In this document: positions 1-64,000 of the stretch, in pieces | Position numbering within the stretch: the stretch's first letter is position 1 | How the letters are laid out: the number at the start of each line of letters is the position of its first letter | Assembly (NCBI GenBank): GCA_964402895.1 | Contig: CAYODR010000001.1 | Location: forward strand, 53,641-117,640 | Reading direction: 5' to 3' | DNA: 64,000 nt | Origin: an uncultured Candidatus Saccharibacteria bacterium | Lineage (GTDB): Bacteria > Patescibacteriota > Minisyncoccia > Phycocordibacterales > UBA9973 | Program-made: the position numbers and the translations under genes | Notes under the pieces: model-generated | Database searches by the model: none | What the model saw: only the letters and a program-made list of their open reading frames with translations | What the model was told of the DNA's origin: nothing

Positions 1-1518
1 ACTTTTTACAGCTTCAGGCACACTTTCTCTAATAGGGTCTCTAAAACGAATAAGTCCTGATAGTATGAAATCATTTTTTTGTGTGAAATCATGGATATTG
101 CCATCATTTTGTATTTCCATTTTTACTACACCGATGATTCGCTCTCCTGAACCCGAAAGAGTATCTATTTGATTTAGAACATCCAGCTTTTCTTTTTCAG
201 AGAGATTGGTTTTATTTAAAAGAATATCTGGCGCTCCCAGCAGGCTTATGTATTTTTTGTTTTCTTGTTCATATAATACTCCGGTGTATTTGTTTACAGA
301 GTTAAAAGAAAGTTTCTCTATAATTTGGATTTTGGATTTCAGATTTTTTAATTCTTCTCTTTTTTCTAAAACATCAATCAATGCAATATCTAGCGGTCGG
401 CCAATAATTTCATCTTCATGTTTTGTGACATCAGTATTTAATATCGCATCAATTAAAATTATGTCCTTATCTTTTTCATCAAAAACATCTACATCTATAA
501 GCGAGAGTTTGCCTTCAGTCAAAGTACCTGTTTTGTCTGTGAGGATTAGTGTAGTAGTCCCCAAGGTCTCTGTAGCGGTCATTTTACGTACTACAGCCTT
601 GTTTTTAGCCAAAGATTCAGCTCCAATAGCTAAGACTACGGATAGGGCAATAGGGAGGCTTTCAGGCACAGCTGAGACAATAATAGCGATACTTAATATC
701 AAAACATCTGCAAGTTCGTATCCACTATAAAGACCTATTACACCAATGATTATGCCAATAAAAATAAGTACAGCAGAGATTATTTTTGTGAACTTGGCAA
801 TAGATTTTTCAAGAGGGGTTTTATTATTTGATTGTTTACTTACTAGGTTTGCAATATTTCCTATTTGCGTATTTTTGCCTATAGATACTACTACACCCTC
901 TGCCATTCCATCAGAAACCACTGTCCCGGCCCAAAGCATATTGGTAGTATCAGAAAGCGGTGTATTTATATCTAGTAGAGAATTATTTTTTTTAGTCGGT
1001 AGAGATTCTCCAGTGAGAATAGATTCATCAGCTTCTAGATTTGTGTATTTATATATGCGTATGTCTGCTGGTACCTTATCTCCATTTTTAAGAAAAATAT
1101 AATCTCCGATTGTGATATCAGATGTGTCAATTGGTTTCTTGATACCATCGCGCAGTACCCGTGCTTTTTCTTTGATATAATTTTCTAATTTTTGCACAGC
1201 ATTGTCTGCTTTATATTCTTGCCAAAATCCTAAAATTACATTTACAAAAATAACTCCAATGATGAAAAAACCTTCAAACTTTTCTCCTAAGAAAAAAGAT
1301 AAAGCACTTGCAATAATTAAAAGAAAGATAAAAGGATTTTTAAATTGATGAAGTAAAATCCCATAGGCACTTAAGTGCTTACCAGTACTTATAGTATTTG
1401 ATCCCAAGAGCTTTTTTCTGGAGGAAGCATCTTTTTCTGATAATCCTTTGTTGCTAGTTTTAAGTTCTGAGAAGATATCTTCTATATTTTTTGCATGAGG
1501 GTTTTTTATTTCTAGCAT
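1..1518 (-). CDS. P-type cation-transporting ATPase, N-terminal ~505 aa (C-terminus beyond window start)
   Basis: Minus frame is open from ATG (complement 1516-1518) to position 1. Translation starts MLEIKNPHAKNIEDIFSELKTSNKGLSEKDASS. The DKTGTLT phospho-aspartate motif is encoded around 515-540. It is absent from the ORF track only because it is partial. Plus-strand ORFs 206-730 and 746-1102 are antisense artefacts. Confidence 0.8.
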   Translation of the reverse strand, partial: MLEIKNPHAKNIEDIFSELKTSNKGLSEKDASSRKKLLGSNTISTGKHLSAYGILLHQFKNPFIFLLIIASALSFFLGEKFEGFFIIGVIFVNVILGFWQEYKADNAVQKLENYIKEKARVLRDGIKKPIDTSDITIGDYIFLKNGDKVPADIRIYKYTNLEADESILTGESLPTKKNNSLLDINTPLSDTTNMLWAGTVVSDGMAEGVVVSIGKNTQIGNIANLVSKQSNNKTPLEKSIAKFTKIISAVLIFIGIIIGVIGLYSGYELADVLILSIAIIVSAVPESLPIALSVVLAIGAESLAKNKAVVRKMTATETLGTTTLILTDKTGTLTEGKLSLIDVDVFDEKDKDIILIDAILNTDVTKHEDEIIGRPLDIALIDVLEKREELKNLKSKIQIIEKLSFNSVNKYTGVLYEQENKKYISLLGAPDILLNKTNLSEKEKLDVLNQIDTLSGSGERIIGVVKMEIQNDGNIHDFTQKNDFILSGLIRFRDPIRESVPEAVKS

Positions 1519-1520
1519 GT

Positions 1521-2456
1521 TTATTGATTTGTTTTAATCCAAATATATAAATCTTCTATTGCTTTTACTGCATCACCGGCTGCGATATTGTTTTGGTGAT
1601 ATAGTCCATCAGTACAGTCTCCCGCTGCCCAAATACCTGTTGTGCTTGTACGCTGGGTTTTTGGATCGGTGACTACATGTCCTGATTCTGTGAGCTCTAA
1701 AATATTAGACAAAAAACTTGTATTTGGTATTTGTCCTATTTCTACAAAGATAGCTCCAACTTCTATTTCTTTTTCTTCACCAGTATTTTTGTCTGTATAT
1801 ACCACTCCATTTACAAATATTTCACCTTTAATTTCTTTAATATCTGTATTTTTTAAAATGGTCACATTTTCTAGTTTTTCAACTTCTCTTACTGTGATTT
1901 CATCTGCTCTGAATTTTTCACTTCTGTGTATAAGAGTCACATGTGATGCGTATTGAGAGAGTTGTAGTACTGCTTCAAGTGCGGCATTCCCACCACCAGC
2001 AACAGCTACTGGTTGACCCGAAAAGATTGGACCATCACAGGTTGCGCAATACATGATACCTTTATTATCAAATTCTTTTGCTCCCGGCACGCTGAGCTTG
2101 CGATGTGTTGATCCTGTGGCTATAAGTACAGTCTTGGTTGTGATAGTATTTTGATTACTTAAAAGAATTTGAAATCCACCATCAATCTTTTCTATATTTT
2201 CTACCCTATGCCCAGTACTCATGGTGAGAGTGTGTCCGTCTTTTGTATATTCTTCAGCGTGCTTTTTAAGGTTCTCTGCAAGTGCGGGACCAGAAATGGC
2301 GGGAGTACCGATCCAGTTGAAAATAGTATCAGAAACAGATGATTGTCCACCAATTTCTTCGGCGATTAGTATTGTTTGTAGTCTTTTTCTAGCAGAGTAG
2401 ACTGCGCCGGCGATACCAGCTGGCCCTCCACCAATAATTGCAATGTCATAAATCAT
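1521..2456 (-). CDS. trxB: thioredoxin-disulfide reductase
   Basis: FAD motif IIGGGPAG, redox-active CATCDG, NADPH motif GGGNAA; 311 aa. Confidence 0.9.
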   Translation of the reverse strand: MIYDIAIIGGGPAGIAGAVYSARKRLQTILIAEEIGGQSSVSDTIFNWIGTPAISGPALAENLKKHAEEYTKDGHTLTMSTGHRVENIEKIDGGFQILLSNQNTITTKTVLIATGSTHRKLSVPGAKEFDNKGIMYCATCDGPIFSGQPVAVAGGGNAALEAVLQLSQYASHVTLIHRSEKFRADEITVREVEKLENVTILKNTDIKEIKGEIFVNGVVYTDKNTGEEKEIEVGAIFVEIGQIPNTSFLSNILELTESGHVVTDPKTQRTSTTGIWAAGDCTDGLYHQNNIAAGDAVKAIEDLYIWIKTNQ

Positions 2457-2497
2457 AATTTTATTATAGGTTATTTTGTTTAATAAGAAAAATATTT

Positions 2498-2899
2498 TTA
2501 GTTTTTAAATTTACAGTCAGTGAGTTTGGCTTTGTATATTTTTGCATTTGGGTCTTTAACAAATTTCCCATCAATAAAAGTACCTGTACGAGAATTTATT
2601 TCTTTATAAACTTCTTCCATCACTTCCTTAGGGTCATAACCTAGTTTAGCAATAGCACCAGTCGCAAAAACTATGATATCTGCCCATGCATCAACCATTT
2701 TTTCTTTATCTTCTGGGGTATTGGTTATGATTTCTTCTACATATTTTTGAGAAGCTTCTTGGGCTGTGATACTGTCGTATTTATCAGTACTTTCTAAAAG
2801 CTCTTCTATGATAAATGAAGCTTCTTTTTTATGATTAAATCCTTTTTCTATTAGTCCGCGTTCTTTGTTCCACTCTACAATTCTTGATAAAATATCCAT
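2498..2899 (-). CDS. hypothetical all-alpha protein, possibly MazG-like nucleotide pyrophosphohydrolase
   Basis: 133 aa with acidic EExxE/DxxxD clusters (IIEELLES, DAWADII) reminiscent of the NTP-PPase fold; assignment by resemblance only. Confidence 0.35.
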   Translation of the reverse strand: MDILSRIVEWNKERGLIEKGFNHKKEASFIIEELLESTDKYDSITAQEASQKYVEEIITNTPEDKEKMVDAWADIIVFATGAIAKLGYDPKEVMEEVYKEINSRTGTFIDGKFVKDPNAKIYKAKLTDCKFKN

Positions 2900-2959
2900 A
2901 TAAAATCATTATAACAAAAAACAAAAAAACTACCCATTTACGGGTAGTTTTTTTGTTTC

Positions 2960-4147
2960 TTATTTTTTATTTCTTCTAAGAAATGCTGGAATAGCTCCCC
3001 AGTCTTCTTCATCTTCAATGATTTCTGGCTCAGAAGCAGTAGTGTCTTCTTTTACGGGTTCTATTTTCTTTACAAAAGGTTTAACTTCTGGTGCATTTTC
3101 CTTTTCTTCAGATAATCTATCTTGTTCGTTGCGAGAGTTGGTAAAGATTTGGTTGGCACTTTGTCCGAAGAGATTGTTTTTCTTTGAAAGTTCATTTGGA
3201 AAACCAGTAGCAATGACTGTGATTTTCATTTCACCTTTTTTCATTCTTTCATCTAAGATGGTACCAATGATTACGCGGGCATCTTTATCAATACTTTCCG
3301 TGATTACTTTGGCTGCGTCTTGAAACTCTGTCATTGTCAGATCATCGTTTGATGAGATTGCAAAGAGTACGCCACGAGCACCATTGATAGAAATATCTAG
3401 GAGAGGGGAATTGATAGCTTGAACAGCCGCTTTTTCTGCTCTGTCTTCACCGCTTGAGAATCCTACGCCCATAAGTGCAGTACCCGCATCTGTAAGTACG
3501 CTCTTCATATCAGCAAAGTCCACATTGATGATACCGGGAGATGCTATGAGTTCTGAGATACCTTCAACCGCTTGAAGAAGTACTTCATCACATTTTGCAA
3601 AAGCATCTTTAAATGTTGTGTCTTTTCCAGAGATTGCTAGTAAGCGGTCGTTTGGAATAATAATGATAGCGTCTACTTCTTTTTCAAGTTCTGCAATACC
3701 GCCCTCTGCGAGTCTCATTCTTTGATTGCCCTCAAAGAAGAAAGGTTTGGTTACAACTCCGACAGTAAGGATACCGGCTTCCTTTGCAGCTTTCGCAACA
3801 ACAGGTGCAGCTCCAGTACCAGTACCACCCCCCATACCACAAGCAATAAAAACCATATCAGCACCCTTGATGGCATCTTGGATTTCTGTTTTGGTTTCTT
3901 CGGCAGCGCGCATACCCATGTCAGGATTTCCTCCAGCCCCAAGACCTTTAGTCAAATTTTTACCTAAATGTATTTTTCTATCTGCAAGAGATTTGTGTAG
4001 GTCTTGCACATCTGTATTCATCGCAATGAATTCAACAGTACGAACTTTGTTGCTAATCATGTGATTGATAGCGTTTCCTCCTGAACCACCCACACCGATT
4101 ACCTTGATGCGTGCGGCAGTTTCTATATCTGGGCTTACTTTTGGCAT
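2960..4147 (-). CDS. ftsZ: cell division GTPase FtsZ
   Basis: GVGGSGGNAINHM and tubulin signature GMGGGTGTGAAPVVA. Confidence 0.95.
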   Translation of the reverse strand: MPKVSPDIETAARIKVIGVGGSGGNAINHMISNKVRTVEFIAMNTDVQDLHKSLADRKIHLGKNLTKGLGAGGNPDMGMRAAEETKTEIQDAIKGADMVFIACGMGGGTGTGAAPVVAKAAKEAGILTVGVVTKPFFFEGNQRMRLAEGGIAELEKEVDAIIIIPNDRLLAISGKDTTFKDAFAKCDEVLLQAVEGISELIASPGIINVDFADMKSVLTDAGTALMGVGFSSGEDRAEKAAVQAINSPLLDISINGARGVLFAISSNDDLTMTEFQDAAKVITESIDKDARVIIGTILDERMKKGEMKITVIATGFPNELSKKNNLFGQSANQIFTNSRNEQDRLSEEKENAPEVKPFVKKIEPVKEDTTASEPEIIEDEEDWGAIPAFLRRNKK

Positions 4148-4255
4148 ATTTTTATCAATTATTATCCCTTTCCACGGGGGCTTATTACTATAAACTTAAT
4201 ATTAGCAGAAAAGAGCAAAAGTACAACAACTTTGACAAAATGTTAAGTTGTGTTT

Positions 4256-5434
4256 TTATGGCATCAATTGTTTTAGAAAGTCTTTAATGAAAGACCAAAA
4301 ACCTTCACCTTCGTAGTTGTTTGATGGAGAATTTCTTTTTTTACTACTTTTAAAATTATTTTGTTCGTTATTGATTGCCACAGAATACGCAAGAATGAAT
4401 CTCGGATCTTTGATTGGACCTTTCACACTTGGAATATCTACATGACCTAAGCGAACTGGAATTTTTAAAATATTTTTTGCTGGATTTTCAAGCGCTGGAG
4501 CTAAAGAGCCGCCACCGATAATGATTGCACCGGATGGGAGCAATCCACTTCTACCGATTTTTTTCAAATATCTGTCTATGAGTTCAAAAATATCTGAATA
4601 TCTAGCTTCAACTATTTCATCTATTTTTCTTTTTGGTACTGATTGAAAATTTAATGTTCCGAGTTTTATGCCTTCAGCTTCTTCAGGTGAGATAGTCAGT
4701 CCAAGTGCAATATCTTTTGTGATATCAAGTGAGCCTAAGCTGAGCACATGCGTGATCGTCGGTGTGCCATTTTCATATACTGATATAGATACTGTCTCAG
4801 CTCCAATGTCTATCAAGACGCAACCAAAATTTTTCTGCATGTCTGTAAGGAGTATTCTATGTGCTGCGAGAGGGTTGGCAATAAAACTTAGGACTTTGAT
4901 ATTTGCAGCATCCATGACAGCGAGTGCGTCATCTAAATGTTGTTTGAAGCAAGTAATAAATAAAACTTTGACTTCAAGCTTTAAGCCATAAATACCATCT
5001 GGGCGAGTAGGGAGCTCTTTGCCATCTATTTTAAATACAAGCGGGAAGGCGTGTAGGATGACTTTATTTTTAAGATCTATCTGAGATTCTGCTTCTTGGA
5101 TAGCATTATCAATATCAAGTTTGCTGATGATGCTATCTGCGCGACTTGTGACTGCTCCTCCTTGCGCATAAACACTTTCAATCCCAGTACCATTGATAGT
5201 GATGCTCGCACTTTTTATGCGAGTACCGAGCTCTTTTTCTGCCATTCTGATGGCCTCCATCAGACTTCCAAATACATCTTCTTTGTTTACGATATATCCA
5301 TGCCTTACGCCACGGGTTTTAGAGAGTCCTGTTGCAACAATCTTTGGATGCTGACCATCACTCGCACCAGTAGTCACCACTACTCTTGTAGTGTCGGATC
5401 CGATATCTATGCCAGTGAAGTATTGTTGTTTCAT
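4256..5434 (-). CDS. ftsA: cell division protein FtsA (actin-like ATPase)
   Basis: GIDIGSDTTRVVV phosphate-1 motif and DIGAETVSISV phosphate-2 motif; immediately upstream of ftsZ. Confidence 0.9.
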   Translation of the reverse strand: MKQQYFTGIDIGSDTTRVVVTTGASDGQHPKIVATGLSKTRGVRHGYIVNKEDVFGSLMEAIRMAEKELGTRIKSASITINGTGIESVYAQGGAVTSRADSIISKLDIDNAIQEAESQIDLKNKVILHAFPLVFKIDGKELPTRPDGIYGLKLEVKVLFITCFKQHLDDALAVMDAANIKVLSFIANPLAAHRILLTDMQKNFGCVLIDIGAETVSISVYENGTPTITHVLSLGSLDITKDIALGLTISPEEAEGIKLGTLNFQSVPKRKIDEIVEARYSDIFELIDRYLKKIGRSGLLPSGAIIIGGGSLAPALENPAKNILKIPVRLGHVDIPSVKGPIKDPRFILAYSVAINNEQNNFKSSKKRNSPSNNYEGEGFWSFIKDFLKQLMP

Positions 5435-5436
5435 TT

Positions 5437-5835
5437 TTATGATAAGTGTTTTTTTATTTTCTTCAAATAAAATTCCTCCTTATCTTCCATTGTACATCCA
5501 TGTTCGTATCCTATCAAATGCAATGAGCTGTGGATGATTAAAAAAGTGATGTATGTGAGTAGGTTCATGTTGAATTTTTTGTATTCTTTTTTGATTGCAT
5601 CCATACAAAGTACAATCTCTCCACTGTCTTTACTAAGTGAAAAAGAGAGCGTGTTTGGTGTGTATTCTTTTTGTCTGTGCTCTATATTTAATTTTTGTGC
5701 TGTCTTTGGTCCGACAAAAGAAATTGAAAGATCATACTTTGCCCCTAGTATCATTTTTTTAACAGCCAAAAAAGGCACGCTTGGGAGCGTGCCTTTTGAG
5801 GAGATAGTAAGTTTTGGATATTCCAAGACCGCCAT
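5437..5835 (-). CDS. ybeY: rRNA maturation endoribonuclease YbeY
   Basis: HSSLHLIGYEHG zinc-binding motif (HxxxHxxGxxH); 132 aa. Confidence 0.85.
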   Translation of the reverse strand: MAVLEYPKLTISSKGTLPSVPFLAVKKMILGAKYDLSISFVGPKTAQKLNIEHRQKEYTPNTLSFSLSKDSGEIVLCMDAIKKEYKKFNMNLLTYITFLIIHSSLHLIGYEHGCTMEDKEEFYLKKIKKHLS

Positions 5836-5837
5836 TA

Positions 5838-6062
5838 TTACATCTTACCTAATTTTTTAAGTCTTTCAACTTCTTTTCTACGAGCGATTTTTTTTAAAGC
5901 AGAGTTTTTTTGTGCAAGCTCATTTGGCTTTCTTACAGCATACCTTTTGCTTTTAACTTTTGGGATAACACCACTTTCAATCATTTTGCGAGAAAAACGA
6001 CGAATCGTGCTCATTGAGTTTTCGTTATTATTTTGGGTAATTTCAACATTAATCATTGACAT
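5838..6062 (-). CDS. rpsU: 30S ribosomal protein S21
   Basis: MSMINVEITQNNNENSMSTIRRFSRK...KPNELAQKNSALKKIARRKE; likely start is the ATG at 6062 (the track ORF is N-extended to 6098). Confidence 0.85.
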   Translation of the reverse strand: MSMINVEITQNNNENSMSTIRRFSRKMIESGVIPKVKSKRYAVRKPNELAQKNSALKKIARRKEVERLKKLGKM

Positions 6063-6205
6063 GGGACATATAGTAGCACGCAAAAATAAAAGAAGCAAGC
6101 AAATAAAATAGGGGATTTTATTAAAAATATAGGTATATATTGTATTACTAAAATAAAAAAAGCCGCATAATTGCTATGAGGCTTTTGAAGATTGTAATAT
6201 AAGGA

Positions 6206-6718
6206 CTAATCCAAGTCGCAGAAGCAAACAAGGACAACGGTAGAAGTCAAGGAAAACTCGAAGCAACAAAGTCTGAACTCCCAGCTACCGTCCGAACGCC
6301 GGCCCGCACCCGGCACCCCGAGGTAGCCGAGACAGTCTTCCCAAAGTGAACCTTTTTCATCAAAGGAAACTACCCACTTACCATCTGGGAAGATACTAGG
6401 CTGATTTTCTTGTAGGGCAGTCAAACCCTGTCCTCCTACCAGGATTGCATTATTGGCTTTCAAGAAACATAAGCATTTGCCACTTGAAGCTTCTTCCAAG
6501 ATTGAAAAAAGCTTGATTCTGTAGGTTTTCCCCGGTACCAGCTTATTTGATGATTTTGCAAAGTTTTGGCTGTTAAGATTACCGTCAAAGTAATAAATAG
6601 TTCTCAGTTTATTAGTCTTCTTAGCGAAGACATCGATTTGAGTATCGTGGTTGTAATCAATAGGGACTGTGAATGTTCCCTTTCCCTCTAGGAGGTCTTT
6701 GCTGAAATTTCTGTTCAT
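6206..6718 (-). CDS. hypothetical protein with GC-rich Cys-rich C-terminal tail (…SWEFRLCCFEF…)
   Basis: 170-aa ORF driven by conserved promoter cassette Z; the last ~50 codons (6206-6360) are markedly GC-rich relative to the rest. Confidence 0.5.
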   Translation of the reverse strand: MNRNFSKDLLEGKGTFTVPIDYNHDTQIDVFAKKTNKLRTIYYFDGNLNSQNFAKSSNKLVPGKTYRIKLFSILEEASSGKCLCFLKANNAILVGGQGLTALQENQPSIFPDGKWVVSFDEKGSLWEDCLGYLGVPGAGRRSDGSWEFRLCCFEFSLTSTVVLVCFCDLD

Positions 6719-6744
6719 TATTTGTTAGTTTTTTGTTGTGAAAG

Positions 6745-6798
6745 TTTTTACTTTATCTTATTTGATTAAATAATAGCATATAGTTTGTAAAAAGTCAA
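6745..6798 (-). promoter_or_regulatory. conserved promoter+leader cassette, copy Z (TTGACT-17-TATTAT + TTAATCAAATAAGATAAAG)
   Basis: Reverse complement reads ggtaTTGACTttttacaaactatatgcTATTATttaatcaaataagataaagtaaaaa. The -35 is at complement 6793-6798 and the -10 at complement 6770-6775. Confidence 0.6.
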
Positions 6799-6861
6799 TA
6801 CCACGCGGTAATATACACACCCTTTCAAAAAAAGCTTTTTTGTGAGATTATAAATGTAATT

Positions 6862-8325
6862 ATGAAAAAGACTGACCAAAAACAATTTGAGAAAAAAATA
6901 ACTCCAAGAAGTGAAGATTATTCAGCTTGGTATTTAGATATTATTGATGCTGCTGATCTTGCTGAATACGCGCCAGTAAAAGGATCTATGGTTATAAAAC
7001 CATATGGTTATTCTATTTGGGAAAAAGTACAAAGTGTTTTAGATTCAAAGTTTAAAGAATATAATGTTCAGAATGCTTATTTCCCATTGTTAATTCCTGA
7101 GAGACTTTTAAAGAGAGAGGCACAACATGTTGAAGGTTTTGCTCCGGAGGTTGCTGTTGTTACTCATGCAGGAGGAGAGAAATTAGATGAACCATTGGTT
7201 ATTCGTCCTACATCTGAAACTATTATTTATGAAGTTTTTTCTGGATGGGTTAATTCTTATAGAGATTTACCTTTATTAATAAATCAATGGGCAAATGTTG
7301 TTAGATGGGAATTGCGTACTAAACCATTTCTTAGAACAACAGAATTTTTATGGCAGGAAGGTCATACCGTACATGCTACTCTAGAAGAAGCAGATGATTT
7401 TGCAAGACAAATGTTAGATGTTTATACTAATTTTTCTAGAGACTATATGGCGATACCTATTGTTAGAGGAGAAAAAACCGAAAGTGAAAAATTTGCTGGT
7501 GCGTATAAAACTTATTGTTGCGAAGCAATGATGCAAGATGGTAAAGCTTTACAATATGCAACCTCTCATAATCTTGGTGATAATTTTGCAAAAGCTTTTG
7601 GTGTTGAATTTTTAGATAAAGATAATAATAAAAAATTTGGACAACAAACTAGTTGGGGGCTCTCAACTAGGTCTATTGGTGGGTTAATAATGACACATAG
7701 CGATGATAAGGGGTTGGTGTTACCCCCTAAAATGGCTAGTAAAAAGGTTGTTATAGTTCCTATACTAAAAGGAGATACAGATATTTTGTTAGAGATATCA
7801 AACAAGTTAAAAATAGCGATAGAAGATAAGATAGGAAAAAATTGCGTATATATAGATACTAGAGATGGACTAACTGTTGGAGAAAAATTCTATGAATGGG
7901 AGAAAAAGGGTGTTCCTTTAAGAATAGAAATTGGTCCCAGAGACTTAGAAAACAATCAATGTGTTTTGATTTCTAGAATTCATGAAGGTAAAGAATCTTT
8001 ATCCATTTTAGATTTAGAAGTTTTCTCATCTTTCATATCTGATAAATTAGATAGTATTCAAAATGAGCTATTACATAGAGCAGAGAAAAGACTGAAAGAA
8101 AATACTGTTAAGGTTGATTCTTGGGATGATTTTGTTGCGCAGATTAATGATAGTAAATTTATACTTGCACATTGGGATGGTACAAAAGAAACTGAGAAAA
8201 AAATAAAAGATGAAACTGGTGCTACTATAAGATGTTTACCTTTTGATGAAGAAAAAGAAGATGGATTTTGTGTAAAAACTGGTAATAAATCAGATAGAAG
8301 AGTTTTGTTTGCCAAATCATATTAA
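6862..8325 (+). CDS. proS: prolyl-tRNA synthetase, archaeal/eukaryotic-type
   Basis: 487 aa with class II motifs and the archaeal-type architecture (N-terminal catalytic core, C-terminal zinc-type domain). It lacks the bacterial insertion/editing domain. Confidence 0.85.
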   Translation: MKKTDQKQFEKKITPRSEDYSAWYLDIIDAADLAEYAPVKGSMVIKPYGYSIWEKVQSVLDSKFKEYNVQNAYFPLLIPERLLKREAQHVEGFAPEVAVVTHAGGEKLDEPLVIRPTSETIIYEVFSGWVNSYRDLPLLINQWANVVRWELRTKPFLRTTEFLWQEGHTVHATLEEADDFARQMLDVYTNFSRDYMAIPIVRGEKTESEKFAGAYKTYCCEAMMQDGKALQYATSHNLGDNFAKAFGVEFLDKDNNKKFGQQTSWGLSTRSIGGLIMTHSDDKGLVLPPKMASKKVVIVPILKGDTDILLEISNKLKIAIEDKIGKNCVYIDTRDGLTVGEKFYEWEKKGVPLRIEIGPRDLENNQCVLISRIHEGKESLSILDLEVFSSFISDKLDSIQNELLHRAEKRLKENTVKVDSWDDFVAQINDSKFILAHWDGTKETEKKIKDETGATIRCLPFDEEKEDGFCVKTGNKSDRRVLFAKSY

Positions 8326-8328
8326 AAA

Positions 8329-9372
8329 ATGTTTAAAAATCTTTATAAAAAATTTTCAAATGATATAGGAATAGACTTAGGTACTGCCAATACTTTAGTT
8401 TATTTAAAAGGGCGTGGGGTCATCATCAATGAGCCCTCTATCGTGGCGGTCAATCAAAAGACAGGTCAGATTGTAGCAGTGGGGCATGAAGCTAAAAATA
8501 TGTGGGGCAAAACTCCGGCACACATATCTATCATTAGGCCACTTTCTGAAGGTGTAGTATCTGATTTTGAAATGACAGAAGAAATGCTTGCATATTTTTT
8601 GCGTAAAGCAGAAAAAATGTCAAAGAAATTTTTTAGACCAAGGGTTGTGATTGGTATTCCCAGTGGGATTACCAATGTAGAAACGCGAGCTGTATATGAT
8701 GCCGCTATTGATGCTGGAGCAAGAGAGGTGCATTTGATAGAAGAAACAATGGCAGCCGCTATTGGGATGAGACTTCCAGTGCTTGAATCTAGCGCGAATT
8801 TCATTGTAGATATCGGTGGTGGCACTACAGACATTTCTTTAATCTCACTCGGTGGGATTGTGCGTAGTTTGAATCTGCGTGTGGCAGGAGATCAGTTCAA
8901 TACTAGAATCATTGAATATATTCGTGATGAATTTAAACTTTTAATCGGAGAAAAAACTGCAGAAAATGTAAAGCTGACACTTGGTAGTGCGATTGAAACT
9001 GACTATATGGAAATGGAAGTTCGGGGAAGAGATTTGGTGACAGGACTTCCTAAAGCCTTGATTGTGACAGACGGCGATATCAGAGAAGCACTCTCTTCAT
9101 CTATTACTATTATTCTTTCTGGTATTCAAGAGGTACTTGAAACTGCGCCACCGGAAATGGTATCTGATATAATTGTAAATGGTATTTTTATTACAGGCGG
9201 CGGAGCGATTTTAAATGGACTTACTAAGCTTTTAAGGACAGAACTCAAAATACCAGTACATGTCGCTGATGACCCACTGTCTGCTGTGGCTCGTGGTACC
9301 GGTGTAGTACTTGAGAATTTTGAAAAATTTGAAGAGGTTTTAATTCCAATCACAGATCATGTCACAATATAG
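8329..9372 (+). CDS. mreB: rod shape-determining protein MreB
   Basis: GIDLGTANTLVY, DIGGGTTDISLIS actin-fold motifs; 347 aa. Confidence 0.9.
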   Translation: MFKNLYKKFSNDIGIDLGTANTLVYLKGRGVIINEPSIVAVNQKTGQIVAVGHEAKNMWGKTPAHISIIRPLSEGVVSDFEMTEEMLAYFLRKAEKMSKKFFRPRVVIGIPSGITNVETRAVYDAAIDAGAREVHLIEETMAAAIGMRLPVLESSANFIVDIGGGTTDISLISLGGIVRSLNLRVAGDQFNTRIIEYIRDEFKLLIGEKTAENVKLTLGSAIETDYMEMEVRGRDLVTGLPKALIVTDGDIREALSSSITIILSGIQEVLETAPPEMVSDIIVNGIFITGGGAILNGLTKLLRTELKIPVHVADDPLSAVARGTGVVLENFEKFEEVLIPITDHVTI

Positions 9373-10117
9373 TTTAAATAAAAAAAATAAATTAAAATTC
9401 AAAGACTATATTTTAAGAGGTATTGGTTTGATTATTTTTATTTTAGCACTATTTTTTGCTATTAATTCTTTTGTAAAATCTCGTGCTTTTAGTATCACAC
9501 CTTTCTATGTAGATAGTTTAGGGATTGAGACCCTAACACGCTCAGGACTTATTAAAAAGGTGCATGAGCTTAATTCTGTAATACAAAGTCATAGTGCTCG
9601 TATTTCAAGAATAGAAATACTTGAAAATGAAAATCAAAGACTTAAAAAAGAGCTTGGCAGAGAAAGTGCAATTGGTGGCATACTTGCAAATGTTTTAACT
9701 ATTCCAAATAGAAGTATTTATGACACTTTTATGATTGATGCTGGAGCTGAGCAAGGTATCACAGAAGGTATGAATGTATATGCTTTTGATGCGATTGCAC
9801 TTGGTACTGTGTCTGAGGTTTATAATCAAAAAGCACTAGTTACGCTTTTTAGTCAGTCCGGTAGAGAGACAGTAGGCAATGTAGTAAGTAGTGAAATGAA
9901 TATCACACTTGTCGGGCGTGGGGCAGGAGAGTATGAAGTAAGAATGCCGAGAGATATTGCTTTTGCTGTGGGAGACAAAGTTTCTTTTCAAAGTATAAAT
10001 CCAACTGTCTTAGCTGAAATCCAAAAGATAATGACAGACCCTCGTGATCCATTTCAAAGACTTTTAGCCAAAACCCCCATGAACCTCGTAAATCTAAAAT
10101 GGGTAATTGTAAAATAA
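9359..10117 (+). CDS. mreC: rod shape-determining protein MreC
   Basis: N-terminal TM, coiled-coil (RISRIEILENENQRLKKEL), beta-rich C-terminal domain; overlaps the mreB stop. Confidence 0.75.
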   Translation: MSQYSLNKKNKLKFKDYILRGIGLIIFILALFFAINSFVKSRAFSITPFYVDSLGIETLTRSGLIKKVHELNSVIQSHSARISRIEILENENQRLKKELGRESAIGGILANVLTIPNRSIYDTFMIDAGAEQGITEGMNVYAFDAIALGTVSEVYNQKALVTLFSQSGRETVGNVVSSEMNITLVGRGAGEYEVRMPRDIAFAVGDKVSFQSINPTVLAEIQKIMTDPRDPFQRLLAKTPMNLVNLKWVIVK

Positions 10118-10118
10118 A

Positions 10119-11309
10119 ATGCTTGAATTTAATATTGAGAAAAAATTAGAAAATACTTTAGCTCGTGTTGGAGAGATAAAAACAAGAAATGGCTCTATCA
10201 AAACACCGGCTTTTGTGACAGTGGGTACAAAAGCTGCAGTTAAGGCTTTGACTGCTGAGCAGGTGAGAGATTTAAATGCTCAGGTAGTACTCGCAAATAC
10301 ATATCATTTATATTTACAACCCGGTGAAGATATCATAGATAAAGCGGGTGGCTTTGCAAAATTCATGGATTGGCATGGTCCGACCATGACAGACTCTGGA
10401 GGTTTTCAGGCTTTTTCATTAGGTGCTGCTTTTGGAAGTGCAGTCAGTAAAGTGACGCGGGGCAATGATGCTCCACTTGAAAATATATCTCATACAAAAG
10501 GACAGCTCGCACTGGTGACAGATGAAGGTGTAGAATTTAAAAGTCATATAGATGGTACAAAGCATTTATTTACTCCAGAAAAAAGTATGGAGATACAATG
10601 GAAACTCGGAGCAGATATGATATTTGCTTTTGATGAATGTACAAGCCCAACCGCTCCTTATCAATATCAAAAAGAATCTCTGGATAGAACCTATGAATGG
10701 GCAAAGAGATCACTTAAAAGACATGAAGAACTTGACCCCGATAAAAAGCAATCTATTTTTGGTGTTATTCAGGGAGGAAGATTTCAGGATTTGAGAGAGC
10801 ATGCGGCTAAGAGTTTAGGAGAGCTTCCGTTTGATGGATTTGGTATTGGTGGGTCTTTCACCAAAGATGACATCGGTACTGCTGTAGCTTGGGTTAATCA
10901 AAATCTTCCAGAAAATAAACCCAGACACTTACTCGGAATAGGTGAGCCTATTGATTTATTTAATGCGGTAGAAGCTGGATGTGATTTATTTGATTGTATT
11001 GCACCAACTCGCATGGGCAGGCACGGTAGTGCACATACTTTTAATGGAAAAATCAATTTAAAAAATGCGAAGTTTATAGAAGATTTTACTCCACTAGATG
11101 ATGGGTGTACTTGTTATACTTGTAAGCATCATACAAAAGCTTATATTGCGCATTTATTTAGAGCAAAAGAATCAAATGCCGGTACTCTTTTATCAATTCA
11201 CAATTTACATTTTATTTTAAGATTGCTAGAAAATATCAGGCAGTCTATAATAGATGAAAACTTTTTTGATTTTAAGAAAAAATTTATAAATAACTATTAT
11301 AAAAAATAA
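10119..11309 (+). CDS. tgt: queuine tRNA-ribosyltransferase
   Basis: LANTYHLYLQPG, DSGGFQ, zinc site CTCYTCKHHTKAY. Confidence 0.9.
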   Translation: MLEFNIEKKLENTLARVGEIKTRNGSIKTPAFVTVGTKAAVKALTAEQVRDLNAQVVLANTYHLYLQPGEDIIDKAGGFAKFMDWHGPTMTDSGGFQAFSLGAAFGSAVSKVTRGNDAPLENISHTKGQLALVTDEGVEFKSHIDGTKHLFTPEKSMEIQWKLGADMIFAFDECTSPTAPYQYQKESLDRTYEWAKRSLKRHEELDPDKKQSIFGVIQGGRFQDLREHAAKSLGELPFDGFGIGGSFTKDDIGTAVAWVNQNLPENKPRHLLGIGEPIDLFNAVEAGCDLFDCIAPTRMGRHGSAHTFNGKINLKNAKFIEDFTPLDDGCTCYTCKHHTKAYIAHLFRAKESNAGTLLSIHNLHFILRLLENIRQSIIDENFFDFKKKFINNYYKK

Positions 11310-11333
11310 AAAAGTAGTATAATTGATTGCAGT

Positions 11334-11474
11334 ATGATACAGCTTCACACAACATTATTTTATTTACTCATTTTTACCATTGTTTCTTCTTTTGTTGCTT
11401 ATAAGACAGTCATTCATGCTTATGATGTGGCTTATGCTGAGTATGAAATTGCAGAAACAATAAGAGTTAGATAA
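11334..11474 (+). CDS. candidate small single-TM protein (46 aa)
   Basis: ORF MIQLHTTLFYLLIFTIVSSFVAYKTVIHAYDVAYAEYEIAETIRVR; TATAAT at 11318-11323 gives a near-leaderless transcript; below the ORF-track size cutoff. Confidence 0.3.
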   Translation: MIQLHTTLFYLLIFTIVSSFVAYKTVIHAYDVAYAEYEIAETIRVR

Positions 11475-11511
11475 AATTCATTATATAACACTTTCATGCT
11501 AAAGTGATTCT

Positions 11512-13587
11512 ATGAAAAAAGATTCTTTTGAATTGAAAAGTGATTTTTCGCCCGCAGGCGATCAGCCTGTAGCTATTAAAAAGCTTTTATCTGGTTTAAA
11601 AAATGGGTTTAAAAAGCAAACCCTTCTTGGGGCTACTGGTACGGGGAAGACTTTTACAATGGCAAATATCATTCAAGAGGTTCAAAAACCAACCCTTGTG
11701 ATCGCTCACAATAAAACTCTAGCAGCACAATTAGCTAGTGAGTTTGAAGAATTTTTTCCAAACAATGCCGTGCATTATTTTGTTTCTTATTATGACTACT
11801 ATCAACCCGAAGCATATCTACCCACTACCGATACTTTTATTGAAAAAGATGCACAGATAAATAAAGAGATAGATAGACTTCGTCATGCGACAACTCAAGC
11901 TCTTTTAACTCGTAAAGATGTGATTATTGTTGCATCTGTTTCTTGTATTTATGGTCTGGGTTCGCCCGTACAATATGAGAAAGTGAATTTTAAAATTGAG
12001 AAAGGTATGAAGATTTCTCGTACTGATGCAATGAAAAGACTTATCAGTATTCATTTTGAAAGAACAAATGCGGATTTATCTCCGGGTATGTTTCGCGCAC
12101 TTGGAAATAAGATAGAGGTAATGCCAATATCTGAGACAATACAATACTTAATAGAATTTTCTGGGGACACTGTATCTAGAATTATTAAAATAAATCCAAT
12201 ATCTTCAAAAATTATTGAAGAAGATTTAGAAAGCATTTTTATTTTCCCAGCTAAGCACTTTATCACTGACCCAATAGAAAAAGAAAGAGCTATCAAAGAT
12301 ATAAAAGTAGAGCTTGAAAAGCAATTAAAAGTTTTTGAAAAAGAAGGGAAACTTTTAGAAGCAGAGAGACTAAAGCGTCGCACCAATTATGATTTAGCCA
12401 TGATACGCGAGGTTGGATATTGTAATGGTATTGAGAATTATTCTAGACATTTTTCTGGTAAAGATGTAGGTGAACCACCAGAAACTTTGCTTTCGTATTT
12501 TCCGCATAAAGAGGATGGCACTCCAGATTTTATGCTTTTTATAGATGAAAGCCATGTGAGTATTCCGCAAATTGGTGCAATGTATGCAGGCGATGCCTCA
12601 AGAAAAAGTACACTTGTAGAGTATGGCTTTAGACTTCCTAGTGCTAAAGACAATAGACCACTTAAATTTAATGAGTTTGAAGAAAGAATAAGTCAAGCAG
12701 TATATGTCTCTGCTACACCAGGGAATTTTGAAAAAGAAAATTCTGAGCAAATAGTAGAGCAAATCATTCGTCCGACAGGGCTTGTTGACCCACTAGTTGA
12801 GGTGCGTCCAATACTTGAGTCTGGAAAATATCAAGGACAAGTACATGACTTTATTCTTGAAGTAGAAAAAGAAATCAAAAAGGGCGGTAGAGTTTTGGCG
12901 ACCACACTAACTAAAAAAATGGCAGAGGATTTGTCGGAGTATTTAAAAGAAAAAAAGATAAAAGCCGAATATCTTCACAGTGATGTAAAAACTATTGAAA
13001 GAATACAAATCATTACAAAGTTTAGACGCGGAGATTTTGATGTGCTTGTAGGAGTAAACTTACTTCGTGAGGGTCTAGATATGCCAGAGGTCACGCTTAT
13101 TGGAATTCTTGATGCCGATAAAGAAGGCTTCTTGCGTAGTGAAGTATCGCTCATTCAGACAATTGGTCGTGCGGCTAGAAATGCAAATGGTAGAGTGATA
13201 CTTTATGCTGATCTGATCACGGGCTCAATGGAGCGAGCGATGAACGAGACCAAAAGGCGTAGAGATATACAACTTGCATACAATAAAGAGCATGGGATTA
13301 CACCTAAAACTATTGAAAAGAAAATCCGTGACATCAGTCAGGCACTTGAAAGTGATCATGCAAAAGCAGTGAACGCAAACCTTGAAAGAGATATGGAGCT
13401 TTTTGCCGCGGTTGAAGAAATGGGTAAAGCTAAAAAGAGTAGAGGAAAAAAGAATCCAATTGAAAAACTTATATCTTTAAAAGAGGCAGAAATGAAGGAG
13501 TCTGTAAAGCTATTAGACTTTGAAACTGCCGCAATTTTGCGTGATGAAATAAAGGTTTTGAGAGATAGGATGACTATTACAGAATAA
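11512..13587 (+). CDS. uvrB: excinuclease ABC subunit B
   Basis: Helicase motifs [10 protein letters not shown], UvrB interaction and C-terminal UVR domain; 691 aa. Confidence 0.95.
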
Positions 13588-13636
13588 TACAACACAAGCA
13601 CTTCTTAAAAAGTCAAATATATGTTATTATTAAAAG

Positions 13637-16306
13637 ATGGCTGAAAATAAAAAACCTCCACTAAAGTCTCAGAAAAAGTCTCAAGAAGATGCAATTATCA
13701 TCCGTGGCGCTAGAACACACAATTTGAAAAATATTGATGTGAATATTCCTCGTGGCAAGATGACTGCTATTACTGGTCTTTCTGGTTCTGGAAAATCTTC
13801 GCTTGCTTTTGATACTATTTTTGCTGAAGGGCAAAGAAGATATGTTGAATCTCTTTCTTCATATGCAAGACAATTCTTAAATCAAATGCCAAAACCTGAA
13901 GTAGATGAAATCACAGGCTTATCTCCCGCAATATCTATTGATCAAAAATCTCGCTCAAACAATCCGCGTTCAACTGTGGCAACTATCACTGAGATATATG
14001 ACTATTTGCGTGTACTTTATGCTCGTGTAGGTAAGCCACATTGCCCGATATGCGGCACGCTTATTACTAGACTATCAAATGAAGAAATCAATAATTTTAT
14101 TTTAAATAAAATAAAAGAATTTTCAAAAGCGGGTAAAAATAAAAGAGTATTGGGTGTAGAGTACAATGATACTCGTATACAGATATACTCTCCAATAGTT
14201 CGTGGAAGAAAAGGTGAGTACTATCAACTACTTTATGATTTACTCAGTAAAGGATTTAGTACTGTGCGTGTAGATGGAAAAGTATTTTCTTTAAGAGAAA
14301 AGATAGATTTGTCTAAGACTATGAAGCATACCATTGAAGTACTTGTTGATGAGCTAGCTGTACATGAGTTTAAAGACAATAGCCGTGATGCTGAACTTAG
14401 ACTTTTTGAAGCTGTTGAGCGCGCACTACTTGAAAGTGATGGTCTTATACAAGTGGTCTTTGGTAATTCAGCGGATTTTGAAAAGCAGACAGAATCTATT
14501 GAAGAGTTTACGATGTCTTCAAAGTTTTCATGTCCTAATGATGGTTTCTCTTTTCCTGAAATAGAGCCTAGACTATTTTCTTTTAACTCGCCATATGGAG
14601 CATGTCCTGAGTGTAATGGTACCGGACTTAAATACTTTGGAGGAAAAGAAATATGTGATATATGTAATGGCAAAAGACTTCGTCCCGAAGCTTTGAATGT
14701 TTTCTTAGGGAAAGTAACTCATGATAAAGGAGGTATTTCACACGGTACTTCTATTGTTGAGTTTACAAATCTATCTACTGATCAAGCTTTTGAATTTTTG
14801 GCAGATTTAAAACTTACACCGAAAGAAAAAGAAATAGCAAAAGCAGTGATGAGAGAAATAGAAGACAGGCTTAGTTTCTTACTTGATGTTGGGCTTGAGT
14901 ATATCGCACTTAATCGCACCGCGAACACGCTTTCGGGTGGTGAGGCACAGAGAATAAGACTTGCTAGTCAGTTAGGAAGTCGTCTTGTGGGTGCGCTTTA
15001 TGTACTTGATGAGCCTACTATCGGATTACACCAAAGAGATAATGAGAAATTGATTAAGACACTTGAGGATTTGAGAGATATCGGCAACACTATTATTGTA
15101 GTTGAACATGATGAGGATACTATATATGCATCTGATTATCTTATAGATATTGGACCCAAGGCTGGTATTCATGGAGGTAATGTTGTAGTTCAAGGATATC
15201 TAGACAAGCTTTTATCTTCAAAGAAAAATGATTCTGGGTCGCTTACACTTGCATATCTTAGAAAAGAAGAAGAAGTTCCCGTGCCAGATATACGCAGAAA
15301 TGAAGAAAAAGGAACTCTGCGTGTAGTTGGGGCGAATCTTCACAATATCCAAAATCAAAATATAGATATACCACTTGGTAGGCTTGTGACTATTACGGGT
15401 GTTTCTGGATCTGGTAAGAGTACTTTTTTATATGATATTTTATATAAAAATCTACAAGCCAGGTTTGAAAGAAAATATAGAAGCGCACAGGTATTTAATT
15501 GTGCATCTTTTACTGGCACTGAATATTTGCAAAGAGCTATCATGATTGACCAATCTGCCATAGGTCGTACTCCTAGAAGTAATATTGCAACTTATACTGG
15601 AGCATTTACGCATATCAGAGATTTATTTGCCAATACTGAAGAAGCGCGTTTTCGTGGTTGGAAACAAAATAGATTTTCTTTCAATGTGAAGGGCGGAAGA
15701 TGTGAAGCTTGTCAGGGGCACGGGCAGATAGCGGTTGAAATGCATTTTTTGCCGACAGTATATGTGACTTGTGATGTCTGTAATGGAAAAAGATTTGATA
15801 AAGAAACTCTGACCGTAAAATACAAAGGTAAAAATATTTTTGAAGTACTTGAGATGACAGTTGAAGAAGCATTTATATTTTTCAATGACATACCGGCTGT
15901 ATCTGATAGATTAAAAACATTAAGTGATGTTGGACTTCACTATCTTGAGCTTGGGCAGTCTGCAACGACGCTCTCTGGCGGTGAAGCACAGAGGGTTAAA
16001 ATCGCTTCTGAACTTTACAGACCTTTTATAGAAAAAAGTATTTATTTATTAGATGAACCGACAGTTGGACTTCACTATGAAGATGTCAAAAATCTGATAG
16101 GTGTATTAAACAGACTTGTTAATAAAGGAAATACAGTGGTGGTGATTGAACACAATTTAGATTTAGTAAAATCATCAGATTGGATTATAGACTTTGGTCC
16201 TGAAGGTGGTGTTGGTGGTGGAAAAGTGATTGCTAAAGGTACTCCCGAAAATGTTGCTAACAATAAAAATTCACATACTGGAACATATCTCAAGAAAATT
16301 TTATAA
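13637..16306 (+). CDS. uvrA: excinuclease ABC subunit A
   Basis: Two ABC ATPase modules ([10 protein letters not shown] / [10 protein letters not shown]), Zn-finger cysteines, LSGGEAQR signatures; 889 aa. Confidence 0.95.
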
Positions 16307-16335
16307 AAAAATTCCCCACAAACTAAATTGCAGGG

Positions 16336-16382
16336 AATCATCATACGGCGGCGTATGATTAGGAATATTTTTTGTTTTTTAA
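16336..16382. terminator. bidirectional rho-independent terminator (uvrA / minus-strand small gene)
   Basis: Hairpin tcatacggcggcgtatga followed by a T-run on plus; a second hairpin attcccc…gggaat with a T-run on minus. Confidence 0.55.
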
Positions 16383-16550
16383 TTGGTAGTCAAAGAGAAA
16401 GACTCTCAGACCGATGACATACATCATGTATGTGAGGACTAATGCCACTATGGCACTATCCATGAATATTGAAATTATCGCAAATATCAAAATGGATAAC
16501 GGCGCTAATTCAATCGATAGCCTAAGGGCTAAGAATAGCAGAAATTTCAT
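16359..16550 (-). CDS. small hydrophobic membrane protein (~64 aa)
   Basis: MKFLLFLALRLSIELAPLSILIFAIISIFMD…; the internal Met is the likely start, since the track start at 16640 would overlap uvrC. Confidence 0.35.
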   Translation of the reverse strand: MKFLLFLALRLSIELAPLSILIFAIISIFMDSAIVALVLTYMMYVIGLRVFLFDYQLKNKKYS

Positions 16551-16597
16551 AACTTTATTAAATTGGTTAACTTCATTTATTATGATATCGTGAATAT

Positions 16598-17860
16598 ATG
16601 ATATGTCAAGACTTAAATAAAATAGATCTCCCAAACGCACCAGGTGTGTATTTTTGGCTTGGTAAGAAAGTGGATGCTGGCGGTATAAGTGGTAGAGAGA
16701 TACTTTATATTGGTAAAGCCACGAATTTGAAACAAAGAGTAAGGAGCTATTTTTCTGATGATTTGATCAATACTCGTGGTGCACATATTGTAGATATGGT
16801 TTTTAAGACGCAGGATATAACTTTTAGAGAGACAGATAGTGTACTTGAAGCTTTGATTCTAGAGGCTGAACTTATTAAAAAATATCAACCATACTACAAC
16901 AAACAAGAAAAGGATGATAAGAGTTTTAATTGTGTAGTCATTACCAAAGAAAACATCCCCAGAGTATTTTTAGTGCGCGAAAAAGATATAGACAAAAAAG
17001 AAAAGCAAGTGTATGTGACAAAAATAAGGCAGACTATCAAGTACGACACTATATATGGGCCATTCCCCAAAGGGAGTGCTATTCGTGAAGCTTTAAAAAT
17101 AATCAGAAGGATTTTCCCCTATGTAGATTTATCAAGTACAAAAAAAGATAGAAAAGAATTTTATAGACAAATAAAACTTGTACCGGATCTAGATACAGCT
17201 ATTGATATTGAAAATTATCAAAGAAATATCTCTAGTATAAAAATGATTTTTTCTGGAAAAATGAAAAAACTTCTTTCTACTCTTAAAAAAGAAATGAATA
17301 TTTTAGCTAAGGCAGAAAATTTTGAGGCCGCAGAAGATATCAAGAAAAAACTCTTTGCGCTTGAGCATATACAAGATGTGTCTTTGATTAAAAGAGAAAT
17401 CAATTATTTTGGAAATGATTTCTTTAGAATAGAAGCCTATGATGTGGCGCATACTTCTGGAAAAAATATGGTAGGGGCGATGGTTGTGGTAGAGAATGCT
17501 CAGTCTAATAAAAATGAATATCGTAAATTCAATATTAAAGGTTTTGATAAGGCCAATGATGCGGGAGCTTTAAAAGAAATGCTTACAAGAAGATTTACTC
17601 ATGTCCAGTGGAGATATCCAGATATGATTGTAGTAGACGGTAATCAAATACAAATGAATATTGCAAATGGTGTTTTAAAAGAAAATAATTTAAATATCCC
17701 TATTATAGCTGTCACCAAAGATGAAAGGCATAAACCAAAAAGTATAAGCGGAGATCAAAAACTTATAGAAAAATATAAATATGAAATCCTACTTGCAAAT
17801 AGTGAATCGCATAGGTTTGTCTTGAGTGAGCATAGAAAGAAAAGAGATAGTATTAGATAA
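16598..17860 (+). CDS. uvrC: excinuclease ABC subunit C, short form lacking C-terminal HhH domain
   Basis: GIY-YIG nuclease (GVYFW…ILYIGKATNLKQRVRSYF), UVR domain (FEAAEDIKKKLFALEHI), RNase H-like endonuclease domain; 420 aa with no (HhH)2 domain. Confidence 0.85.
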   Translation: MICQDLNKIDLPNAPGVYFWLGKKVDAGGISGREILYIGKATNLKQRVRSYFSDDLINTRGAHIVDMVFKTQDITFRETDSVLEALILEAELIKKYQPYYNKQEKDDKSFNCVVITKENIPRVFLVREKDIDKKEKQVYVTKIRQTIKYDTIYGPFPKGSAIREALKIIRRIFPYVDLSSTKKDRKEFYRQIKLVPDLDTAIDIENYQRNISSIKMIFSGKMKKLLSTLKKEMNILAKAENFEAAEDIKKKLFALEHIQDVSLIKREINYFGNDFFRIEAYDVAHTSGKNMVGAMVVVENAQSNKNEYRKFNIKGFDKANDAGALKEMLTRRFTHVQWRYPDMIVVDGNQIQMNIANGVLKENNLNIPIIAVTKDERHKPKSISGDQKLIEKYKYEILLANSESHRFVLSEHRKKRDSIR

Positions 17861-17905
17861 TTTATTTTTAAAAACCTTCAAAAATTTTAGATATCAATCA
17901 CTTCA

Positions 17906-18000
17906 AACAAAGCCTTTTTGCCGTCGGTGTATTTTTCTGAGGAAAAATCACCTGACTCTCGGACCAGTCGTCCTGCGAGACACGGCAAAAAGGCTTTGTT
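17906..18000 (+). ncRNA. candidate structured RNA / hairpin element 1 (18-bp perfect closing stem)
   Basis: AACAAAGCCTTTTTGCCG (17906-17923) pairs perfectly with CGGCAAAAAGGCTTTGTT (17983-18000). Inside are two nested sub-hairpins (ggtgtattttt/aaaaatcacc; ggac…gtcc within tctcg/cgaga). It is GC-rich relative to flanks and followed by TTTTCGTTCTT. Confidence 0.45.
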
Positions 18001-18036
18001 TTTCGTTCTTAAAATTTAAAAATACACAAAATGAAA

Positions 18037-18140
18037 AAACAAATATGTCTTTCTGGTGGGACTCGCGCAGCGCGACTGGTGCGAGCGTAGCAAAAACTCA
18101 GCAGAGTTTTATGCGTGCCCCCAGAAAGACATATTTGTTT
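18037..18140 (+). ncRNA. candidate structured RNA / hairpin element 2 (17-20-bp closing stem)
   Basis: CAAATATGTCTTTCTGG (18040-18056) pairs perfectly with CCAGAAAGACATATTTG (18121-18137). Internal hairpins ctcgc…gcgag and aaaactc-agcag-gagtttt; followed by TTTTGG. Confidence 0.45.
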
Positions 18141-18232
18141 TGGAATGGAGGACTTATCCGTGTCTAAAAATAGGAATGTATTTTGAAGCATATAGTGTTT
18201 GTTTGTAATAATATAAATGTTATAATAGTTTT

Positions 18233-19018
18233 ATGAAAAAATTAACCAACCTTTCAAAAAGTCTAATAGGAGGGTGCTATTCTAAAAAGAATCTCTCCGC
18301 TCTGAACAAATCCAAAGCTTTTACTTTGATTGAACTTCTTGTAGTAATAGCAATCATTGGAATATTAGCTACAGTGGTCATTGCATCTTTAAACTCAGCT
18401 CGCACTAAAGGAAGAGTAGCCGCTATTAAGTCCAATCTAAAGAATTTTCAGACTCAGGCAATAATGTACCATGCAGACAATGGGACTTTTGCTGGACTTT
18501 GTACATGGGTAGCACCATCTACTATTCAAACAGGTTATCATTCATCAGTTGAACCAATGATAGATGCTCTTAAGAATATTGCAGGAGATGAGAATGTACG
18601 CTGTGTTGTTCGTACTTCAAATGTTCCTAGTACTTCAGCTACACACTTTGTTGCAGCAGATGGACTTCAAGATAAAAATTTTGGTGTAGCAGTCTGGTTC
18701 AAAGGAAACCACTACGCTGTTGATGCTCAAAGCGTAATGACACTTGATTCTGCAAACAATGGTGCAGAAACAAACTGGGCTGAAGCAAATAATAGATGTG
18801 CTGCAGCAGGAAAGAGACTTCCCCCAATCGAAGTCTTTAAAGCCATATATGACTATAGTAGTACTGATGTAACTCAGTATGGGTTTGCAGCTAACCTTTG
18901 GTGGTCATCTACCCCTTCCGCTACCGAGTCCAGTATGGCTTATGCACAGAGTTTCACTAATGGTAATGTGAATAGGGGCGCTACTGTTCTTAACTTCCCC
19001 GTTCGTTGTGCCGCCTAG
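18233..19018 (+). CDS. type IV pilin-like protein (prepilin-type N-terminal methylation domain)
   Basis: A(F)TLIELLVVIAIIGILATVVIASL class III signal after an unusually long leader. C-terminal Cys pair (CAAAGK…VRCAA). TATAAT at 18213-18218 only ~15 nt before the ATG. Confidence 0.8.
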   Translation: MKKLTNLSKSLIGGCYSKKNLSALNKSKAFTLIELLVVIAIIGILATVVIASLNSARTKGRVAAIKSNLKNFQTQAIMYHADNGTFAGLCTWVAPSTIQTGYHSSVEPMIDALKNIAGDENVRCVVRTSNVPSTSATHFVAADGLQDKNFGVAVWFKGNHYAVDAQSVMTLDSANNGAETNWAEANNRCAAAGKRLPPIEVFKAIYDYSSTDVTQYGFAANLWWSSTPSATESSMAYAQSFTNGNVNRGATVLNFPVRCAA

Positions 19019-19057
19019 CATTCTTTATATTTTATATAATTGTGTTATTATCGACAC

Positions 19058-20113
19058 ATGTTTAGTGTGGCTAAAAAAGAAAAGGTAGCAGTAGGAATAT
19101 CTGGCGGAGTTGATTCTTCTGTCGCAGCATATTTACTTAAAAAGCAAGGCTATGATGTCATTGGTATTTTTGTGAAGACTTGGGCACCTGATTGGCTTCC
19201 TTGTACTTGGGTAGATGAGAAGCGTGATGCTATGCGTGTATGTGCACAGCTTGATATTCCATTTTATTTTCTTGATGCAGAAGAAGAATATAAAAAAGGA
19301 GTGGCTGAATATATGGTAGATGAATACAGAAAGGGTCGTACACCAAATCCTGATGTTTTCTGTAATAGAGTTATCAAGTTTGGCGCACTTTGGGATTATG
19401 CCCAGAAATTAGGTGCCACTAAAATCGCCACAGGTCACTATGTACAAATAGATGAACAAGGACTTAAAAAAGCAGTAGATGAAAGTAAGGATCAAGCGTA
19501 TTTTTTATGGATGCTACAAAAAGAGGAATTTAGTCATATAATATTTCCAATAGGGGGATATAAAAAAGAGGATGTTAGAAAAATTGCCAAAGAAGCAAAT
19601 CTTTTTACAACTGATAAAAAAGATAGTCAGGGAATATGTTTCTTGGGTGATGTGGATATGAGAGATTTTCTTTCACATTATATTGAGCAAAAAAAGGGTC
19701 AGGTTAAAAATCCAGAAGGCGAAATAATAGGCGAGCATGACGGAGTTTGGTTTTACACTATGGGCGAAAGACATGGTTTTACTATCACAACCAAAGATAC
19801 AGAAAGGAAAAAATATTATGTAGTTGGGAAAAATATAGAAGAAAATATTTTGATAGTAAGTCAAAATAAAAAATCAGATAATTTAAAAAATCCAACAATC
19901 AAGCTGGATAAAACATCTTGGCATACTGATTTTGATTTTGAAAAAAACTATACAGCACAGATAAGGTATCACGGAGAATTTATAAATTGTAAAATCAAAG
20001 ATACCGATACTATTGAGCTTCATACAGATGAACTGATATCACTCGGACAATCCGTTGTGATATATGATCAAAATAGAATAATTGGCGGGGGAATAATGGA
20101 ATCTATTCTTTAA
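19058..20113 (+). CDS. mnmA: tRNA-specific 2-thiouridylase MnmA
   Basis: PP-loop VAVGISGGVDSS, catalytic Cys residues; likely start MFSVAKKEK at 19058. Confidence 0.9.
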   Translation: MFSVAKKEKVAVGISGGVDSSVAAYLLKKQGYDVIGIFVKTWAPDWLPCTWVDEKRDAMRVCAQLDIPFYFLDAEEEYKKGVAEYMVDEYRKGRTPNPDVFCNRVIKFGALWDYAQKLGATKIATGHYVQIDEQGLKKAVDESKDQAYFLWMLQKEEFSHIIFPIGGYKKEDVRKIAKEANLFTTDKKDSQGICFLGDVDMRDFLSHYIEQKKGQVKNPEGEIIGEHDGVWFYTMGERHGFTITTKDTERKKYYVVGKNIEENILIVSQNKKSDNLKNPTIKLDKTSWHTDFDFEKNYTAQIRYHGEFINCKIKDTDTIELHTDELISLGQSVVIYDQNRIIGGGIMESIL

Positions 20114-20115
20114 GT

Positions 20116-20159
20116 AAAAGCATTTTGTTCTTGACAAGATGCTTTTATTGATATATTAT
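20116..20159 (+). promoter_or_regulatory. mnmA terminator hairpin with embedded consensus promoter TTGACA-17-TATTAT
   Basis: Stem aaaagcat(20116-20123)/atgctttt(20138-20145). TTGACA (20131-20136) sits in the loop and TATTAT at 20154-20159. Confidence 0.55.
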
Positions 20160-20205
20160 TTGGTGGAAATAAACCTTTCTGTACACATCAAAAATATATA
20201 ATATT

Positions 20206-20661
20206 ATGAAAAAGAAAATCTTTTTGTTTTTGGGAATAATGTTTTTATTCTCAGGAATTGCTGTAAGTCAGATTACTGACTTACATAGTCTAATCCATAA
20301 TGCTGGGGGGAGATTTAATTATCCAGTATTGAATTTGGGCCGTACATATCCAAATTCAGATGGTACATGGAAAATTCAAGGTCAGGTCATTTTTGACCGG
20401 ACTAGTGGCCCTAATTATTCATATGGTGGATATAATCAGAATTATAATTACACTGATTATGAATATCAGATGAGAGAATTGCAAAGAATCAGATATCAGC
20501 AGATGCTTGATGAATTGATTTATCAAGAAAATGCTAGGCGCAGCATGTATCCCACATATCCACTTCATTTAAATATGAATAGAGGAGGATATTATCCTGG
20601 TGGTGGATATTATCATAGACCACCACCGCCAGTGAAAAAAAGGTTCTATAGAAGATATTAG
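20206..20661 (+). CDS. secreted Tyr/Gly/Asn-rich low-complexity protein
   Basis: Signal peptide MKKKIFLFLGIMFLFSGIAVSQ; YGGYNQNYNYTDYEYQ and GGYYPGGGYYHRPPPP repeats. Confidence 0.6.
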   Translation: MKKKIFLFLGIMFLFSGIAVSQITDLHSLIHNAGGRFNYPVLNLGRTYPNSDGTWKIQGQVIFDRTSGPNYSYGGYNQNYNYTDYEYQMRELQRIRYQQMLDELIYQENARRSMYPTYPLHLNMNRGGYYPGGGYYHRPPPPVKKRFYRRY

Positions 20662-20687
20662 GTTAGGTTAGTTTTCATAGTTGCCCG

Positions 20688-20724
20688 ATCCCGTCCTTGC
20701 ATTCGCATTGGACGGGATTTTTTG
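20688..20724 (+). terminator. rho-independent terminator
   Basis: atcccgtcc / ggacgggat stem followed by TTTTTTG. Confidence 0.7.
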
Positions 20725-30987: not shown

Positions 30988-31257
30988 ATGGAAGAATATG
31001 AAAAGAAAGAGTTAATGGAAGCTCTTTTACTTATACCCATGGTAGTAATCATGTTTGGAGCAGCAATATTAAATGCTTATACATTTCAAATGATTTCAGC
31101 ATTTGTGTTTACAATTGCTATTTGTATGTCAGGAGTTACTCTTATTTCTCACACCAAAAATTTTGATGAAAAAAATTATAACTACCAATTAAAATTATTC
31201 TATAGCTATATATTAGTTATAACTATAATTAGTATATCTCTTCGGTATTTTATTTAG
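30988..31257 (+). CDS. small membrane protein (89 aa, 2-3 TM), hypothetical
   Basis: Hydrophobic segments; driven by cassette A; terminator aaagctggctatgtccggctttttt downstream. Confidence 0.5.
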   Translation: MEEYEKKELMEALLLIPMVVIMFGAAILNAYTFQMISAFVFTIAICMSGVTLISHTKNFDEKNYNYQLKLFYSYILVITIISISLRYFI

Positions 31258-31322
31258 TTATAAATATAAAAGCTGGCTATGTCCGGCTTTTTTTATTGCT
31301 ATTTTTGTGTATAATAGCTGAT

Positions 31323-31880
31323 ATGAAGGATGAAGAAATTATATTTGATGATGAAATAGTTCCAAGTAATGAAGATGGTACAGAACTATCTGGTACTGAC
31401 AAAATCAAAAAACTTCGTGAAAAAATCAAAAAACTAGAAAAGGAAAAACAAGAATATTTAGATGGTTGGCAAAGATCTAGAGCCGATTATGCAAATGTGA
31501 TAAAAACAGCCGAAGAAGATAAGAAAGCTTTCAGAGTTTTTTTTGCTGAACAATTTTCTGAGGATTTATTCCCAGTACTTGATAGTTTTGATATGGCAAT
31601 GAAAAATCGCGAGCTTTGGGAAAAAGTAGATGAGAATTGGCGTCGCGGTGTAGAGTATATACATCAGCAATTATTAAACTCACTTTCAAATCATAACTTT
31701 GCACCATTTTGTATTGTTGGAGATGTATTTGATCCAAATTTACACGAAGCGGTAGAGTCTATAAATACAGACGACACTTCACTTGATAATACTATCGCGG
31801 AAGTATTGCAGTGTGGATACAGGATAGGTGAGAAAGTACTAAGACCAGCGAGAGTAAAAGTATATTCAAAACAAAAATAG
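31323..31880 (+). CDS. grpE: nucleotide exchange factor GrpE
   Basis: Coiled-coil N-terminus then GrpE core (WQRSRADYANV…FDPNLHEAV); start at MKDEEII. Confidence 0.85.
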   Translation: MKDEEIIFDDEIVPSNEDGTELSGTDKIKKLREKIKKLEKEKQEYLDGWQRSRADYANVIKTAEEDKKAFRVFFAEQFSEDLFPVLDSFDMAMKNRELWEKVDENWRRGVEYIHQQLLNSLSNHNFAPFCIVGDVFDPNLHEAVESINTDDTSLDNTIAEVLQCGYRIGEKVLRPARVKVYSKQK

Positions 31881-31899
31881 GGCATAGCCCTTTTTTGTT

Positions 31900-32430
31900 T
31901 TACATTAAATGATTTAGAAAGGTTTTTTCACTTTCTTTATCTAATGTATCTGTGACAATAATGATGAGTTCTGTACTTAATCCTAAATCTGTTTTTATGT
32001 TCATGAACAAGTGTTCAAGTGGTAGGTGAGAAATCCAAACAGAATTTTTAAGTAATACAAAACCAGCTTTCTTGAGTAAGTATCTTAAACCGTCTCTTTC
32101 TGATTTTCTATCTTCCGGAAGATCAAGCATTATGATTCGCCATTTACCATCCCAATTTGGATTAAAAAGGGCATTTGTATGTTCTAATTTTATACTATGT
32201 GCTTTTCTCTTTCCTTCGCGCGTTAGGCGTGTATAAGTATTTTGTCCAGAATAGTGTGTCTCAACCATTCCAGTGTCTTCTAGACCTTTTAAAGACCTTT
32301 TAAGCGTGTATTTTGCTCCGCCCATATCTTTTATCGCATCTTCAAGTTCCGGCACAGATACGGCTGGTTTAGAGGATAATAGGCTTATTATCTTCTTAGA
32401 GAAAGACTGTTTTTTGTCTGTTTTCTGCAT
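31900..32430 (-). CDS. PaaX-like winged-helix transcriptional regulator
   Basis: N-terminal wHTH (VSVPELEDAIKDMGGAKYTLKRSLKGLEDTGMVE), C-terminal PaaX_C-like (DGKWRIIMLDLPEDRKSERDGLRYLLKKAGFVLLKNSVWISH); divergent from dnaK. Confidence 0.55.
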   Translation of the reverse strand: MQKTDKKQSFSKKIISLLSSKPAVSVPELEDAIKDMGGAKYTLKRSLKGLEDTGMVETHYSGQNTYTRLTREGKRKAHSIKLEHTNALFNPNWDGKWRIIMLDLPEDRKSERDGLRYLLKKAGFVLLKNSVWISHLPLEHLFMNIKTDLGLSTELIIIVTDTLDKESEKTFLNHLM

Positions 32431-32432
32431 AT

Positions 32433-32460
32433 TTGCATCATATCAAAAAATTGTTATAAT
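32433..32460 (+). promoter_or_regulatory. dnaK promoter with extended -10 (TTGCAT-16-TGTTATAAT)
   Basis: -35-like at 32433-32438, TGt-TATAAT at 32452-32460. Confidence 0.5.
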
Positions 32461-32471
32461 AACAACAAGTA

Positions 32472-32487
32472 TTTCACGACCGTGAAA
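32472..32487. promoter_or_regulatory. perfect palindrome TTTCACG-AC-CGTGAAA, candidate operator at the dnaK transcription start
   Basis: 7-bp arms with a 2-bp spacer directly downstream of the dnaK -10, between the divergent PaaX-like regulator and dnaK; not CIRCE. Confidence 0.45.
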
Positions 32488-32542
32488 ATGATGCATAGAA
32501 ATACTATTGATGTTATTGGAAATTTAATTTTTTTGAAAAAAT

Positions 32543-34426
32543 ATGGGAAAAATTATTGGAATTGACTTAGGTACTACAAATAGTGCTGTAGCTATAATTG
32601 AAGGTGGACAACCAAAGATTATTGAAAACATAGAAGGTGCAAGAACTACTCCTTCTATTGTGGCACAAGCTAAAAATGGAGATAGACTTGTTGGTCTTTT
32701 GGCTAAAAGACAAGCTGTGACTAATCCACAAAATACTGTATACGGTATTAAGCGTTTAATGGGTCACAAATATACTGATCCAGGTATTGATAAGGTGACT
32801 TCACATATGCCTTTTAAGGTATCTGCCGGAGCCGATGGTGGTGCAGTTGTGACTCTTGATGGAAAAGAAAATCGTCCAGAAGAAATTTCAGCAATGATTT
32901 TGCAAAAGATTAAGACTGATGTAGAAGCAAAGATTGGGGAAAAAGTAACCGAAGCTATTATCACAGTACCAGCTTACTTTAATGATGCGCAAAGAAAAGC
33001 AACAAAAGACGCTGGAGCTATTGCGGGACTTGATGTGAAAAGAATCATCAACGAACCTACAGCAGCTGCGCTTGCTTATGGATTAGATAGTAAAAAAGAT
33101 GAGCAAGTAGTAGTCTACGACTTCGGTGGAGGTACATTTGATGTGTCTGTACTTGAAATAGGTAATGATGTCATAGAAGTAAAATCAACTGATGGTGATT
33201 CAATGATGGGGGGTCGTGATATTGACCAAAAAATTGTTGAATGGATTGCTGATGAATTTAAAAAAGAATCAGGTATTGATGTGACTAAGGATCCTCTTGC
33301 ACTTCAAAGACTTGATGAGGCAGCTGAAAAAGCAAAAATTGAACTTTCAACTACAACAGAAACAGAAATCAATATCCCATTTATCACATCAACAGATGCA
33401 GGACCTCAGCACTTATTACTCAAACTCACTCGTGCTCAGCTTGAAAATCTAGCAGATGAATATATCGCTCGCTCAATAGAAATCACAAAGCGCGCGATTG
33501 AAGCTTCACCATTTAAAATAAATGAAATAGATGAAATCATTCTAGTTGGTGGACAAACTCGTATGCCAAAGATTCTAGAAGAAGTTAAGAAACTATTTGG
33601 AAAAGAACCGAATCGTTCAATCAATCCAGATGAAGTTGTAGCTATGGGTGCAGCTGTACAAGGCGGTGTACTTCAAGGTGATGTGCGAGATGTACTCTTG
33701 CTTGATGTAATCCCACTTTCACTCGGTATTGAAACTTTAGGAGGGGTTGCAACAAAGCTTATAGAAAAGAATAGTACTATCCCAACTTCAAAGAGTCAGA
33801 CATTCTCAACAGCCGCTGATAATCAAACTTCTGTAGAGATTCATATCACTCAAGGAGAAAGACCGATGGCGACTGACAATAAATCTCTAGGTAGATTTGT
33901 CCTAGAAGGTATTCCACCAGCACCAAGAGGTACTCCACAAGTAGAAGTGACTTTTGATGTAGATGCCAATGGTATCTTGAATGTAAAAGCAAAAGATAAA
34001 ACTTCTGGTAAAGAGCAATCTATCAGAATTGAGGCTTCAAGTGGACTAACAGATGAGGAGATAGAAAAGATGAAAAAAGATGCAGAGATGCATGCAAAAG
34101 AAGATGAAGAAAAGAAAATGATGGTAGATGTAAAAAACAATGCCGATACTCATATCTTCACAGCTGAAAAATCTCTAAATGATCATAAAGATCAAATCAC
34201 TGATGACATTCGAGATGCTGTTCAATCAAAAATAGATAATCTGAAAAATGTAAAAGAAGGAACAGATAAGACTGCTATTGAAACTGCTATTGATGAGCTT
34301 TCAAAAGAAATGCAAAAGATAGGGGAAGTAATGGCAAAAGCAAACCCTGCTGAAAATACAGATGCTGGAGCTGATAATGTAAAAGATGCAGAAGCAACTG
34401 ATACTACAGACGAAGAAAAAGCTTAG
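32543..34426 (+). CDS. dnaK: molecular chaperone DnaK (Hsp70)
   Basis: [18 protein letters not shown], full Hsp70 signatures; 627 aa. Confidence 0.95.
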
Positions 34427-34440
34427 AAAATAAAGCTTAA

Positions 34441-34490
34441 AATACTAAAACACCCTATAATATAGGGTGTTTTAGTATTGACTTTTTTCA
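34441..34490 (+). terminator. terminator: 19-bp perfect palindrome + T-run
   Basis: aatactaaaacaccctata / tatagggtgttttagtatt, then gacTTTTTTca. Confidence 0.7.
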
Positions 34491-34528
34491 TAATATATGA
34501 TATTATTTAATCGAATAGGATAAGCAAA
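34478..34528 (+). promoter_or_regulatory. conserved promoter+leader cassette, copy B (TTGACT-17-TATTAT + TTAATCGAATAGGATAAGCAAA)
   Basis: -35 at 34478-34483, -10 at 34501-34506, conserved leader at 34507-34528. Confidence 0.65.
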
Positions 34529-34562
34529 CAAAATTTTAACTCTTTAACAAAAGAATATTGAA

Positions 34563-35150
34563 ATGGAAAAATTAGAAGAAATCAAGTCATTCATCAAACG
34601 TTCTGTACATTTTACAAACTTTTCAGGATATACTGATCCTAGGGAAGTAGACTGGGATGAACTCATTCAAATCTCAAAGTATCAAAAATCTAAAAGACAC
34701 GGCTTCACTCTAAATCAAGAAACTCTGGGTTTAGATTTTGAAAAGTTTAAACCAACCATTATTTCTAGAGAAGAATGGTATAATAAACCAATAGGAAAAG
34801 TCTGTGAAGAAGTTATCAAAGAATATAGTGATACTCACTATATTCCTGGCTTTGAATACCAAAAATGGTTGAGACAAAATCCTGATAAAGTACCATCATT
34901 TCTAGAAGATGGAAAACGATATTATACTCCAGGAACCGTGTTTACCCACTGCTCAGGCAGAGTGGATATCCCTTTTGGGTGGTATTATGAGGGGTACCGG
35001 TGGCAATGTTGTTTCAGCGGAGATTCTGTCGAGTGGCCTTTTGGTTCCAACGGGGGTATTATCCTCCTACCGCGAAAAAAAGATATCTTACTTAAAGAGG
35101 CAATAAAACTCTGTGAGGAAAATGGATTTACTGTTTCAAGACCTTTGTAA
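34563..35150 (+). CDS. hypothetical Cys/Trp-rich protein with GC-rich 3' region (…YRWQCCFSGDSVEWPFGSNGG…)
   Basis: 195-aa ORF driven by cassette B. The 34950-35060 segment is markedly GC-rich. It shares a DGK…C…CCF motif with ORF complement(6206..6718). Confidence 0.5.
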   Translation: MEKLEEIKSFIKRSVHFTNFSGYTDPREVDWDELIQISKYQKSKRHGFTLNQETLGLDFEKFKPTIISREEWYNKPIGKVCEEVIKEYSDTHYIPGFEYQKWLRQNPDKVPSFLEDGKRYYTPGTVFTHCSGRVDIPFGWYYEGYRWQCCFSGDSVEWPFGSNGGIILLPRKKDILLKEAIKLCEENGFTVSRPL

Positions 35151-35169
35151 ATTCAAATTTCAAGATTTT

Positions 35170-35212
35170 ACCTTCTCCCCCGAGCCCCGCAGTGATGCGC
35201 GGCTTTTTTTAT
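35170..35212 (+). terminator. rho-independent terminator
   Basis: gccccgcagtgatgcgcggc then TTTTTTTA. Confidence 0.55.
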
Positions 35213-35309
35213 TACATAAAAATAATATAATTAAAATATTCAAAATTAAATACTAAATATTTTAAGTAGTATAAATTTAGGGGACATAAGTTGTGATTAT
35301 TTAAACCTA

Positions 35310-35338
35310 TTGACTTTTTATAAAATATATTTTATTAT
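35310..35338 (+). promoter_or_regulatory. promoter cassette copy W (TTGACT-17-TATTAT; leader diverged)
   Basis: -35 at 35310-35315, -10 at 35333-35338. Same -35/T5/-10 architecture as copies A, B and Z. Confidence 0.55.
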
Positions 35339-35392
35339 ATGTAAAAATAAGAACTAACAAACAAATTATTGACAACAAAATATGGATGAATT

Positions 35393-36070
35393 ATGAAAAA
35401 AATCTTTTTTACCGCACTCTTTTTGGTTTTTGCATTTTTTGCTAAATCTCAAACAATTGGGACTTTTGTTGCAACAAACAACGGTATTGCAACTATTCCA
35501 TTGTTCACACTGGGTGATCCTGCTACAATATTTTCATTAAAACATACTGGAAAAAGATTTGAAGTCCAGAATGAAACTGCTTTTAATTTAAAAAGCGGCA
35601 GTGCTTGGTTTGTAAATAACTGGTTAAGATACAGGTATGAACCTACTGAAGGACTTGAGTTTTTTGTAGGAGGAAGTTATACCTTAAATTTTCCACAAGA
35701 TCGTACTGTAATACACTATAAGGTGTATGAAGCAAAAGTTTTATATTCTTTTAAAAAAGCTGGAACTTTTGAATTAAAGTATTGGTATCTTGATCCAATG
35801 AAGGTTGATGGGAACAATGGTGTTAAGGGTGGTTATACTGGTTTTATATATTTAAAAAATATTGAAACAAAAAGTATGATTATTCAAATTTCACCACAAA
35901 TCTGTCATATAAATTTTATTGGCAGTATTAAGGGATTTTCTACCTCCGCATCTTTAAATGCTTTGCACAAAAAAACGGGAATCTTCGCGGGGACGCAAGG
36001 GATAAAACCTTTGATTGAAGGTATTGATCCATCCTGGAATGTCTCGGTTGGATTGGTAAAAAGTTTTTAA
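35393..36070 (+). CDS. secreted beta-rich protein, hypothetical
   Basis: Signal peptide MKKIFFTALFLVFAFFAKSQ; alternating hydrophobic/aromatic beta-strand pattern; terminator cacctgat-aca-atcaggtg+T7 at 36093-36118. Confidence 0.55.
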   Translation: MKKIFFTALFLVFAFFAKSQTIGTFVATNNGIATIPLFTLGDPATIFSLKHTGKRFEVQNETAFNLKSGSAWFVNNWLRYRYEPTEGLEFFVGGSYTLNFPQDRTVIHYKVYEAKVLYSFKKAGTFELKYWYLDPMKVDGNNGVKGGYTGFIYLKNIETKSMIIQISPQICHINFIGSIKGFSTSASLNALHKKTGIFAGTQGIKPLIEGIDPSWNVSVGLVKSF

Positions 36071-36160
36071 CATTATTTACGCCTTAGGCGGGCACCTGAT
36101 ACAATCAGGTGTTTTTTTATATTCTTTTAATTTTGTCTAAAATATGATATACTCTTGCGC

Positions 36161-36238
36161 ATGAACAAGAAACGAAAAATAGCAGCAAAGAAAAAGCGTA
36201 AGGCAGCAGGAAAGAACGTTTCTCTACGCCATCGCTAA
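36161..36238 (+). CDS. candidate 25-aa Lys/Arg-rich peptide (MNKKRKIAAKKKRKAAGKNVSLRHR)
   Basis: Sits between its own upstream terminator and -10-like TATACT and a downstream hairpin aaaaccggag…ctctggtttt + T-run; no SD; below ORF-track cutoff. Confidence 0.35.
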   Translation: MNKKRKIAAKKKRKAAGKNVSLRHR

Positions 36239-36329
36239 TGATAAAACCGGAGAATATCTCTGGTTTTATTTTTTATATTTTGTGGTATAATCACAAAATA
36301 AATTATAATAATTTTTATTATTTAAAACT

Positions 36330-37388
36330 ATGAAAGACTATTACGAAACATTAGGTATTGATAAAAATGCATCTAAAGATGAGATTAAGAAAGCATTTCA
36401 CAAGCTAGCTCATAAATACCACCCAGACAAAAATGGCGGTGATGATACAAAGTTTAAAGAAGTGAATGAAGCTTATCAAACTCTTTCTGATGATCAAAAG
36501 CGTGCTCAATACGACCAATTTGGTAGTGCTGGACCACAAGGAGGTTTTGGTGGTTTTGATATGGGTGGTTTTGATTTCTCAGGATTTCAGCAAGGAGGTT
36601 TTGGTGGTTTTGATATGGGAGATATTTTTGGAGACATCTTTCGCGGTGGAAAAAGTCGTACAAGAAGAGGTGCTGACCTTCAAACAAAAATCAACATTGA
36701 TTTTAAAGAAAGTATTTTTGGTGTAGAGAGAGAAATTAAAATCACAAAACCATCTGTGTGTAATGACTGTGAGGGTTCGGGTGCTACTAAGGGCACAGAA
36801 ATGGAGACATGTTCTCAGTGCGGAGGAAAAGGTAGTGTAAAAAATGTACAAAGAACTATTCTCGGATCTATTGCTACAAATCAAACCTGTAGTAAATGTA
36901 ATGGACAAGGAAAGATTCCAAAAGATCCTTGTAAAAAATGTAAGGGTAGTGGAGTAGTAAACGAAGCTCGTACTATCAAAATCGCAGTACCCGCAGGCAT
37001 TAATCATGGAGAAACACTTCGTTTAGCTGGTATGGGTGAAGCTATATCTGGAGGTCAAGCTGGGGATCTTTATGTAATAGTATCAGTATCTCAAGATAAA
37101 AAAATAACTCGTCAAAGAAGTGATTTATTTTATACATTACCAATCAAGCTTACCGATGCGCTTCTTGGTTCGGAATACAAAATACAAACTCTTGATGGAG
37201 AAATTGATGTAAAAATACCGGCAGGAACAAAAGTTGGTGATACTGTATCATTAAAAGGATATGGTGTACCTACTGGTTTTGGTTCAAAAAGAGGTGATTT
37301 TATCATCAATCTAGATATCTCACTACCAAATAAACTTTCAAAAAAAGCTAAAGATATAATAGAAGAATTAAAAAAGGAAGGGATATAA
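36330..37388 (+). CDS. dnaJ: molecular chaperone DnaJ
   Basis: J domain with HPD (YHPDKN), G/F-rich repeats (GGFGGFDMG x2), four CxxCxGxG zinc-finger repeats; extended -10 TGgTATAAT upstream. Confidence 0.95.
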   Translation: MKDYYETLGIDKNASKDEIKKAFHKLAHKYHPDKNGGDDTKFKEVNEAYQTLSDDQKRAQYDQFGSAGPQGGFGGFDMGGFDFSGFQQGGFGGFDMGDIFGDIFRGGKSRTRRGADLQTKINIDFKESIFGVEREIKITKPSVCNDCEGSGATKGTEMETCSQCGGKGSVKNVQRTILGSIATNQTCSKCNGQGKIPKDPCKKCKGSGVVNEARTIKIAVPAGINHGETLRLAGMGEAISGGQAGDLYVIVSVSQDKKITRQRSDLFYTLPIKLTDALLGSEYKIQTLDGEIDVKIPAGTKVGDTVSLKGYGVPTGFGSKRGDFIINLDISLPNKLSKKAKDIIEELKKEGI

Positions 37389-37434
37389 GAAAAGCGCACC
37401 AAGTGGCGCGCTTTTTATTTTTGAAAAAAAAGAA

Positions 37435-39183
37435 TTAAGAAACTACAGGTGTTGTTTGCAATTCCCACATTTCTTTGTAGTCAGCACAATCATTGATTAA
37501 CTCATTGTGGTTTCCTTGATGTTTTATTTCTCCTTTTCCGAGAAGAATAATTTCATCGAGTATCGCCACAGTGGACAATCTATGAGCTATGACTATTAGG
37601 GTTTTACCAGAGAAATTTTCTTTGATTGCATCTTGGATAGACTTTTCAGTCTTTGCATCAAGAGCACTTGTTGGCTCATCCATAATCACAATAGGTGCAT
37701 CTTTTAAGATGGCTGCTGCTATAGCAATTCGTTGGCATTCTCCACCAGAAAGTTTTACACCTCTTTCTCCAACAATAGTATCAAATCCATTTGGAAATTT
37801 TTCCCAAATAAAATGACAACTTGCTTTTTCAGCTGCTGATCTGATTTCTTCAAAACTAGCATTTGGTTTACCCATAGAAATAATATCAATTATTTTTTCT
37901 GATGGAAAAATAGGAGATTGGGGAACATAAGATACCCATGAGCGAATTACAGCCTTATCTGTTTCATTTAATAGATTTGATCCTATATAAATTTCTCCTA
38001 ATTTGGGCTGATAGATTCCAAGTATCAATTTTGTGATAGTAGATTTACCAGCACCTGTTTCGCCTATAATTCCATAGCGGACACCGCTTTGAAATTCAAT
38101 TGATAAATCTTTAATCACAGGTTCATTTTTACTGTAATTAAAAGAAACTCTATCAAATTTTATACTGTTTTTCTCCAATATAACTTTTTGAGTATCATCA
38201 ATAGGTTCTTCTTCAGGGTGATTCATAAGCTCCGAAAGCTCATAGGCTTCTGCAAAAGCTGTTCTTACTTTAACCACACTTCTACCGAGTCCCCACATAT
38301 AAGCAGTCAAAGACGCAATATATGACTGGACTAAGACGGCTGTACCGAGCGTATGCGTACCTTTTATAACTTCTTTAATTACAAAAGACATACATAGTAT
38401 CTCAAGAGTAATGACTAAAGCTGATTGAATCAGCCATTGAAAATTTCCGAAGTACCATGATTTCCGTCTTTTCAGTTCGTCTTGATGGGTTAATTCGCTG
38501 TACTTATTTACAGTTCTTTGAACTGAAGAAAAGACTCTAATGGTAAATATAGATAAAAATATATCACTCATTTTACTAGTTACAGCAGAATCAGCTTCAG
38601 AGCTTACTAAGTCATGCTTTTCTCGAATCATGGATAATAATATAGTAGTAGTTGCAAAAACTATTACCCATATAATAAAAATCCAAACTATTTCAGGAAT
38701 TACAAAACTTATATAAGTGATAATAAAAATCACTAAAAGAATTGATTTATTGATTGAATATACAAATTCATCAATAATTGATTCTGATACATGAGAAAAT
38801 CTTTTAGACTTTGCGACTAATCCTCCGGAGGTAGTATCTGTAAAAAATTTCGCACCCTTTCTTAGAAGGTTGTCCATCGAATAATTTTTGAAATCTTTTA
38901 TCGTTTTTGCCTCAACAAAAACAACTAAGAAATCCCCAATTCTGTTTAGAACCCATGCAAAACATAATGCTATTACTATGTAGTAAAAGGGTGTCCAATC
39001 AAAACTTTTGTTTGCTAAAAGGTCAAAAATAGCTTTGTACTGCGTAGGTTTAAATATCGCATCAGCATATAGTGCTAATGAGTACAAAATAGTAATCGCA
39101 AGGAAATTCCATTTATTTTTTAAATAAACATTTTTCCAATGTGCCCAAACTGTTTGGGTTACTTTCTTTTTTCTTTTTTCCAT
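37435..39183 (-). CDS. ABC transporter permease/ATP-binding protein (exporter, fused TMD-NBD)
   Basis: 6 TM + NBD with Walker A GETGAGKST, signature LSGGECQRIAIA, Walker B IVIMDEPTSALD. Confidence 0.85.
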   Translation of the reverse strand: MEKRKKKVTQTVWAHWKNVYLKNKWNFLAITILYSLALYADAIFKPTQYKAIFDLLANKSFDWTPFYYIVIALCFAWVLNRIGDFLVVFVEAKTIKDFKNYSMDNLLRKGAKFFTDTTSGGLVAKSKRFSHVSESIIDEFVYSINKSILLVIFIITYISFVIPEIVWIFIIWVIVFATTTILLSMIREKHDLVSSEADSAVTSKMSDIFLSIFTIRVFSSVQRTVNKYSELTHQDELKRRKSWYFGNFQWLIQSALVITLEILCMSFVIKEVIKGTHTLGTAVLVQSYIASLTAYMWGLGRSVVKVRTAFAEAYELSELMNHPEEEPIDDTQKVILEKNSIKFDRVSFNYSKNEPVIKDLSIEFQSGVRYGIIGETGAGKSTITKLILGIYQPKLGEIYIGSNLLNETDKAVIRSWVSYVPQSPIFPSEKIIDIISMGKPNASFEEIRSAAEKASCHFIWEKFPNGFDTIVGERGVKLSGGECQRIAIAAAILKDAPIVIMDEPTSALDAKTEKSIQDAIKENFSGKTLIVIAHRLSTVAILDEIILLGKGEIKHQGNHNELINDCADYKEMWELQTTPVVS

Positions 39184-39301
39184 AATTATTTTTTTAAAGG
39201 TCCGTAAAAAGCTTTATTTAAGCTATATAAATTCAACCCAAATATATAATACTTTTAAGGCTTTGTCAAAAAATACTTTTATCTGCTATAATAATCTGGT
39301 T

Positions 39302-40762
39302 ATGGCATCACTTGAAGAATTGCGCATTGAGCGTTTAAAAAAGAAAGAACTTTTAGAGCAATCTGGTATCAATCCATATCCTGCTCGGACGAATAGGTCT
39401 CATAGTATAGATTTATTTTTAGATAGATTTTCTCTTTATGAAAATGGTAAGGATGAAATAGTCTTGGCGGGAAGGCTTATGAGTAAGCGTGGGCAAGGAG
39501 GTATTTCTTTTTGTGATATTTATGATGGTACTGCTCGGGTTCAGGCATTTTTGAAATCAGATGAAATGATTGCTGGTCAATATGATTTGTTTATTGACAC
39601 TATTGATACAGGAGACTTTATTGAATTTACTGGTTATGCATATACAACTCAAAGAGGTGCTCAGAGTATTTTTGTAAAATCATGGAAAGTACTTTCTAAG
39701 TCTTTACTACCAATTCCTGATCAATGGTACGGATTAAAAGATGATGATGAGAGATATAGAAAAAGATATTTAGATATTCTGCAAAATACAGAATTAAAAG
39801 AAATTTTCGTTAAAAAAGCAAAATTCTGGCAATCAGTTCGTAATTTTTTGGTGGCAGAAAACTTTTTAGAAGTAGAAACTCCAACGCTTGAAGTGACGAC
39901 CGGTGGTGCTGAAGCTAGACCATTTAAGACATATCACAATGACTTTGACTTAGATGTATATCTTCGTATATCAGTAGGAGAGCTTTGGCAAAAGAGACTA
40001 TTGGCTGCTGGTTTTCCAAGAACATTTGAAATAGGGCGTGTATACAGAAATGAAGGCTCAAGTCCTGATCACTTGCAAGAATTCACAAATGTAGAATTCT
40101 ACGCAGCTTTTATGGACTACAATCAAGGTATAGATTTTACCGAAAGAATGATCAAACATGTAGTACAAGAAACTTTTGGTACACTTGCCTTTTCAAGTCG
40201 TGGACATGATTTTGATTTAAATGGTACATGGGAAAGGATTTCATATATAGATACGATTAAAAAAATGGCTGGTATAGATATCTTGTCTGCGACAGATGAT
40301 GAAATGAAATCTAAGCTTGATGAATTGAAAGTAAAATACGAAGGCGCAAATCGTGAAAGACTTACAGATACTCTTTGGAAATATTGTAGGAAACAAATCT
40401 CAGGACCAGTATGGCTTGTAGATGTACCAAAGATAGTATCGCCACTAGCTAAAGCAAAAGAAGATAATCCGCTTTTGACAGAGCGTGTGCAGTTGATTCT
40501 CGCTGGTGCTGAATGTACAAATGGATTCTCTGAGCTTAATGACCCTATAGATCAAGCAGAAAGATTTGGTGTACAAAAGAAATTGATTGAAGAAGGAGAC
40601 GATGAAGCTATGATGAGTGATGATGAATTTGTTGAAATGCTTGAGCATGGTATGCCACCAGCATTTGGATTTGGAGTGGGGGAGAGATTCTTTGCATTCC
40701 TTGTGGGCAAACCACTTCGCGAAACACAACTATTCCCACTACTTAAACCAAAACAAGATTAA
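39302..40762 (+). CDS. lysS: lysyl-tRNA synthetase (class II)
   Basis: OB-fold anticodon-binding domain then class II motifs (FLEVETPTL, GRVYRNEG, GFGVGERF); start taken at MASLEEL. Confidence 0.9.
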   Translation: MASLEELRIERLKKKELLEQSGINPYPARTNRSHSIDLFLDRFSLYENGKDEIVLAGRLMSKRGQGGISFCDIYDGTARVQAFLKSDEMIAGQYDLFIDTIDTGDFIEFTGYAYTTQRGAQSIFVKSWKVLSKSLLPIPDQWYGLKDDDERYRKRYLDILQNTELKEIFVKKAKFWQSVRNFLVAENFLEVETPTLEVTTGGAEARPFKTYHNDFDLDVYLRISVGELWQKRLLAAGFPRTFEIGRVYRNEGSSPDHLQEFTNVEFYAAFMDYNQGIDFTERMIKHVVQETFGTLAFSSRGHDFDLNGTWERISYIDTIKKMAGIDILSATDDEMKSKLDELKVKYEGANRERLTDTLWKYCRKQISGPVWLVDVPKIVSPLAKAKEDNPLLTERVQLILAGAECTNGFSELNDPIDQAERFGVQKKLIEEGDDEAMMSDDEFVEMLEHGMPPAFGFGVGERFFAFLVGKPLRETQLFPLLKPKQD

Positions 40763-40765
40763 ATT

Positions 40766-40800
40766 AAAAAATACCCCTAAATTATTTAGGGGTATTTTTA
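40766..40800. terminator. bidirectional terminator (lysS/cysS)
   Basis: aaaaatacccctaaat-t-atttaggggtattttt: 12-bp palindrome flanked by A/T runs. Confidence 0.75.
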
Positions 40801-40810
40801 TATTTTTTTC

Positions 40811-42181
40811 TTATTCCAAAACAGTTCCATCTTTTGTATCTAACACATTGTAGCCTAGATTTTCAAGTTTTATTCTTAATTCGTCAGACTTCGCATAGTC
40901 TTTATCATTACGCGCTTGATCTCTTTCTTTTGCTAATTCTTTTGCCTCTTCAGATATTTTAAACTCTTCTACTGATTTTAGATCGAGCCCGAGTACTTCA
41001 TCAAAAGAAAGTAGGGTAGAGTATTTATCTTCTTTTGGTAGTGTACTGTCTCCAAGTAATTCCCAAACAATAGAAAGTGCTATAGCAGTATTTAAATCAT
41101 CTGATAGTGCTGATTTAAATTTTTCTATATATGAATCATCAGCTTTTCCTTCTTTTTTATTTAGGCTTACAAATTTTTGAAGTTTTTTAAGCTGAGTCTC
41201 AGCATTTTCTAGTGCTTCCCATGTGAAGTTTAGAGGTTTACGATAGCTAGTCTGCACACAAAGAAGTCTGACAGCTAATGGATTGATATTTCTATTTAAA
41301 ATATCATCTAGAGTATAGAAATTGTTTTTACTTTTGGACATTTTTTCACCATCTACATTTAAAAAGTCATGGTGTACCCAATAATTTACAAAAGTATGAC
41401 CTGTAGCACACTCACTTTGAGCTATTTCATTTTCGTGATGGACTGGTATGTGGTCTATACCACCTGTATGTATGTCTATAGTTTCTCCCAAGTACTTCAT
41501 GCTCATAGCAGAACATTCTATATGCCAACCAGGGAACCCATCTCCCCATGGGCTTGCCCAATACATAGTATGGTCTTTGAATTTTCCAACTCTTTTAAAC
41601 CAAAGAGAGAAATCCGCTGGATGTCTTTTTTCTTCATCTTCTTGTACTTCATCGCGTACGCCTACTAGCTTGTCGGACAATTTTTGACCTGAGAGTTTTC
41701 CATAATCAGTATCTTTAGATACGCTAAAATATATAGCTTGACTGGTCTCATAAGCAAAACCTTTTTGGATAAGTTTTTCTATGAGTGAAATCATTTCTTT
41801 GATATGATCAGTTGCTTTTGTTTCGTGATTTGGTGGAAGAACATTTACAGCATTCATTGTGCTGTGGAAATAATCAGTATAATACTGTGCTATGTCCCAA
41901 ACAGTCTTGCCTTCTTTTTTGGCACCTTTTTCAAGCTTATCAATACCTGCATCGCCGTCATCACTTAAGTGCCCTACATCTGTGATATTCATTACATGTA
42001 GTACATTGTATCCAAGATAGGAAAGTGTGCGTTTTAAAATATCATCACCGATGTATTTCCGCATGTGACCTATATGAGTAAAATCATAGACAGTCGGGCC
42101 ACAGGCATACATAGTAACCCTATCGTTTGAAATAGGTTTAAACTCTTTTACCTCTCTATCTTGTGTGTTGTATATTTTCAT
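40811..42181 (-). CDS. cysS: cysteinyl-tRNA synthetase
   Basis: HIGH-type CGPTVYDFTHIGHMR, KMSKSKNN; start MKIYNT at 42181 overlaps the corA stop (TAATG). Confidence 0.9.
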   Translation of the reverse strand: MKIYNTQDREVKEFKPISNDRVTMYACGPTVYDFTHIGHMRKYIGDDILKRTLSYLGYNVLHVMNITDVGHLSDDGDAGIDKLEKGAKKEGKTVWDIAQYYTDYFHSTMNAVNVLPPNHETKATDHIKEMISLIEKLIQKGFAYETSQAIYFSVSKDTDYGKLSGQKLSDKLVGVRDEVQEDEEKRHPADFSLWFKRVGKFKDHTMYWASPWGDGFPGWHIECSAMSMKYLGETIDIHTGGIDHIPVHHENEIAQSECATGHTFVNYWVHHDFLNVDGEKMSKSKNNFYTLDDILNRNINPLAVRLLCVQTSYRKPLNFTWEALENAETQLKKLQKFVSLNKKEGKADDSYIEKFKSALSDDLNTAIALSIVWELLGDSTLPKEDKYSTLLSFDEVLGLDLKSVEEFKISEEAKELAKERDQARNDKDYAKSDELRIKLENLGYNVLDTKDGTVLE

Positions 42182-43086
42182 TATAGCCACTTTTTAAACT
42201 TAAAGAATATAAACATAATGATACCTATTACACCCATCACTCCGAGGATAAACATAAAGTCTTGAGTATCATTGATAAATACGAATTTTGAATTCATACC
42301 AAAAATACCAGATATAGCAGTTAGAGGAAGCATAATAAAACTCATGATGGTAAGAGTCTTCATTATTTCGTTACTTTTTGTAGAGAGCAGAGAGTCATTT
42401 GTGCTTTGAAGCTCATTTAAGGTCTCTCTGTGAGAATGAAGAAGCCCTTGAACTTTATTGAATTCTGAAGTTATAGCATTTGCATAAAAAGCATAATCTT
42501 CATCAAAGAATTGTTTACTCGCATTTTCATAAGATTCAAGTACATCTTTATGGAAACGAAGCGCTTGTTTGAAATCTAGGAGTTGTCTGCGAGTACTTGA
42601 AATTTGTTTTACCATTTTTTCTTCATATCCTCCGAAGATACTTTTTTCTATATTGCGGATTTTATCGGTAATCGCATCAAGCTCTATTAGACATTGTCTA
42701 TATATCTGCTTCATCATACCAGCAAAAAGAATACCTCCATGATGTTTTGTGATTTCTTGTATACCGAGAGATTCAAATATGGTGGTAAATTCTTGAATAG
42801 GCACTACTGACTCATAGTGTACTGTAATTAAAAAATCTTTACCGATAATAAAATCTATTTCTAGTTCGTCTTCTATTATTCCATTGTTGTTGATGTCTGG
42901 AAAATGTAGGATGAGGTATATAAGGTTTTCGTATAGATCTACTTTTGAACGAACGCTTTTATTGGGTATTTCTTGAGAGATCAGTTCGGGCAACGAAAAC
43001 TCTTCTTTGATATGGACAACTTCTTCGGGGGTAGGATTATTGATGTCTACCCATGTCAGTCCTTGATAATTATATCTTGAAATCAT
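42181..43086 (-). CDS. corA: CorA-family magnesium transporter
   Basis: C-terminal two TM helices with GMN signature (ISGIFGMNSKF). Confidence 0.8.
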   Translation of the reverse strand: MISRYNYQGLTWVDINNPTPEEVVHIKEEFSLPELISQEIPNKSVRSKVDLYENLIYLILHFPDINNNGIIEDELEIDFIIGKDFLITVHYESVVPIQEFTTIFESLGIQEITKHHGGILFAGMMKQIYRQCLIELDAITDKIRNIEKSIFGGYEEKMVKQISSTRRQLLDFKQALRFHKDVLESYENASKQFFDEDYAFYANAITSEFNKVQGLLHSHRETLNELQSTNDSLLSTKSNEIMKTLTIMSFIMLPLTAISGIFGMNSKFVFINDTQDFMFILGVMGVIGIIMFIFFKFKKWL

Positions 43087-43151
43087 GGCTATATTGTATC
43101 ACGAATAAAGGACTTGCAAAATTATGGTGTTTCTGTATAATATTGGTCTAT

Positions 43152-43499
43152 ATGGCAACTGCAAAAAAGACTACAAATAAAGACGAATTCGCTGTAATAA
43201 AGACCGGTGGTAAGCAATATCGCGTATCAGTTGGTGAAGTTGTTACTATCGAAAAGATGAAAGATGAACACAAGAAAGGTGATGCTGTAAGTTTTGACGA
43301 AGTACTTCTAGTAAACAAAGGTACAGATGTAAACCTAGGTACTCCTGTTGTAAAAGGTGCAAAAGTTACTGGTGAAGTTGTAAGTGTAGGTCGCGCTCCT
43401 AAAGAAGTAGTGATCAAATATAAAGCAAAATCTCGTTACTTTAAGAAAAATGGCCACCGCCAACCTTTTGTAAAAGTTGCAATCACAGCTATTGCTTAA
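43152..43499 (+). CDS. rplU: 50S ribosomal protein L21
   Basis: FAVIKTGGKQYRVSVGEVV…GHRQPFVKVAITAI; track ORF is N-extended into corA; start MATAKK at 43152. Confidence 0.85.
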   Translation: MATAKKTTNKDEFAVIKTGGKQYRVSVGEVVTIEKMKDEHKKGDAVSFDEVLLVNKGTDVNLGTPVVKGAKVTGEVVSVGRAPKEVVIKYKAKSRYFKKNGHRQPFVKVAITAIA

Positions 43500-43502
43500 T
43501 AA

Positions 43503-43535
43503 AAAAACTCCCGCTTTGTGGGAGTTTTTTACTCT
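43503..43535. terminator. bidirectional terminator (rplU/recR)
   Basis: aaaaactccc-gcttt-gtgggagttttt. Confidence 0.65.
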
Positions 43536-44134
43536 CTCTTCTTAAGTGAAGCAGAAAGGGAAGCTGGATCTACATATTCAAGTTCAGCACCTGTTGAAAG
43601 CCCTCGTCCGAGGGATGTGATTTTTAGATTTTGATTTAGCGGACTTAAGATTTCTCTCAGTACTTGGTCTGTATGATCGCCATTTGGGGTAAGTGGAAAA
43701 GCTAGGATTAATTCTTTTATAGAATTATCATTTTTAATTTTTTGTTCAAGGATTTTTATATTTGTACCATCTAAAACATTTTTTTGAATTATAGGAATAA
43801 GTCCTCCGAGAATAAAAAATTTACCCTTATATTCAGTTCGCATAAAAGCTTCAACATCTTGATTTTTTTCAAGTACAACTATTGTTTCTGATTCTCTATT
43901 TGGGTCTCTACAGATTTCACATAAAGAATTTTCTACTTCACCGTCAAAAACTCTAAGACATTCTTTACAGGTCTTAGATTGATTACGAACAGATACGAGT
44001 AAATGAGAAAGTGCTTGCACATAGCTCATCTGCTCTGTAGTGATGAAATACGCAAATCTTCTGGCTTGTCTTTCACCGATTCCGGGGAACCTCAAAAAAA
44101 GACGGATTAGTTTTTCAATGTCGTCATTTTTCAT
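43529..44134 (-). CDS. recR: recombination protein RecR
   Basis: HhH (RFPGIGERQARRFAYF), C4 zinc finger (CKECLRV…CEICRD), Toprim domain. Confidence 0.9.
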   Translation of the reverse strand: MKNDDIEKLIRLFLRFPGIGERQARRFAYFITTEQMSYVQALSHLLVSVRNQSKTCKECLRVFDGEVENSLCEICRDPNRESETIVVLEKNQDVEAFMRTEYKGKFFILGGLIPIIQKNVLDGTNIKILEQKIKNDNSIKELILAFPLTPNGDHTDQVLREILSPLNQNLKITSLGRGLSTGAELEYVDPASLSASLKKRE

Positions 44135-44136
44135 AA

Positions 44137-45543
44137 TTAAAAGTCATCCAATGAATTAGCTTTTGCCATAGGCAGATCATGATTTTTATCAATTGAGATA
44201 AATGAAGTTGTCTTACCATCAAACATTAAGTCTATTTTACCAACCGCACCATTTCTGTGTTTTTCAATTAGAATTTCCGCAAGATTATCTCTTTCAGATT
44301 GTTCTTTATATCTATCTTCTCTATGAATGAACATTACAAGATCGGCATCTTGTTCAATAGAACCAGAATCACGAAGGTCAGATAGACGAGGCTTGCCACC
44401 ACGAGCTTCAACTGCACGAGAAAGTTGTGATAGTGCAAGTACGGGTACATCTAGCTCACGCGCAAGACCTTTAAGTGAACGAGAGATTTCAGTCACTTGA
44501 TTGACCATAGAGTCATGGTTTTTAGATGTAGTCATGAGCTGTAGATAATCTACGACAATAAGTCCGAGTCCATGCTCACTTTTAAGTCTACGAGCCACAG
44601 AGCGCATTTTTACAATAGAGTTTCCGGCTTGGTCATCTATGTATATCGGAGCCTTTTGGAGACGACTAGCAGCTTCCTGAAGCGCTGTGAAGTGTTCTGT
44701 AGAGAGTCCGTGTCCTGTACGAATACTCCAGGCATCTACACGACTTTCAGCTGAAAGCATTCTTTGTACAAGCTGGTTGGCACTCATTTCAAGCGAGAAG
44801 ATACCCACAGGTACACCAGAGAGAGCTACATTTCTAGCGATATCTAGTGCAAAAGTTGTCTTACCTACAGAAGGTCTAGCTGCCAAGATGATAAGGTCTG
44901 ATTTTTGAAGACCAGAAAGAAGTCTATCTAAATCAGGGAAACCAGTAGGAACACCACGAACTTCGTCTTTATGCTCATGTAGATGTTCTATTTGTTCCCA
45001 TGTTTCAACTAGTGATTGCTTAATAGATATAAAAGCATTTTTTGTGTTGATACTTTGGGTTATACGAAAAATATTTTTTTCAGCAGAATCAATAATATCT
45101 GCCACATCCATTTCATTTTGTTCATAAGAAAGTGTGGCAATTTGCTCAGATGCATCAATCAAAGAACGGAGAATAAATTTTTTATAAACAATGTCAGCAT
45201 AGTGTTTGATATTTACAGTAGATGGAACATTGCCCATTAATTCATTTAAGTATCCATTGCCACCTATTTGATCTAAGCTCTTTTTTTCTTTCAATCTATT
45301 GGCAATAGAAAGGACATCAATAGGTTCATTTTTATCATTTAAGCTGGTAATTGTTTTAAAGATAATGTTGTGCTTTTTAGCATAAAACATTTCGGGAATG
45401 AGTAAATCTACAATATCATGTATTGCAGCAGGACGAAGCATAAGTGCTCCCAAGACCGCTTGCTCAGCCTCAAGGTCATGTGGAGGGATTCTGAGATTTT
45501 GAAGAGTTTTAACTCCTTTAGTAAATTCTGCATTTTTATCCAT
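44137..45543 (-). CDS. dnaB: replicative DNA helicase DnaB
   Basis: N-terminal PPHDLEAEQAVLGALML, Walker A ARPSVGKTTFAL, RecA-like C-domain; start at MDKNAEF (the track N-extension overlaps trpS upstream). Confidence 0.9.
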   Translation of the reverse strand: MDKNAEFTKGVKTLQNLRIPPHDLEAEQAVLGALMLRPAAIHDIVDLLIPEMFYAKKHNIIFKTITSLNDKNEPIDVLSIANRLKEKKSLDQIGGNGYLNELMGNVPSTVNIKHYADIVYKKFILRSLIDASEQIATLSYEQNEMDVADIIDSAEKNIFRITQSINTKNAFISIKQSLVETWEQIEHLHEHKDEVRGVPTGFPDLDRLLSGLQKSDLIILAARPSVGKTTFALDIARNVALSGVPVGIFSLEMSANQLVQRMLSAESRVDAWSIRTGHGLSTEHFTALQEAASRLQKAPIYIDDQAGNSIVKMRSVARRLKSEHGLGLIVVDYLQLMTTSKNHDSMVNQVTEISRSLKGLARELDVPVLALSQLSRAVEARGGKPRLSDLRDSGSIEQDADLVMFIHREDRYKEQSERDNLAEILIEKHRNGAVGKIDLMFDGKTTSFISIDKNHDLPMAKANSLDDF

Positions 45544-45624
45544 GTCATTATTGTAGCACTTTTTGAGATCTCTCGCAGAAATAGAGTATTTCCAAAATAG
45601 CCTTATTTTTGGTATGATACCAAC

Positions 45625-46608
45625 ATGAATTCCACAAACAAATCCACAAGAAAGAGATTGGTGTCTGGTGTAAAACCTACGGGCCGTATACATATAGGAA
45701 ATTATTTTGGGGCTATTAAAAACTTTATTGAGATGCAAAAAGATTATGAAGCTTTTATTTTTATTCCCAATCTCCATGCTTTAACTGAAAATACTTTATC
45801 TCAAAAAGAGATTAAAGACTTTACTTATAATGCAATATTGGATTATCTAGGCGCAGGACTTGATCCAGAAAACTCTGTTTTCTTTAAACAGTCAGATGTA
45901 CTTGCTCATGCAAATCTTGCTTGGGTATTTAACTGTCTTGTAACTGTGCCATATCTAATGCGTGCACATGCTTATAAAGACGCTGAAAACAAAGGAAAAG
46001 AGGTTACTGCTGGAACTTTCACTTATCCAGTACTTATGGCATCAGATATTCTTTTATACGATGCAGATGTAGTACCAGTAGGGCAAGACCAAAAACAACA
46101 TGTAGAATACGCTAGAGATATTGCTCAAAAATTTAATAATCAATACAGCGAATTATTTAAACTTCCAGAACCTATAATCCATCAAAATACTGGTATCACC
46201 CCAGGTACTGACGGCAGAAAAATGTCAAAAAGCTATGGTAATACCATTCCACTTTTTGGAACAGATGAAGAAATCACTAAAGCTGTGATGAGTATCACCA
46301 CAGACTCAAGGGGAAGAGATGAAGAAAAAGATCCAGAAAGTATTATTCTTTATCAAATCCATAGATTATTTAACGATAGTGAAGATTTAAAAACTCAGTA
46401 TAGTAAAGGGCTTGGCTACGGCGATGCTAAAAAGATGCTCATACAAGAAATCATAGATTATGTGACACCTATGCGTGCTAAGAGGTCATACTATGAAAAA
46501 AATCCTGAAATAGTCAGAGAAATACTTGTAAAAGGCGCAATGAAAGCAAATGATATAGCTATGAAAAAACTTTTTGAAGTATATGAAGCTGTAGGACTTA
46601 CGATTTAA
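45625..46608 (+). CDS. trpS: tryptophanyl-tRNA synthetase
   Basis: HIGH-type (GRIHIGNYFG), KMSKS. Confidence 0.9.
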   Translation: MNSTNKSTRKRLVSGVKPTGRIHIGNYFGAIKNFIEMQKDYEAFIFIPNLHALTENTLSQKEIKDFTYNAILDYLGAGLDPENSVFFKQSDVLAHANLAWVFNCLVTVPYLMRAHAYKDAENKGKEVTAGTFTYPVLMASDILLYDADVVPVGQDQKQHVEYARDIAQKFNNQYSELFKLPEPIIHQNTGITPGTDGRKMSKSYGNTIPLFGTDEEITKAVMSITTDSRGRDEEKDPESIILYQIHRLFNDSEDLKTQYSKGLGYGDAKKMLIQEIIDYVTPMRAKRSYYEKNPEIVREILVKGAMKANDIAMKKLFEVYEAVGLTI

Positions 46609-46617
46609 TTTAAATAT

Positions 46618-48402
46618 ATGAATAAAATAAACTTTTTTAAAAGAATACTTTTTATTTTTAAGCCTTTTTGGCTTTATTTTGGAATAATAATTGGAATTTT
46701 GATTTTCCTTAATGTTCTTAATACTTTTACACCATATTTATTTGGTAAAACTGTAGACGCTGTAATATCTAAAGACATAGGTTTGACTGTTAAATTATTT
46801 TTAGCATCTTTTGGTTTAGCTATATTTTCTAGGGGTTTTATAGCCTTTTTTAGAGAATACATAGAAATAAAATTCGTTGATGAAAAAGTTATGGAGAAAT
46901 TTTCTTTAGATTCTTTAAAGAAAATGTTTGGTTTTTCTATTGGCCAACATACAAATGAACATTCAGGAGTGAGTCAGGCCGTTGTAAATAAGGGGCAAAA
47001 TGCATTATCTGGTTTAATTTTTTCTATTTTTATAGATATGCTCCCGATAATCATTCAGATTTTTGTAGTTTCAACTATACTTTTTATCTTTGACTACAGA
47101 ATAGCTTTAGTTGCGACATTTTTTGTTTTATTTTATATCTTTATTTCTATACAAAGAAATAAAAAGATTTTTCCTAAAATAGAAGAAATAAGAAATAAAA
47201 GTATAGAACAATCAAAAATACAATCTGAACTTTTTAGAAATGCCTCACTTGTAATAGCTGAAGCTAAAGAAGATTTTTCATATGAAAAATTTAGAGAAAA
47301 AAGATCTGATTTCACAATTTTTTCAATAAATACATGGTTAAAATATATTAAAAAATTTTATACGCATAGACTAGTTGTTATAATCGGGCATTTTACTGCA
47401 CTAGGTACAGGAGTTTATCTTATTTTGATAGGAGAACATTCAACTGGTATGTTTGTCACATTATTTTCTTGGATAGGATCTATTTTTGATTACTTACAAC
47501 AATTAATGAATGGTATGCGCAGAATAATGTTTAATATAGCTGAAATAAAAAAATATTTTGAGCTTTTAGACATCAAGCCGGACATTGATTTAAATGAAAA
47601 TGGTACAGTTATAGAAAGTCTAACAGGAAAAATAGAATTTAAAAATGTAAATTTTGTTTATCCATTTAGAAAATCTTCTAAAGATAAAGACGAAGATATT
47701 AAAAAAGGTAAACTGAATGATGCATTAAAAAATGTTTCTTTTGTTATACCAGCTAAAGCCAAGATTGGTTTTGTCGGGCTTTCTGGTTCTGGAAAAAGTA
47801 CAATCATCAATCTAATAAGAAGATATTATGATACTACAGGCGGTAATATTTTAATTGATGATGTAGATATTAAAGATATAAATCTTCAATGGTTTAGGTC
47901 ACAAATAGGGAGCGTGGAACAAAATATAAAACTTTTTGATGCCAGTGTAAGGGAAAATATTTTATTTGGCTCCCATAATGAAGATATTGATGAGGATACA
48001 ATATCAGAAGTACTCAAGAGTGCTTCACTTGATGATTTTATAAATAAATTAGATCATGGACTTGATACTGTGATAGGTGAGGGTGGTATAAAAATCTCAG
48101 GCGGAGAAAGACAAAGAATAGGTATTGCCAGAGCTTTGATTAAAAACCCTAAAATTATCATTTTTGATGAAGCCACAAGTGCGCTTGATTCTGTAAATGA
48201 AAAGAAAATCCATGAAGCTATAAATATTAGTTCTAAAAACAGAACTACAATCATAGTGGCTCACAGACTCTCAACCGTAAAAGACGCTGATGTAATTTTT
48301 GTAGTTAAAGATGGGAAGATAGTAGATAGTGGAACTCATAAAGAACTAGAAAATAATTCTGCTGAATATAAAATGTTGATTGAAAACCAGATTTTGAATT
48401 AG
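46618..48402 (+). CDS. ABC transporter permease/ATP-binding protein (exporter, fused TMD-NBD)
   Basis: Walker [10 protein letters not shown], signature ISGGERQRIGIA, Walker B IIFDEATSALD; no C39 peptidase domain. Confidence 0.85.
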   Translation: MNKINFFKRILFIFKPFWLYFGIIIGILIFLNVLNTFTPYLFGKTVDAVISKDIGLTVKLFLASFGLAIFSRGFIAFFREYIEIKFVDEKVMEKFSLDSLKKMFGFSIGQHTNEHSGVSQAVVNKGQNALSGLIFSIFIDMLPIIIQIFVVSTILFIFDYRIALVATFFVLFYIFISIQRNKKIFPKIEEIRNKSIEQSKIQSELFRNASLVIAEAKEDFSYEKFREKRSDFTIFSINTWLKYIKKFYTHRLVVIIGHFTALGTGVYLILIGEHSTGMFVTLFSWIGSIFDYLQQLMNGMRRIMFNIAEIKKYFELLDIKPDIDLNENGTVIESLTGKIEFKNVNFVYPFRKSSKDKDEDIKKGKLNDALKNVSFVIPAKAKIGFVGLSGSGKSTIINLIRRYYDTTGGNILIDDVDIKDINLQWFRSQIGSVEQNIKLFDASVRENILFGSHNEDIDEDTISEVLKSASLDDFINKLDHGLDTVIGEGGIKISGGERQRIGIARALIKNPKIIIFDEATSALDSVNEKKIHEAINISSKNRTTIIVAHRLSTVKDADVIFVVKDGKIVDSGTHKELENNSAEYKMLIENQILN

Positions 48403-48422
48403 CTTTTTATGGGGAATAAAAA

Positions 48423-48451
48423 TTGACAATATGTAAATATTGTGATAATAT
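48423..48451 (+). promoter_or_regulatory. consensus promoter TTGACA-17-TAATAT
   Basis: -35 at 48423-48428, -10 at 48446-48451; followed by a ~95-nt leader containing palindrome TTTTCGAAAA. Confidence 0.55.
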
Positions 48452-48546
48452 CTGATTTAGAATGACGTTAAAATAAGACCTTTTCGAAAAGCCGAAATGT
48501 GATGTCTGCGTTTGCGTATGTTCGCTAAAACTAAATATTTTATAAA

Positions 48547-49047
48547 ATGGAGAAGATCCAAAAACCGGCTCAACAGACTGAGAGTTTGTTAGCTAAAATG
48601 TTGTTGTCAGCTATTGTTTATGAGAGTGGCAACCAGAAAGAGTTTAAAAAAGCAGCATCCGAGTTTGCAAGAGCTTTGGGTGGCGAAGAGTCTGCAAAAC
48701 AATTGCTGGACTTTAGCACCAGTACTCACGAAGCTCTGGTTTCTGCTTGTGTTGACATGATAGTCTTTGAGGTTCTTCAAAATGAATCCAAAGATCTTTT
48801 CTCGAAACTTGATCCAGCCGAAAAAATTTGTGCTGAGAACTTGTTTTTTCAGATGACGGGTCAATCTGTCATACAGAAAAGAAGCGACAGATGGATTCCT
48901 TTTTTATGGAAAACCAAAGAGTTCGTTAAAGACTATCAGCTCGTTTCTCCGTCCAAAATTACAGACGAAGAATTGGCGACAGTCCTGAAGGCTGTAGGTG
49001 CAGAACTCCTGAAAGAATGGATTTTGTACTTTAAAAAACTGATTTGA
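48547..49047 (+). CDS. hypothetical all-alpha protein (166 aa), compositionally GC-shifted
   Basis: No recognisable motif; higher GC than neighbours; terminator agaggtgc-atagc-gcacctct+T at ~49066-49098. Confidence 0.5.
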   Translation: MEKIQKPAQQTESLLAKMLLSAIVYESGNQKEFKKAASEFARALGGEESAKQLLDFSTSTHEALVSACVDMIVFEVLQNESKDLFSKLDPAEKICAENLFFQMTGQSVIQKRSDRWIPFLWKTKEFVKDYQLVSPSKITDEELATVLKAVGAELLKEWILYFKKLI

Positions 49048-49104
49048 GAAACAGAGTTTTTGGATTATAAGAGGTGCATAGCGCACCTCTTTTTTATTTC
49101 CATT

Positions 49105-49262
49105 TTTCTGCTACACTGAAAGAGTATCCGTTTAGACTTATGATCTGCTGACAACAGGGAAGTTGAAATGAGAGACAAAGAGACAAAAGTAGGGTGGCAC
49201 CGCGATGAATAATCGCCCCTGCGAGCTTAACAATTAAGTTCGGAGAGGTATTTGTCTCTCCT
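49105..49262 (+). promoter_or_regulatory. T-box riboswitch leader, Asp specifier (GAC), upstream of aspS
   Basis: Conserved T-box core AGGGTGGCACCGCG at 49191-49204. Antiterminator GCG-augaauaau-CGC-CCCU. The UGGC bulge is complementary to a tRNA-Asp 3' end GCCA. Candidate specifier GAC-A at 49150-49153; AGAGUA motif in stem I. Competing helix CCCCUGCGAGCUU/AAGUUCGGAGAGG. Confidence 0.6.
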
Positions 49263-49272
49263 GTCTAAAACT

Positions 49273-50691
49273 ATGGAAAGAATATATATAAAAGATTTAA
49301 ATACAAAAAAAGGAGAAGAAATCCTTATTAAAGGTTGGGTGGACGTACGCAGAGATCAGGGGAAAATGGTTTTCTTTGATTTTAGAGATATGTCTGGGTA
49401 TATACAAGGTGTTGTACTTCCTAATAGACCTGAAGTCATTGAAGTAGCTAAAAATACACGCCCTGAAAGTGTGGTCGCTGTACACGGTATCGTAAATCAA
49501 AGACCAGAAAGAAATGTACAAGCCGATAAACAAAATGGTGATATTGAACTTGAAATCACTGGTATTGAAATACTGAACCACGCAGAACCGCTTCCTTTTG
49601 AAATCAATGTAGACACAAAAGAAGTAAATGAAGAAGTTCGACTTAAGCATAGATATCTAGACTTAAGAAGTGAGAGAATGCAAAAAAATATCAGAGCAAG
49701 AGCATCTATCGTTCATCATATTCGTAATTTTTTGCATGAAAATAAATTCATTGAAATAGAAACTCCTATCCTAACAAAAAGTACGCCTGAAGGCGCTCGC
49801 GACTATATCGTACCTAGTCGTATTTATCCTGGTAATTTCTATGCACTCCCACAATCACCTCAACAATATAAACAACTTTTGATGACTGGTGGTATGGAAA
49901 GATATTTCCAAGTAGCTAGATGTATGCGCGATGAAGATACTCGCGGTGATAGACAACCAGAATTCACTCAACTAGATATGGAAATGAGCTTTGTCCAAAG
50001 AGAAGATGTGATGCAAATGAATGAAGAGCTTTTGATAAGTATCGTCAAAACTTTTTATCCTGAAAAGAAAATCCAACAAATCCCTTTTCCAAGACTTTCA
50101 TATAAAGAAGCGATGGAAAAATATGGATCAGATAGACCAGATATCAGAGAAGATAAAAATGATCCAAATTTACTAGCATTTTGTTGGGTGATAGATTTTC
50201 CTTTCTTTGAAAAAACTGATAAAAGTGATAATCCTGATGGAGAAGGAGAGTGGACATATACACACAACCCATTTTCAAAACCAGTAAACGAACATATGCA
50301 AAATCTACTTGAGAAAAAAGATATAGGAGATATCTTAACAACTCAATATGATATTTGTTTAAATGGATATGAAATAGGCGGGGGGTCAATTAGAAATCAT
50401 AGTTATGAAGCATTGATGAAAGTATTTGAAATCCTAGGACATAAACAAGATAAGATAGAATCAGAGTTTGGGCACATGCTAAATGCTTTCAGGCTTGGTA
50501 CACCACCACACGGGGGTATTGCATGGGGATTAGATAGGTTTGTGATGCTAATGCAAAATGAACCAAATATCAGAGAGGTGATAGCCTTCCCAAAAACAGG
50601 TGAAGGCAAAGACCCGATGATGAATGCTCCTGCTAAAGTATCAGACAAACAACTGGCAGAACTTCAAATAGCTTTGAAAATAAAAGAGTAA
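49273..50691 (+). CDS. aspS: aspartyl-tRNA synthetase
   Basis: OB-fold N-domain, class II motifs (FQVARCMRDEDTRGDRQPEFTQLD, GGGSIR, GLDRFVM); ATG at 49273 (the track start at 49252 is TTG). Confidence 0.9.
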   Translation: MERIYIKDLNTKKGEEILIKGWVDVRRDQGKMVFFDFRDMSGYIQGVVLPNRPEVIEVAKNTRPESVVAVHGIVNQRPERNVQADKQNGDIELEITGIEILNHAEPLPFEINVDTKEVNEEVRLKHRYLDLRSERMQKNIRARASIVHHIRNFLHENKFIEIETPILTKSTPEGARDYIVPSRIYPGNFYALPQSPQQYKQLLMTGGMERYFQVARCMRDEDTRGDRQPEFTQLDMEMSFVQREDVMQMNEELLISIVKTFYPEKKIQQIPFPRLSYKEAMEKYGSDRPDIREDKNDPNLLAFCWVIDFPFFEKTDKSDNPDGEGEWTYTHNPFSKPVNEHMQNLLEKKDIGDILTTQYDICLNGYEIGGGSIRNHSYEALMKVFEILGHKQDKIESEFGHMLNAFRLGTPPHGGIAWGLDRFVMLMQNEPNIREVIAFPKTGEGKDPMMNAPAKVSDKQLAELQIALKIKE

Positions 50692-50697
50692 ATAATA

Positions 50698-50730
50698 AAA
50701 ACAGCTACATTGTAGCTGTTTTTATTATTC
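50698..50730. terminator. bidirectional terminator (aspS/rmuC)
   Basis: aaaacagctaca-ttg-tagctgtttt. Confidence 0.65.
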
Positions 50731-51792
50731 AGATATCTTTTCTACTTCGATATCACCAATAAGTACTGGGTCTAGATCTGATTTCTCATCTGTAATACGC
50801 ATCACATCTTTGTCTATCTTTTTGATTTCTTTAGATGAAGCATTGTATTGATTAACCACTGTCTTTATAGAGTTGCCAAGCTTATTATGATATTCCTCGT
50901 GCGCTTTTAAATGCTTACCGAGCTCAGAAACTCTTTTACGAATCTCTTTAGCACTCTCTTCTATTTGCATAGCTTTAAGGCCTTGTAGGACTGTCTGAAG
51001 GTATGCCAAGAAAGATGTGGGGGAAACGATAATCACCTTATGTTTTGAAGCTGCTCTTTGAATAAGGTTTTCGGTATCTTCTTGAATAGCTCCGACTTTA
51101 TTTACAAGCAAATCATAATAAATAGCTTCGTGGGGAATAAACATAAAAGCAAATTCCATAGTCCCATTTTCTGGTTGGATATATTTTGATGTCTCTGAAA
51201 TTCTTTCTTTGAGATCGTTTACAAATCTTTTTTCAAGCTTTTCTTTAAGTTCGGGGTCCTTGGTCTCACTAAGTCTGTTATAATTTTCAAGTGAAAACTT
51301 TGAGTCAATGGGAATGATTTTATCTTTTACAAATACTGCAGCATCTACTATTGTGCCATCTGGAAAAGTATATTGCATTTCAAAACCATTTGGAGGCAAA
51401 ATATTTTTAAGCAGTGTCTCAAGATAATATTCGCCAAGTATTCCACGCTGTTTTGGATTCTTTAAGATATCTTGAAGCTGTACAATCTCACTTGTAAAAT
51501 CAACTACTTTTTTGTTGGTCTCATCAAGTTTGGCAAGTCTTTCTGTGATGTCCGCGATGATTTTATTGGATTGACCAGATTGAAATTGCAAACTCTCACG
51601 AATGGTTTTTTCACTTTCTGTAAGTTTATAGTCTACGGTCTTTTGCAAATCAGCAACTTGTTGCATTAAAAGCTGAAAACCCGTATTTTGATCGTCTTTA
51701 TTTTCTATGGGTTTATTTTTCTTATTTAAAAAATAAACAAATACAAAACCTGCTATTACAATCAATATTAAAATTATTATTTCTATTGCCAT
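50725..51792 (-). CDS. rmuC: DNA recombination protein RmuC
   Basis: N-terminal TM, long coiled-coil, RmuC core (KQRGILGEYYLETLLKNILP…). Confidence 0.75.
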   Translation of the reverse strand: MAIEIIILILIVIAGFVFVYFLNKKNKPIENKDDQNTGFQLLMQQVADLQKTVDYKLTESEKTIRESLQFQSGQSNKIIADITERLAKLDETNKKVVDFTSEIVQLQDILKNPKQRGILGEYYLETLLKNILPPNGFEMQYTFPDGTIVDAAVFVKDKIIPIDSKFSLENYNRLSETKDPELKEKLEKRFVNDLKERISETSKYIQPENGTMEFAFMFIPHEAIYYDLLVNKVGAIQEDTENLIQRAASKHKVIIVSPTSFLAYLQTVLQGLKAMQIEESAKEIRKRVSELGKHLKAHEEYHNKLGNSIKTVVNQYNASSKEIKKIDKDVMRITDEKSDLDPVLIGDIEVEKISE

Positions 51793-51793
51793 A

Positions 51794-52519
51794 TTATTTT
51801 AATCCTAAAGCTCTTTCTAATGTATAAATCCAATCTTTCTCATCTTTGTCACTATTTAATTTTTGATCAAGTAACCAAGAAAGGTATCCTGGGTCTTTTT
51901 GAGCAACTTCATCAACAGTGTTACCTCTATATTTACCGAAATCTATCATTCTGATTTCTAGTGGATTTTTAGAAATCTCAATCATTTTTTCTAGGGCAGA
52001 TGATTCATCTAGAGAATACTTTTGCATTATTTCCTTGAGCTCAAATTCAAATAGATTTTCTAAAACTAAAACATCAGCAAATGCATCATGAGCTGGTACA
52101 TTTAGCTCCATACCAAGCGCATATCTTAAGTATTGCAACTTATGCATTGGATATTTATTTTCAATATCAAGCGCGCGGATGATTTTAAAAGTACAGATTA
52201 TATTTGTGGGAAAGATATCTTCATTTTTTAGCATTTGTTCATCAAAGGCGGCATTGTGCGCAACAACAATACTATCAGGACTTTCAAAAATATTTTTTAT
52301 ATCTTGATATTCATTAGAGTCTTTAAACACTGCTTTGTCTTGTACCATTTTATTGCTGATATGGTGTATAGCAGAACACTCATATGGAATATGAACTTTT
52401 GGATTGTATAATTCATTTAAAATTGGAGTGTCTACACCGCGTTCTTTTACTGCAAGCTGACAAAGTAGGTCGGTGGGTGTGTTTCCGGTTGTTTCTGTAT
52501 CAAAAAAGTATATCTTCAT
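51794..52519 (-). CDS. DEDDh 3'-5' exonuclease (DnaQ/Pol III epsilon-like)
   Basis: Exo I FFDTETTG, Exo II VAHNAAFD, Exo III HDAFADVL. Confidence 0.8.
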   Translation of the reverse strand: MKIYFFDTETTGNTPTDLLCQLAVKERGVDTPILNELYNPKVHIPYECSAIHHISNKMVQDKAVFKDSNEYQDIKNIFESPDSIVVAHNAAFDEQMLKNEDIFPTNIICTFKIIRALDIENKYPMHKLQYLRYALGMELNVPAHDAFADVLVLENLFEFELKEIMQKYSLDESSALEKMIEISKNPLEIRMIDFGKYRGNTVDEVAQKDPGYLSWLLDQKLNSDKDEKDWIYTLERALGLK

Positions 52520-52610
52520 GAAGATATTATATCATGGAAAATAGGGGAATAAAAAAGACCTCCTAAAATTAAAGCTTTTGCTTGTTAGTTTATTAATATA
52601 TAATAAAAAC

Positions 52611-53063
52611 ATGATTTCCGAACAAATTAGAGAAAAATTAAAAGACGCAATGCGCGCAAAAGATCAAAATACCCTAGACGCACTTCGTAGTGTGATAAGT
52701 GGTTTTACAAATGAATTAGTTGCAAATGGAAAAAGTCCGCAGGAAACGGTAACAGATGAAATAGCTTTGACTGTTATCAAGAAATTAGTAAAACAAAGAA
52801 AAGACTCTATCTCACAATTTGAATCAGCAGGTCGCACAGAGCTTGCAGATGCAGAAAAAGCACAACTCGTAGTACTTGAGGCGTACCTACCAGCACAATT
52901 AAGTGAAGAAAAAATTTTAGAAATAGCTCAAGCTAAAAAATCTGAACTAGGAATTACTGATAAATCAAAATCAGGAATACTCACAGGTGCTGTAATGAAA
53001 GAGGTTGCCGGCAACGCAGATGGAGCTTTGGTTAAAAAGGTAGTGGAAGATTTATTTAATTAG
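52611..53063 (+). CDS. GatB/YqeY domain protein
   Basis: YqeY-like helical domain (SEQIREKLKDAMRAKD…LEAYLPAQLSEEKI); start at the internal Met. Confidence 0.75.
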   Translation: MISEQIREKLKDAMRAKDQNTLDALRSVISGFTNELVANGKSPQETVTDEIALTVIKKLVKQRKDSISQFESAGRTELADAEKAQLVVLEAYLPAQLSEEKILEIAQAKKSELGITDKSKSGILTGAVMKEVAGNADGALVKKVVEDLFN

Positions 53064-53078
53064 TATTATAATGTTCAC

Positions 53079-53429
53079 ATGATTTTACTTAGATGGTTTA
53101 TAACAGCACTTACAGTTTTTGCCTTACCGCATTTTGTAAATGGTGTACACATAGCGGGAGTTGAAGGAGATGCTGTACTTACAGCAATGGTAGTAGCGGC
53201 TTGTTTGGTATTTTTACACATGGTCATCAAACCCGTCATCTCACTGTTAACTCTTCCGTTGAATATTCTAACACTGGGGCTATTTTCAATAATTCTAAAT
53301 GGAGCATTTTTCTGGTTTGTTTCAAAGATAATTAGTGGTTTTAGTATCACTACATTTACCGCAGCTATTATTGGCGCACTTATAATCACAATTATCAACT
53401 GGATAGTGGGGAAATTTATAAATGACTAA
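53079..53429 (+). CDS. phage-holin-4-family-like small membrane protein (YvlD-like)
   Basis: 116 aa, 3-4 TM, a pattern typical of the PF04020 family; antisense ORF 53075-53398 rejected. Confidence 0.55.
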   Translation: MILLRWFITALTVFALPHFVNGVHIAGVEGDAVLTAMVVAACLVFLHMVIKPVISLLTLPLNILTLGLFSIILNGAFFWFVSKIISGFSITTFTAAIIGALIITIINWIVGKFIND

Positions 53430-54315
53430 AGATATTTTTAAAATAGTAACTCATGATGGGACTTTTCATACAGATGAAGTATTTGCTTGCGCTGCGCTTG
53501 AATTGGTATTTAATGATAAAAATATTGAAATAATCCGAACTCGTGATCAAGAGATTATTGAAAGTGCTGATTGTGTAGTAGATGTTGGAATGATTTATGA
53601 TGAAGATACCTTACGCTTTGACCACCACCAAAAAGAGGGAGCCGGGGAAAGAGAAAATACTATTCCTTATGCATCCTTTGGTCTAGTGTGGAAAAAGTAC
53701 GGAGAGAAACTATGTCAAAACATAGAAATAGCGAATTATATAGATGAACAACTGGTTTCTTCTATTGATGCGGCTGACAATGGTGTAAAGTGTGACCGAG
53801 ATTGCATGAAGGGTGCTTATGTATACTCTATCGGAGATATCATTTCATCTATCAGACCGACATGGCAGGAAAACAGATCTATGGACGAAGCTTTTATAGA
53901 AGCAGTGTCTGTTGCTCGTAGTATAATCTCTAGAATCTTAATTCATGCAAAAGCCTATCTTGATTCTAAAGACTTTTTAATACAGAGCTACTTAAATGCA
54001 CCAGACAAAAGAATTATAGAAATAGGAAAAGAATACCCGGGCTGGTATGAAATACTTTCTCTCTATCCAGAACCTCTTTATGTAATTTATGAAAGAAGTA
54101 GCGAAGGTTGGGGTGTAAAAGCTGTAAGATCTGAACCAAATAATTTTGAAACTCGTAAACCATTTCCTGAAGCTTGGGCCGGACTTCGTGATGAAGAGCT
54201 CCAAAATGTCACCGGTGTAAAAGATGCCGTCTTTGCGCATGCAAGTAGATTCTTTGTAGTTGCTAAAAGCAAAGAGGGGGCCATAGAGCTTGCTCAAAAA
54301 GCCTTACTACTATAG
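53422..54315 (+). CDS. MYG1/UPF0160-family metal-dependent hydrolase
   Basis: VTHDGTFHTDEVFACAAL and DHHQ motifs. Confidence 0.75.
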   Translation: MTKDIFKIVTHDGTFHTDEVFACAALELVFNDKNIEIIRTRDQEIIESADCVVDVGMIYDEDTLRFDHHQKEGAGERENTIPYASFGLVWKKYGEKLCQNIEIANYIDEQLVSSIDAADNGVKCDRDCMKGAYVYSIGDIISSIRPTWQENRSMDEAFIEAVSVARSIISRILIHAKAYLDSKDFLIQSYLNAPDKRIIEIGKEYPGWYEILSLYPEPLYVIYERSSEGWGVKAVRSEPNNFETRKPFPEAWAGLRDEELQNVTGVKDAVFAHASRFFVVAKSKEGAIELAQKALLL

Positions 54316-54326
54316 GATGTAGCTAT

Positions 54327-55310
54327 ATGGCTTTTTCTATAAGTTTTCTAGATGAAATAACAATATCGGCAAGTGCTGGTCGCGGTGGAAATGGCGTCGT
54401 TCGATGGCGTCGAGAAAAATTCATCGCCAAGGGTGGTCCAAATGGTGGAGACGGTGGCCGCGGGGGTGATGTATATATCAGAGCTATCAGAAGTCTTCGT
54501 GTACTTGATCAATATAAAAGTAAAAAGGAATTTTTTGCTGAAAATGGAAAAGATGGCTCTGGGAATTCACTAGATGGCGCTAAGGGCGCTCGTCTATATA
54601 TAGATTTTCCAATTGGTTCTGTTGTCACAATTCTTGAAAGTGGTATTAAATACGAACTTCTTAAAGAAGGTCAAGAAATCAAAATTCTAAGTGGAGGTGC
54701 GGGAGGATATGGAAATGAGCATTTCAAAAGTTCTACAAATAGAACTCCTCAAGAATCTACAGATGGTAAAGATGGTGAAAGTGCGACACTACACATAGAA
54801 GTATCAATCATTGCTGATGCGGGGTTGATAGGTTTTCCAAATGCAGGCAAATCAAGTCTTTTAAATGCGCTGACGAATGCAAATGCAAAAATAGGTGATT
54901 ATCCTTTTACAACTATCAATCCAAACTTAGGTGATCTATATGGATATATTTTAGCTGATATCCCAGGTCTTATTGAAGGCGCAAGTGATGGTAAAGGATT
55001 GGGGCATAATTTCTTAAGACATATTTCAAGGACAAAAGTTTTAATACATTTAGTATCTTTTGAAAATCCTGATATGGTTCAGGCTTATAAAACAATCCGC
55101 GCTGAATTAGAAAAATATGGAAATAATTTATCTGAAAAAGAAGAGATTATTCTTTTAACAAAATCAGATACAGTATCAGATGAGATTGTCCAAAAAGCAG
55201 AAAAAGACTTCAAGAAAATAAATAAAAATATATTTTCTATCAGTCTTTTTGATGATGAGGCAGTTAAAGATTTTAGTGACAAACTCATAGGGTTTTTGAA
55301 AGATAATTAG
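54327..55310 (+). CDS. obg: GTPase Obg
   Basis: Gly-rich Obg fold (GGNGVVRWRREKFIAKGGPNGGDGGRGGDVY), G-domain GFPNAGKSSL, DIPGLIEGA. Confidence 0.9.
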   Translation: MAFSISFLDEITISASAGRGGNGVVRWRREKFIAKGGPNGGDGGRGGDVYIRAIRSLRVLDQYKSKKEFFAENGKDGSGNSLDGAKGARLYIDFPIGSVVTILESGIKYELLKEGQEIKILSGGAGGYGNEHFKSSTNRTPQESTDGKDGESATLHIEVSIIADAGLIGFPNAGKSSLLNALTNANAKIGDYPFTTINPNLGDLYGYILADIPGLIEGASDGKGLGHNFLRHISRTKVLIHLVSFENPDMVQAYKTIRAELEKYGNNLSEKEEIILLTKSDTVSDEIVQKAEKDFKKINKNIFSISLFDDEAVKDFSDKLIGFLKDN

Positions 55311-55489
55311 TTAGAATCTTTTTTACTTTCTTTAACATTTTCTTTCGGGGCATGGTCATCTCTAAAAGGTGACCAGCTTTCTTCTTCTTGATCTTCGGGA
55401 TAACTTCCTAATACTGGAATGTAGGGAATACCCCCATAAAGTACGGGGGCACTAGCCTCCATAGCTTTTTCTTTTTTTGGATTTTTCAT
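55307..55489 (-). CDS. possible small acidic protein (60 aa), doubtful
   Basis: ORF convergent with obg and overlapping it by 4 nt; contains GC hairpin tacccccataaagtacgggggca; no supporting motif. Confidence 0.2.
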   Translation of the reverse strand: MKNPKKEKAMEASAPVLYGGIPYIPVLGSYPEDQEEESWSPFRDDHAPKENVKESKKDSN

Positions 55490-55583
55490 TTTTTTAAATT
55501 TGTCTATAAACTAACACACTTTTTTGAATAAGTCAAAAAATAATAATGTGGTTAAATAATCTTTTTCATGTATAATATTTTTT

Positions 55584-56984
55584 ATGCAAGATAAATACTA
55601 TCCAATCATCGGCCTTGAAATACATGCAGAACTTAAAACACAGAGCAAAATGTTTTGCGCATGTAAAAATGATCCAAATGAAGAAACCCCAAACAAAAAT
55701 ATCTGTCCTATATGCATGGGTCATCCTGGAACACTTCCCACGGTAAATAAAAAAGCTATTGAAAATGTCATCAAAGTTGGATTGGCACTAGATGGCGATA
55801 TCGCAGACTTTACAGAATTTGATAGAAAAAATTATTTTTATCCAGATATTCCAAAAGGTTATCAAATATCTCAATATAAATATCCAATTGTTTCTGGCGG
55901 TAAATTAAACGGTGTAGATATAACCAGAATACATTTAGAAGAAGATACTGGTCTATCTAAACATGAAGATGATGGAACTCTTGTTGACTACAATAGAGCG
56001 GGTATCCCTCTAATGGAACTAGTAACTGAGCCTGTCATAAGGTCCGCTAAAGAAGCTGCTGATTTTGCTCGCGAATTGCAATTATTGCTAAAAACTCTTG
56101 GTGTATCTGATGCAAATCTAGAAAAAGGCGAGATGAGAGTAGAGCCAAATATTTCTGTATCAAAAGATCCAAATAAGTGGGGGACTAAAGTTGAAGTTAA
56201 AAACCTAAACTCTTTTAAAAGTGTTGAGAAGGCTATAATCTTTGAACTAGAAAGAATGGTTGCGCTTTATGAAGAAGGTAAAGAATCTGAAATAATACAA
56301 GAAACCCGTGGCTGGGATGAAAACAAACAATCAACTTTTTCTCAAAGATCAAAAGAAAATGCAAATGATTATAGATATTTCCCCGATCCAGACATTCCAA
56401 AAATGAAATTGCATGAAATTTTTGACTTAGTTGAATTTAAAAATTCTCTCCCTGAACTTCCATGGAAAAGAAGAAGTAGGTTGATTAAAGACTATGAGCT
56501 CACGCAAGATGAGGCAAATATTTTAACTGCAGACTTTGAGATCTATAAATATTTTATTGCTCATACAGAAAAAATCTCAGATAAAAAACAAATCAAAATG
56601 TCAGCGAATTATATTTTGAATGACATCAGAAACACTTATCAAAATGTACCGCTTAATCTATCTCTAGAAATAATCAAAATGGTTGGTCATGATGAATTGA
56701 CATCAAGAGCGGCTAAAGATATTTATTTAGCTATTTCAAATGGAGAATCTATAGATAACGTAAAAGATTATGCAGAGTCAAAAGGTTTGATTCAAAAAAA
56801 TAATGAGGGGGATTTGATACCTATAATCCAAGATGTGATAAATCAAAATCAAAAAATCGCTGATGACTATAAAGGTGGTAAAGAGCCCGCACTTCAAGCA
56901 TTACTTGGTCTTACTATGCGCGCCACAAAAGGAAGTGCTAATCCAAATCTAGCTACAAAAATACTTAAGGATTTATTAAAATAA
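55584..56984 (+). CDS. gatB: Asp/Glu-tRNA amidotransferase subunit B
   Basis: IGLEIHAELKT…CPICMGHPGTLP, C-terminal YqeY-like tail; extended -10 TGTATAAT only ~8 nt before the ATG. Confidence 0.9.
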   Translation: MQDKYYPIIGLEIHAELKTQSKMFCACKNDPNEETPNKNICPICMGHPGTLPTVNKKAIENVIKVGLALDGDIADFTEFDRKNYFYPDIPKGYQISQYKYPIVSGGKLNGVDITRIHLEEDTGLSKHEDDGTLVDYNRAGIPLMELVTEPVIRSAKEAADFARELQLLLKTLGVSDANLEKGEMRVEPNISVSKDPNKWGTKVEVKNLNSFKSVEKAIIFELERMVALYEEGKESEIIQETRGWDENKQSTFSQRSKENANDYRYFPDPDIPKMKLHEIFDLVEFKNSLPELPWKRRSRLIKDYELTQDEANILTADFEIYKYFIAHTEKISDKKQIKMSANYILNDIRNTYQNVPLNLSLEIIKMVGHDELTSRAAKDIYLAISNGESIDNVKDYAESKGLIQKNNEGDLIPIIQDVINQNQKIADDYKGGKEPALQALLGLTMRATKGSANPNLATKILKDLLK

Positions 56985-57026
56985 GCTTTTACCAAAAGCT
57001 TATTTTGTGCTATATTCATTTCACTT

Positions 57027-58811
57027 ATGGAAAATATCCGAAACTTTAGTATCATTGCCCATATTGATCACGGGAAAAGTACTCTGTCAGACAGAATGCT
57101 TGAAGTGACGAATACTATTGAAAGTCGCAAAATGCGTGACCAAGTACTAGACAATATGGAGCTTGAAAGAGAAAGAGGTATCACGATCAAAATGCAACCT
57201 GTGCGTATGTCATACCAGCTAGACGGCAAGAATTATGATTTAAATCTAATAGACACACCGGGGCACATAGATTTCTCATATGAAGTTTCTCGTGCACTTA
57301 AAGCCGTAGAGGGGTCTCTCTTACTTGTAGACTCTACACAAGGTGTGCAAGCTCAAACACTAACAACATTAAATATGGCTAAAGAATCTGGTCTAGTGAT
57401 AATTCCATGTCTGACTAAAGTAGATTCTCCACTTGCTCGTATTGATGATGTAAAAAGTGAAATATGTGAACTCATTGGCTGTGAATATGAAGATATTATG
57501 GAAGTATCTGGAAAAACAGGTCAAGGAGTAAAAGAATTAATTGAGCGAGTAATCAGAGATATTCCTGCACCTAAAAAAATAGACACACCGAACCCACAAG
57601 CTTTAATTTTTGACTTTTCTTATTCAAACCATAAGGGTGTAATAGTTTTTGTCAGAATGTTTTCGGGTAGTATAAAAAAGGGTGATACACTTTCTTTTGC
57701 TTCTGCTAAGCAAAATTTTCAAAATTTAGAAGTTGGAGCATTTAAACCAGAAGCAACCGCAACCAATACTCTTGAAGCTGGTCAGATAGGCTACATCGTG
57801 ACAGGTATTAAGAGTCCGGGTATTGCTTCTGTCGGAGACACTATTATAGATCCCAAAAAACCAAATCCTACACTTTCAGGATACGAACAACCGAGGCCCG
57901 TTGTCTGGGCGTCTATTTATCCGGAAGGACAAGAAGACTTTGATGAACTGAGGCTCGCGCTTAGCAAGCTTAGATTGTCTGATAGTGCATTTTCTTATGA
58001 AGAAGAAGTCTCTGGAGCACTTGGTCGTGGGTATAGAGCTGGATTTTTAGGAATGCTTCACTTAGAAATAATCACGGAAAGACTTCGTAGAGAATTCAAT
58101 CTTGATTTGATTGTGACAATGCCATCTATCACATACGAAGTGACTCTTAAAAATAAACAAGTAGTCCAAGTATATTCACCACATCTTTTCCCGGACGATG
58201 GACAAATACTAAGTGTACGCGAACCATGGGTAAATATATCTATCATCACACCACTTGATTATGTAGGCCCGCTTATGCCATTTTTATACGAACACGAAGC
58301 AGAAGTTGGAGATATTGACCAATTTGGTGGCGACAGATCAAAAATAACCGCCCTAATACCGCTCAGAGAGCTCATGAGGGGCTTCTTTGATGAATTAAAG
58401 AGTCTGACATCGGGTTATGCATCTATTGCCTATGATGGCGGTGAAATGCGTGATGCCGATGTAGTGCGCATGGATATAATAGTAGGAGATGAACCTATGC
58501 ATGCATTTACTCGTGTAGTCTCAAGAAGGCGCGCACAAACAGAAGCTGACACTTTCACAGAAAAACTCGAAGGACTATTGCCCAGACAGCAAGTTGTGAT
58601 GAAAATCCAAGCAAAAGTTTTGGGTAGAATTATTTCTTCTCAAACAATGAAAGCATTTAGAAAAGATGTGACGGGACATTTATATGGTGGTGATGTATCT
58701 AGAAAAAACAAATTACTAGACAAACAAAAGAAGGGGAAGAAAAAGATGCGTGAGCATGCAAAAGTAAATATACCCCAAGAGGTATTTATCAAAGTAATGA
58801 AGCAGCAGTAG
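57027..58811 (+). CDS. lepA: elongation factor 4 (LepA)
   Basis: IRNFSIIAHIDHGKSTLSDR, DTPGHIDF, LepA C-terminal domain. Confidence 0.95.
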   Translation: MENIRNFSIIAHIDHGKSTLSDRMLEVTNTIESRKMRDQVLDNMELERERGITIKMQPVRMSYQLDGKNYDLNLIDTPGHIDFSYEVSRALKAVEGSLLLVDSTQGVQAQTLTTLNMAKESGLVIIPCLTKVDSPLARIDDVKSEICELIGCEYEDIMEVSGKTGQGVKELIERVIRDIPAPKKIDTPNPQALIFDFSYSNHKGVIVFVRMFSGSIKKGDTLSFASAKQNFQNLEVGAFKPEATATNTLEAGQIGYIVTGIKSPGIASVGDTIIDPKKPNPTLSGYEQPRPVVWASIYPEGQEDFDELRLALSKLRLSDSAFSYEEEVSGALGRGYRAGFLGMLHLEIITERLRREFNLDLIVTMPSITYEVTLKNKQVVQVYSPHLFPDDGQILSVREPWVNISIITPLDYVGPLMPFLYEHEAEVGDIDQFGGDRSKITALIPLRELMRGFFDELKSLTSGYASIAYDGGEMRDADVVRMDIIVGDEPMHAFTRVVSRRRAQTEADTFTEKLEGLLPRQQVVMKIQAKVLGRIISSQTMKAFRKDVTGHLYGGDVSRKNKLLDKQKKGKKKMREHAKVNIPQEVFIKVMKQQ

Positions 58812-58911
58812 AGATTATTGGAATAATGGTAGGATTGTAAAAATAATCATTGAAGCAATCATAAGTGCTCCGATAATTTTCCATACCCATTCCACCTTTT
58901 TTCTGTTATTA

Positions 58912-59310
58912 TTGAAAAGCATATGTATATGCTATCACGATATGAGCAAAATGCAATTAAACAAGAAAAATAAAAGGCTAACATATAAAAGTATTTTTAG
59001 CTTAATATTTGCTTTGACAGCATTTTTTATACTACTTACATCTATTATAAATCTCTCTGAAAAATATTTTAATTTAAAAAATAGAAATAGTGATCTTATA
59101 GAAGAAAAAGGTAATCTTCAAAAAAAGGAAGAAATTTTAATATTTCAAAATAATGCAGCTAAAACAAATACAGGACAAACACTTCTTTTAAGGGGAAAAT
59201 ACAATTCTGTAAGTGAGGGTGAAGAACTTATAATTATCACTGATTTAGAGGGCGATAAATACCCAGAAGAAGCCCCTAAAAAGTCTAAAAAATGGTGGTA
59301 CATTTTTTAA
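58912..59310 (+). CDS. FtsB/DivIC-like septum formation initiator (TM + coiled coil), hypothetical
   Basis: One TM (IFSLIFALTAFFILLTSII) followed by a leucine-zipper-like coiled coil (NLKNRNSDLIEEKGNLQKKEEIL). Confidence 0.4.
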   Translation: MKSICICYHDMSKMQLNKKNKRLTYKSIFSLIFALTAFFILLTSIINLSEKYFNLKNRNSDLIEEKGNLQKKEEILIFQNNAAKTNTGQTLLLRGKYNSVSEGEELIIITDLEGDKYPEEAPKKSKKWWYIF

Positions 59311-59335
59311 AACCATTATGTTATAATTCTAGTAT

Positions 59336-59569
59336 ATGAAAAAAGTTATAATTTATAGTACAGATACATGTCATTACTGCAATCTTGCAAAAGATTACTT
59401 TAAAAGAAATAATGTGGAATATACAGAATATAATGTAGGTAAAGACATTGAAAAGAGAAAGGAAATGTTTGAGCTTACACATCAAATGGGTGTTCCTGTA
59501 ATCAGAATAGACAACGCTGCTATTGTTGGTTTTCAAGAATCAAAAATAGAAGAATTGCTAGCTGCATAG
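59336..59569 (+). CDS. glutaredoxin-like protein (NrdH/Grx family)
   Basis: 77 aa, CHYC redox motif, thioredoxin fold. Confidence 0.8.
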   Translation: MKKVIIYSTDTCHYCNLAKDYFKRNNVEYTEYNVGKDIEKRKEMFELTHQMGVPVIRIDNAAIVGFQESKIEELLAA

Positions 59570-59600
59570 CATAAAATAAAATGAGAGCTTTAAGCTCTCT

Positions 59601-59672
59601 GCCCCTGTAATTCAATGGATAGAATAGTCCCGTCCTAAGGGAGAAATGTGGGTTCGATTCCTGCCAGGGGCA
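59601..59672 (+). tRNA. tRNA-Arg (anticodon CCU)
   Basis: Manual fold: acceptor GCCCCTG/CAGGGGC, D-arm ATTC-AATGGATA-GAAT, anticodon loop GT-CCT-AA, T-arm with TTCGATT loop, discriminator A, no encoded CCA. Confidence 0.8.
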
Positions 59673-59700
59673 CAAAATTAATAAATAATTTTAATATGAT

Positions 59701-60114
59701 ATGAAAATATATTTTGGTGGATCTATTAGAGGCGGGAGAGATGATAAAGATCTATATCTTGAAATTATAAAACTACTTGAAAAATATGGGAGTGTACTGA
59801 CTGAACATATAGGAGATAAAACATTATCGGCATTAGGAGAAAGTGGCCCATCTGATAAATTTATCTATGAAAGAGATATGGATTGGTTAGAAGAATCTGA
59901 TGTTGTTGTTGCAGAGGTTACTACACCTAGCTTAGGTGTAGGATATGAAATTGGAAAAATAGAATTAAAAAAACCTGTTCTTTGTATATATCGCGAACAA
60001 GAAAATAAAAGACTTTCCGCTATGATTAGTGGGAATGAAAATATTAAAATCAAAAAATATAAAGATATAACAGAATTAAAAGAAATATTAGAAGATTTTT
60101 TTATGAATCTTTAA
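59701..60114 (+). CDS. 2'-deoxynucleoside 5'-phosphate N-hydrolase (DNPH1/Rcl-like; nucleoside 2-deoxyribosyltransferase superfamily)
   Basis: MKIYFGGSIRGGRDD…VLTEH…ERDMDWLEESDVVVAEVTTPSLGVGYEIGK…KPVLCIY…RLSAMI matches the DNPH1 active-site pattern. Confidence 0.7.
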   Translation: MKIYFGGSIRGGRDDKDLYLEIIKLLEKYGSVLTEHIGDKTLSALGESGPSDKFIYERDMDWLEESDVVVAEVTTPSLGVGYEIGKIELKKPVLCIYREQENKRLSAMISGNENIKIKKYKDITELKEILEDFFMNL

Positions 60115-60144
60115 TATTAAATAATAAATTGTTATAATCAAAAC

Positions 60145-60420
60145 ATGGATATAGAAAAAAGGATTGAAATCTTAGAAAAGAAAATAGATAAAATCTATAT
60201 AAAAGTAGATAAGCTTTATTCTGCTCAGCAAAGAGCTAGTGCATTTTCTTGGCTGAAATGGATTATTATCATTTCAGTTTTTCTAGTAGTTGCATCATAT
60301 ATGCGTCCTTATGTAAATCAAGTGATCAATATGTATAAAACAGTGTTAGATATGAATACTCAAATATCTGATACGAAAGGGGAATATCAAGACATTATAA
60401 ACCAATTTCTAAAACAATAA
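60145..60420 (+). CDS. small coiled-coil/TM protein, hypothetical
   Basis: N-terminal coiled coil, central TM (WLKWIIIISVFLVVASY). Confidence 0.45.
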   Translation: MDIEKRIEILEKKIDKIYIKVDKLYSAQQRASAFSWLKWIIIISVFLVVASYMRPYVNQVINMYKTVLDMNTQISDTKGEYQDIINQFLKQ

Positions 60421-60490
60421 TCAAGTTGCGAAAAGGTATATTTTGGGGTATATTTTACAGGTACTTTTTTAATTTTTTACTTAGATATTT

Positions 60491-60633
60491 TGCTTGGTTA
60501 ACTCCAGTTGTAGCGTTCTCAATTGAAGGTATGCTAGGTTAATTGATAATATAATAAATACTGCTTGGTATAGATTCAGTTGTAGCGTTCTCAACTGAAG
60601 GTATGCTAGGTTAATTGATAATATAATAAATAC
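60491..60633 (+). repeat. two tandem 71/72-bp units = degenerate tRNA-Phe 5' half + tRNA promoter region
   Basis: Units start tgcttgg at 60491, 60562 and 60634 (the last is the real tRNA). Each carries CAGTTGTAGCGTTCTCAA(t/c)TGAAGG, resembling the tRNA D-arm and anticodon arm, plus the identical 32-nt tatgctaggttaattgataatataataaatac. Confidence 0.7.
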
Positions 60634-60634
60634 T

Positions 60635-60707
60635 GCTTGGATAGCTCAGTTGGTAGAGCGCTCCCCTGAAGAGGGATAGGTCCCCGGTTCGAGCCCGGGT
60701 CCAAGCA
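60635..60707 (+). tRNA. tRNA-Phe (anticodon GAA)
   Basis: Manual fold: acceptor GCTTGGA/TCCAAGC, D-arm GCTC-AGTTGGTA-GAGC, anticodon loop CT-GAA-GA, T-arm CCCGG-TTCGAGC-CCGGG, discriminator A; terminator aaagacactt…aagtgtcttt+T downstream. Confidence 0.9.
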
Positions 60708-60786
60708 CTAGAATGAACAAAAGACACTTATTTCAAAGTGTCTTTTGTTTTGATTTTATAAAAAATGTGATTATATCTCCGATCTT

Positions 60787-60880
60787 ATCAATACTCACAG
60801 AAGGAAACACAGATTACGAGAACTCCATTAATACCACAGCAGGAAATCGTTTTACGATTTCCTGCTTATTTTTTTGATAC
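60787..60880 (+). ncRNA. candidate small RNA between two terminators
   Basis: Promoter-like TTGATT-16-TATATC at ~60750-60785; ~95-nt transcript with no ORF; ends in terminator agcaggaaatcg-tttta-cgatttcctgct+T9. Confidence 0.3.
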
Positions 60881-60938
60881 AAATTTGACTTTTATCTAAA
60901 GACGTATAAAATTATTCAGAAATTTAAAACAAAAAAAT

Positions 60939-61145
60939 ATGGAGGACAAAATTATCTTGGTTTATCTAGGTGTAGCTATAACCCTAGGAGTAACACTCTT
61001 TTATGGTGCAGTACCTGAGGAAAGTATTAAAACTTCTCTCCTTGTTATGTATTTGAGTTCTGGCGCTTGTGTAATATATTTTGCGGGCAAAATTATCCAG
61101 CTAATCAAAAATAGAAAGACTGAGAAAATCCGAAGGCGAAGCTGA
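60939..61145 (+). CDS. small membrane protein (68 aa, 2 TM), hypothetical
   Basis: Two hydrophobic helices; followed by two hairpin terminators (61150-61215), the second bidirectional. Confidence 0.4.
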   Translation: MEDKIILVYLGVAITLGVTLFYGAVPEESIKTSLLVMYLSSGACVIYFAGKIIQLIKNRKTEKIRRRS

Positions 61146-61219
61146 ACCAAAGAATTAAAAACAACCCGAATTATCGGGGTGTTTTATTTTAAATTAAAAA
61201 GAGGGCATAACCCTCTTTT

Positions 61220-61753
61220 TTATATAGATTTGATTTTGAGTACAGCCTTACGCTTCTTATCTAGCTTTGGAAGCTTTATAAGCAGCATTCCATGTCTTTC
61301 TATTGCTTCTGCGTTATCTATATCAACTTCTTCTGGTAAGTCTATTGTACGCTCAAATTTGCCCCAATAAAGCTCCTTTATAAAATAAGAATCCATTGAG
61401 ATTGTTTTATTTGGTTCTCTTTTTCCAGAGAGAGTAATAGAGTCACGAGTAGTATTGATAGATAGGTGCTCTGGAGAGACACCAGCAATCAGTGTCTGTA
61501 CTATTATCTCATCACGAGTCTCGTACACATCAACAGAAAGCTCTCCAACTTCATCTGCTTCAAGTAGTGTAGAAACTTCAACTTCTTCAGTTTCAATTTC
61601 TTCATCTTCATAAGAAAGAGATATTTCTCTACTAGGAAGTGGTTCACGGTTTTTTAATTTAGAAGAATGATCGTCTTCTTCATAAAATTCATCTTCAGAA
61701 TCACTAAACCTTAAGTTGCCAGTGAGTCTTTCAAAAAAAGATCTTTTTTTCAT
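61220..61753 (-). CDS. Hsp20/alpha-crystallin family small heat-shock protein
   Basis: Alpha-crystallin domain (LSVDVYETRDEIIVQTLIAGV…ITLSGKRE…GKFERTIDLPEEVD…GMLLIKLPK). Confidence 0.8.
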   Translation of the reverse strand: MKKRSFFERLTGNLRFSDSEDEFYEEDDHSSKLKNREPLPSREISLSYEDEEIETEEVEVSTLLEADEVGELSVDVYETRDEIIVQTLIAGVSPEHLSINTTRDSITLSGKREPNKTISMDSYFIKELYWGKFERTIDLPEEVDIDNAEAIERHGMLLIKLPKLDKKRKAVLKIKSI

Positions 61754-61759
61754 AATTCT

Positions 61760-62446
61760 TTATAGAGTTGCCTCCTTAGGAATGCGTCTGAGTTTTTCAA
61801 GCATTACATGACTAATAATAGCAGCGATCCACAAGTATCCATAAATTTGTAGCGCACTTGCAGTATCATCCTTAAGTATAAATAAATTAAAAGTTGCATG
61901 CAAGGCTGTAGCACCTATTAAGCCAAACAAAATAGAACTCTTCCTACTATTTACACTCGAGATACCAATAATAATTCCAATAAAAGCACTTGAGATAGTA
62001 TGAAGCAGTGTCGCACCAAAGAATCTCATACTTCCAGTCAAAAGACTTGCTGTGATATCTGATACAACAGTTGGTTGAAGTACATAAAATACATTTTCAA
62101 GTGCCGCAAAACCAAGAGCAACAGCTATTAAATATATAGCCGAATCAATAGGTTCATCATTATGAATACTTTTATAAGCAACAATATAAAAAACTAAAAA
62201 TTTTATAAACTCTTCTATAAAAGACCAAACGACTATTTTTGTTTCCTCTGAAGAAAATAGGGGATTAAATAAATTTTGCAAAAAAGCTGCAAAATAAATA
62301 CTAAGACCACCAAAAATAAAACATATAGCAATAAGTCTAAATGGTTCTGGATTATCCTTATCTGTTCTAAGCCAAAATAATAACCAAAAAATAGCAGGAG
62401 CAACTCCAAGTAGTAGCGCTATGCTTGTCGGACTTAATTCGGCCAT
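61760..62446 (-). CDS. PrsW-family intramembrane protease
   Basis: Multi-TM protein with EEFIK (EExxK) and HATFN motifs. Confidence 0.6.
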   Translation of the reverse strand: MAELSPTSIALLLGVAPAIFWLLFWLRTDKDNPEPFRLIAICFIFGGLSIYFAAFLQNLFNPLFSSEETKIVVWSFIEEFIKFLVFYIVAYKSIHNDEPIDSAIYLIAVALGFAALENVFYVLQPTVVSDITASLLTGSMRFFGATLLHTISSAFIGIIIGISSVNSRKSSILFGLIGATALHATFNLFILKDDTASALQIYGYLWIAAIISHVMLEKLRRIPKEATL

Positions 62447-64000
62447 TTCTCAACCATTAGTATACTATCTTCTTTAAGTTCTTGCCAAATTGTTTCTGTT
62501 AAAAATGGCATAAATGGATGTAGGACTACTAATGATTCTTTCAAAATAGTATTTAGCAATAATTGTCTTGATTTTTTTATAGCTTCATCTTCACTATTTA
62601 ATAATGGTTTACTTTCTTCTAGGATTTGATCTGCAAAATTTTTCCAAATATATTGATAAATTTTATCACTAGCAATATGTAGTCTAAAATTATCAATATC
62701 ATCTGTAATGTTTTTTACCTCTAGTTGCCACGCTTTGTATATTTCTTCATCTCCATTTGAGAATTTTACATCTGAAAGATCGTCATCTGTATTACTCAAA
62801 ATGAATCTAGTGATATTCCAAATTTTATTTGCAAAGTGTTTATAACCCTTAATCTTATCTTCTGAAATCTTACTATCAGTCCCTGGCGCAGTACCCACAA
62901 CAAGAGCCATACGACCAGCATCTGATCCATATTTTGCAGAAATATCCATCGGGTCAATCGCATTACCAAGTGATTTAGATATTTTTTGTCCTTTTCCATC
63001 ACGAACTAAACCATGTAGATAAACATTTTTAAAAGGCACAGTACCTAGTGCATATTGTGTCATTAGGACCATTCTAGCTACCCAAAAGAAAAGTATGTCT
63101 GTACCAGTTTCAAGTACAGTAGTAGGGTGATATATTTTTAGATCTTCTGTATTTTCAGGCCAGCCAAGAGTGGAAAATGTCCACATCCCAGAAGAAAACC
63201 ATGTATCAAGAGTATCTTCATCTTGAACCCAGCCTTCGTCTGTCGGGTCTTCTATCCCACAGTAAACCTCATCACCTCTATACCACACAGGTACTCTGTG
63301 CCCGTACCATATCTGTCTTGAAATACACCAATCTCTTAAGTTATCAATCCAGTGAAAGTATGTCTTTGTATAAAAATCAGGAATAACAGTAATCTCACCA
63401 TTTTGTACGGGCTCACGAGTTAGTTCTTTTAGAGATTTACCATCCCTTTCTGGTATTGGTTTATTTACATCAATAAACCATTGAAGTTTTGGAAGGGGCT
63501 CAATGATTCCACCAGTTCTTTCTGCTGTAGATACATTCTGATCTATTTCTTCTTCTTTTTCTAAGAGATTATTTTCTTTTAGCCATTCAACTACAACTTC
63601 TCTTGCTTCTGTAGTTTTTTTACCCAAAAGATTTTCTCCACCCACAGTCATTTTGGCATATTCATTGATCACAGGTTCTTTTGGAAGATTATGTCTTTCT
63701 GCTATATCCCAGTCAATAATAGAGTGCGCAGGGGTCACACCAAGAGCACCGGTACCAAAATCTTTTTCTACACTATCATCTGCGACAACTTTAATATGGA
63801 TAGGTACACCACAAAATTCCATATTATATTCTTTGCCAACATATTGTGTATATCTTTCATCTTCAGGATGGACAGCCACAGCCACATCACCGACTTTTGT
63901 TTCTGGTCTTGTAGTTGAAATACTAATAGGGAAGTCTTTTGAATATTTAAATGTATACAGCTTTGCTTTTCTATTTTCATAAATGATTTCATCATCAGAA
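62434..64000 (-). CDS. valS: valyl-tRNA synthetase, C-terminal ~520 aa (N-terminus beyond window end), short form
   Basis: Frame stays open to 64000, upstream translation …TTRPETKVGDVAVAVHPEDERY matching the ValRS editing-domain region. KISKSLGN (KMSKS) and anticodon-binding domain. No C-terminal coiled-coil. Confidence 0.85.
   Translation of the reverse strand, partial: SDDEIIYENRKAKLYTFKYSKDFPISISTTRPETKVGDVAVAVHPEDERYTQYVGKEYNMEFCGVPIHIKVVADDSVEKDFGTGALGVTPAHSIIDWDIAERHNLPKEPVINEYAKMTVGGENLLGKKTTEAREVVVEWLKENNLLEKEEEIDQNVSTAERTGGIIEPLPKLQWFIDVNKPIPERDGKSLKELTREPVQNGEITVIPDFYTKTYFHWIDNLRDWCISRQIWYGHRVPVWYRGDEVYCGIEDPTDEGWVQDEDTLDTWFSSGMWTFSTLGWPENTEDLKIYHPTTVLETGTDILFFWVARMVLMTQYALGTVPFKNVYLHGLVRDGKGQKISKSLGNAIDPMDISAKYGSDAGRMALVVGTAPGTDSKISEDKIKGYKHFANKIWNITRFILSNTDDDLSDVKFSNGDEEIYKAWQLEVKNITDDIDNFRLHIASDKIYQYIWKNFADQILEESKPLLNSEDEAIKKSRQLLLNTILKESLVVLHPFMPFLTETIWQELKEDSILMVEKWPN

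Follow-up and report, generated by a model that had tools for sequence, protein, structure and literature searches.

In the 64,000-nt stretch of DNA that was analysed here, called the window throughout, uvrC (16598-17860) is followed by a 372-bp spacer, a type IV pilin-like gene (18233-19018) and then mnmA, with uvrB and uvrA lying upstream of uvrC. The uvrC-pilin spacer holds two strongly folded elements, E1 and E2, and the question raised by this locus is what they are. A preliminary description of this DNA offered three options: stable small RNAs, structured terminators or insulators, and remnants of miniature mobile inverted repeats. The last of these is favoured by our results and the first is disfavoured, and a role at transcript ends is possible as a secondary effect. 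Taking into account the evidence set out below, we give a probability of about 0.6 to the reading in which E1 and E2 form a convergent pair of two diverged members of a new family of Y-shaped palindromic repeats of Paceibacteria (CPR/Patescibacteria) chromosomes. As regards the host of the window, its UvrC homologues are named Minisyncoccia or Candidatus Paceibacterota.

Some features of the surroundings of the spacer were also recorded. The pilin-like protein has an N-terminal methylation motif and a weak match to the Lcl C-terminal domain, and the N-terminus and promoter of its gene are conserved in the relative L199. The 290-bp gap between uvrA and uvrC (16307-16597) contains a 59-aa ORF (16414-16593), which is also called in the Logan contig, and relatives carry one to three additional genes between uvrA and uvrC. 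Two ORFs, of 113 aa (17826-18167, + strand) and 60 aa (18009-18191, - strand), cross E1/E2; both are artefacts of the GC-rich palindromes and not genes.

The two Y-shaped elements of the preliminary description were borne out in coordinates and anatomy, with perfect closing stems of 20 bp in E1 and 21 bp in E2 (Table 1); in E2 the perfect stem is followed by two single-base bulges and then by 5 more pairs. E1 is co-oriented with uvrC and begins 44 nt past its stop codon. Hairpin B of E1 has the conserved C(A)GUC loop and an internal loop UCG / CUSC, and the apical stem of hairpin B in E2 (GCAC/GCGC) is that of the other subtype. When E1 on the + strand was compared with E2 on the - strand, 75% identity was found and the parts followed in the same order (closing stem, hairpin A, hairpin B, closing stem), so that one element is present here twice, in inverted copies, a homology in opposite orientation that the preliminary description had missed. 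Common to both are the A/U-rich stem and UC-UGNN-GA tip of hairpin A and the CUCG-GNAC-CAGUC-GNNC-U-GCG of hairpin B; their closing stems differ in sequence and each is still complementary. A U-tract had been reported after each element, and this is correct for E1, which has a T-run after its stem on the + strand, but not for E2, whose T-run is on the - strand, as fits its inverted orientation.

Table 1. Features of E1, E2 and their surroundings (positions in the window), and of the module nested in other copies (positions in the contigs named).
Feature	Position	Strand	Basis or remark
E1, complete Y-shaped palindromic copy, "forward"	17905..18001	+	sequence, folds, covariance model R1
E1 closing stem, 5' arm, AAACAAAGCCTTTTTGCCGT	17905..17924	+	perfect 20-bp complement of 17982-18001
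E1 hairpin A, A/U-rich stem with one bulge, UC-UGAG-GA tip, loop UGAG	17926..17952	+	
E1 hairpin B, CUCG / GGAC-CAGUC-GUCC / U / GCGAG, loop CAGUC	17956..17979	+	
E1 closing stem, 3' arm, then TTCGTTCTT	17982..18001	+	
A/T-rich spacer between E1 and E2	18002..18035		
E2, second family copy, inverted	18036..18141	-	alignment with E1, covariance model R1, folds
E2 closing stem, first arm	18036..18056		perfect 21 bp with 18121-18141
E2 hairpin B, - strand reading CGCUCGCACCAGUCGCGCUGCGCGAG	18062..18087	-	
E2 hairpin A, - strand reading GCAUAAAACUC-UGCU-GAGUUUUUGC	18090..18114	-	
E2 closing stem, second arm	18121..18141		
Block in the window, missing from the closest relative L199	approx. 17885..18185		fuzzy boundaries
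Nested copies of the 51-nt module	L145:393-521, L186:559-688, L192 about 3210-3296		

The RNA folds of E1 and E2 had z = -6.9 to -9.6 on either strand, with 0 of 200 shuffles as stable, and the folds as single-stranded DNA had z = -7.8 to -9.7. They are the two longest short-range inverted repeats within the 64 kb of the window, and the GC content of their cores is 51-57% versus about 34% in the window. Five native gene-end palindromes were available for comparison (2913-2964, 34441-34479, 40761-40805, 50691-50729, and 60716-60749). These are perfect A-tract/T-tract palindromes with arms of 14-23 bp and tips of 1-6 nt, located 3' of stop codons or of a tRNA, and they probably act as bidirectional terminators. 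E1 and E2 are like them in being long perfect A-tract/T-tract palindromes past stop codons, and since arms of 19-23 bp, as in the first four of these, are usual in the window and equal the E1/E2 closing stems in length, the oddity of E1 and E2 is their tip and not their stem. The earlier statement that they have more structure than a terminator needs was thus too strong as far as the length of the stem is concerned. The native tips have no conserved sequence, whereas E1 and E2 carry a conserved tip of 60 nt with two hairpins. A simple terminator scan called nothing at E1/E2 because the loop is longer than 8 nt.

The elements matched no known RNA family, in agreement with the judgement made by eye in the preliminary description. 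Rfam at the gathering threshold gave two tRNAs only in the window; over 17800-18300 at E<=10 the best match had 24 bits against a cut-off of 49 and all matches were at chance level; and in the element-rich loci only RNase P RNA and tRNAs were obtained. Hammerhead (CUGANGA/GAAA at the junction), twister, and pistol cores were looked for by eye and with Rfam at E<=10, and none was present. In the literature we did not find such elements described in CPR bacteria.

Relatives of E1 and E2 were found by pattern and by model. A 15-base pattern over genome contigs gave one genuine relative (L111), about 119 of its 120 loci being chance matches in high-GC genomes. A 21-base two-part pattern over metagenome contigs gave 67 loci, of which about 33, in low-GC contigs, were genuine, and the remaining ones were chance matches in high-GC genomes, in rpoB among other genes. 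Over viral contigs two patterns gave chance matches or nothing, with no sign of a phage origin. The covariance model R1 covers the inner module only, since MAFFT was unable to align the variable closing stems, which were handled by a separate script. R1 found 52 copies, 46 of them distinct, with 30-88 bits at about 25 non-redundant low-GC loci, and nothing in 1.2 Mb of unrelated control loci. In the window it matched E2 (18050-18128, - strand, 77.3 bits) and E1 (17913-17993, 70.5 bits, E about 2e-15), all else being at or below 12 bits. Multiple copies, which the preliminary description had expected of a mobile inverted repeat, were thus obtained, though not through the stems in which it had sought the recurring part: the closing-stem sequence does not recur and the inner module is conserved, so that the stems would have been useless as BLASTN queries. 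The element-rich contigs have their nearest relatives in Candidatus Yanofskybacteria, and in some lineages the density is about one copy per 1-3 kb. Short-read contigs of this genome and of a related one stop shortly past uvrC: the Logan contig of the window, L198, ends at ~17926, within the 5' arm of E1, and L200 and L201 end about 95 bp past uvrC. The palindromic repeats seem to break such assemblies. A reading as DNA uptake sequences was rejected, considering that there are only two copies in the 64 kb window and that the conservation is structural.

A family copy has about 100-135 bp (97-135) and consists of a closing stem of 20.5 bp (median) topped by a conserved two-hairpin tip of ~60 nt. 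Subtype-2 copies very often have a closing stem of exactly 19 bp. This 19-bp stem is often continued outwards by a small internal loop of pyrimidines (CTC/TC, TGC/TTC; L192:4390-4470, L150:3404-3484, and L190:7832-7912) and, beyond it, by a further helix of 5-7 bp, and the full element may have ~135 bp with a middle stem of fixed length. In the family consensus hairpin A has a Y-URCU-R tetraloop and a conserved bulged U. The apical stem of hairpin B occurs as GGAC/GUCC, GCAC/GUGC, GCGC/GCGC, and GCCU/AGGC, and its C(A)GUC loop is constant.

Each of the 52 copies lies between genes. Lone copies and the first members of pairs lie 12-60 nt 3' of the stop of a co-oriented gene, and 11 of the lone copies between genes of the same direction are co-oriented with them against 2 that are anti-oriented. 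There are 11-12 pairs, all convergent (forward, then reverse) and all between genes of the same direction, as in the window; the members are 13-32 nt apart, stem to stem, and in most pairs they belong to two different subtypes, either of which may come first. The genes flanking the copies or lying between them are housekeeping genes (polA, fpg, holA, tsaE, ftsZ, and RF-1). In L131 the RNase P RNA gene (177-500, 114 bits) is directly followed by a convergent pair (566-768). The orientation of the copies follows the local direction of the genes even where this direction flips within the contig L192, which points to a constraint at the level of transcription. In some contigs the copies are arrayed at a spacing of 1-1.5 kb with mixed orientations.

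The alternative that survives best is a cis-acting structured RNA at the 3' ends of transcripts, either a "decorated terminator" or a signal for stability or processing. A protein would bind the tetraloop, the pentaloop, and the bulged U, the long stem would block 3' exonucleases or RNA polymerase, and the copies would come from duplication or recruitment and be retained by selection on the RNA. In its favour are the place of the forward copies just past co-oriented stops, and of one after the RNase P RNA gene, the agreement of their orientation with that of the genes, the T-run that E1 and E2 each have on their own strand, and the resemblance of the closing stems to the native terminator palindromes. 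The strong covariation described below and the conserved loops and bulge also speak for it. Nevertheless, the 10 nt after the stem contain a mean of 4.1 T and reach 6 T or more in only 10 of 51 copies, so that the terminator role is putative; most family members elsewhere have no U-tract, unlike the native terminators. It also counts against this alternative that every pair has a second copy which runs antisense to the genes on either side. Together with the changes in the pairs and the rearrangements considered next, this makes it an unlikely explanation, although one to be taken seriously.

The covariation asked for in the preliminary description was strong across the family copies. Changes on both sides were seen in 15 of the 18 inner pairs (210 cells) and, within these helices, in 7/7 pairs of hairpin A. 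The proportion of paired cells was 94.6%, versus 68% in shuffled and 32-54% in slid controls. Selection at the level of RNA normally tolerates G-U far more than A-C. The closing stems had 998 Watson-Crick, 15 G-U, 24 A-C, and 27 other pairs and the inner helices 767 Watson-Crick, 10 G-U, and 17 A-C, which makes 25 G-U versus 41 A-C over about 1,850 pair cells, and no excess of G-U was present on either strand in closing stems or inner helices. Only 4 one-sided (wobble) changes were counted versus 210 two-sided ones, the signature expected of pairing at the level of DNA and not of RNA only. RNAfold preferred the reverse strand in 46 of 52 copies. This preference is due to loop and mismatch terms and the G-U and A-C counts are indecisive in this respect, so no strand is assigned by energetics.

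Closing stems are very different among the copies of a single genome, and in related strains even copies at one site differ, but the arms remain perfectly complementary and often have exactly 19 bp. Simple copying and decay does not explain this. In the orthologous copies of L179 and L208, 2 changes were compensated and 3 were uncompensated. The upkeep of the stems needs strong selection for pairing, correction of one arm by the other while the hairpin is extruded or single-stranded, or a frequent exchange of copies for other members of the family.

The comparison of orthologous sites indicated that the copies behave as inserted DNA. In L199, the closest relative (UvrC 90% identical), the synteny of uvrC and the pilin gene and the pilin promoter are kept, and the spacer from the uvrC stop to the pilin ATG has 73 bp without any element; in the window the end of uvrC is separated from the pilin promoter by a block of ~300 bp that contains both copies. 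Since the L199 site has no palindrome, the insertion of the module into the loop of an older terminator was rejected for this locus. A second case is found between polA and fpg. The polA stop is separated from the fpg ATG by a pair of about 245 bp in L179 and L208, where this ATG is 10 nt beyond the second copy. In the Yanofskybacteria relative represented by L205-L207, the gene order tsaE-polA-fpg-DUF3048-holA is uninterrupted, with 1 nt between the polA stop and the fpg start, and 52 kb contain no element; other relatives had no copies in 35 kb. A strong terminator would be harmful between genes that are translationally coupled in relatives, and this, as well as the lack of the elements in close relatives, argues against the 3'-end RNA.

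The copies have also been rearranged. Cores of 81 nt recur without any difference at 5 or more unrelated loci, and one contig has two of these. The spacers within the pairs are unrelated though the cores are identical, so the pair was not copied as one unit and its transposition as a single unit was rejected. In three copies (Table 1) the CUCG of hairpin B is followed by the same nested hairpin module of 51 nt, AAAGCGATTCTAGTCGGGCTAAAGCACCGACTAAGAAACTTCGCTTAGA, and other copies (L150:2134-2236) have a perfect 20-bp GC palindrome, CCTGCCTGCCGGCAGGCAGG, nested in hairpin A; both are possibly smaller mobile palindromes with the element as their target. One copy is truncated in L177. In the related contigs L150 (2100-2400) and L192 (3000-3420) the entire pair block has opposite orientations between a conserved upstream gene end and a conserved downstream promoter. 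Mobile DNA accounts better than a 3'-end RNA for the identical cores at unrelated places, the nested modules, and the inversion of a block. No target-site duplication or direct repeat was found in the flanks of about 50 copies, which show only a pyrimidine-rich tendency (YTC/TYC) and no conserved target motif. In summary, the family is real, multi-copy, intergenic, strongly covarying, and patchy among relatives, and it acts as inserted and rearranging DNA.

A key aspect of the repeat-family reading is the enzyme that would move the copies. A Pfam scan of 145 flanking ORFs gave no linked transposase, recombinase, or integrase and no enriched mobile-element gene, a Y1-transposase HMM had no match over all gathered loci, and no Y1_Tnp domain was present in 20 small ORFs of the window. 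The contig ENA ERZ1426577 (P0007) carries, between uvrA and a polyprenyl synthase gene, the gene of a solitary 216-aa PF01797 Y1_Tnp protein, which we take to be a transposase of the IS200/RAYT type. Its host is a relative whose UvrC is 61% identical. Taking into account the pairing by Watson-Crick pairs only, the conserved loops and extrahelical base, and the Y1_Tnp gene of this relative, we infer that the copies probably propagate as folded single-stranded DNA and that a solitary HUH/Y1 transposase (RAYT/IS200-like) would be the best candidate class of mobilising enzyme. Such an enzyme, acting in trans, would identify a copy by its conserved loops and bulged base. Once inserted, a forward copy would probably form the 3' end of the upstream transcript, where its hairpin could serve as a barrier at the end of the transcript, as a terminator, or as an insulator, and a role of this kind would explain the bias in orientation. 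From this bias it seems that copies, once inserted, are either sorted by their effect on transcripts or put to use for it.

A bolder form of the repeat-family reading, which we hold to be rather improbable, would make of it a new class of bacterial mobile DNA: a branched single-stranded hairpin like the parvovirus ITRs, whose arms would be kept complementary by hairpin-templated copying or correction and not by ordinary selection. Its loops and bulge would be read by a dedicated HUH or other recombinase, and it would have spread in streamlined CPR chromosomes, even between coupled genes.

Far less credit can be given to two independent small-RNA genes of a multi-copy family, each with its own promoter. 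GC-rich and highly structured islands in an AT-rich genome and a conserved covarying family would be consistent with them. On the other hand, there is no room for promoters in copies placed 12-60 nt past stops and in pairs whose members are 13-32 nt apart, no promoter-like site was seen to precede E1 or E2 on the strand in question, neither a G-U signature nor an Rfam match was found, and the pair is dispensable in L199. E1 and E2 are not a dedicated regulatory RNA of uvrC or of the pilin gene. Sites of a site-specific recombinase, with the folded strand as substrate, at attC-like cassette boundaries or around an invertible segment, are hardly credible either: the inversion of the pair block between L150 and L192, the attC-like conservation of structure with variable stems and an extrahelical base, and the arrays at 1-1.5 kb spacing recall them, but the intervening genes are core housekeeping genes and not cassettes, the orientations are mixed and not uniform, no R''(RYYYAAC)/R'(GTTRRRY) boxes of attC are present at the stem ends of E1/E2, and no integrase was seen among the flanking ORFs.

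The genomes of CPR/Patescibacteria are held to be extremely streamlined, with few repeats. A family of structured repeats is therefore unexpected in them, and this one splits genes that are contiguous elsewhere. Its main interest lies in the strong covariation without G-U pairs, the branched architecture, and the spread in genomes that are supposedly repeat-poor. The family would be a pitfall in scans for non-coding RNA, since it covaries strongly and is not an RNA gene. It offers a defined substrate for finding a new enzyme that recognises DNA hairpins and a case in which to study how the arms of a palindrome stay complementary during rapid change of sequence.

By comparison with known systems, the likeness to substrates of HUH enzymes and tyrosine recombinases is one of form only; the elements of the family are chromosomal and interspersed. 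In integron attC sites the structure is conserved, the stem sequence is variable, and there is an extrahelical base. The same preference for structure over sequence, with an extrahelical base, is shared by the end hairpins of IS200/IS605 and by the parvovirus ITRs. With the AAV ITRs the family has in common the T- or Y-shaped branching, two small palindromes within a long one, and the occurrence of both "flip" and "flop". As noted above, mixed orientations, housekeeping genes between the copies, and the lack of an integrase among the flanking ORFs set it apart from attC.

The resemblance to MITEs (Correia of Neisseria, ERIC/IRU, RUP, and BOX) is closer. Like them, the elements are non-coding, have ~100-150 bp, inverted termini, and stable hairpins. 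Insertion between genes, co-transcription with the neighbours, and presence/absence polymorphism between strains are features of MITEs, and this polymorphism is seen here at orthologous sites, in the window versus L199 and, at polA-fpg, in L179/L208 versus L205-L207. Unlike MITEs, the family has variable termini and an interior that is a conserved, covarying module of two hairpins, with no target-site duplication, and no parent IS with the same ends was found.

The REP, BIME, and REPIN elements of Enterobacteria and Pseudomonas are mobilised by RAYT Y1 transposases; the REP unit is an imperfect palindrome of 20-40 nt with a conserved 5' GTAG-like head, and the cognate RAYT is a single-copy gene that is typically flanked by REP repeats (PMC3116915, PMC3337134). 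The present family differs from REP in its unit, a three-way junction of 100-135 bp with conserved loops, in the absence of a GTAG-type head from the family alignments, in its widely varying stem sequences and non-conserved pair spacers, and in its host, a CPR bacterium; no RAYT flanked by copies was found among the gathered loci and the tested ORFs of the window. It is like REP and BIME in being formed by extragenic, multi-copy palindromes located just past genes and inside operons, in the inverted doublets with a short spacer that occur alongside singlets, in the lack of target-site duplications, and in the patchy, lineage-specific spread; a solitary Y1 transposase gene, a candidate counterpart of RAYT, is present in a relative. 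BIMEs join two REP subtypes in inverted order, which can be compared with the heterotypic pairs described here. The family is thus neither a full REP system nor a classical MITE, and the best reading is that of a previously undescribed family of REP/BIME/MITE-like repeats, closer to REP/BIME than to a dedicated small-RNA gene.

Follow-up and report, generated by a model that had tools for sequence, protein, structure and literature searches.

The association of a PaaX-like regulator gene (REG) with a compact palindrome in the promoter of the divergently oriented dnaK is conserved in well over a hundred Patescibacteria genomes and points, at the level of sequence, to an undescribed family of repressors that would control dnaK where the usual regulators were not seen in the loci covered. 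We infer, with a probability of roughly 0.7, that REG acts as a homodimeric repressor at positions 32472-32487. The winged helix of REG would bind DNA and its Cas2-like domain would mediate dimerization, and the dimer would occupy the 16-bp palindrome, which spans about +6 to +21 with respect to a strong predicted sigma-70-type dnaK promoter and just upstream of the putative -35 box of REG. Bound REG would block transcription of dnaK and probably dampen its own, whereas its release would de-repress dnaK. Protein-folding stress or heat is the likely release signal. For its release, REG may either be thermally unstable or be titrated away by the DnaK system, as for HspR.

Patescibacteria (Candidate Phyla Radiation) represent a large share of bacterial diversity, are ultra-small and include very few culturable members. 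To our knowledge, almost nothing is known about gene regulation in this group. If the proposed function is true, REG would add a new protein family to the few bacterial chaperone-gene repressors, indicate that the PaaX scaffold can work without a ligand domain, and offer an entry point to stress sensing in minimal-genome organisms. Should REG even be the master chaperone repressor in a large part of the group, which is rather doubtful, bacterial heat-shock regulators would comprise a fifth kind in addition to sigma-32, HrcA, HspR and CtsR. The locus constitutes a sequence-defined regulator/operator pair that is testable in vitro or in a heterologous host. No published description of the REG regulator was found in the literature covered, which excluded most subscription journals.

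Table 1. Features of the REG-dnaK locus with their positions in the window.
Feature	Position	Strand	Basis and details
grpE	31296..31880	+	PF01025, E 1.2e-41; probable start ATG 31323
REG, PaaX-like regulator gene	31900..32430	-	ORF and translation; 176 aa
dnaK promoter P1	32432..32460	+	promoter scan; -35 TTTGCA 32432-32437, spacer 17 nt, extended -10 TGTTATAAT 32452-32460
REG promoter	32437..32465	-	consensus match only; -35 TTGTTA 32465-32460, spacer 17 nt, extended -10 TGATATGAT 32445-32437
Conserved flank ACAAGTA	32465..32471	.	motif-anchored alignment, consensus ACAaGTA
Putative operator, TTTCACG-AC-CGTGAAA	32472..32487	.	perfect palindrome, read directly from the sequence
Conserved box TAGAAATACT	32496..32505	.	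inverted repeat of AGTATTTC at 32468-32475
dnaK (Hsp70)	32543..34426	+	PF00012, E 1.2e-244
Intrinsic terminator after dnaK, strong	34441..34479	+	18-19 bp stem, then T run

The window, i.e. the complete stretch of 64 kb that was analyzed, contains the perfect inverted repeat that the original prediction had described in front of dnaK, as confirmed by direct reading (Table 1). Its arms of 7 bp enclose a centre of 2 bp without any mismatch, and it is unique in the window even when 2 mismatches are tolerated. At least one match at up to 2 mismatches was obtained in 17 of 100 shuffles of the window. Seen within the window only, the palindrome provides weak evidence; it becomes significant through its conservation across species. 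The promoter scan also recovered the extended -10 element of dnaK that had been placed right before the palindrome. In this element a TG precedes the hexamer TATAAT (32455-32460), and 11 nt separate it from the palindrome, the positions of which (about +6 to +21) refer to a predicted dnaK transcription start at about 32467. The predicted REG promoter and P1 overlap on opposite strands, and the core palindrome lies at -42 to -57 of the former. Only 6 nt separate the REG -10 element from the ATG at 32430, and the REG mRNA is predicted from the sequence to be probably leaderless. On the opposite strand, the conserved ACAAGTA flank reads TACTTGT and runs into the -35 box of the REG promoter; in many relatives this flank is mirrored on the dnaK side, resulting in an extended palindrome of 30 bp. 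The conserved box TAGAAATACT stands where other clades have the -35 box (TTGTCA) of a second promoter.

With a weight matrix derived from the orthologous sites, the palindrome scored 20.7 and remained the only site in the window; the score that came next, 9.8, was located within the dnaJ coding sequence. The upstream regions of grpE, dnaJ and hsp20 (61220-61753) therefore lack the palindrome, as had been claimed. Because of the strong terminator that follows it, dnaK is probably monocistronic in this genome. The convergent grpE shares a bidirectional terminator-like hairpin at 31879-31891 with REG and is located outside the operator-controlled unit in this genome. REG is neighbored by ribosomal and chaperone genes, and no paa genes occur nearby. 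The operator in this genome covers dnaK only, which is narrow for a heat-shock regulon.

The regulator had been assigned to the PaaX family as a winged-helix protein encoded divergently from dnaK. The divergent orientation and the winged helix were substantiated, and a PaaX_M domain was identified. The PaaX_M model (PF20803) matches residues 91-169 of REG with 70.5 bits (cut-off 24; E 1.3e-19), but the PaaX model TIGR02277 is matched only partially, at model positions 26-138 of 279 and with 41.2 bits (curated cut-off 264.55). REG ends at residue 176, compared with chain lengths of 250-305 aa in PaaX, and a Pfam search revealed nothing beyond PaaX_M on its C-terminal side. At the N-terminus the match to HTH_20 is weak, and the AlphaFold model (pLDDT 79) predicts an arrangement H-H-H-beta-beta (wing) for residues 5-68. 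The PDB folds that Foldseek ranked best for this model are those of PaaX (8a39 and 3l09), aligned over 163-174 columns. A sequence search of the PDB with the family profile yielded generic winged-helix matches only (E above 0.02), so that PaaX structures were reached through the fold comparison only. According to the structural model, REG thus corresponds to the winged helix and the Cas2-like middle domain of PaaX.

The PaaX proteins of E. coli and Pseudomonas (8a39, 3l09) share an N-terminal winged helix and a central Cas2-like dimerization domain with REG. Unlike REG, they harbor a C-terminal helical domain that binds phenylacetyl-CoA. A ligand-binding C-terminal domain of this kind is absent from REG, which is therefore PaaX-like by fold only and no PaaX orthologue. 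PaaX acts as a dimer and represses promoters, that of its own gene among them, by competing with RNA polymerase (PMC9493321). Its box, TGATTC-N27-GAATCA, differs from the compact 16-bp palindrome that is the putative operator of REG, and it represses phenylacetate catabolism, whereas the putative target of REG is a chaperone gene. Matches to the PaaX box were at chance level, and none was located near the locus.

The original prediction had stated that neither HrcA nor CIRCE is visible. This was borne out in the 64-kb window, where CIRCE yielded no match at up to 3 mismatches and none of the ORFs tested contained an HrcA domain. Approximate query sequences of HrcA and HspR gave no tblastn match in 1.12 Mb of loci, and HAIR-like matches in the sequence searched were at chance level and away from the locus. 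CIRCE is a 9-N9-9 repeat, TTAGCACTC-N9-GAGTGCTAA. The HrcA/CIRCE system resembles the circuit proposed for REG in its negative control of dnaK/groE, in a perfect inverted repeat between the -10 box and the start codon, in a sigma-A-type promoter and in the position of the regulator gene, which adjoins grpE-dnaK-dnaJ. However, HrcA and REG belong to different protein families.

HspR and its operator HAIR (CTTGAGT-N7-ACTCAAG) occur in Actinobacteria, Deinococcus and Helicobacter. Like REG in its proposed role, HspR is a small, autoregulated repressor at the dnaK locus, and its operator is an inverted repeat at a dnaK promoter of the vegetative type. HspR belongs to the MerR family, and its gene closes the dnaK operon at the 3' end and is transcribed together with it; a MerR domain is absent from REG. 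The role of DnaK as a co-repressor is known for HspR, whereas for REG it is purely hypothetical. Phr of Pyrococcus and RheA of Streptomyces are small, dimeric and autoregulated heat-shock repressors with palindromic operators at the start site, and some repressors of this type are intrinsic thermosensors. Their dimerization domains (coiled coil or TetR-like) are unrelated to that of REG and they belong to other lineages. No sequence relationship between REG and Phr or RheA was detected.

More than 1100 homologues of REG were found. Conservation was analyzed in an ortholog set of 80 species-level loci comprising 583 kb, all of which belong to one class-level group, the Paceibacteria (= Minisyncoccia). 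In 76 of these loci dnaK is located divergently upstream of REG, two of the remaining four having no upstream DNA, and in 73 loci grpE follows downstream of REG in convergent orientation; the ribosomal S9 cluster shows synteny, too. Across the 80 species REG shows a median identity of 61%, compared with 52% for GrpE. No groEL/groES was found in any locus sequence examined. Exact matches to TTTNRYGRYCRYNAAA occur 50 times in the 583 kb, all of them in REG-dnaK intergenic regions (expected 0.15). By weight matrix the palindrome is present in the dnaK promoters of 76 of the 80 loci, with one strong site per locus and no second site in any 8-kb locus. REG homologues are thus linked to chaperone genes elsewhere, a second clade included, and orthologous dnaK promoters carry the palindrome. 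The operator has the family consensus TTTNRYG-RY-CRYNAAA, in which about 10 bp separate the centres of the half-sites. In relatives whose REG is 80-98% identical, the palindrome is unchanged and the remaining 5' UTR has diverged, and the P1 block is nearly invariant in close relatives. Single operators of this first clade often mix GC and GT half-sites, and their sequences suggest that these positions are read as purine/pyrimidine only.

The position of the palindrome relative to the promoters is conserved, too. In 61 of 77 loci the dnaK-ward -10 box ends 11-17 nt before the palindrome. The dnaK-ward promoters of relatives are mostly near-consensus (TTGACA, 16-18 nt, TATAAT or TATACT), and promoters that abut the site have 11-12 of 12 consensus matches. 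Near-consensus promoters at such a site are typical of a need for repression and not for activation. In 26 of 77 loci the REG-ward -35 box is separated from the palindrome by 6 nt, and many relatives possess a second dnaK-ward promoter and a REG promoter whose -35 boxes abut the palindrome. Because of these abutting boxes the geometry is richer than that of a start-site operator; the classic repressor-operator position that had been proposed is supported as far as the -10 box is concerned, but does not describe the arrangement completely. With respect to the REG promoter and to the second dnaK-ward promoters of other clades, the centre of the core falls near -47 to -50, a position that also fits an activator.

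In a second clade, REG proteins with 37-49% identity are encoded divergently from grpE-dnaK-dnaJ. A related operator lies between two divergent -35 boxes, and its outer arms are the TTGTCA -35 boxes themselves. As the gene order differs in this clade, the link between REG and a chaperone promoter has outlived rearrangement. Altogether, REG and the site occur together in about 100 Patescibacteria loci with two gene orders. Between the two clades, changes in the recognition helix and the wing parallel those in the operator centre, a match that goes back to only one or two evolutionary events.

REG paralogues that are unlinked to dnaK show palindromes with the same RCG-RY-CGY centre beside their own genes. 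When 290 kb of paralogue loci were searched for core-type palindromes, 17 sites were located within 200 nt of paralogue genes and none in the other 267 kb; two paralogues have the exact 16-mer TTTCGCGACCGCGAAA. The palindromes flank the genes on both sides, and the two copies at a locus hardly differ from each other. They are unlikely to be ordinary terminators, as they occur in near-identical pairs, are loop-less and have CG-rich centres; the terminators of the window have loops of 1-4 nt and are flanked by A/T runs. In the much larger family of winged-helix and Cas2-like proteins, which comprises about 1100 clusters at 50% identity, single genes placed between housekeeping genes are bracketed by two near-identical copies of a long, locus-specific, loop-less palindrome. 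Such units could be unrecognized self-contained elements, mobile or self-insulating, whose protein recognizes its own flanking palindromes. REG may be a domesticated member of this larger family, and if the self-contained elements are real, the dnaK operator would be a co-opted copy of a paralogue-type palindrome. The most far-reaching version, that REG is the master chaperone repressor in a large part of the Patescibacteria as well as a domesticated family member with a co-opted operator, is rather doubtful and is put forward tentatively. Cognate palindromes throughout the family open a route to target prediction for hundreds of uncharacterized paralogues.

REG could bind the palindrome solely to autoregulate or activate its own gene and leave dnaK as an uncontrolled neighbor. 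This would agree with the tightly conserved distance between the motif and the REG start (median 32 nt, interquartile range 31-41) and with a distance to the dnaK ATG that varies from 13 to 1148 nt. However, the promoter-operator block is fixed, and the variable distance consists of 5' UTR or inserted ORFs. The core occupies -42 to -57 relative to the REG promoter, which fits an upstream regulatory site, and the palindromes of the paralogues are also found just upstream of their own genes. Yet in two loci (L030 and L042), in which an opposite-strand gene is inserted between REG and the site, the site remains next to the dnaK-ward promoter, leaving REG without a site of its own; likewise, the isolated REG of L058, which is located away from dnaK, has no site. 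Together with the near-consensus dnaK-ward promoter, whose end lies 11-17 nt ahead of the site in 61 of 77 loci, and the chaperone linkage that was kept in two different gene orders, this renders control of REG alone unlikely. That the palindrome is the operator of another regulator encoded elsewhere, and REG has a different target, is highly unlikely in view of the co-occurrence of REG and the site in about 100 loci with two gene orders. Core-type palindromes were moreover found only beside genes of this family in the 290 kb of paralogue loci, and about 10 bp between half-sites is a distance that fits a dimeric winged-helix protein.

The chance is very slight that the palindrome functions as RNA, i.e. 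as a hairpin at the 5' end of the dnaK mRNA with an effect on stability or a role as an RNA thermometer, and that REG is unrelated to it. The site is transcribed from P1 (about +6 to +21), and many genomes have a potential 14-bp stem from the predicted start. In the second clade and in many genomes of the first, however, the main promoter is located downstream of the palindrome, and the mRNA therefore lacks it. The two operator arms change together (C-G to T-A or A-T), and 83% of the pairs in the core are Watson-Crick pairs; this co-variation would preserve an RNA stem too, but the arm mismatches on the dnaK-sense strand, 25 G.T versus about 30 A.C, show no strand bias. Therefore a DNA site for a symmetric dimer is favored and an RNA hairpin disfavored. 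The centre flips between AC and GT, and with 2 nt it cannot form a loop. The element is located far from the start codon at a variable distance, with no Shine-Dalgarno sequence to mask, and the same palindromes are present on both sides of the paralogue genes. An RNA element was also rejected as a candidate in its own right, as there was no Rfam match (30800-37500), the fold of the 5' UTR was ordinary (z = 0.14 versus shuffled sequences) and G.U did not prevail over A.C. It is scarcely probable that the conservation reflects synteny within one lineage and has no regulatory meaning. All loci belong to one class-level group and the ribosomal S9 cluster is syntenic in them, but the surrounding intergenic DNA diverges freely whereas the 16-mer and the promoter are fixed. 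In addition, the arm changes are compensatory, and the divergent pairing of REG with a chaperone promoter persists despite a clade-specific gene order.

REG, the 176-aa protein encoded divergently from dnaK, most likely acts as a repressor of dnaK through a 16-bp palindrome in the intervening region, as judged from sequence comparisons. It is PaaX-like in its modelled fold. REG matches the Pfam family PaaX_M, the central Cas2-like domain of PaaX, with an E value of 1.3e-19, and its AlphaFold model (pLDDT 79) places a winged helix at residues 5-81, followed at residues 96-174 by a beta-alpha-beta-beta-alpha-beta-alpha domain. Among solved structures, the model matches E. coli PaaX (8a39, E 7.6e-7) and the PaaX-like protein 3l09 best. 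In PaaX, the middle domain is a dimerisation motif, and an additional C-terminal domain binds the inducer (PMC9493321). The latter is missing from REG, and REG matches the PaaX equivalog model only at model positions 26-138 of 279, scoring 41 bits where the cut-off is 264.6. REG is thus PaaX-like in fold and probably in dimeric DNA binding, but it is no orthologue of PaaX and shows no evident pocket for a small molecule.

Features of the dnaK region and of other elements in the window
Feature	Position	Strand	Remarks
S9, last gene of the ribosomal and rpoA cluster	30438-30842		followed by one small ORF, then grpE
grpE	31296-31880	+	between the small ORF and REG
REG	31900-32430	-	ATG at 32430
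REG promoter	TTGTTA 32465-32460, 17 nt, TGATATGAT 32445-32437	-	extended -10
dnaK promoter P1	TTTGCA, 17 nt, TGTTATAAT ending at 32460		sigma-70-type; just upstream of palindrome
Palindrome	32472-32487		TTTCACG-AC-CGTGAAA; sole occurrence in the 64-kb window
dnaK	32543-34426	+	followed by two ORFs without family match
Terminator	34441-34479		strong; directly 3' of dnaK
ORF, 195 aa	34563-35150		between dnaK and dnaJ; no Pfam or NCBIfam match
ORF, 225 aa	35393-36070		between dnaK and dnaJ; no Pfam or NCBIfam match
Hairpins	36090-36114, 36240-36270		terminator-like; 3' of the 195/225-aa ORFs
dnaJ	36330-37388	+	after the two unmatched ORFs
Terminators	40767-40799, 50691-50729		intergenic
hsp20	61220-61753	-	directly downstream of the PrsW-family gene
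PrsW-family intramembrane protease gene	61760-62446	-	

The window (34.5% G+C) derives from Patescibacteria, class Paceibacteria (= Minisyncoccia), and every one of its closest proteins and loci carries a Paceibacterota, Nomurabacteria or Minisyncoccia label. Direct reading and a promoter scan confirmed the originally described palindrome, promoter and divergent gene, with their coordinates. The dnaK start is predicted at about 32467, so that the palindrome spans about +6 to +21; relative to the REG start it lies at -42 to -57. The two promoters overlap one another. Only 6 nt separate the REG -10 from the ATG and no Shine-Dalgarno sequence is present, thus REG is probably translated from a leaderless mRNA; a similar geometry is seen in relatives, for example L089 and L164. 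The box TAGAAATACT (32496-32505), 8 nt past the palindrome, is an inverted repeat of AGTATTTC (32468-32475), which overlaps the palindrome's left edge. It is kept in the window's clade, other clades having the -35 of a second dnaK-ward promoter (P2) in its place, and may represent either an accessory half-site or what is left of that promoter.

The strong terminator 3' of dnaK indicates that the putative site would control dnaK alone in this genome, and the hairpins upstream of dnaJ mark the latter as a separate unit. As predicted, the weight matrix found no second site in the window at grpE, dnaJ or hsp20, including the region upstream of hsp20, which appears to form one transcription unit with the protease gene. 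The intergenic terminators (three listed above) are perfect hairpins of unusual length, with 16-19 bp in the stem and 1 nt in the loop; A and T runs flank them, so they may act bidirectionally. The earlier statement that no HrcA/CIRCE is visible holds within the window, where neither CIRCE nor, among the ORFs tested, an HrcA domain was found, and matches to HAIR and the PaaX box were at chance level. Approximate HrcA and HspR query sequences gave no tblastn match in 1.12 Mb of Patescibacteria DNA (including about 110 chaperone loci). No Rfam element was found at the locus, and the dnaK 5' UTR has no unusually stable fold.

Scanning a single genome for each species yielded 80 homologous loci (583 kb in total). 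At 76 loci dnaK is upstream of REG and divergent from it; of the other four, two have too little upstream DNA. In 73, grpE is convergent and downstream. Median identities to the window proteins of 61% for REG, 78% for DnaK and 52% for GrpE indicate strong constraint on REG. In a protein library clustered at 50% identity, 19 clusters at E < 1e-30 form the dnaK-linked orthologous group, and 1126 at E < 1e-10 a wide family of short PaaX-like proteins (about 180-200 aa). When metagenomes were scanned with divergent family members, all homologues above about 110 bits against REG adjoined grpE or dnaK, and none of the weaker ones (27-36% identity) did. In a second clade (L082, L085-L088, L090, L093, L161-L164; 37-49% identity to REG), REG is divergent from grpE, a 124-aa ORF, dnaK and dnaJ rather than from dnaK alone; in several of the divergent dnaK-linked loci, gene calls confirmed this order, preceded by S9, a further gene and the opposite-strand REG. 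In both gene orders, the chaperone transcription unit begins with the gene divergent from REG, which inherited synteny alone hardly explains.

The site is conserved together with the gene pair. In the 583 kb, 50 sequences match the degenerate pattern TTTNRYG-RY-CRYNAAA exactly, against 0.15 in shuffled sequences, and every one falls in the intergenic stretch 5' of REG. With a weight matrix (score cut-off 14), one strong site was found in 76 of the 80 loci, the rest of these loci showing no comparable match. The 16-mer and the promoter block are unchanged or almost unchanged in the closest relatives (REG 98% and 80% identical), while the remaining 5' UTR diverges. The two checks named with the original prediction, chaperone linkage (in the 76 loci and the second clade) and the palindrome's presence in orthologous dnaK promoters, both support the originally proposed repressor and operator. 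From the first to the second dnaK-linked clade, the recognition helix changes from TRSLKGL to NRAIKxM, the wing from HSGQ to ETEQSSF and the operator centre from G-RY-C to four A/T bases. This parallel change is consistent with direct recognition, with few evolutionary events behind it.

An RNA hairpin would be expected to show strand bias in its mismatches. None was seen in the operator core, where 83% of pairs are Watson-Crick and mismatches on the dnaK-sense strand are roughly equal (G.T 25, A.C about 30). The arms co-vary (CACG/CGTG, CGCG/CGCG, AGCG/CGCT, AGTG/CACT), the central dinucleotide alternates between AC and GT, and a distance of about 10 bp separates the two half-site centres. 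The co-variation, balanced mismatches and flipping centre indicate symmetry kept at the DNA level, as for a symmetric dimer. Alignment of all loci on the site showed P1 usually as TTGACA followed after 16-18 nt by TATAAT or TATACT, agreeing with the consensus at 11-12 of 12 positions. At 61 of 77 loci its -10 ends 11-17 nt upstream of the site; the variant of the window's clade (TTGCAT and TGnTATACT) fell under the scan threshold. P2 was seen at 33 of 77 loci as well as in the second clade; its -35, TTGTCA, begins 3 nt past the site, and the REG-ward -35 sits about 6 nt off the other edge. The second-clade operator, TTTCAY-W4-RTGAAA, is flanked by two divergent TTGTCA -35 boxes, which form the outer arms of a seeming 30-bp palindrome (in L164, TTGACAAGTT-TTTCATTTTTGTGAAA-AACTTGTCAA). 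Such near-consensus promoters need repression rather than activation, which favours a repressor over an activator.

The distance from site to REG start is nearly fixed (median 32 nt), whereas that to the dnaK ATG ranges from 13 to 1148 nt. Taken alone, this suggests that the site serves pure autoregulation of REG. However, the variable stretch consists of 5' UTR or assorted small ORFs under the dnaK-ward promoter. Furthermore, an insertion has placed an opposite-strand gene between REG and the site in L030 and L042; site and promoter stay with the dnaK-ward unit and REG is siteless, as it is in L058, where it lies away from dnaK. Small ORFs between the operator-promoter block and dnaK occur in L013, L026/L050/L066, L034/L051, L047/L065, L030, L032, L037 and L057, and would be co-regulated with dnaK. 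The inserted ORFs include 87-89-aa and 113-aa families and 174-aa P-loop kinase-like and 391-aa ATPase-like proteins.

In the proposed repression of dnaK, REG would bind the palindrome as a PaaX-like dimer without a ligand domain. A dimer on the core would cover the P1 start region and abut both -35 boxes, shutting the strong dnaK promoter and probably also its own. Release of REG might be triggered by heat, by unfolded proteins or through titration by DnaK. Repressor-operator circuits at chaperone genes are a known kind, and this one would be analogous to HrcA/CIRCE and HspR/HAIR, but REG belongs to a different protein family from either. No description of the REG-dnaK system was found in the searchable literature.

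Paralogues unlinked to dnaK, short winged-helix and PaaX_M proteins, are placed singly among housekeeping genes. About one third have long (30-64 bp), loop-less, perfect palindromes at most 200 nt from the gene. Palindrome density is 1.82 per kb within this distance and 0.075 per kb elsewhere in those loci, an enrichment of about 24-fold. Such palindromes frequently flank the gene both upstream and downstream, the two copies then being near-identical within a locus and differing between loci. Their centre is often RCG-RY-CGY, as in the dnaK site; palindromes with this centre number 17 within 200 nt of paralogue genes and 0 in the other 267 kb, and those of L136 and L116 match the consensus dnaK operator, TTTCGCGACCGCGAAA, exactly at the centre. 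The palindrome type thus travels with the protein family, which we consider the best available computational argument for recognition by the family. The paralogue palindromes may serve as operators or insulators, or mark the ends of a small mobile unit, and these bracketed genes may prove more novel than the dnaK circuit. The paralogue loci fall in the L102-L160 range; examples of paired palindromes are L136 (3329-3368 and 4004-4043) and L131 (1205-1244 and 1921-1960), and L109, L114, L126, L137, L144 and L147 are likewise bracketed.

Follow-up and report, generated by a model that had tools for sequence, protein, structure and literature searches.

A probable T-box riboswitch of reduced architecture in the aspS leader of a Patescibacteria bacterium

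Can an mRNA leader that is devoid of most of the domains of known T-box riboswitches still respond to a tRNA? This question is raised by the leader of aspS in a Patescibacteria (CPR) bacterium, for which a first-pass annotation of the whole 64-kb stretch of DNA analysed here (hereafter the window) had proposed a T-box riboswitch with an aspartate specifier. Based on sequence comparison, we put at roughly 75% the probability that positions 49125-49262 constitute a functional T-box riboswitch, of reduced architecture, that controls aspS. The gene itself (49273-50691, + strand) encodes a bacterial-type AspRS (aspartate-tRNA ligase; NF001750, 629 bits versus a cut-off of 443), which is only 472 amino acids long because the GAD insertion is missing, and which starts at ATG 49273 with a conserved N-terminus (MER.YI.DL). 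An intrinsic terminator of the preceding gene (49069-49099, + strand; a hairpin at 49069-49091 and a T-run, detected by terminator scan) makes the aspS leader a separate transcription unit. We propose that it is transcribed from a putative extended -10 promoter, TGCTACACT (49109-49117, + strand), with a predicted start near 49123-49125. Extended -10 is the usual promoter type of this genome, and elements of the form TGnTAnnnT occupy the equivalent position upstream of Stem I in relatives (TGCTATAGT, TGGTATAGT, TGGTATTGT). A sigma-70-like match, CTGAAA-17-TATGAT (49116-49144), was rejected as the promoter, since it would start transcription within the conserved Stem I and since the relatives fit the extended -10 instead. 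Extended -10 elements ending 6-10 nt before the ATG are found for 12 of the 38 long ORFs (0.7 expected), and leaderless mRNAs are therefore common here; a Shine-Dalgarno (SD)-like motif is absent from 35 of the 38 long ORFs in the window.

The T-box sequence AGGGUGGCACCGCG (= AGGGTGGCACCGCG) lies on the + strand at 49191-49204, where it matches the conserved 14-nt sequence AGGGUGGNACCGCG at 14 of 14 positions, and it is the sole GGTGGNACCNCG-type site in the 64 kb with one mismatch allowed. The 12-mer alone is weak evidence, as at least one match occurs in 30 of 100 shuffles. Together with the sequence downstream, it folds into an antiterminator (49191-49220, + strand) that aligns to RF00230 positions 183-216 with a posterior of ~1.0 (Rfam). 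Helix A1 is formed by four pairs between AGGG (49191-94) and CCCU (49217-20), and helix A2 by five pairs between GCGAU (49202-06) and AUCGC (49212-16), with a GAAUA loop. Both flank a 7-nt bulge, UGGCACC (49195-49201), whose UGGC could pair with a tRNA 3'-GCCA end. The canonical antiterminator geometry and the UGGC-containing bulge proposed initially are thus borne out. The UGGC is present in every family member. tRNA-Asp and tRNA-Asn are both expected to carry G73, which would match it; genes for these two tRNAs were found neither in the window nor in the 130 fetched loci. The basal pair of A2 is G49202-C49216 in place of the usual G.U wobble, and 30 of 32 family members likewise have G-C here.

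Upstream of the T-box lies an ultrashort Stem I (49129-49170, + strand), parsed in the same way in ~50 related leaders. Its basal helix (49129-38/49161-70, with one A.G mismatch) leads into a K-turn, whose GA motif is present at the sequence level (C-stem, 3-nt bulge, tandem G.A/A.G): the bulge is UAU (49139-41) and the sheared pairs are G49142.A49160 and A49143.G49159. Above the K-turn, U49144.G49158 and the pairing of CUG (49145-47) with CAG (49155-57) make up a 4-bp helix, capped by the 7-nt terminal loop CUGACAA (49148-54). Across the family the 5' GA of the K-turn is invariant and the 3' GA nearly so, while the flanking helices covary. The loop holds the specifier GAC (Asp; 49150-52) and the conserved 3' purine A49153 (49150-49153, + strand). 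The specifier occupies loop positions 3-5 of 7, with a U at position 2 and a purine after it, which is the pattern of an anticodon loop; the loop of a tRNA-Val(GAC) in locus L064, UUGACGU, is arranged in the same way. The motif C-U-[G/A]-A-C-A is nearly invariant across the family, and among 53 non-redundant leaders the specifier is GAC in 43 and AAC in 8, all of which precede AspRS genes. The GAC-A specifier of the first-pass annotation therefore holds up: it is exposed in the loop of a hairpin that precedes aspS and whose stem covaries. However, this is a terminal loop, capping a very short Stem I beyond a K-turn, instead of an internal Specifier Loop such as a long Stem I would contain; the distal platform (AG bulge and distal loop) is absent, Stem I ending in the 7-nt specifier loop.

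Homologues place these elements in a family. The AspRS protein retrieved 80 loci (65-81% identity), nearly all labelled as Patescibacteria MAGs (Paceibacterota, Nomurabacteria, 'Saccharibacteria'), and the same T-box lies upstream of aspS in 16 of these 80 close relatives. In the remaining ones a -10 box precedes the ATG by a few bases, i.e., the promoter is leaderless; being carried by only 16 of 80, the leader is dispensable in the clade, which counts against a functional T-box. Fifty further loci came from one metagenome scan with a pattern built on the conserved AGAG...AAAGUAGGGUGGCACCGCG core. The family shares an extended -10 promoter, a basal helix, a K-turn, a helix of 3-5 bp, and a terminal loop that is usually CUGACA(A). 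A covariance model (R1) was built from 15 homologous minimal CPR aspS leaders, the window excluded; as MAFFT alignments A1 and A2 (not the helices of the same name) put the group with a 3-bp helix out of register, it was seeded from alignment A3. R1 scores the window at 49125-49220 with 72.6 bits (E ~7e-16), over model positions 1-111 of 111, and elsewhere in the 64 kb it finds only a 15-bit noise match. In the model alignment of 32 leaders, 92.9% of paired cells can pair versus 82.6% in shuffles, and both sides change in 10 of the 15 pairs. The covariation score is 0.307 versus 0.123 when shuffled (0 of 500 shuffles reach 0.307; slid-partner controls stay at or below 0.081), in an alignment that was fitted to the model and somewhat favours the structure; long-linker relatives, in which R1 misplaces Stem I, were left out of this count. 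The slid controls and the variety of pairs (CUG/CAG, CCG/CGG, UCC/GGA, GUGG/CCAC, GCGA/UCGC) argue that the signal is real. Compensatory changes occur in all seven modelled Stem I pairs; helices A1 and A2 are nearly invariant, and hence carry little covariation information either way. With homology and covariation extending over more than 50 related leaders, the leader of the window is almost certainly a T-box homologue, as the first-pass annotation had it.

Generic models see much less of it. At the gathering score of RF00230 (93 bits), no match was found in the window (Rfam), while a local scan gave 34.5 bits (E = 3.6e-6) with only the antiterminator aligned confidently; the 'Stem I' of this alignment is misleading, as it is the terminator of the upstream gene (49066-49095). 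Scanned alone, the leader scores 25.5 bits at 49187-49220. The Rfam check suggested in the first-pass annotation is thus ambiguous, recovering the antiterminator but falling far short in overall score (34.5 or 25.5 versus 93 bits). The relatives with the same type of Stem I that were scored all fail as well, with 35-48 bits, so that the RF00230 test is uninformative for this CPR aspS family, and pipelines in the manner of Rfam or TBDB would miss it. TBDB searched its short-Stem-I model in Actinobacteria and in Rfam-detected sequences only (PMC7778990). A score far below gathering, and the replacement of the A2 G.U 'steric sensor' by a G-C pair, do speak against a functional T-box; according to the literature, it is mainly through this wobble that the aminoacyl group is sensed sterically (PMC7583486).

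The most unusual stretch of the leader is what separates Stem I from the T-box. Stem II with its S-turn, the IIA/B pseudoknot, and the Stem III helix are all absent from the leader of the window, and their place is taken by a purine-rich linker of 20 nt, AGAGACAAAGAGACAAAAGU (49171-49190, + strand), which cannot form a hairpin because it consists of A, G and C only, without internal U. It contains a tandem repeat (GAGACAAA twice, 49172-87) and the segments AAGAG (49178-82), ACA (49183-85), and AAAG (49186-89). The Stem III motif has been defined as 5'-RRRxG-Stem III-AA-3' (PMC7583486); its flanking RRRxG...AA purines are retained here, and the hairpin is replaced by the three nucleotides ACA. 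Other family members do possess the missing domains: Stem II/IIA-B and Stem III are present in some, e.g., L041, L046, L086, and L090, with AGUAGAACUCUCCGU-type Stem II/IIA-B-like elements in long-linker relatives, and relatives of medium length have a Stem III hairpin only, framed as AAAGAG-[hairpin]-AAAGUAGGG. The leaders of L126 and L102 are ~97% identical apart from Stem III, which is lacking in L126 and is a 25-nt hairpin with a GNRA loop in L102. The linker between Stem I and the T-box measures 21-29 nt in 22 leaders, 34-57 nt in 12, and at least 67 nt in 19, proportions that are skewed by the metagenome pattern, which preferentially recovered short forms; the genome set, free of this bias, contains 14 complete leaders, 4 of them of the minimal form. 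Altogether this form is seen in at least 22 distinct leaders, spread over at least three AspRS sub-clades in which longer forms occur as well. According to the literature, an antiterminator without Stem III shows no appreciable tRNA binding, Stem III being called indispensable for the discriminator, and Stem II is reported to be essential where Stem I is truncated (PMC7583486). A leader without Stem II and Stem III might thus bind tRNA too weakly, which counts against a functional T-box.

Downstream, the antiterminator is confronted with a terminator-like helix T (49215-49249, + strand), formed by GCCCCUGCGAGCUUAA (49215-30) and UUAAGUUCGGAGAGGU (49234-49) with 9+2+3 pairs and C.A and G.G mismatches (~-16.5 kcal/mol). 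T draws on the 3' strands of A2 and A1 and so cannot coexist with either helix, which agrees with the earlier observation of a competing helix overlapping the 3' antiterminator strand. It is followed by a degenerate U-tract, AUUUGUCUCU (49250-49259, + strand), with 5 U in its first 8 positions and a longest run of 3, so that the U-run is indeed not clean; helix T and this tail were not called by the terminator scan of the window. Most relatives have 6-7 U of 8, in runs of 4-6. A homologue of T is found in ~40 of 53 leaders, as a hairpin of -19 to -33 kcal/mol that ends in ...GGCGAU and is followed by U4-U6, and in most relatives it is a canonical intrinsic terminator. In the window the outer GCGAU pairing of T is lost and the tail has decayed to UAUUUGUCU, from which we conclude that termination is probably leaky; its terminator is the second-weakest of the set, the tail of L004 is likewise weak, and L127 has no U-run. 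These weak or missing U-tracts are a further point against a functional T-box.

Two additional pairings involve the sequence beyond helix T. Hairpin H3 (49242-49261, + strand; GGAGAGGU at 49242-49 with GUCUCUCC at 49254-61) joins the 3' strand of T to a CU tract past the U-run, and it cannot form at the same time as the base of T. Its complementarity is conserved with differing sequences (GAAGAG:CUCUUC, UUGUAG:CUACAA, CCAAAAGG:UUUUUGG), cognate strands reaching a mean of -10.5 kcal/mol versus -7.9 for non-cognate ones (0 of 5000 permutations reach the cognate value), and it is extended to 10-11 bp in L081 and L127. Transcription reaches the CU tract only once the termination point has been passed, so that H3 comes too late to influence whether termination occurs; its role may be to lock the read-through conformation or to mask the purine strand. 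The second pairing, a long-range helix LR found in the minimum free energy fold (49173-49266, + strand; 49173-77 and 49179-87 with 49251-59 and 49262-66), encloses the whole switch by pairing the tandem repeat GAGACAAA-GAGACAAA with UUUGUCUC...UGUCU. Its duplex energy of -17.0 kcal/mol is reached by 0.3% of shuffles (z = -3.2), and it is significant only in the window and L004, being specific to the sub-clade of the window. In constrained folds with Stem I formed, T plus LR (-44.2 kcal/mol) and the antiterminator plus H3 with AGACA/UGUCU (-43.0 kcal/mol) are nearly isoenergetic, and in both the paired region extends to 49266, leaving 6 nt to the ATG. The full-length leader thus looks bistable in these folds, with no predicted difference in start-site access between the two states.

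Taken as a mechanism, these elements would work as follows. The anticodon GUC of tRNA-Asp would pair with GAC in the 7-nt loop, presented on the 4-bp helix above the K-turn, and the 3'-GCCA end of the uncharged tRNA would pair with the UGGC bulge, thereby stabilising the A1/A2 antiterminator against T. The single-stranded purine linker (RRRxG...AA) probably lines minor grooves, as in canonical T-boxes. With charged tRNA-Asp, T would form and transcription would stop at the U-rich tail. The leader of the window probably still senses tRNA. Leaky transcription attenuation is the likeliest and most economical output for it, and that attenuation is the main output in the window has somewhat better than even odds in our estimation. 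The first-pass annotation had left the choice between translational control and a weak terminator. The canonical terminators of most relatives favour the latter, and translational control is disfavoured in a genome that hardly uses SD motifs: sequestration of an SD is unlikely because the genome is almost SD-less.

The principal competitor, which we hold to be distinctly the less probable, retains the same sensor and gives it another output in the sub-clade of the window, namely translation initiation, RNA stability, or Rho, through re-pairing of the CU tract (T+LR versus AT+H3). It would account for the fact that the U-run alone is degenerate in the window and L004 and missing in L127 while all other elements are kept and H3 is lengthened in L081 and L127. 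It also draws on the significance of LR in the window and L004, on the two ligand-free states, whose close energies resemble a thermodynamic switch, and on the idea that in an SD-less genome structure near the ATG should dominate initiation. Yet the two states share their 3' boundary at 49266, LR is unconserved outside two or three leaders, and the relatives clearly use terminators. We rejected LR as a translational sequestrator on these grounds, both states being near-isoenergetic and paired to the same position, and LR not being conserved beyond the window and L004. A translational T-box in which TTG 49252 would be the true aspS start and GGAGAGG its SD was rejected as well: this TTG is in frame in the window but not conserved (it is out of frame in L004), the MER N-terminus downstream is conserved, GGAGAGG lies 24 nt from the conserved ATG, the genome is SD-less, and there is no SD to sequester. 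A decaying relic, which has lost Stem II, Stem III, and the U-tract and reads through constitutively so as to leave aspS effectively unregulated, is an unlikely explanation. The patchy occurrence of the leader (most relatives have a leaderless promoter at the ATG instead), the weakness of the window's terminator, and the need for Stem II and Stem III stated in the literature (PMC7583486) would all fit it. On the other side, dozens of diverged minimal leaders show the T-box 14-mer, the bulge, the G.A pairs of the K-turn, and the specifier loop either unchanged or covarying, and most of these leaders keep strong terminators (e.g., L030, L035, L104, L118, and the L087 group). Compensatory changes would not persist in a relic, and where leaderless mRNAs are otherwise favoured, as in this genome, a structured leader of 150 nt comes at a cost.

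The identity of the effector could also be questioned. The leaders nearest to that of the window, L004, L081, and L127, are near-identical to it except for a CUAACAA loop where the window has CUGACAA, an AAC loop is found in L053 too (ACUAACAA), and AAC versions precede an archaeal-type non-discriminating (ND) AspRS in L084, L108, L119, and L128. This pattern fits a non-discriminating AspRS that would be monitored through either tRNA, and as the window reads GACAAC and the G73 expected of both tRNAs would fit UGGC, tRNA-Asn, alone or along with tRNA-Asp, might be the ligand of the window's leader. We regard this as slightly less probable still than decay: the loop positions equivalent to 34-36 are GAC in the window, the second AAC would need C49155, which is paired in the helix, and the change from G to A at codon position 1 speaks for a clean switch, not for ambiguity. 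Finally, the frequency of the 12-mer in shuffles (30%) and the Rfam score below threshold could suggest an ordinary 5' UTR in which a T-box-like motif arose by chance, but this is effectively refuted by the 72.6 bits against an independent model, the synteny with aspS, and the covariation. A functional T-box responding to tRNA-Asp, with attenuation as its likeliest output, is therefore the reading that we retain.

How does this leader compare to characterised T-boxes? With the canonical transcriptional ones (RF00230, e.g., Bacillus subtilis tyrS) it shares the 14-nt T-box, an antiterminator that carries a 7-nt UGGN bulge and is opposed by a terminator-like helix downstream, the K-turn at the base of Stem I, and a specifier that matches the regulated aminoacyl-tRNA synthetase and is followed by a purine. 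Unlike them, it has no long Stem I with its S-turn-containing internal Specifier Loop and distal platform, no Stem II, IIA/B, or Stem III helix, and G-C instead of G.U at the base of A2; it scores 25-35 bits against the 93 of the family, and its host belongs to the Patescibacteria, not to the Firmicutes. The ultrashort (US) Stem I ileS T-boxes of Actinobacteria (Sherwood, Grundy and Henkin 2015, as presented in PMC7583486 and in bioRxiv 10.1101/2023.02.28.530422) resemble it in their short helix, terminal-loop specifier, retained K-turn, and lack of a platform for the tRNA elbow. They are stated to regulate only ileS and to respond to tRNA-Ile by SD sequestration, and they keep and depend on Stem II, the IIA/B pseudoknot, and Stem III, whereas the leader of the window precedes aspS, reads GAC, has no SD at its ATG and has relatives with terminators, and the subclass it belongs to has none of these three domains. 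The glyQS T-boxes likewise have no Stem II or IIA/B and only a short single-stranded linker from Stem I to the discriminator. There, the absence of Stem II has been rationalised by a strong GGC:GCC duplex, and the GAC:GUC duplex expected here also comprises two G-C pairs; glyQS leaders nonetheless keep a long Stem I with an interdigitated T-loop platform, and a Stem III reported to be indispensable for their discriminator. The leader of the window thus combines an ultrashort Stem I of actinobacterial type with an expression platform that is of terminator type in relatives and a new amino-acid class, and belongs to the T-box superfamily by homology. Several of the traits held to define T-boxes, or to be essential to them, are missing: it has no distal platform, no Stem II, no Stem III helix and no G.U wobble, and it stays below the Rfam threshold.

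The US class, with its specifier in the terminal loop, is described as translational and has been reported so far for actinobacterial ileS only (bioRxiv 10.1101/2023.02.28.530422). Our literature search returned no paper linking T-boxes with Patescibacteria or CPR, an absence that is not proof. Since the family escapes both the Rfam gathering score and TBDB-style pipelines, the known distribution of T-boxes is underestimated. Beyond the window, the minimal leaders may represent a widespread class of Patescibacteria T-box sensors of ~95 nt, in which the K-turn, the specifier hairpin, a purine strap, and the bulge would suffice for tRNA recognition and the charge check, H3 being part of the expression platform; we see the chances for and against this generalisation as evenly balanced. 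Current models invoke a multivalent capture of the tRNA, in which either a long Stem I clamps the anticodon and the elbow, or Stem II and the pseudoknot rescue a short Stem I. If our interpretation is correct, the Stem I platform, the Stem II/IIA-B domain, and the Stem III helix would all be dispensable in nature, and the G.U 'steric sensor' replaceable by G-C. A conserved class lacking all three domains would then define the true minimal core of tRNA sensing, give structural studies and the engineering of tRNA-responsive switches a very small object to work on, and add the candidate phyla radiation, whose gene regulation is hardly known, to the range of T-box regulation. The flips between GAC and AAC specifiers would provide, in addition, a sequence read-out of whether a given CPR AspRS serves the Asn pathway.

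A T-box lies upstream of aspS in 16 of the 80 close relatives (L001-L080, the loci retrieved with the window's AspRS); L001-L003, whose AspRS sequences are the most similar to that of the window (78-81% identity), are without one. This patchy occurrence, including the absence from L001-L003, implies that the aspS T-box has probably been gained or lost repeatedly. The enzyme itself (49273-50691) is a bacterial-type AspRS of 472 aa, similar in length to those of all 80 relatives from the candidate phyla radiation (CPR). Because the 590-aa NCBIfam profile matches this short protein in two separate stretches, the GAD insertion domain must be missing.

The window holds 38 ORFs that are 200 aa or longer. 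Of these, 35 lack a Shine-Dalgarno (SD) site and 12 carry an extended -10 element (TGnTAnnnT) ending 6-10 nt 5' of the ATG (0.7 expected); start regions of this kind include 45600-45627 (trpS), 24282-24309 and 18208-18235. Given such a scarcity of SD sites and so many -10 elements close to the ATG, leaderless mRNAs seem to be the norm in this genome, which would make the T-box aspS a rare gene with a leader. The second aminoacyl-tRNA synthetase gene in the window, trpS (45625-46608), has its ATG 6 nt after a -10 box and no T-box, and no T-box-like site other than the aspS leader was found in the whole 64 kb.

Farther downstream, the leader is predicted to form a hairpin, H3 (49242-49261), between the 3' strand of the terminator and CU-rich sequence that follows the U-run. 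This hairpin is conserved with covarying sequences, the observed value being reached in 0 of 5000 permutations, and equivalents occur in L004, L035, L065, L083, L088, L116, L118, L122 and others. In the papers examined, we found no description of an H3-like hairpin as part of a T-box expression platform. The linker contains a perfect tandem repeat, GAGACAAA-GAGACAAA, at 49172-49187, which can pair with 49251-49266 in two registers; one register would serve the terminator state and the other the antiterminator state. In canonical T-boxes the basal pair of the antiterminator helix A2 is a G.U wobble, described as the steric sensor of the aminoacyl group (PMC7583486), whereas the aspS leader family mostly has G-C, as at 49202/49216 and in 30 of the 32 members of the family alignment A5.

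Homologous aspS leaders of CPR also occur with an AAC (Asn) specifier replacing GAC (L004, L081, L127, L053), and AAC is likewise found in the aspS leaders L084, L108, L119 and L128, from non-CPR contigs that use SD sites. The gene in L084, L108 and L128 encodes an archaeal-type non-discriminating AspRS of 437-439 aa. Since the leaders of these three SD-using contigs retain Stem II, the ultrashort Stem I is limited neither to CPR nor to the minimal form, which lacks Stems II and III. Finally, the leaders L126:344-438 and L102:183-302(-) are ~97% identical, and only that of L102 carries a 25-nt Stem III hairpin, GCCUCGCU-GCGA-AGCGGGC, missing from L126; the two thus form a natural pair for testing Stem III function.

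Follow-up and report, generated by a model that had tools for sequence, protein, structure and literature searches.

Plastid genomes of plants can carry, in the trnL-F spacer, tandem arrays of one to seven partial copies of trnF(GAA), each of 32-73 bp, lying 5' of the functional gene (PMC3786074). Such arrays are known in Brassicaceae, Solanaceae, Asteraceae, Annonaceae and Juncaceae (PMC3786074, and Koch et al. 2005 to the extent that it is cited there). The anticodon and D domains are the best conserved parts of these copies, and sigma70-type -35 and -10 motifs are interleaved with them in varying number; the arrays have lineage-specific origins, turn over in copy number and sequence, and are monophyletic within plant clades (PMC3786074). 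Our search of the literature for a bacterial counterpart of these pseudogene arrays found no description of one.

In rrn operons, the promoters P1 and P2 are arranged in tandem and feed a single stable-RNA operon in series. Transfer RNA genes are also classic attachment sites, and the att copies seen at them are normally 3' parts of the gene that flank kilobases of cargo and are accompanied by an integrase. The textbook bacterial example of a tandem repeat with tRNA fragments is the E. coli tyrT operon, whose repeat units are 178 bp long and include the last 19 nt (3' terminus) of tRNA-Tyr. One of these units gives rise to a processed RNA (rtT/rttR RNA), according to the account in PMC3318445, which cites Bosl and Kersten 1991.

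The window analysed here, by which we mean the whole 64-kb stretch of bacterial DNA, contains a 72-nt tandem array at 60491-60633 that runs on into the tRNA-Phe gene at 60635. We interpret it as a local tandem duplication that became an array of pseudogenes, not as the scar of a mobile element, and assign this interpretation a probability of about 0.72.

Anatomy of the array upstream of tRNA-Phe

Tandem Repeats Finder delimits the array at 60491-60652 (period 72, 2.3 copies, 90% matches, score 266) and reports no other with a score of at least 60 in the whole window. The region is composed of the following features.

60426-60454, plus strand: predicted ancestral tRNA-Phe promoter, TTGCGA-17 nt-TATATT, right after the p91 stop codon (consensus scan)
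60469-60490, plus strand: AT-rich leader of about 22 nt, found in the window but not in contigs L084 and L085; an indel before unit 1 (alignment)
60491-60561, plus strand: unit 1 (Tandem Repeats Finder, alignment), 72.5% identical to tRNA positions -1 to 38
60491-60529: pseudo 5' half of unit 1, with the pseudo anticodon loop TTGAAG at 60523-60528
60530-60561: spacer of unit 1, with GATAAT at 60545-60550 and TATAAT at 60550-60555
60562-60633, plus strand: unit 2, 93% identical to unit 1 and 75.6% to tRNA positions -1 to 38
60562-60601: pseudo 5' half of unit 2, with CTGAAG at 60595-60600
60602-60633: spacer of unit 2; GATAAT occupies 60617-60622 and TATAAT 60622-60627, which leaves 7 nt to G1 of the intact gene
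60635-60708, plus strand: tRNA-Phe(GAA), intact, with no encoded CCA (ARAGORN; Rfam tRNA, 66.2 bits)
60715-60750, plus strand: intrinsic terminator closing the tRNA-Phe transcription unit, a hairpin with a 15-bp stem and a T-run after it (terminator scan)

The two units, of 71 and 72 nt, are joined head-to-tail with 0 nt between them and lie in register with the gene, whose position at 60635 is given by ARAGORN and Rfam and agrees with the alignment. An earlier note on this DNA, which had described two tandem pseudo-copies of about 72 bp upstream of tRNA-Phe, in register with the real tRNA, was correct on both points. Alignment shows TGCTTGG at the start of each unit, as in tRNA-Phe, together with remnants of the acceptor 5' strand, the D-arm and the anticodon loop; over the 5' half of the tRNA (to nt 38), the 5' part of the units is 66-76% identical to the gene. 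When tRNA nt 1-38 were aligned semi-globally to the 150 nt upstream, the score reached z = 7.9 against shuffles. A repeat search also found a direct repeat of 64 nt at 98% identity (60505-60568 versus 60577-60640), which spans the unit boundary, so that the opening bases of the following copy, or of the real gene, are included along with the spacer.

Three details of the earlier description need amendment. The anticodon-loop sequence CTGAAG is indeed kept in unit 2, but unit 1 has TTGAAG; the D-loop is damaged, but by the loss of just one G of the GG (AGTTGGTAG to AGTTGTAG); and the promoter-like segment is shared by both units, but is 33-34 nt long, not 32. This segment, the non-tRNA spacer of each unit, is AT-rich (GTATGCTAGGTTAATTGATAATATAATAAATAC(T)), is identical in units 1 and 2, and stands before the pseudo and the real copies of tRNA-Phe alike. 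Comparison with the tRNA 3' half revealed no alignable similarity beyond TAGGT, and the spacer was accordingly rejected as a decayed 3' half.

ARAGORN calls neither unit a tRNA, nor does Rfam, even at E<=1. Lacking a 3' half and an anticodon stem able to fold, and with a deletion in the D-loop, the pseudo 5' halves cannot give rise to a tRNA. Since short reads underlie the assembly, two is the minimum number of copies. The repeat is no artefact of assembly: Logan contigs built independently from SRR16797981 stop exactly inside it, at the shared 64-mer, as contigs from a de Bruijn graph are expected to do at a genuine repeat.

The gene at 60635 is the sole tRNA-Phe gene found in the window or at any relative's locus, and a hairpin equivalent to its terminator follows tRNA-Phe in L084, L004, L007, L086 and L088. 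The tRNA (60635-60708) carries G at position 37, and its anticodon stem is mismatched at the top (C27-U43). Its CCA is unencoded in the window (…AAGCACTAG) and encoded in L084 (…AAGCACCAC), the preceding 74 nt being identical. Two other candidates for the region were tried and rejected: a structured RNA or riboswitch in the units, for which there was no Rfam match and the folds were not conserved, and a group I intron, given that tRNA-Phe is intact and no intron match was found. The group I introns of Patescibacteria tRNA genes lie at position 35/36 of tRNA-Asn or tRNA-Asp and split the gene (bioRxiv 10.1101/2025.07.03.662931).

The locus in sister and outgroup genomes

The host is a Paceibacteria (CPR) bacterium; among species-representative genomes, its LepA finds its best matches in Paceibacteria/Minisyncoccia (CPR) MAGs, at no more than 75% identity. 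The neighbours of the site, Obg, GatB, LepA, Grx, Hsp20, PrsW and ValRS, are housekeeping genes. A recurrent order, seen over about 80 loci, runs LepA, a small protein, Grx, tRNA-Arg(CCT), a p91 homologue, tRNA-Phe(GAA), Hsp20 and PrsW, the last two on the reverse strand. The protein p91, a membrane protein of 91 aa, is encoded inside this conserved block, and its gene adjoins tRNA-Phe across Paceibacteria.

Two sister strains, L084 and L085, were reached among Logan contigs through the p91 homologue, at 92% identity. L084 comes from a different sample, is unbroken from LepA to ValRS, and was assembled straight through two diverged units of 71-72 nt (Tandem Repeats Finder period 72, 2.2 copies, 87%). 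TTGCTA-17-TATATT lies ahead of these units, the first of which, unit A, begins 14 nt past the -10 hexamer, exactly the point at which the tRNA starts in L004. L085, from a third sample, has two units at the same place and is a mosaic, its first unit being of the L084 type and its second of the window type. The outgroups L086 and L088, reached via Hsp20 homologues at 74% and 70% identity, have no units, and there the p91 homologue stands just upstream of tRNA-Phe; the nearest GTDB species genomes, L004 and L007, have no units either. The tRNA-Phe sequence is 100% identical in the window, L084, L086 and L088. Because the units occur in the window, L084 and L085 and not in L086, L088, L004 or L007, the array was born after the split from L086 and L088 and before that between the window and L084. 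On the sequence comparison, it has been inherited vertically since the common ancestor of the window and L084, between which LepA has 90% nucleotide identity and third-codon identity is 70-85%. Scans of JGI metagenomes for the unit core GTTGTAGCGTTSTCAAHTGAAGGTAT and the exact tRNA-Phe gave 0 matches, the lineage being absent from that set.

The window units are 75% and 83% identical to those of L084, much as third-codon positions are (70-85%), and as a whole they appear to evolve at roughly the neutral rate. The intergenic stretch from the p91 stop to GGTACTTTT (60421-60468), with the predicted ancestral promoter inside, is 88% identical to L084. The units have evolved in concert: paralogues in the same genome are 93% (window) and 87.5% (L084) identical, whereas positional orthologues reach 74% and 83%. 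That paralogues are closer than orthologues, together with the mosaic of L085, points to unequal exchange, gene conversion or separate re-duplication in each lineage.

The DNPH1-like gene upstream (Pfam Nuc_deoxyrib_tr, the nucleoside 2-deoxyribosyltransferase family) has a different distribution. In L084, tRNA-Arg abuts p91, so the gene is absent there, and it is absent from L085 as well. Relative to these two contigs, the gene and its flanks form a clean insertion of 471 nt (59674-60144), from the 3' end of tRNA-Arg to the ATG of p91, at which no flanking direct repeats were found. Such a gene is present at no relative's locus among the roughly 80 compared; the family as such abounds in Patescibacteria, where thousands of homologues have 60-78% identity. 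Between the DNPH1-like gene and the units stands p91, and the insertion is an event independent of the units. The inserted DNA also supplies a promoter-like TTAATA-16-TATAAT for p91.

Further variation was observed on either side of the tRNA. Past the tRNA-Phe terminator, 117 nt of the window (60751-60867), with a second terminator at 60838-60866, are missing from L084. Contig L003 (1-512; SRR8925719), from a different sample, is 99.7% identical to the window from 60868 on and wholly unrelated upstream; since the similarity stops there, 60868 is a strain-level breakpoint or L003 is chimeric. A membrane ORF of 68 aa between tRNA-Phe and Hsp20 (60939-61145; L084:4097-4303) occurs in no GTDB relative and has about 55% nucleotide identity between the window and L084, where neighbouring genes have 86-98%; this ORF would be either fast-evolving or replaced. 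PrsW (61760-62446; L084:4898-5584) is 98.4% identical between the two, with 96% at third-codon positions, while LepA and p91 are 86-90% identical, with 70-73% at third-codon positions. These values hint at recent recombination between the window and L084 lineages to the right of the tRNA. Rfam also gives a weak match to the gammaproteobacterial rimP leader at 61135-61221, where two terminator hairpins stand back to back between p68 and Hsp20; at 31 bits, below the gathering score of 47, the resemblance is in all likelihood fortuitous. In L086 (1700-3700) and L088 (4540-7135), p91-tRNA-Phe adjoins FtsZ and thioredoxin reductase, not LepA-Grx-tRNA-Arg; these two genes lie at 1521-5434 in the window, 56 kb off, which implies a rearrangement breakpoint just upstream of p91.

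Candidate promoters and the probable origin of the array

In every outgroup, the tRNA-Phe promoter has the form TTGCnn-17-TATAnn and ends 9-25 nt before G1. The counterparts align in register, with TTGCTG-17-TATAAC in L004, TTGCTT-17-TATAAA in L007, TTGCTA-17-TATATT in L084 and TTGCAG/TTGCTA-17-TATAAA in L086/L088 (25 and 9 nt before the tRNA, respectively), and all of them stand directly before tRNA-Phe or the first unit. By this alignment, 60426-60454 would be the ancestral tRNA-Phe promoter, now placed upstream of unit 1.

Each spacer contains hexamers of the -10 type, namely GATAAT, TATAAT and a TG-preceded TAATAT, at 7-12 nt from the next G1; 16 nt ahead of GATAAT, in the -35 position, is the pseudo anticodon loop, (T/C)TGAAG. 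A promoter scan flags TTGAAG-16-GATAAT at 60523-60550, in unit 1. Over the region, the scan did no better than shuffles (12 versus 10.5 sites), so that motif matches alone prove nothing; the first position of the -35-like hexamer varies across units (T, C, C, A), indicating that a canonical -35 is not under visible selection. In global alignments against dinucleotide shuffles, the AT-rich spacer was not significantly similar to six ancestral-type promoters (z 0.2-2.9) or to the leader before unit 1 (z 0.2-1.6), and we therefore do not claim that it copies the old promoter. We rate the chance that the spacers act as extra promoters somewhat short of even.

Local tandem duplication, by which the promoter-proximal part of the gene is multiplied, was an option that the earlier note had also raised, and it fits all the evidence. 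The duplicated segment would have extended from the promoter-proximal leader of tRNA-Phe to about nt 38, in the anticodon loop; it should then measure about 72-78 nt, in agreement with the period. Slippage during replication or unequal recombination may have produced the copies, after which the units would have been homogenised and turned over, as with any short tandem repeat. Given the -10 hexamers of the spacers and the pseudo anticodon loop at the -35 position, tRNA-Phe would probably be fed by up to three tandem promoters, the one at 60426-60454 and one per unit. Transcripts from the upstream promoters would then carry the pseudo-halves as a 5' leader, to be trimmed by RNase P. If the spacers do act as promoters, the array would give this streamlined CPR genome a simple means of increasing or buffering tRNA-Phe expression.

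Several other explanations must be weighed against local duplication. The first, to which we give a low probability, holds that the units are decayed copies of the whole 73-74-nt tRNA-Phe gene, laid end to end, whose 3' halves were mutated by AT pressure or selection into promoter-like sequence. It would account for a period of 71-73 nt, the length of the tRNA, in four loci (the window, L084, L056 and L082), and for TAGGT lying roughly where the variable loop AGGTC would fall, and plastid trnF pseudo-copies reach 73 bp too (PMC3786074), but it does not account for a 5' part that is 66-76% identical beside a 3' part that is unalignable, an asymmetry that uniform decay would not give. The unit is also 2-3 nt shorter than the gene, and the period in L027 is 56 nt.

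Considerably less probable is a function of the units in their own right, as RNA or DNA, for which they would be kept: a structured 5' leader that controls the maturation of tRNA-Phe, a decoy for an anticodon nuclease, or a regulator's operator (CAGTTG-N9-CAACTG). Overall divergence near neutral, the impossibility of an anticodon stem and the lack of any Rfam family match speak against it. The long hairpin of unit 2, with z = -4.1, would favour such a role, but it is not conserved in unit 1 (z = -1.1) or in unit A of L084 (z = -0.4), where the pairings differ, and substitutions break its pairs without compensating for them; conserved secondary structure with covariation was not found in the units. 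What a function could explain is the core AGTTGTAGCGTT.TCAA.TGAAGGTAT, which is invariant in 6/6 units seen. A second stretch, TGATA[AG]TATAATAA, is unchanged across the four complete units that the window and L084 contain.

The explanation foremost in the earlier note, a mobile-element footprint at the tRNA with a decayed islet between tRNA-Arg and tRNA-Phe, has a very small probability and is close to refuted. It would make the units scars of one or two tRNA-Phe-integrating elements that supplied a 5' half and promoter and whose bodies have since been deleted. The standing of tRNA genes as attachment sites, the strain-variable DNA nearby (the DNPH1-like insertion, the window-specific 117 nt and the synteny break at 60868 against L003) and the att-like 3' copies downstream of tRNAs in relatives would all suit it. 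The copies here, however, are 5' halves, head-to-tail and in register, with no element DNA between them and with the same spacer before pseudo and real copies. Neither the neighbours nor 20 mid-size ORFs of the window, which belong to housekeeping Pfam families or to none, yielded an integrase, and no 3' att copy of tRNA-Phe was found downstream (score 11). Scans of viral contigs for the unit core GTTGTAGCGTTSTCAAHTGAAGGTAT and the exact tRNA-Phe gave 0 matches. The supposed cargo is unlinked, as L084 and L085 have both units without the DNPH1-like gene, and this comes near to what the note itself had said would indicate a stable promoter duplication, namely the same repeats in relatives with no linked variable cargo. 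Of the two genes that it had regarded as non-core in the interval, the DNPH1-like gene is variable, but p91 is conserved beside tRNA-Phe across Paceibacteria.

An assembly artefact, in the form of a mis-joined or artificially duplicated repeat, has a negligible probability: short-read assemblies do mishandle repeats and Logan contigs do break here, but the units differ at diagnostic positions, two units are present in each of the two other samples, and the breaks fall exactly at the shared 64-mer, as for a true repeat. For annotation, the locus shows that a partial tRNA copy beside a tRNA gene does not suffice to call a genomic island, and a cheap comparison of sister genomes here separates a local repeat from an integration scar.

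Partial tRNA copies in relatives and in known systems

Across the window and its relatives, the semi-global test found significant upstream copies of nt 1-38 at 6/36 tRNA-Phe genes, compared with 0/82 other tRNAs. The z values were 7.9 in the window, 7.0 in L056, 6.1 in L084, 4.6 in L027, 3.4 in L009 and 3.3 in L044; a further copy in L082 was marginal (z = 2.55). Tandem Repeats Finder detected no array in L027, L056 or L082, each of which has a single diverged pseudo-copy. In L056 (period 72), 34 nt separate the end of the pseudo-half from the gene, against 33 nt in the window and L084, and the L027 copy stops after the D-loop TTGGTA, 18 nt before TACAAT. The copies of L009 and L044 differ in look and may belong to a structured element adjacent to tRNAs.

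One conceivable reason for arrays to favour tRNA-Phe(GAA), though an unlikely one, is that the anticodon loop (YTGAAR), and once the D-loop (TTGGTA), offers a ready-made -35 box. A duplication ending at such a -35-like loop, with a 33-34-nt leader, would create a correctly spaced promoter and might be favoured or at least tolerated. If true, this capture of a -35 box would explain separate arrays at tRNA-Phe in several Paceibacteria lineages and in at least five plant-plastid families. Within this clade, 5' pseudo-copies seem confined to tRNA-Phe, a small puzzle that lends itself to a genome-wide test.

The structured element, 110-170 nt long, was observed directly downstream of tRNA-Gly(CCC), tRNA-Arg(CCT) or tRNA-Phe in about 15 of the 80 relatives' loci (Paceibacteria). 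A partial list of its positions follows.

L055:8405-8700, structured element
L057:8517-8669, structured element
L040:5409-5579, structured element
L082:9258-9370, structured element
L011:8411-8590, structured element
L034:6674-6874, structured element
L077:12185-12345, structured element
L024:3476-3600, structured element
L024:4065-4244, structured element

Its outer stem repeats both acceptor-stem strands of the neighbouring tRNA, and it closes with 19-30 nt copied exactly from the tRNA 3' end. Between them lie a 9-bp hairpin, whose CUGC loop caps a stem that covaries between species, and an extended version of the neighbour's T-stem (GGGAAUCGAA...GAUUCCC) that encloses two hairpins; RNAfold z values range from -4.3 to -6.4 against shuffles. 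A covariance model of the 5' module gave 17 matches (E<0.01) in 1 Mb, all on the tRNA strand and, for the positions compared with tRNA calls (all but those in L067, L050 and L052), just downstream of a tRNA, with none in the window; the element is absent from the window and its close relatives. No Rfam family matched it, and no description of it was found in the literature. Its identification as a tmRNA was rejected, because several copies occur in one genome and each copy matches its own tRNA, because G3:U70 is missing, and because the score to tmRNA_permuted reaches just 14.5 bits.

At two loci (L024:3880-4250 and L044:9270-9640), a tRNA-Phe gene with its own promoter and terminator is bracketed by partial copies. 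About 100 nt upstream lie a copy of the acceptor 5' strand and a conserved hairpin, and about 150 nt downstream a copy of the T-arm and acceptor 3' strand, in which CCA is encoded in both loci; in the gene proper, CCA is absent from L024 and encoded in L044. It looks as if these tRNA-Phe genes were set inside a tRNA-like shell.

Set beside the described systems, the array shares with att sites a partial tRNA copy near an intact gene, but its copies are not 3' parts, flank no cargo and come with no integrase. Several promoters feeding one stable-RNA gene, as at rrn P1/P2, is the way in which the array is proposed, from motifs, to work; the rrn promoters, in contrast, are not repeats of each other and contain no gene fragments. 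The tyrT repeats are likewise a tandem repeat that adjoins a tRNA gene, arose by local duplication and carries a tRNA fragment in each unit, yet they lie downstream and involve the 3' end, whereas the units described here lie upstream and combine a 5' half with promoter-like DNA.

The plastid trnF arrays resemble it most. The tRNA species is the same; the partial copies are head-to-tail, right 5' of the gene, in units no longer than the gene, and are non-functional as tRNA in the window; sigma70-type promoter motifs accompany the units, as motif matches; and the window array is lineage-specific, with turnover and concerted evolution of its units. The differences are that the host here is a free-living-type bacterial (CPR) chromosome and not an organelle, that the acceptor 5' strand, rarely kept in Solanaceae, is kept in the window units, and that two units are seen, each with the same complete AT-rich spacer. 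With the plastid trnF(GAA) pseudogene arrays as its closest precedent, the array would seem to be their counterpart in a bacterium.
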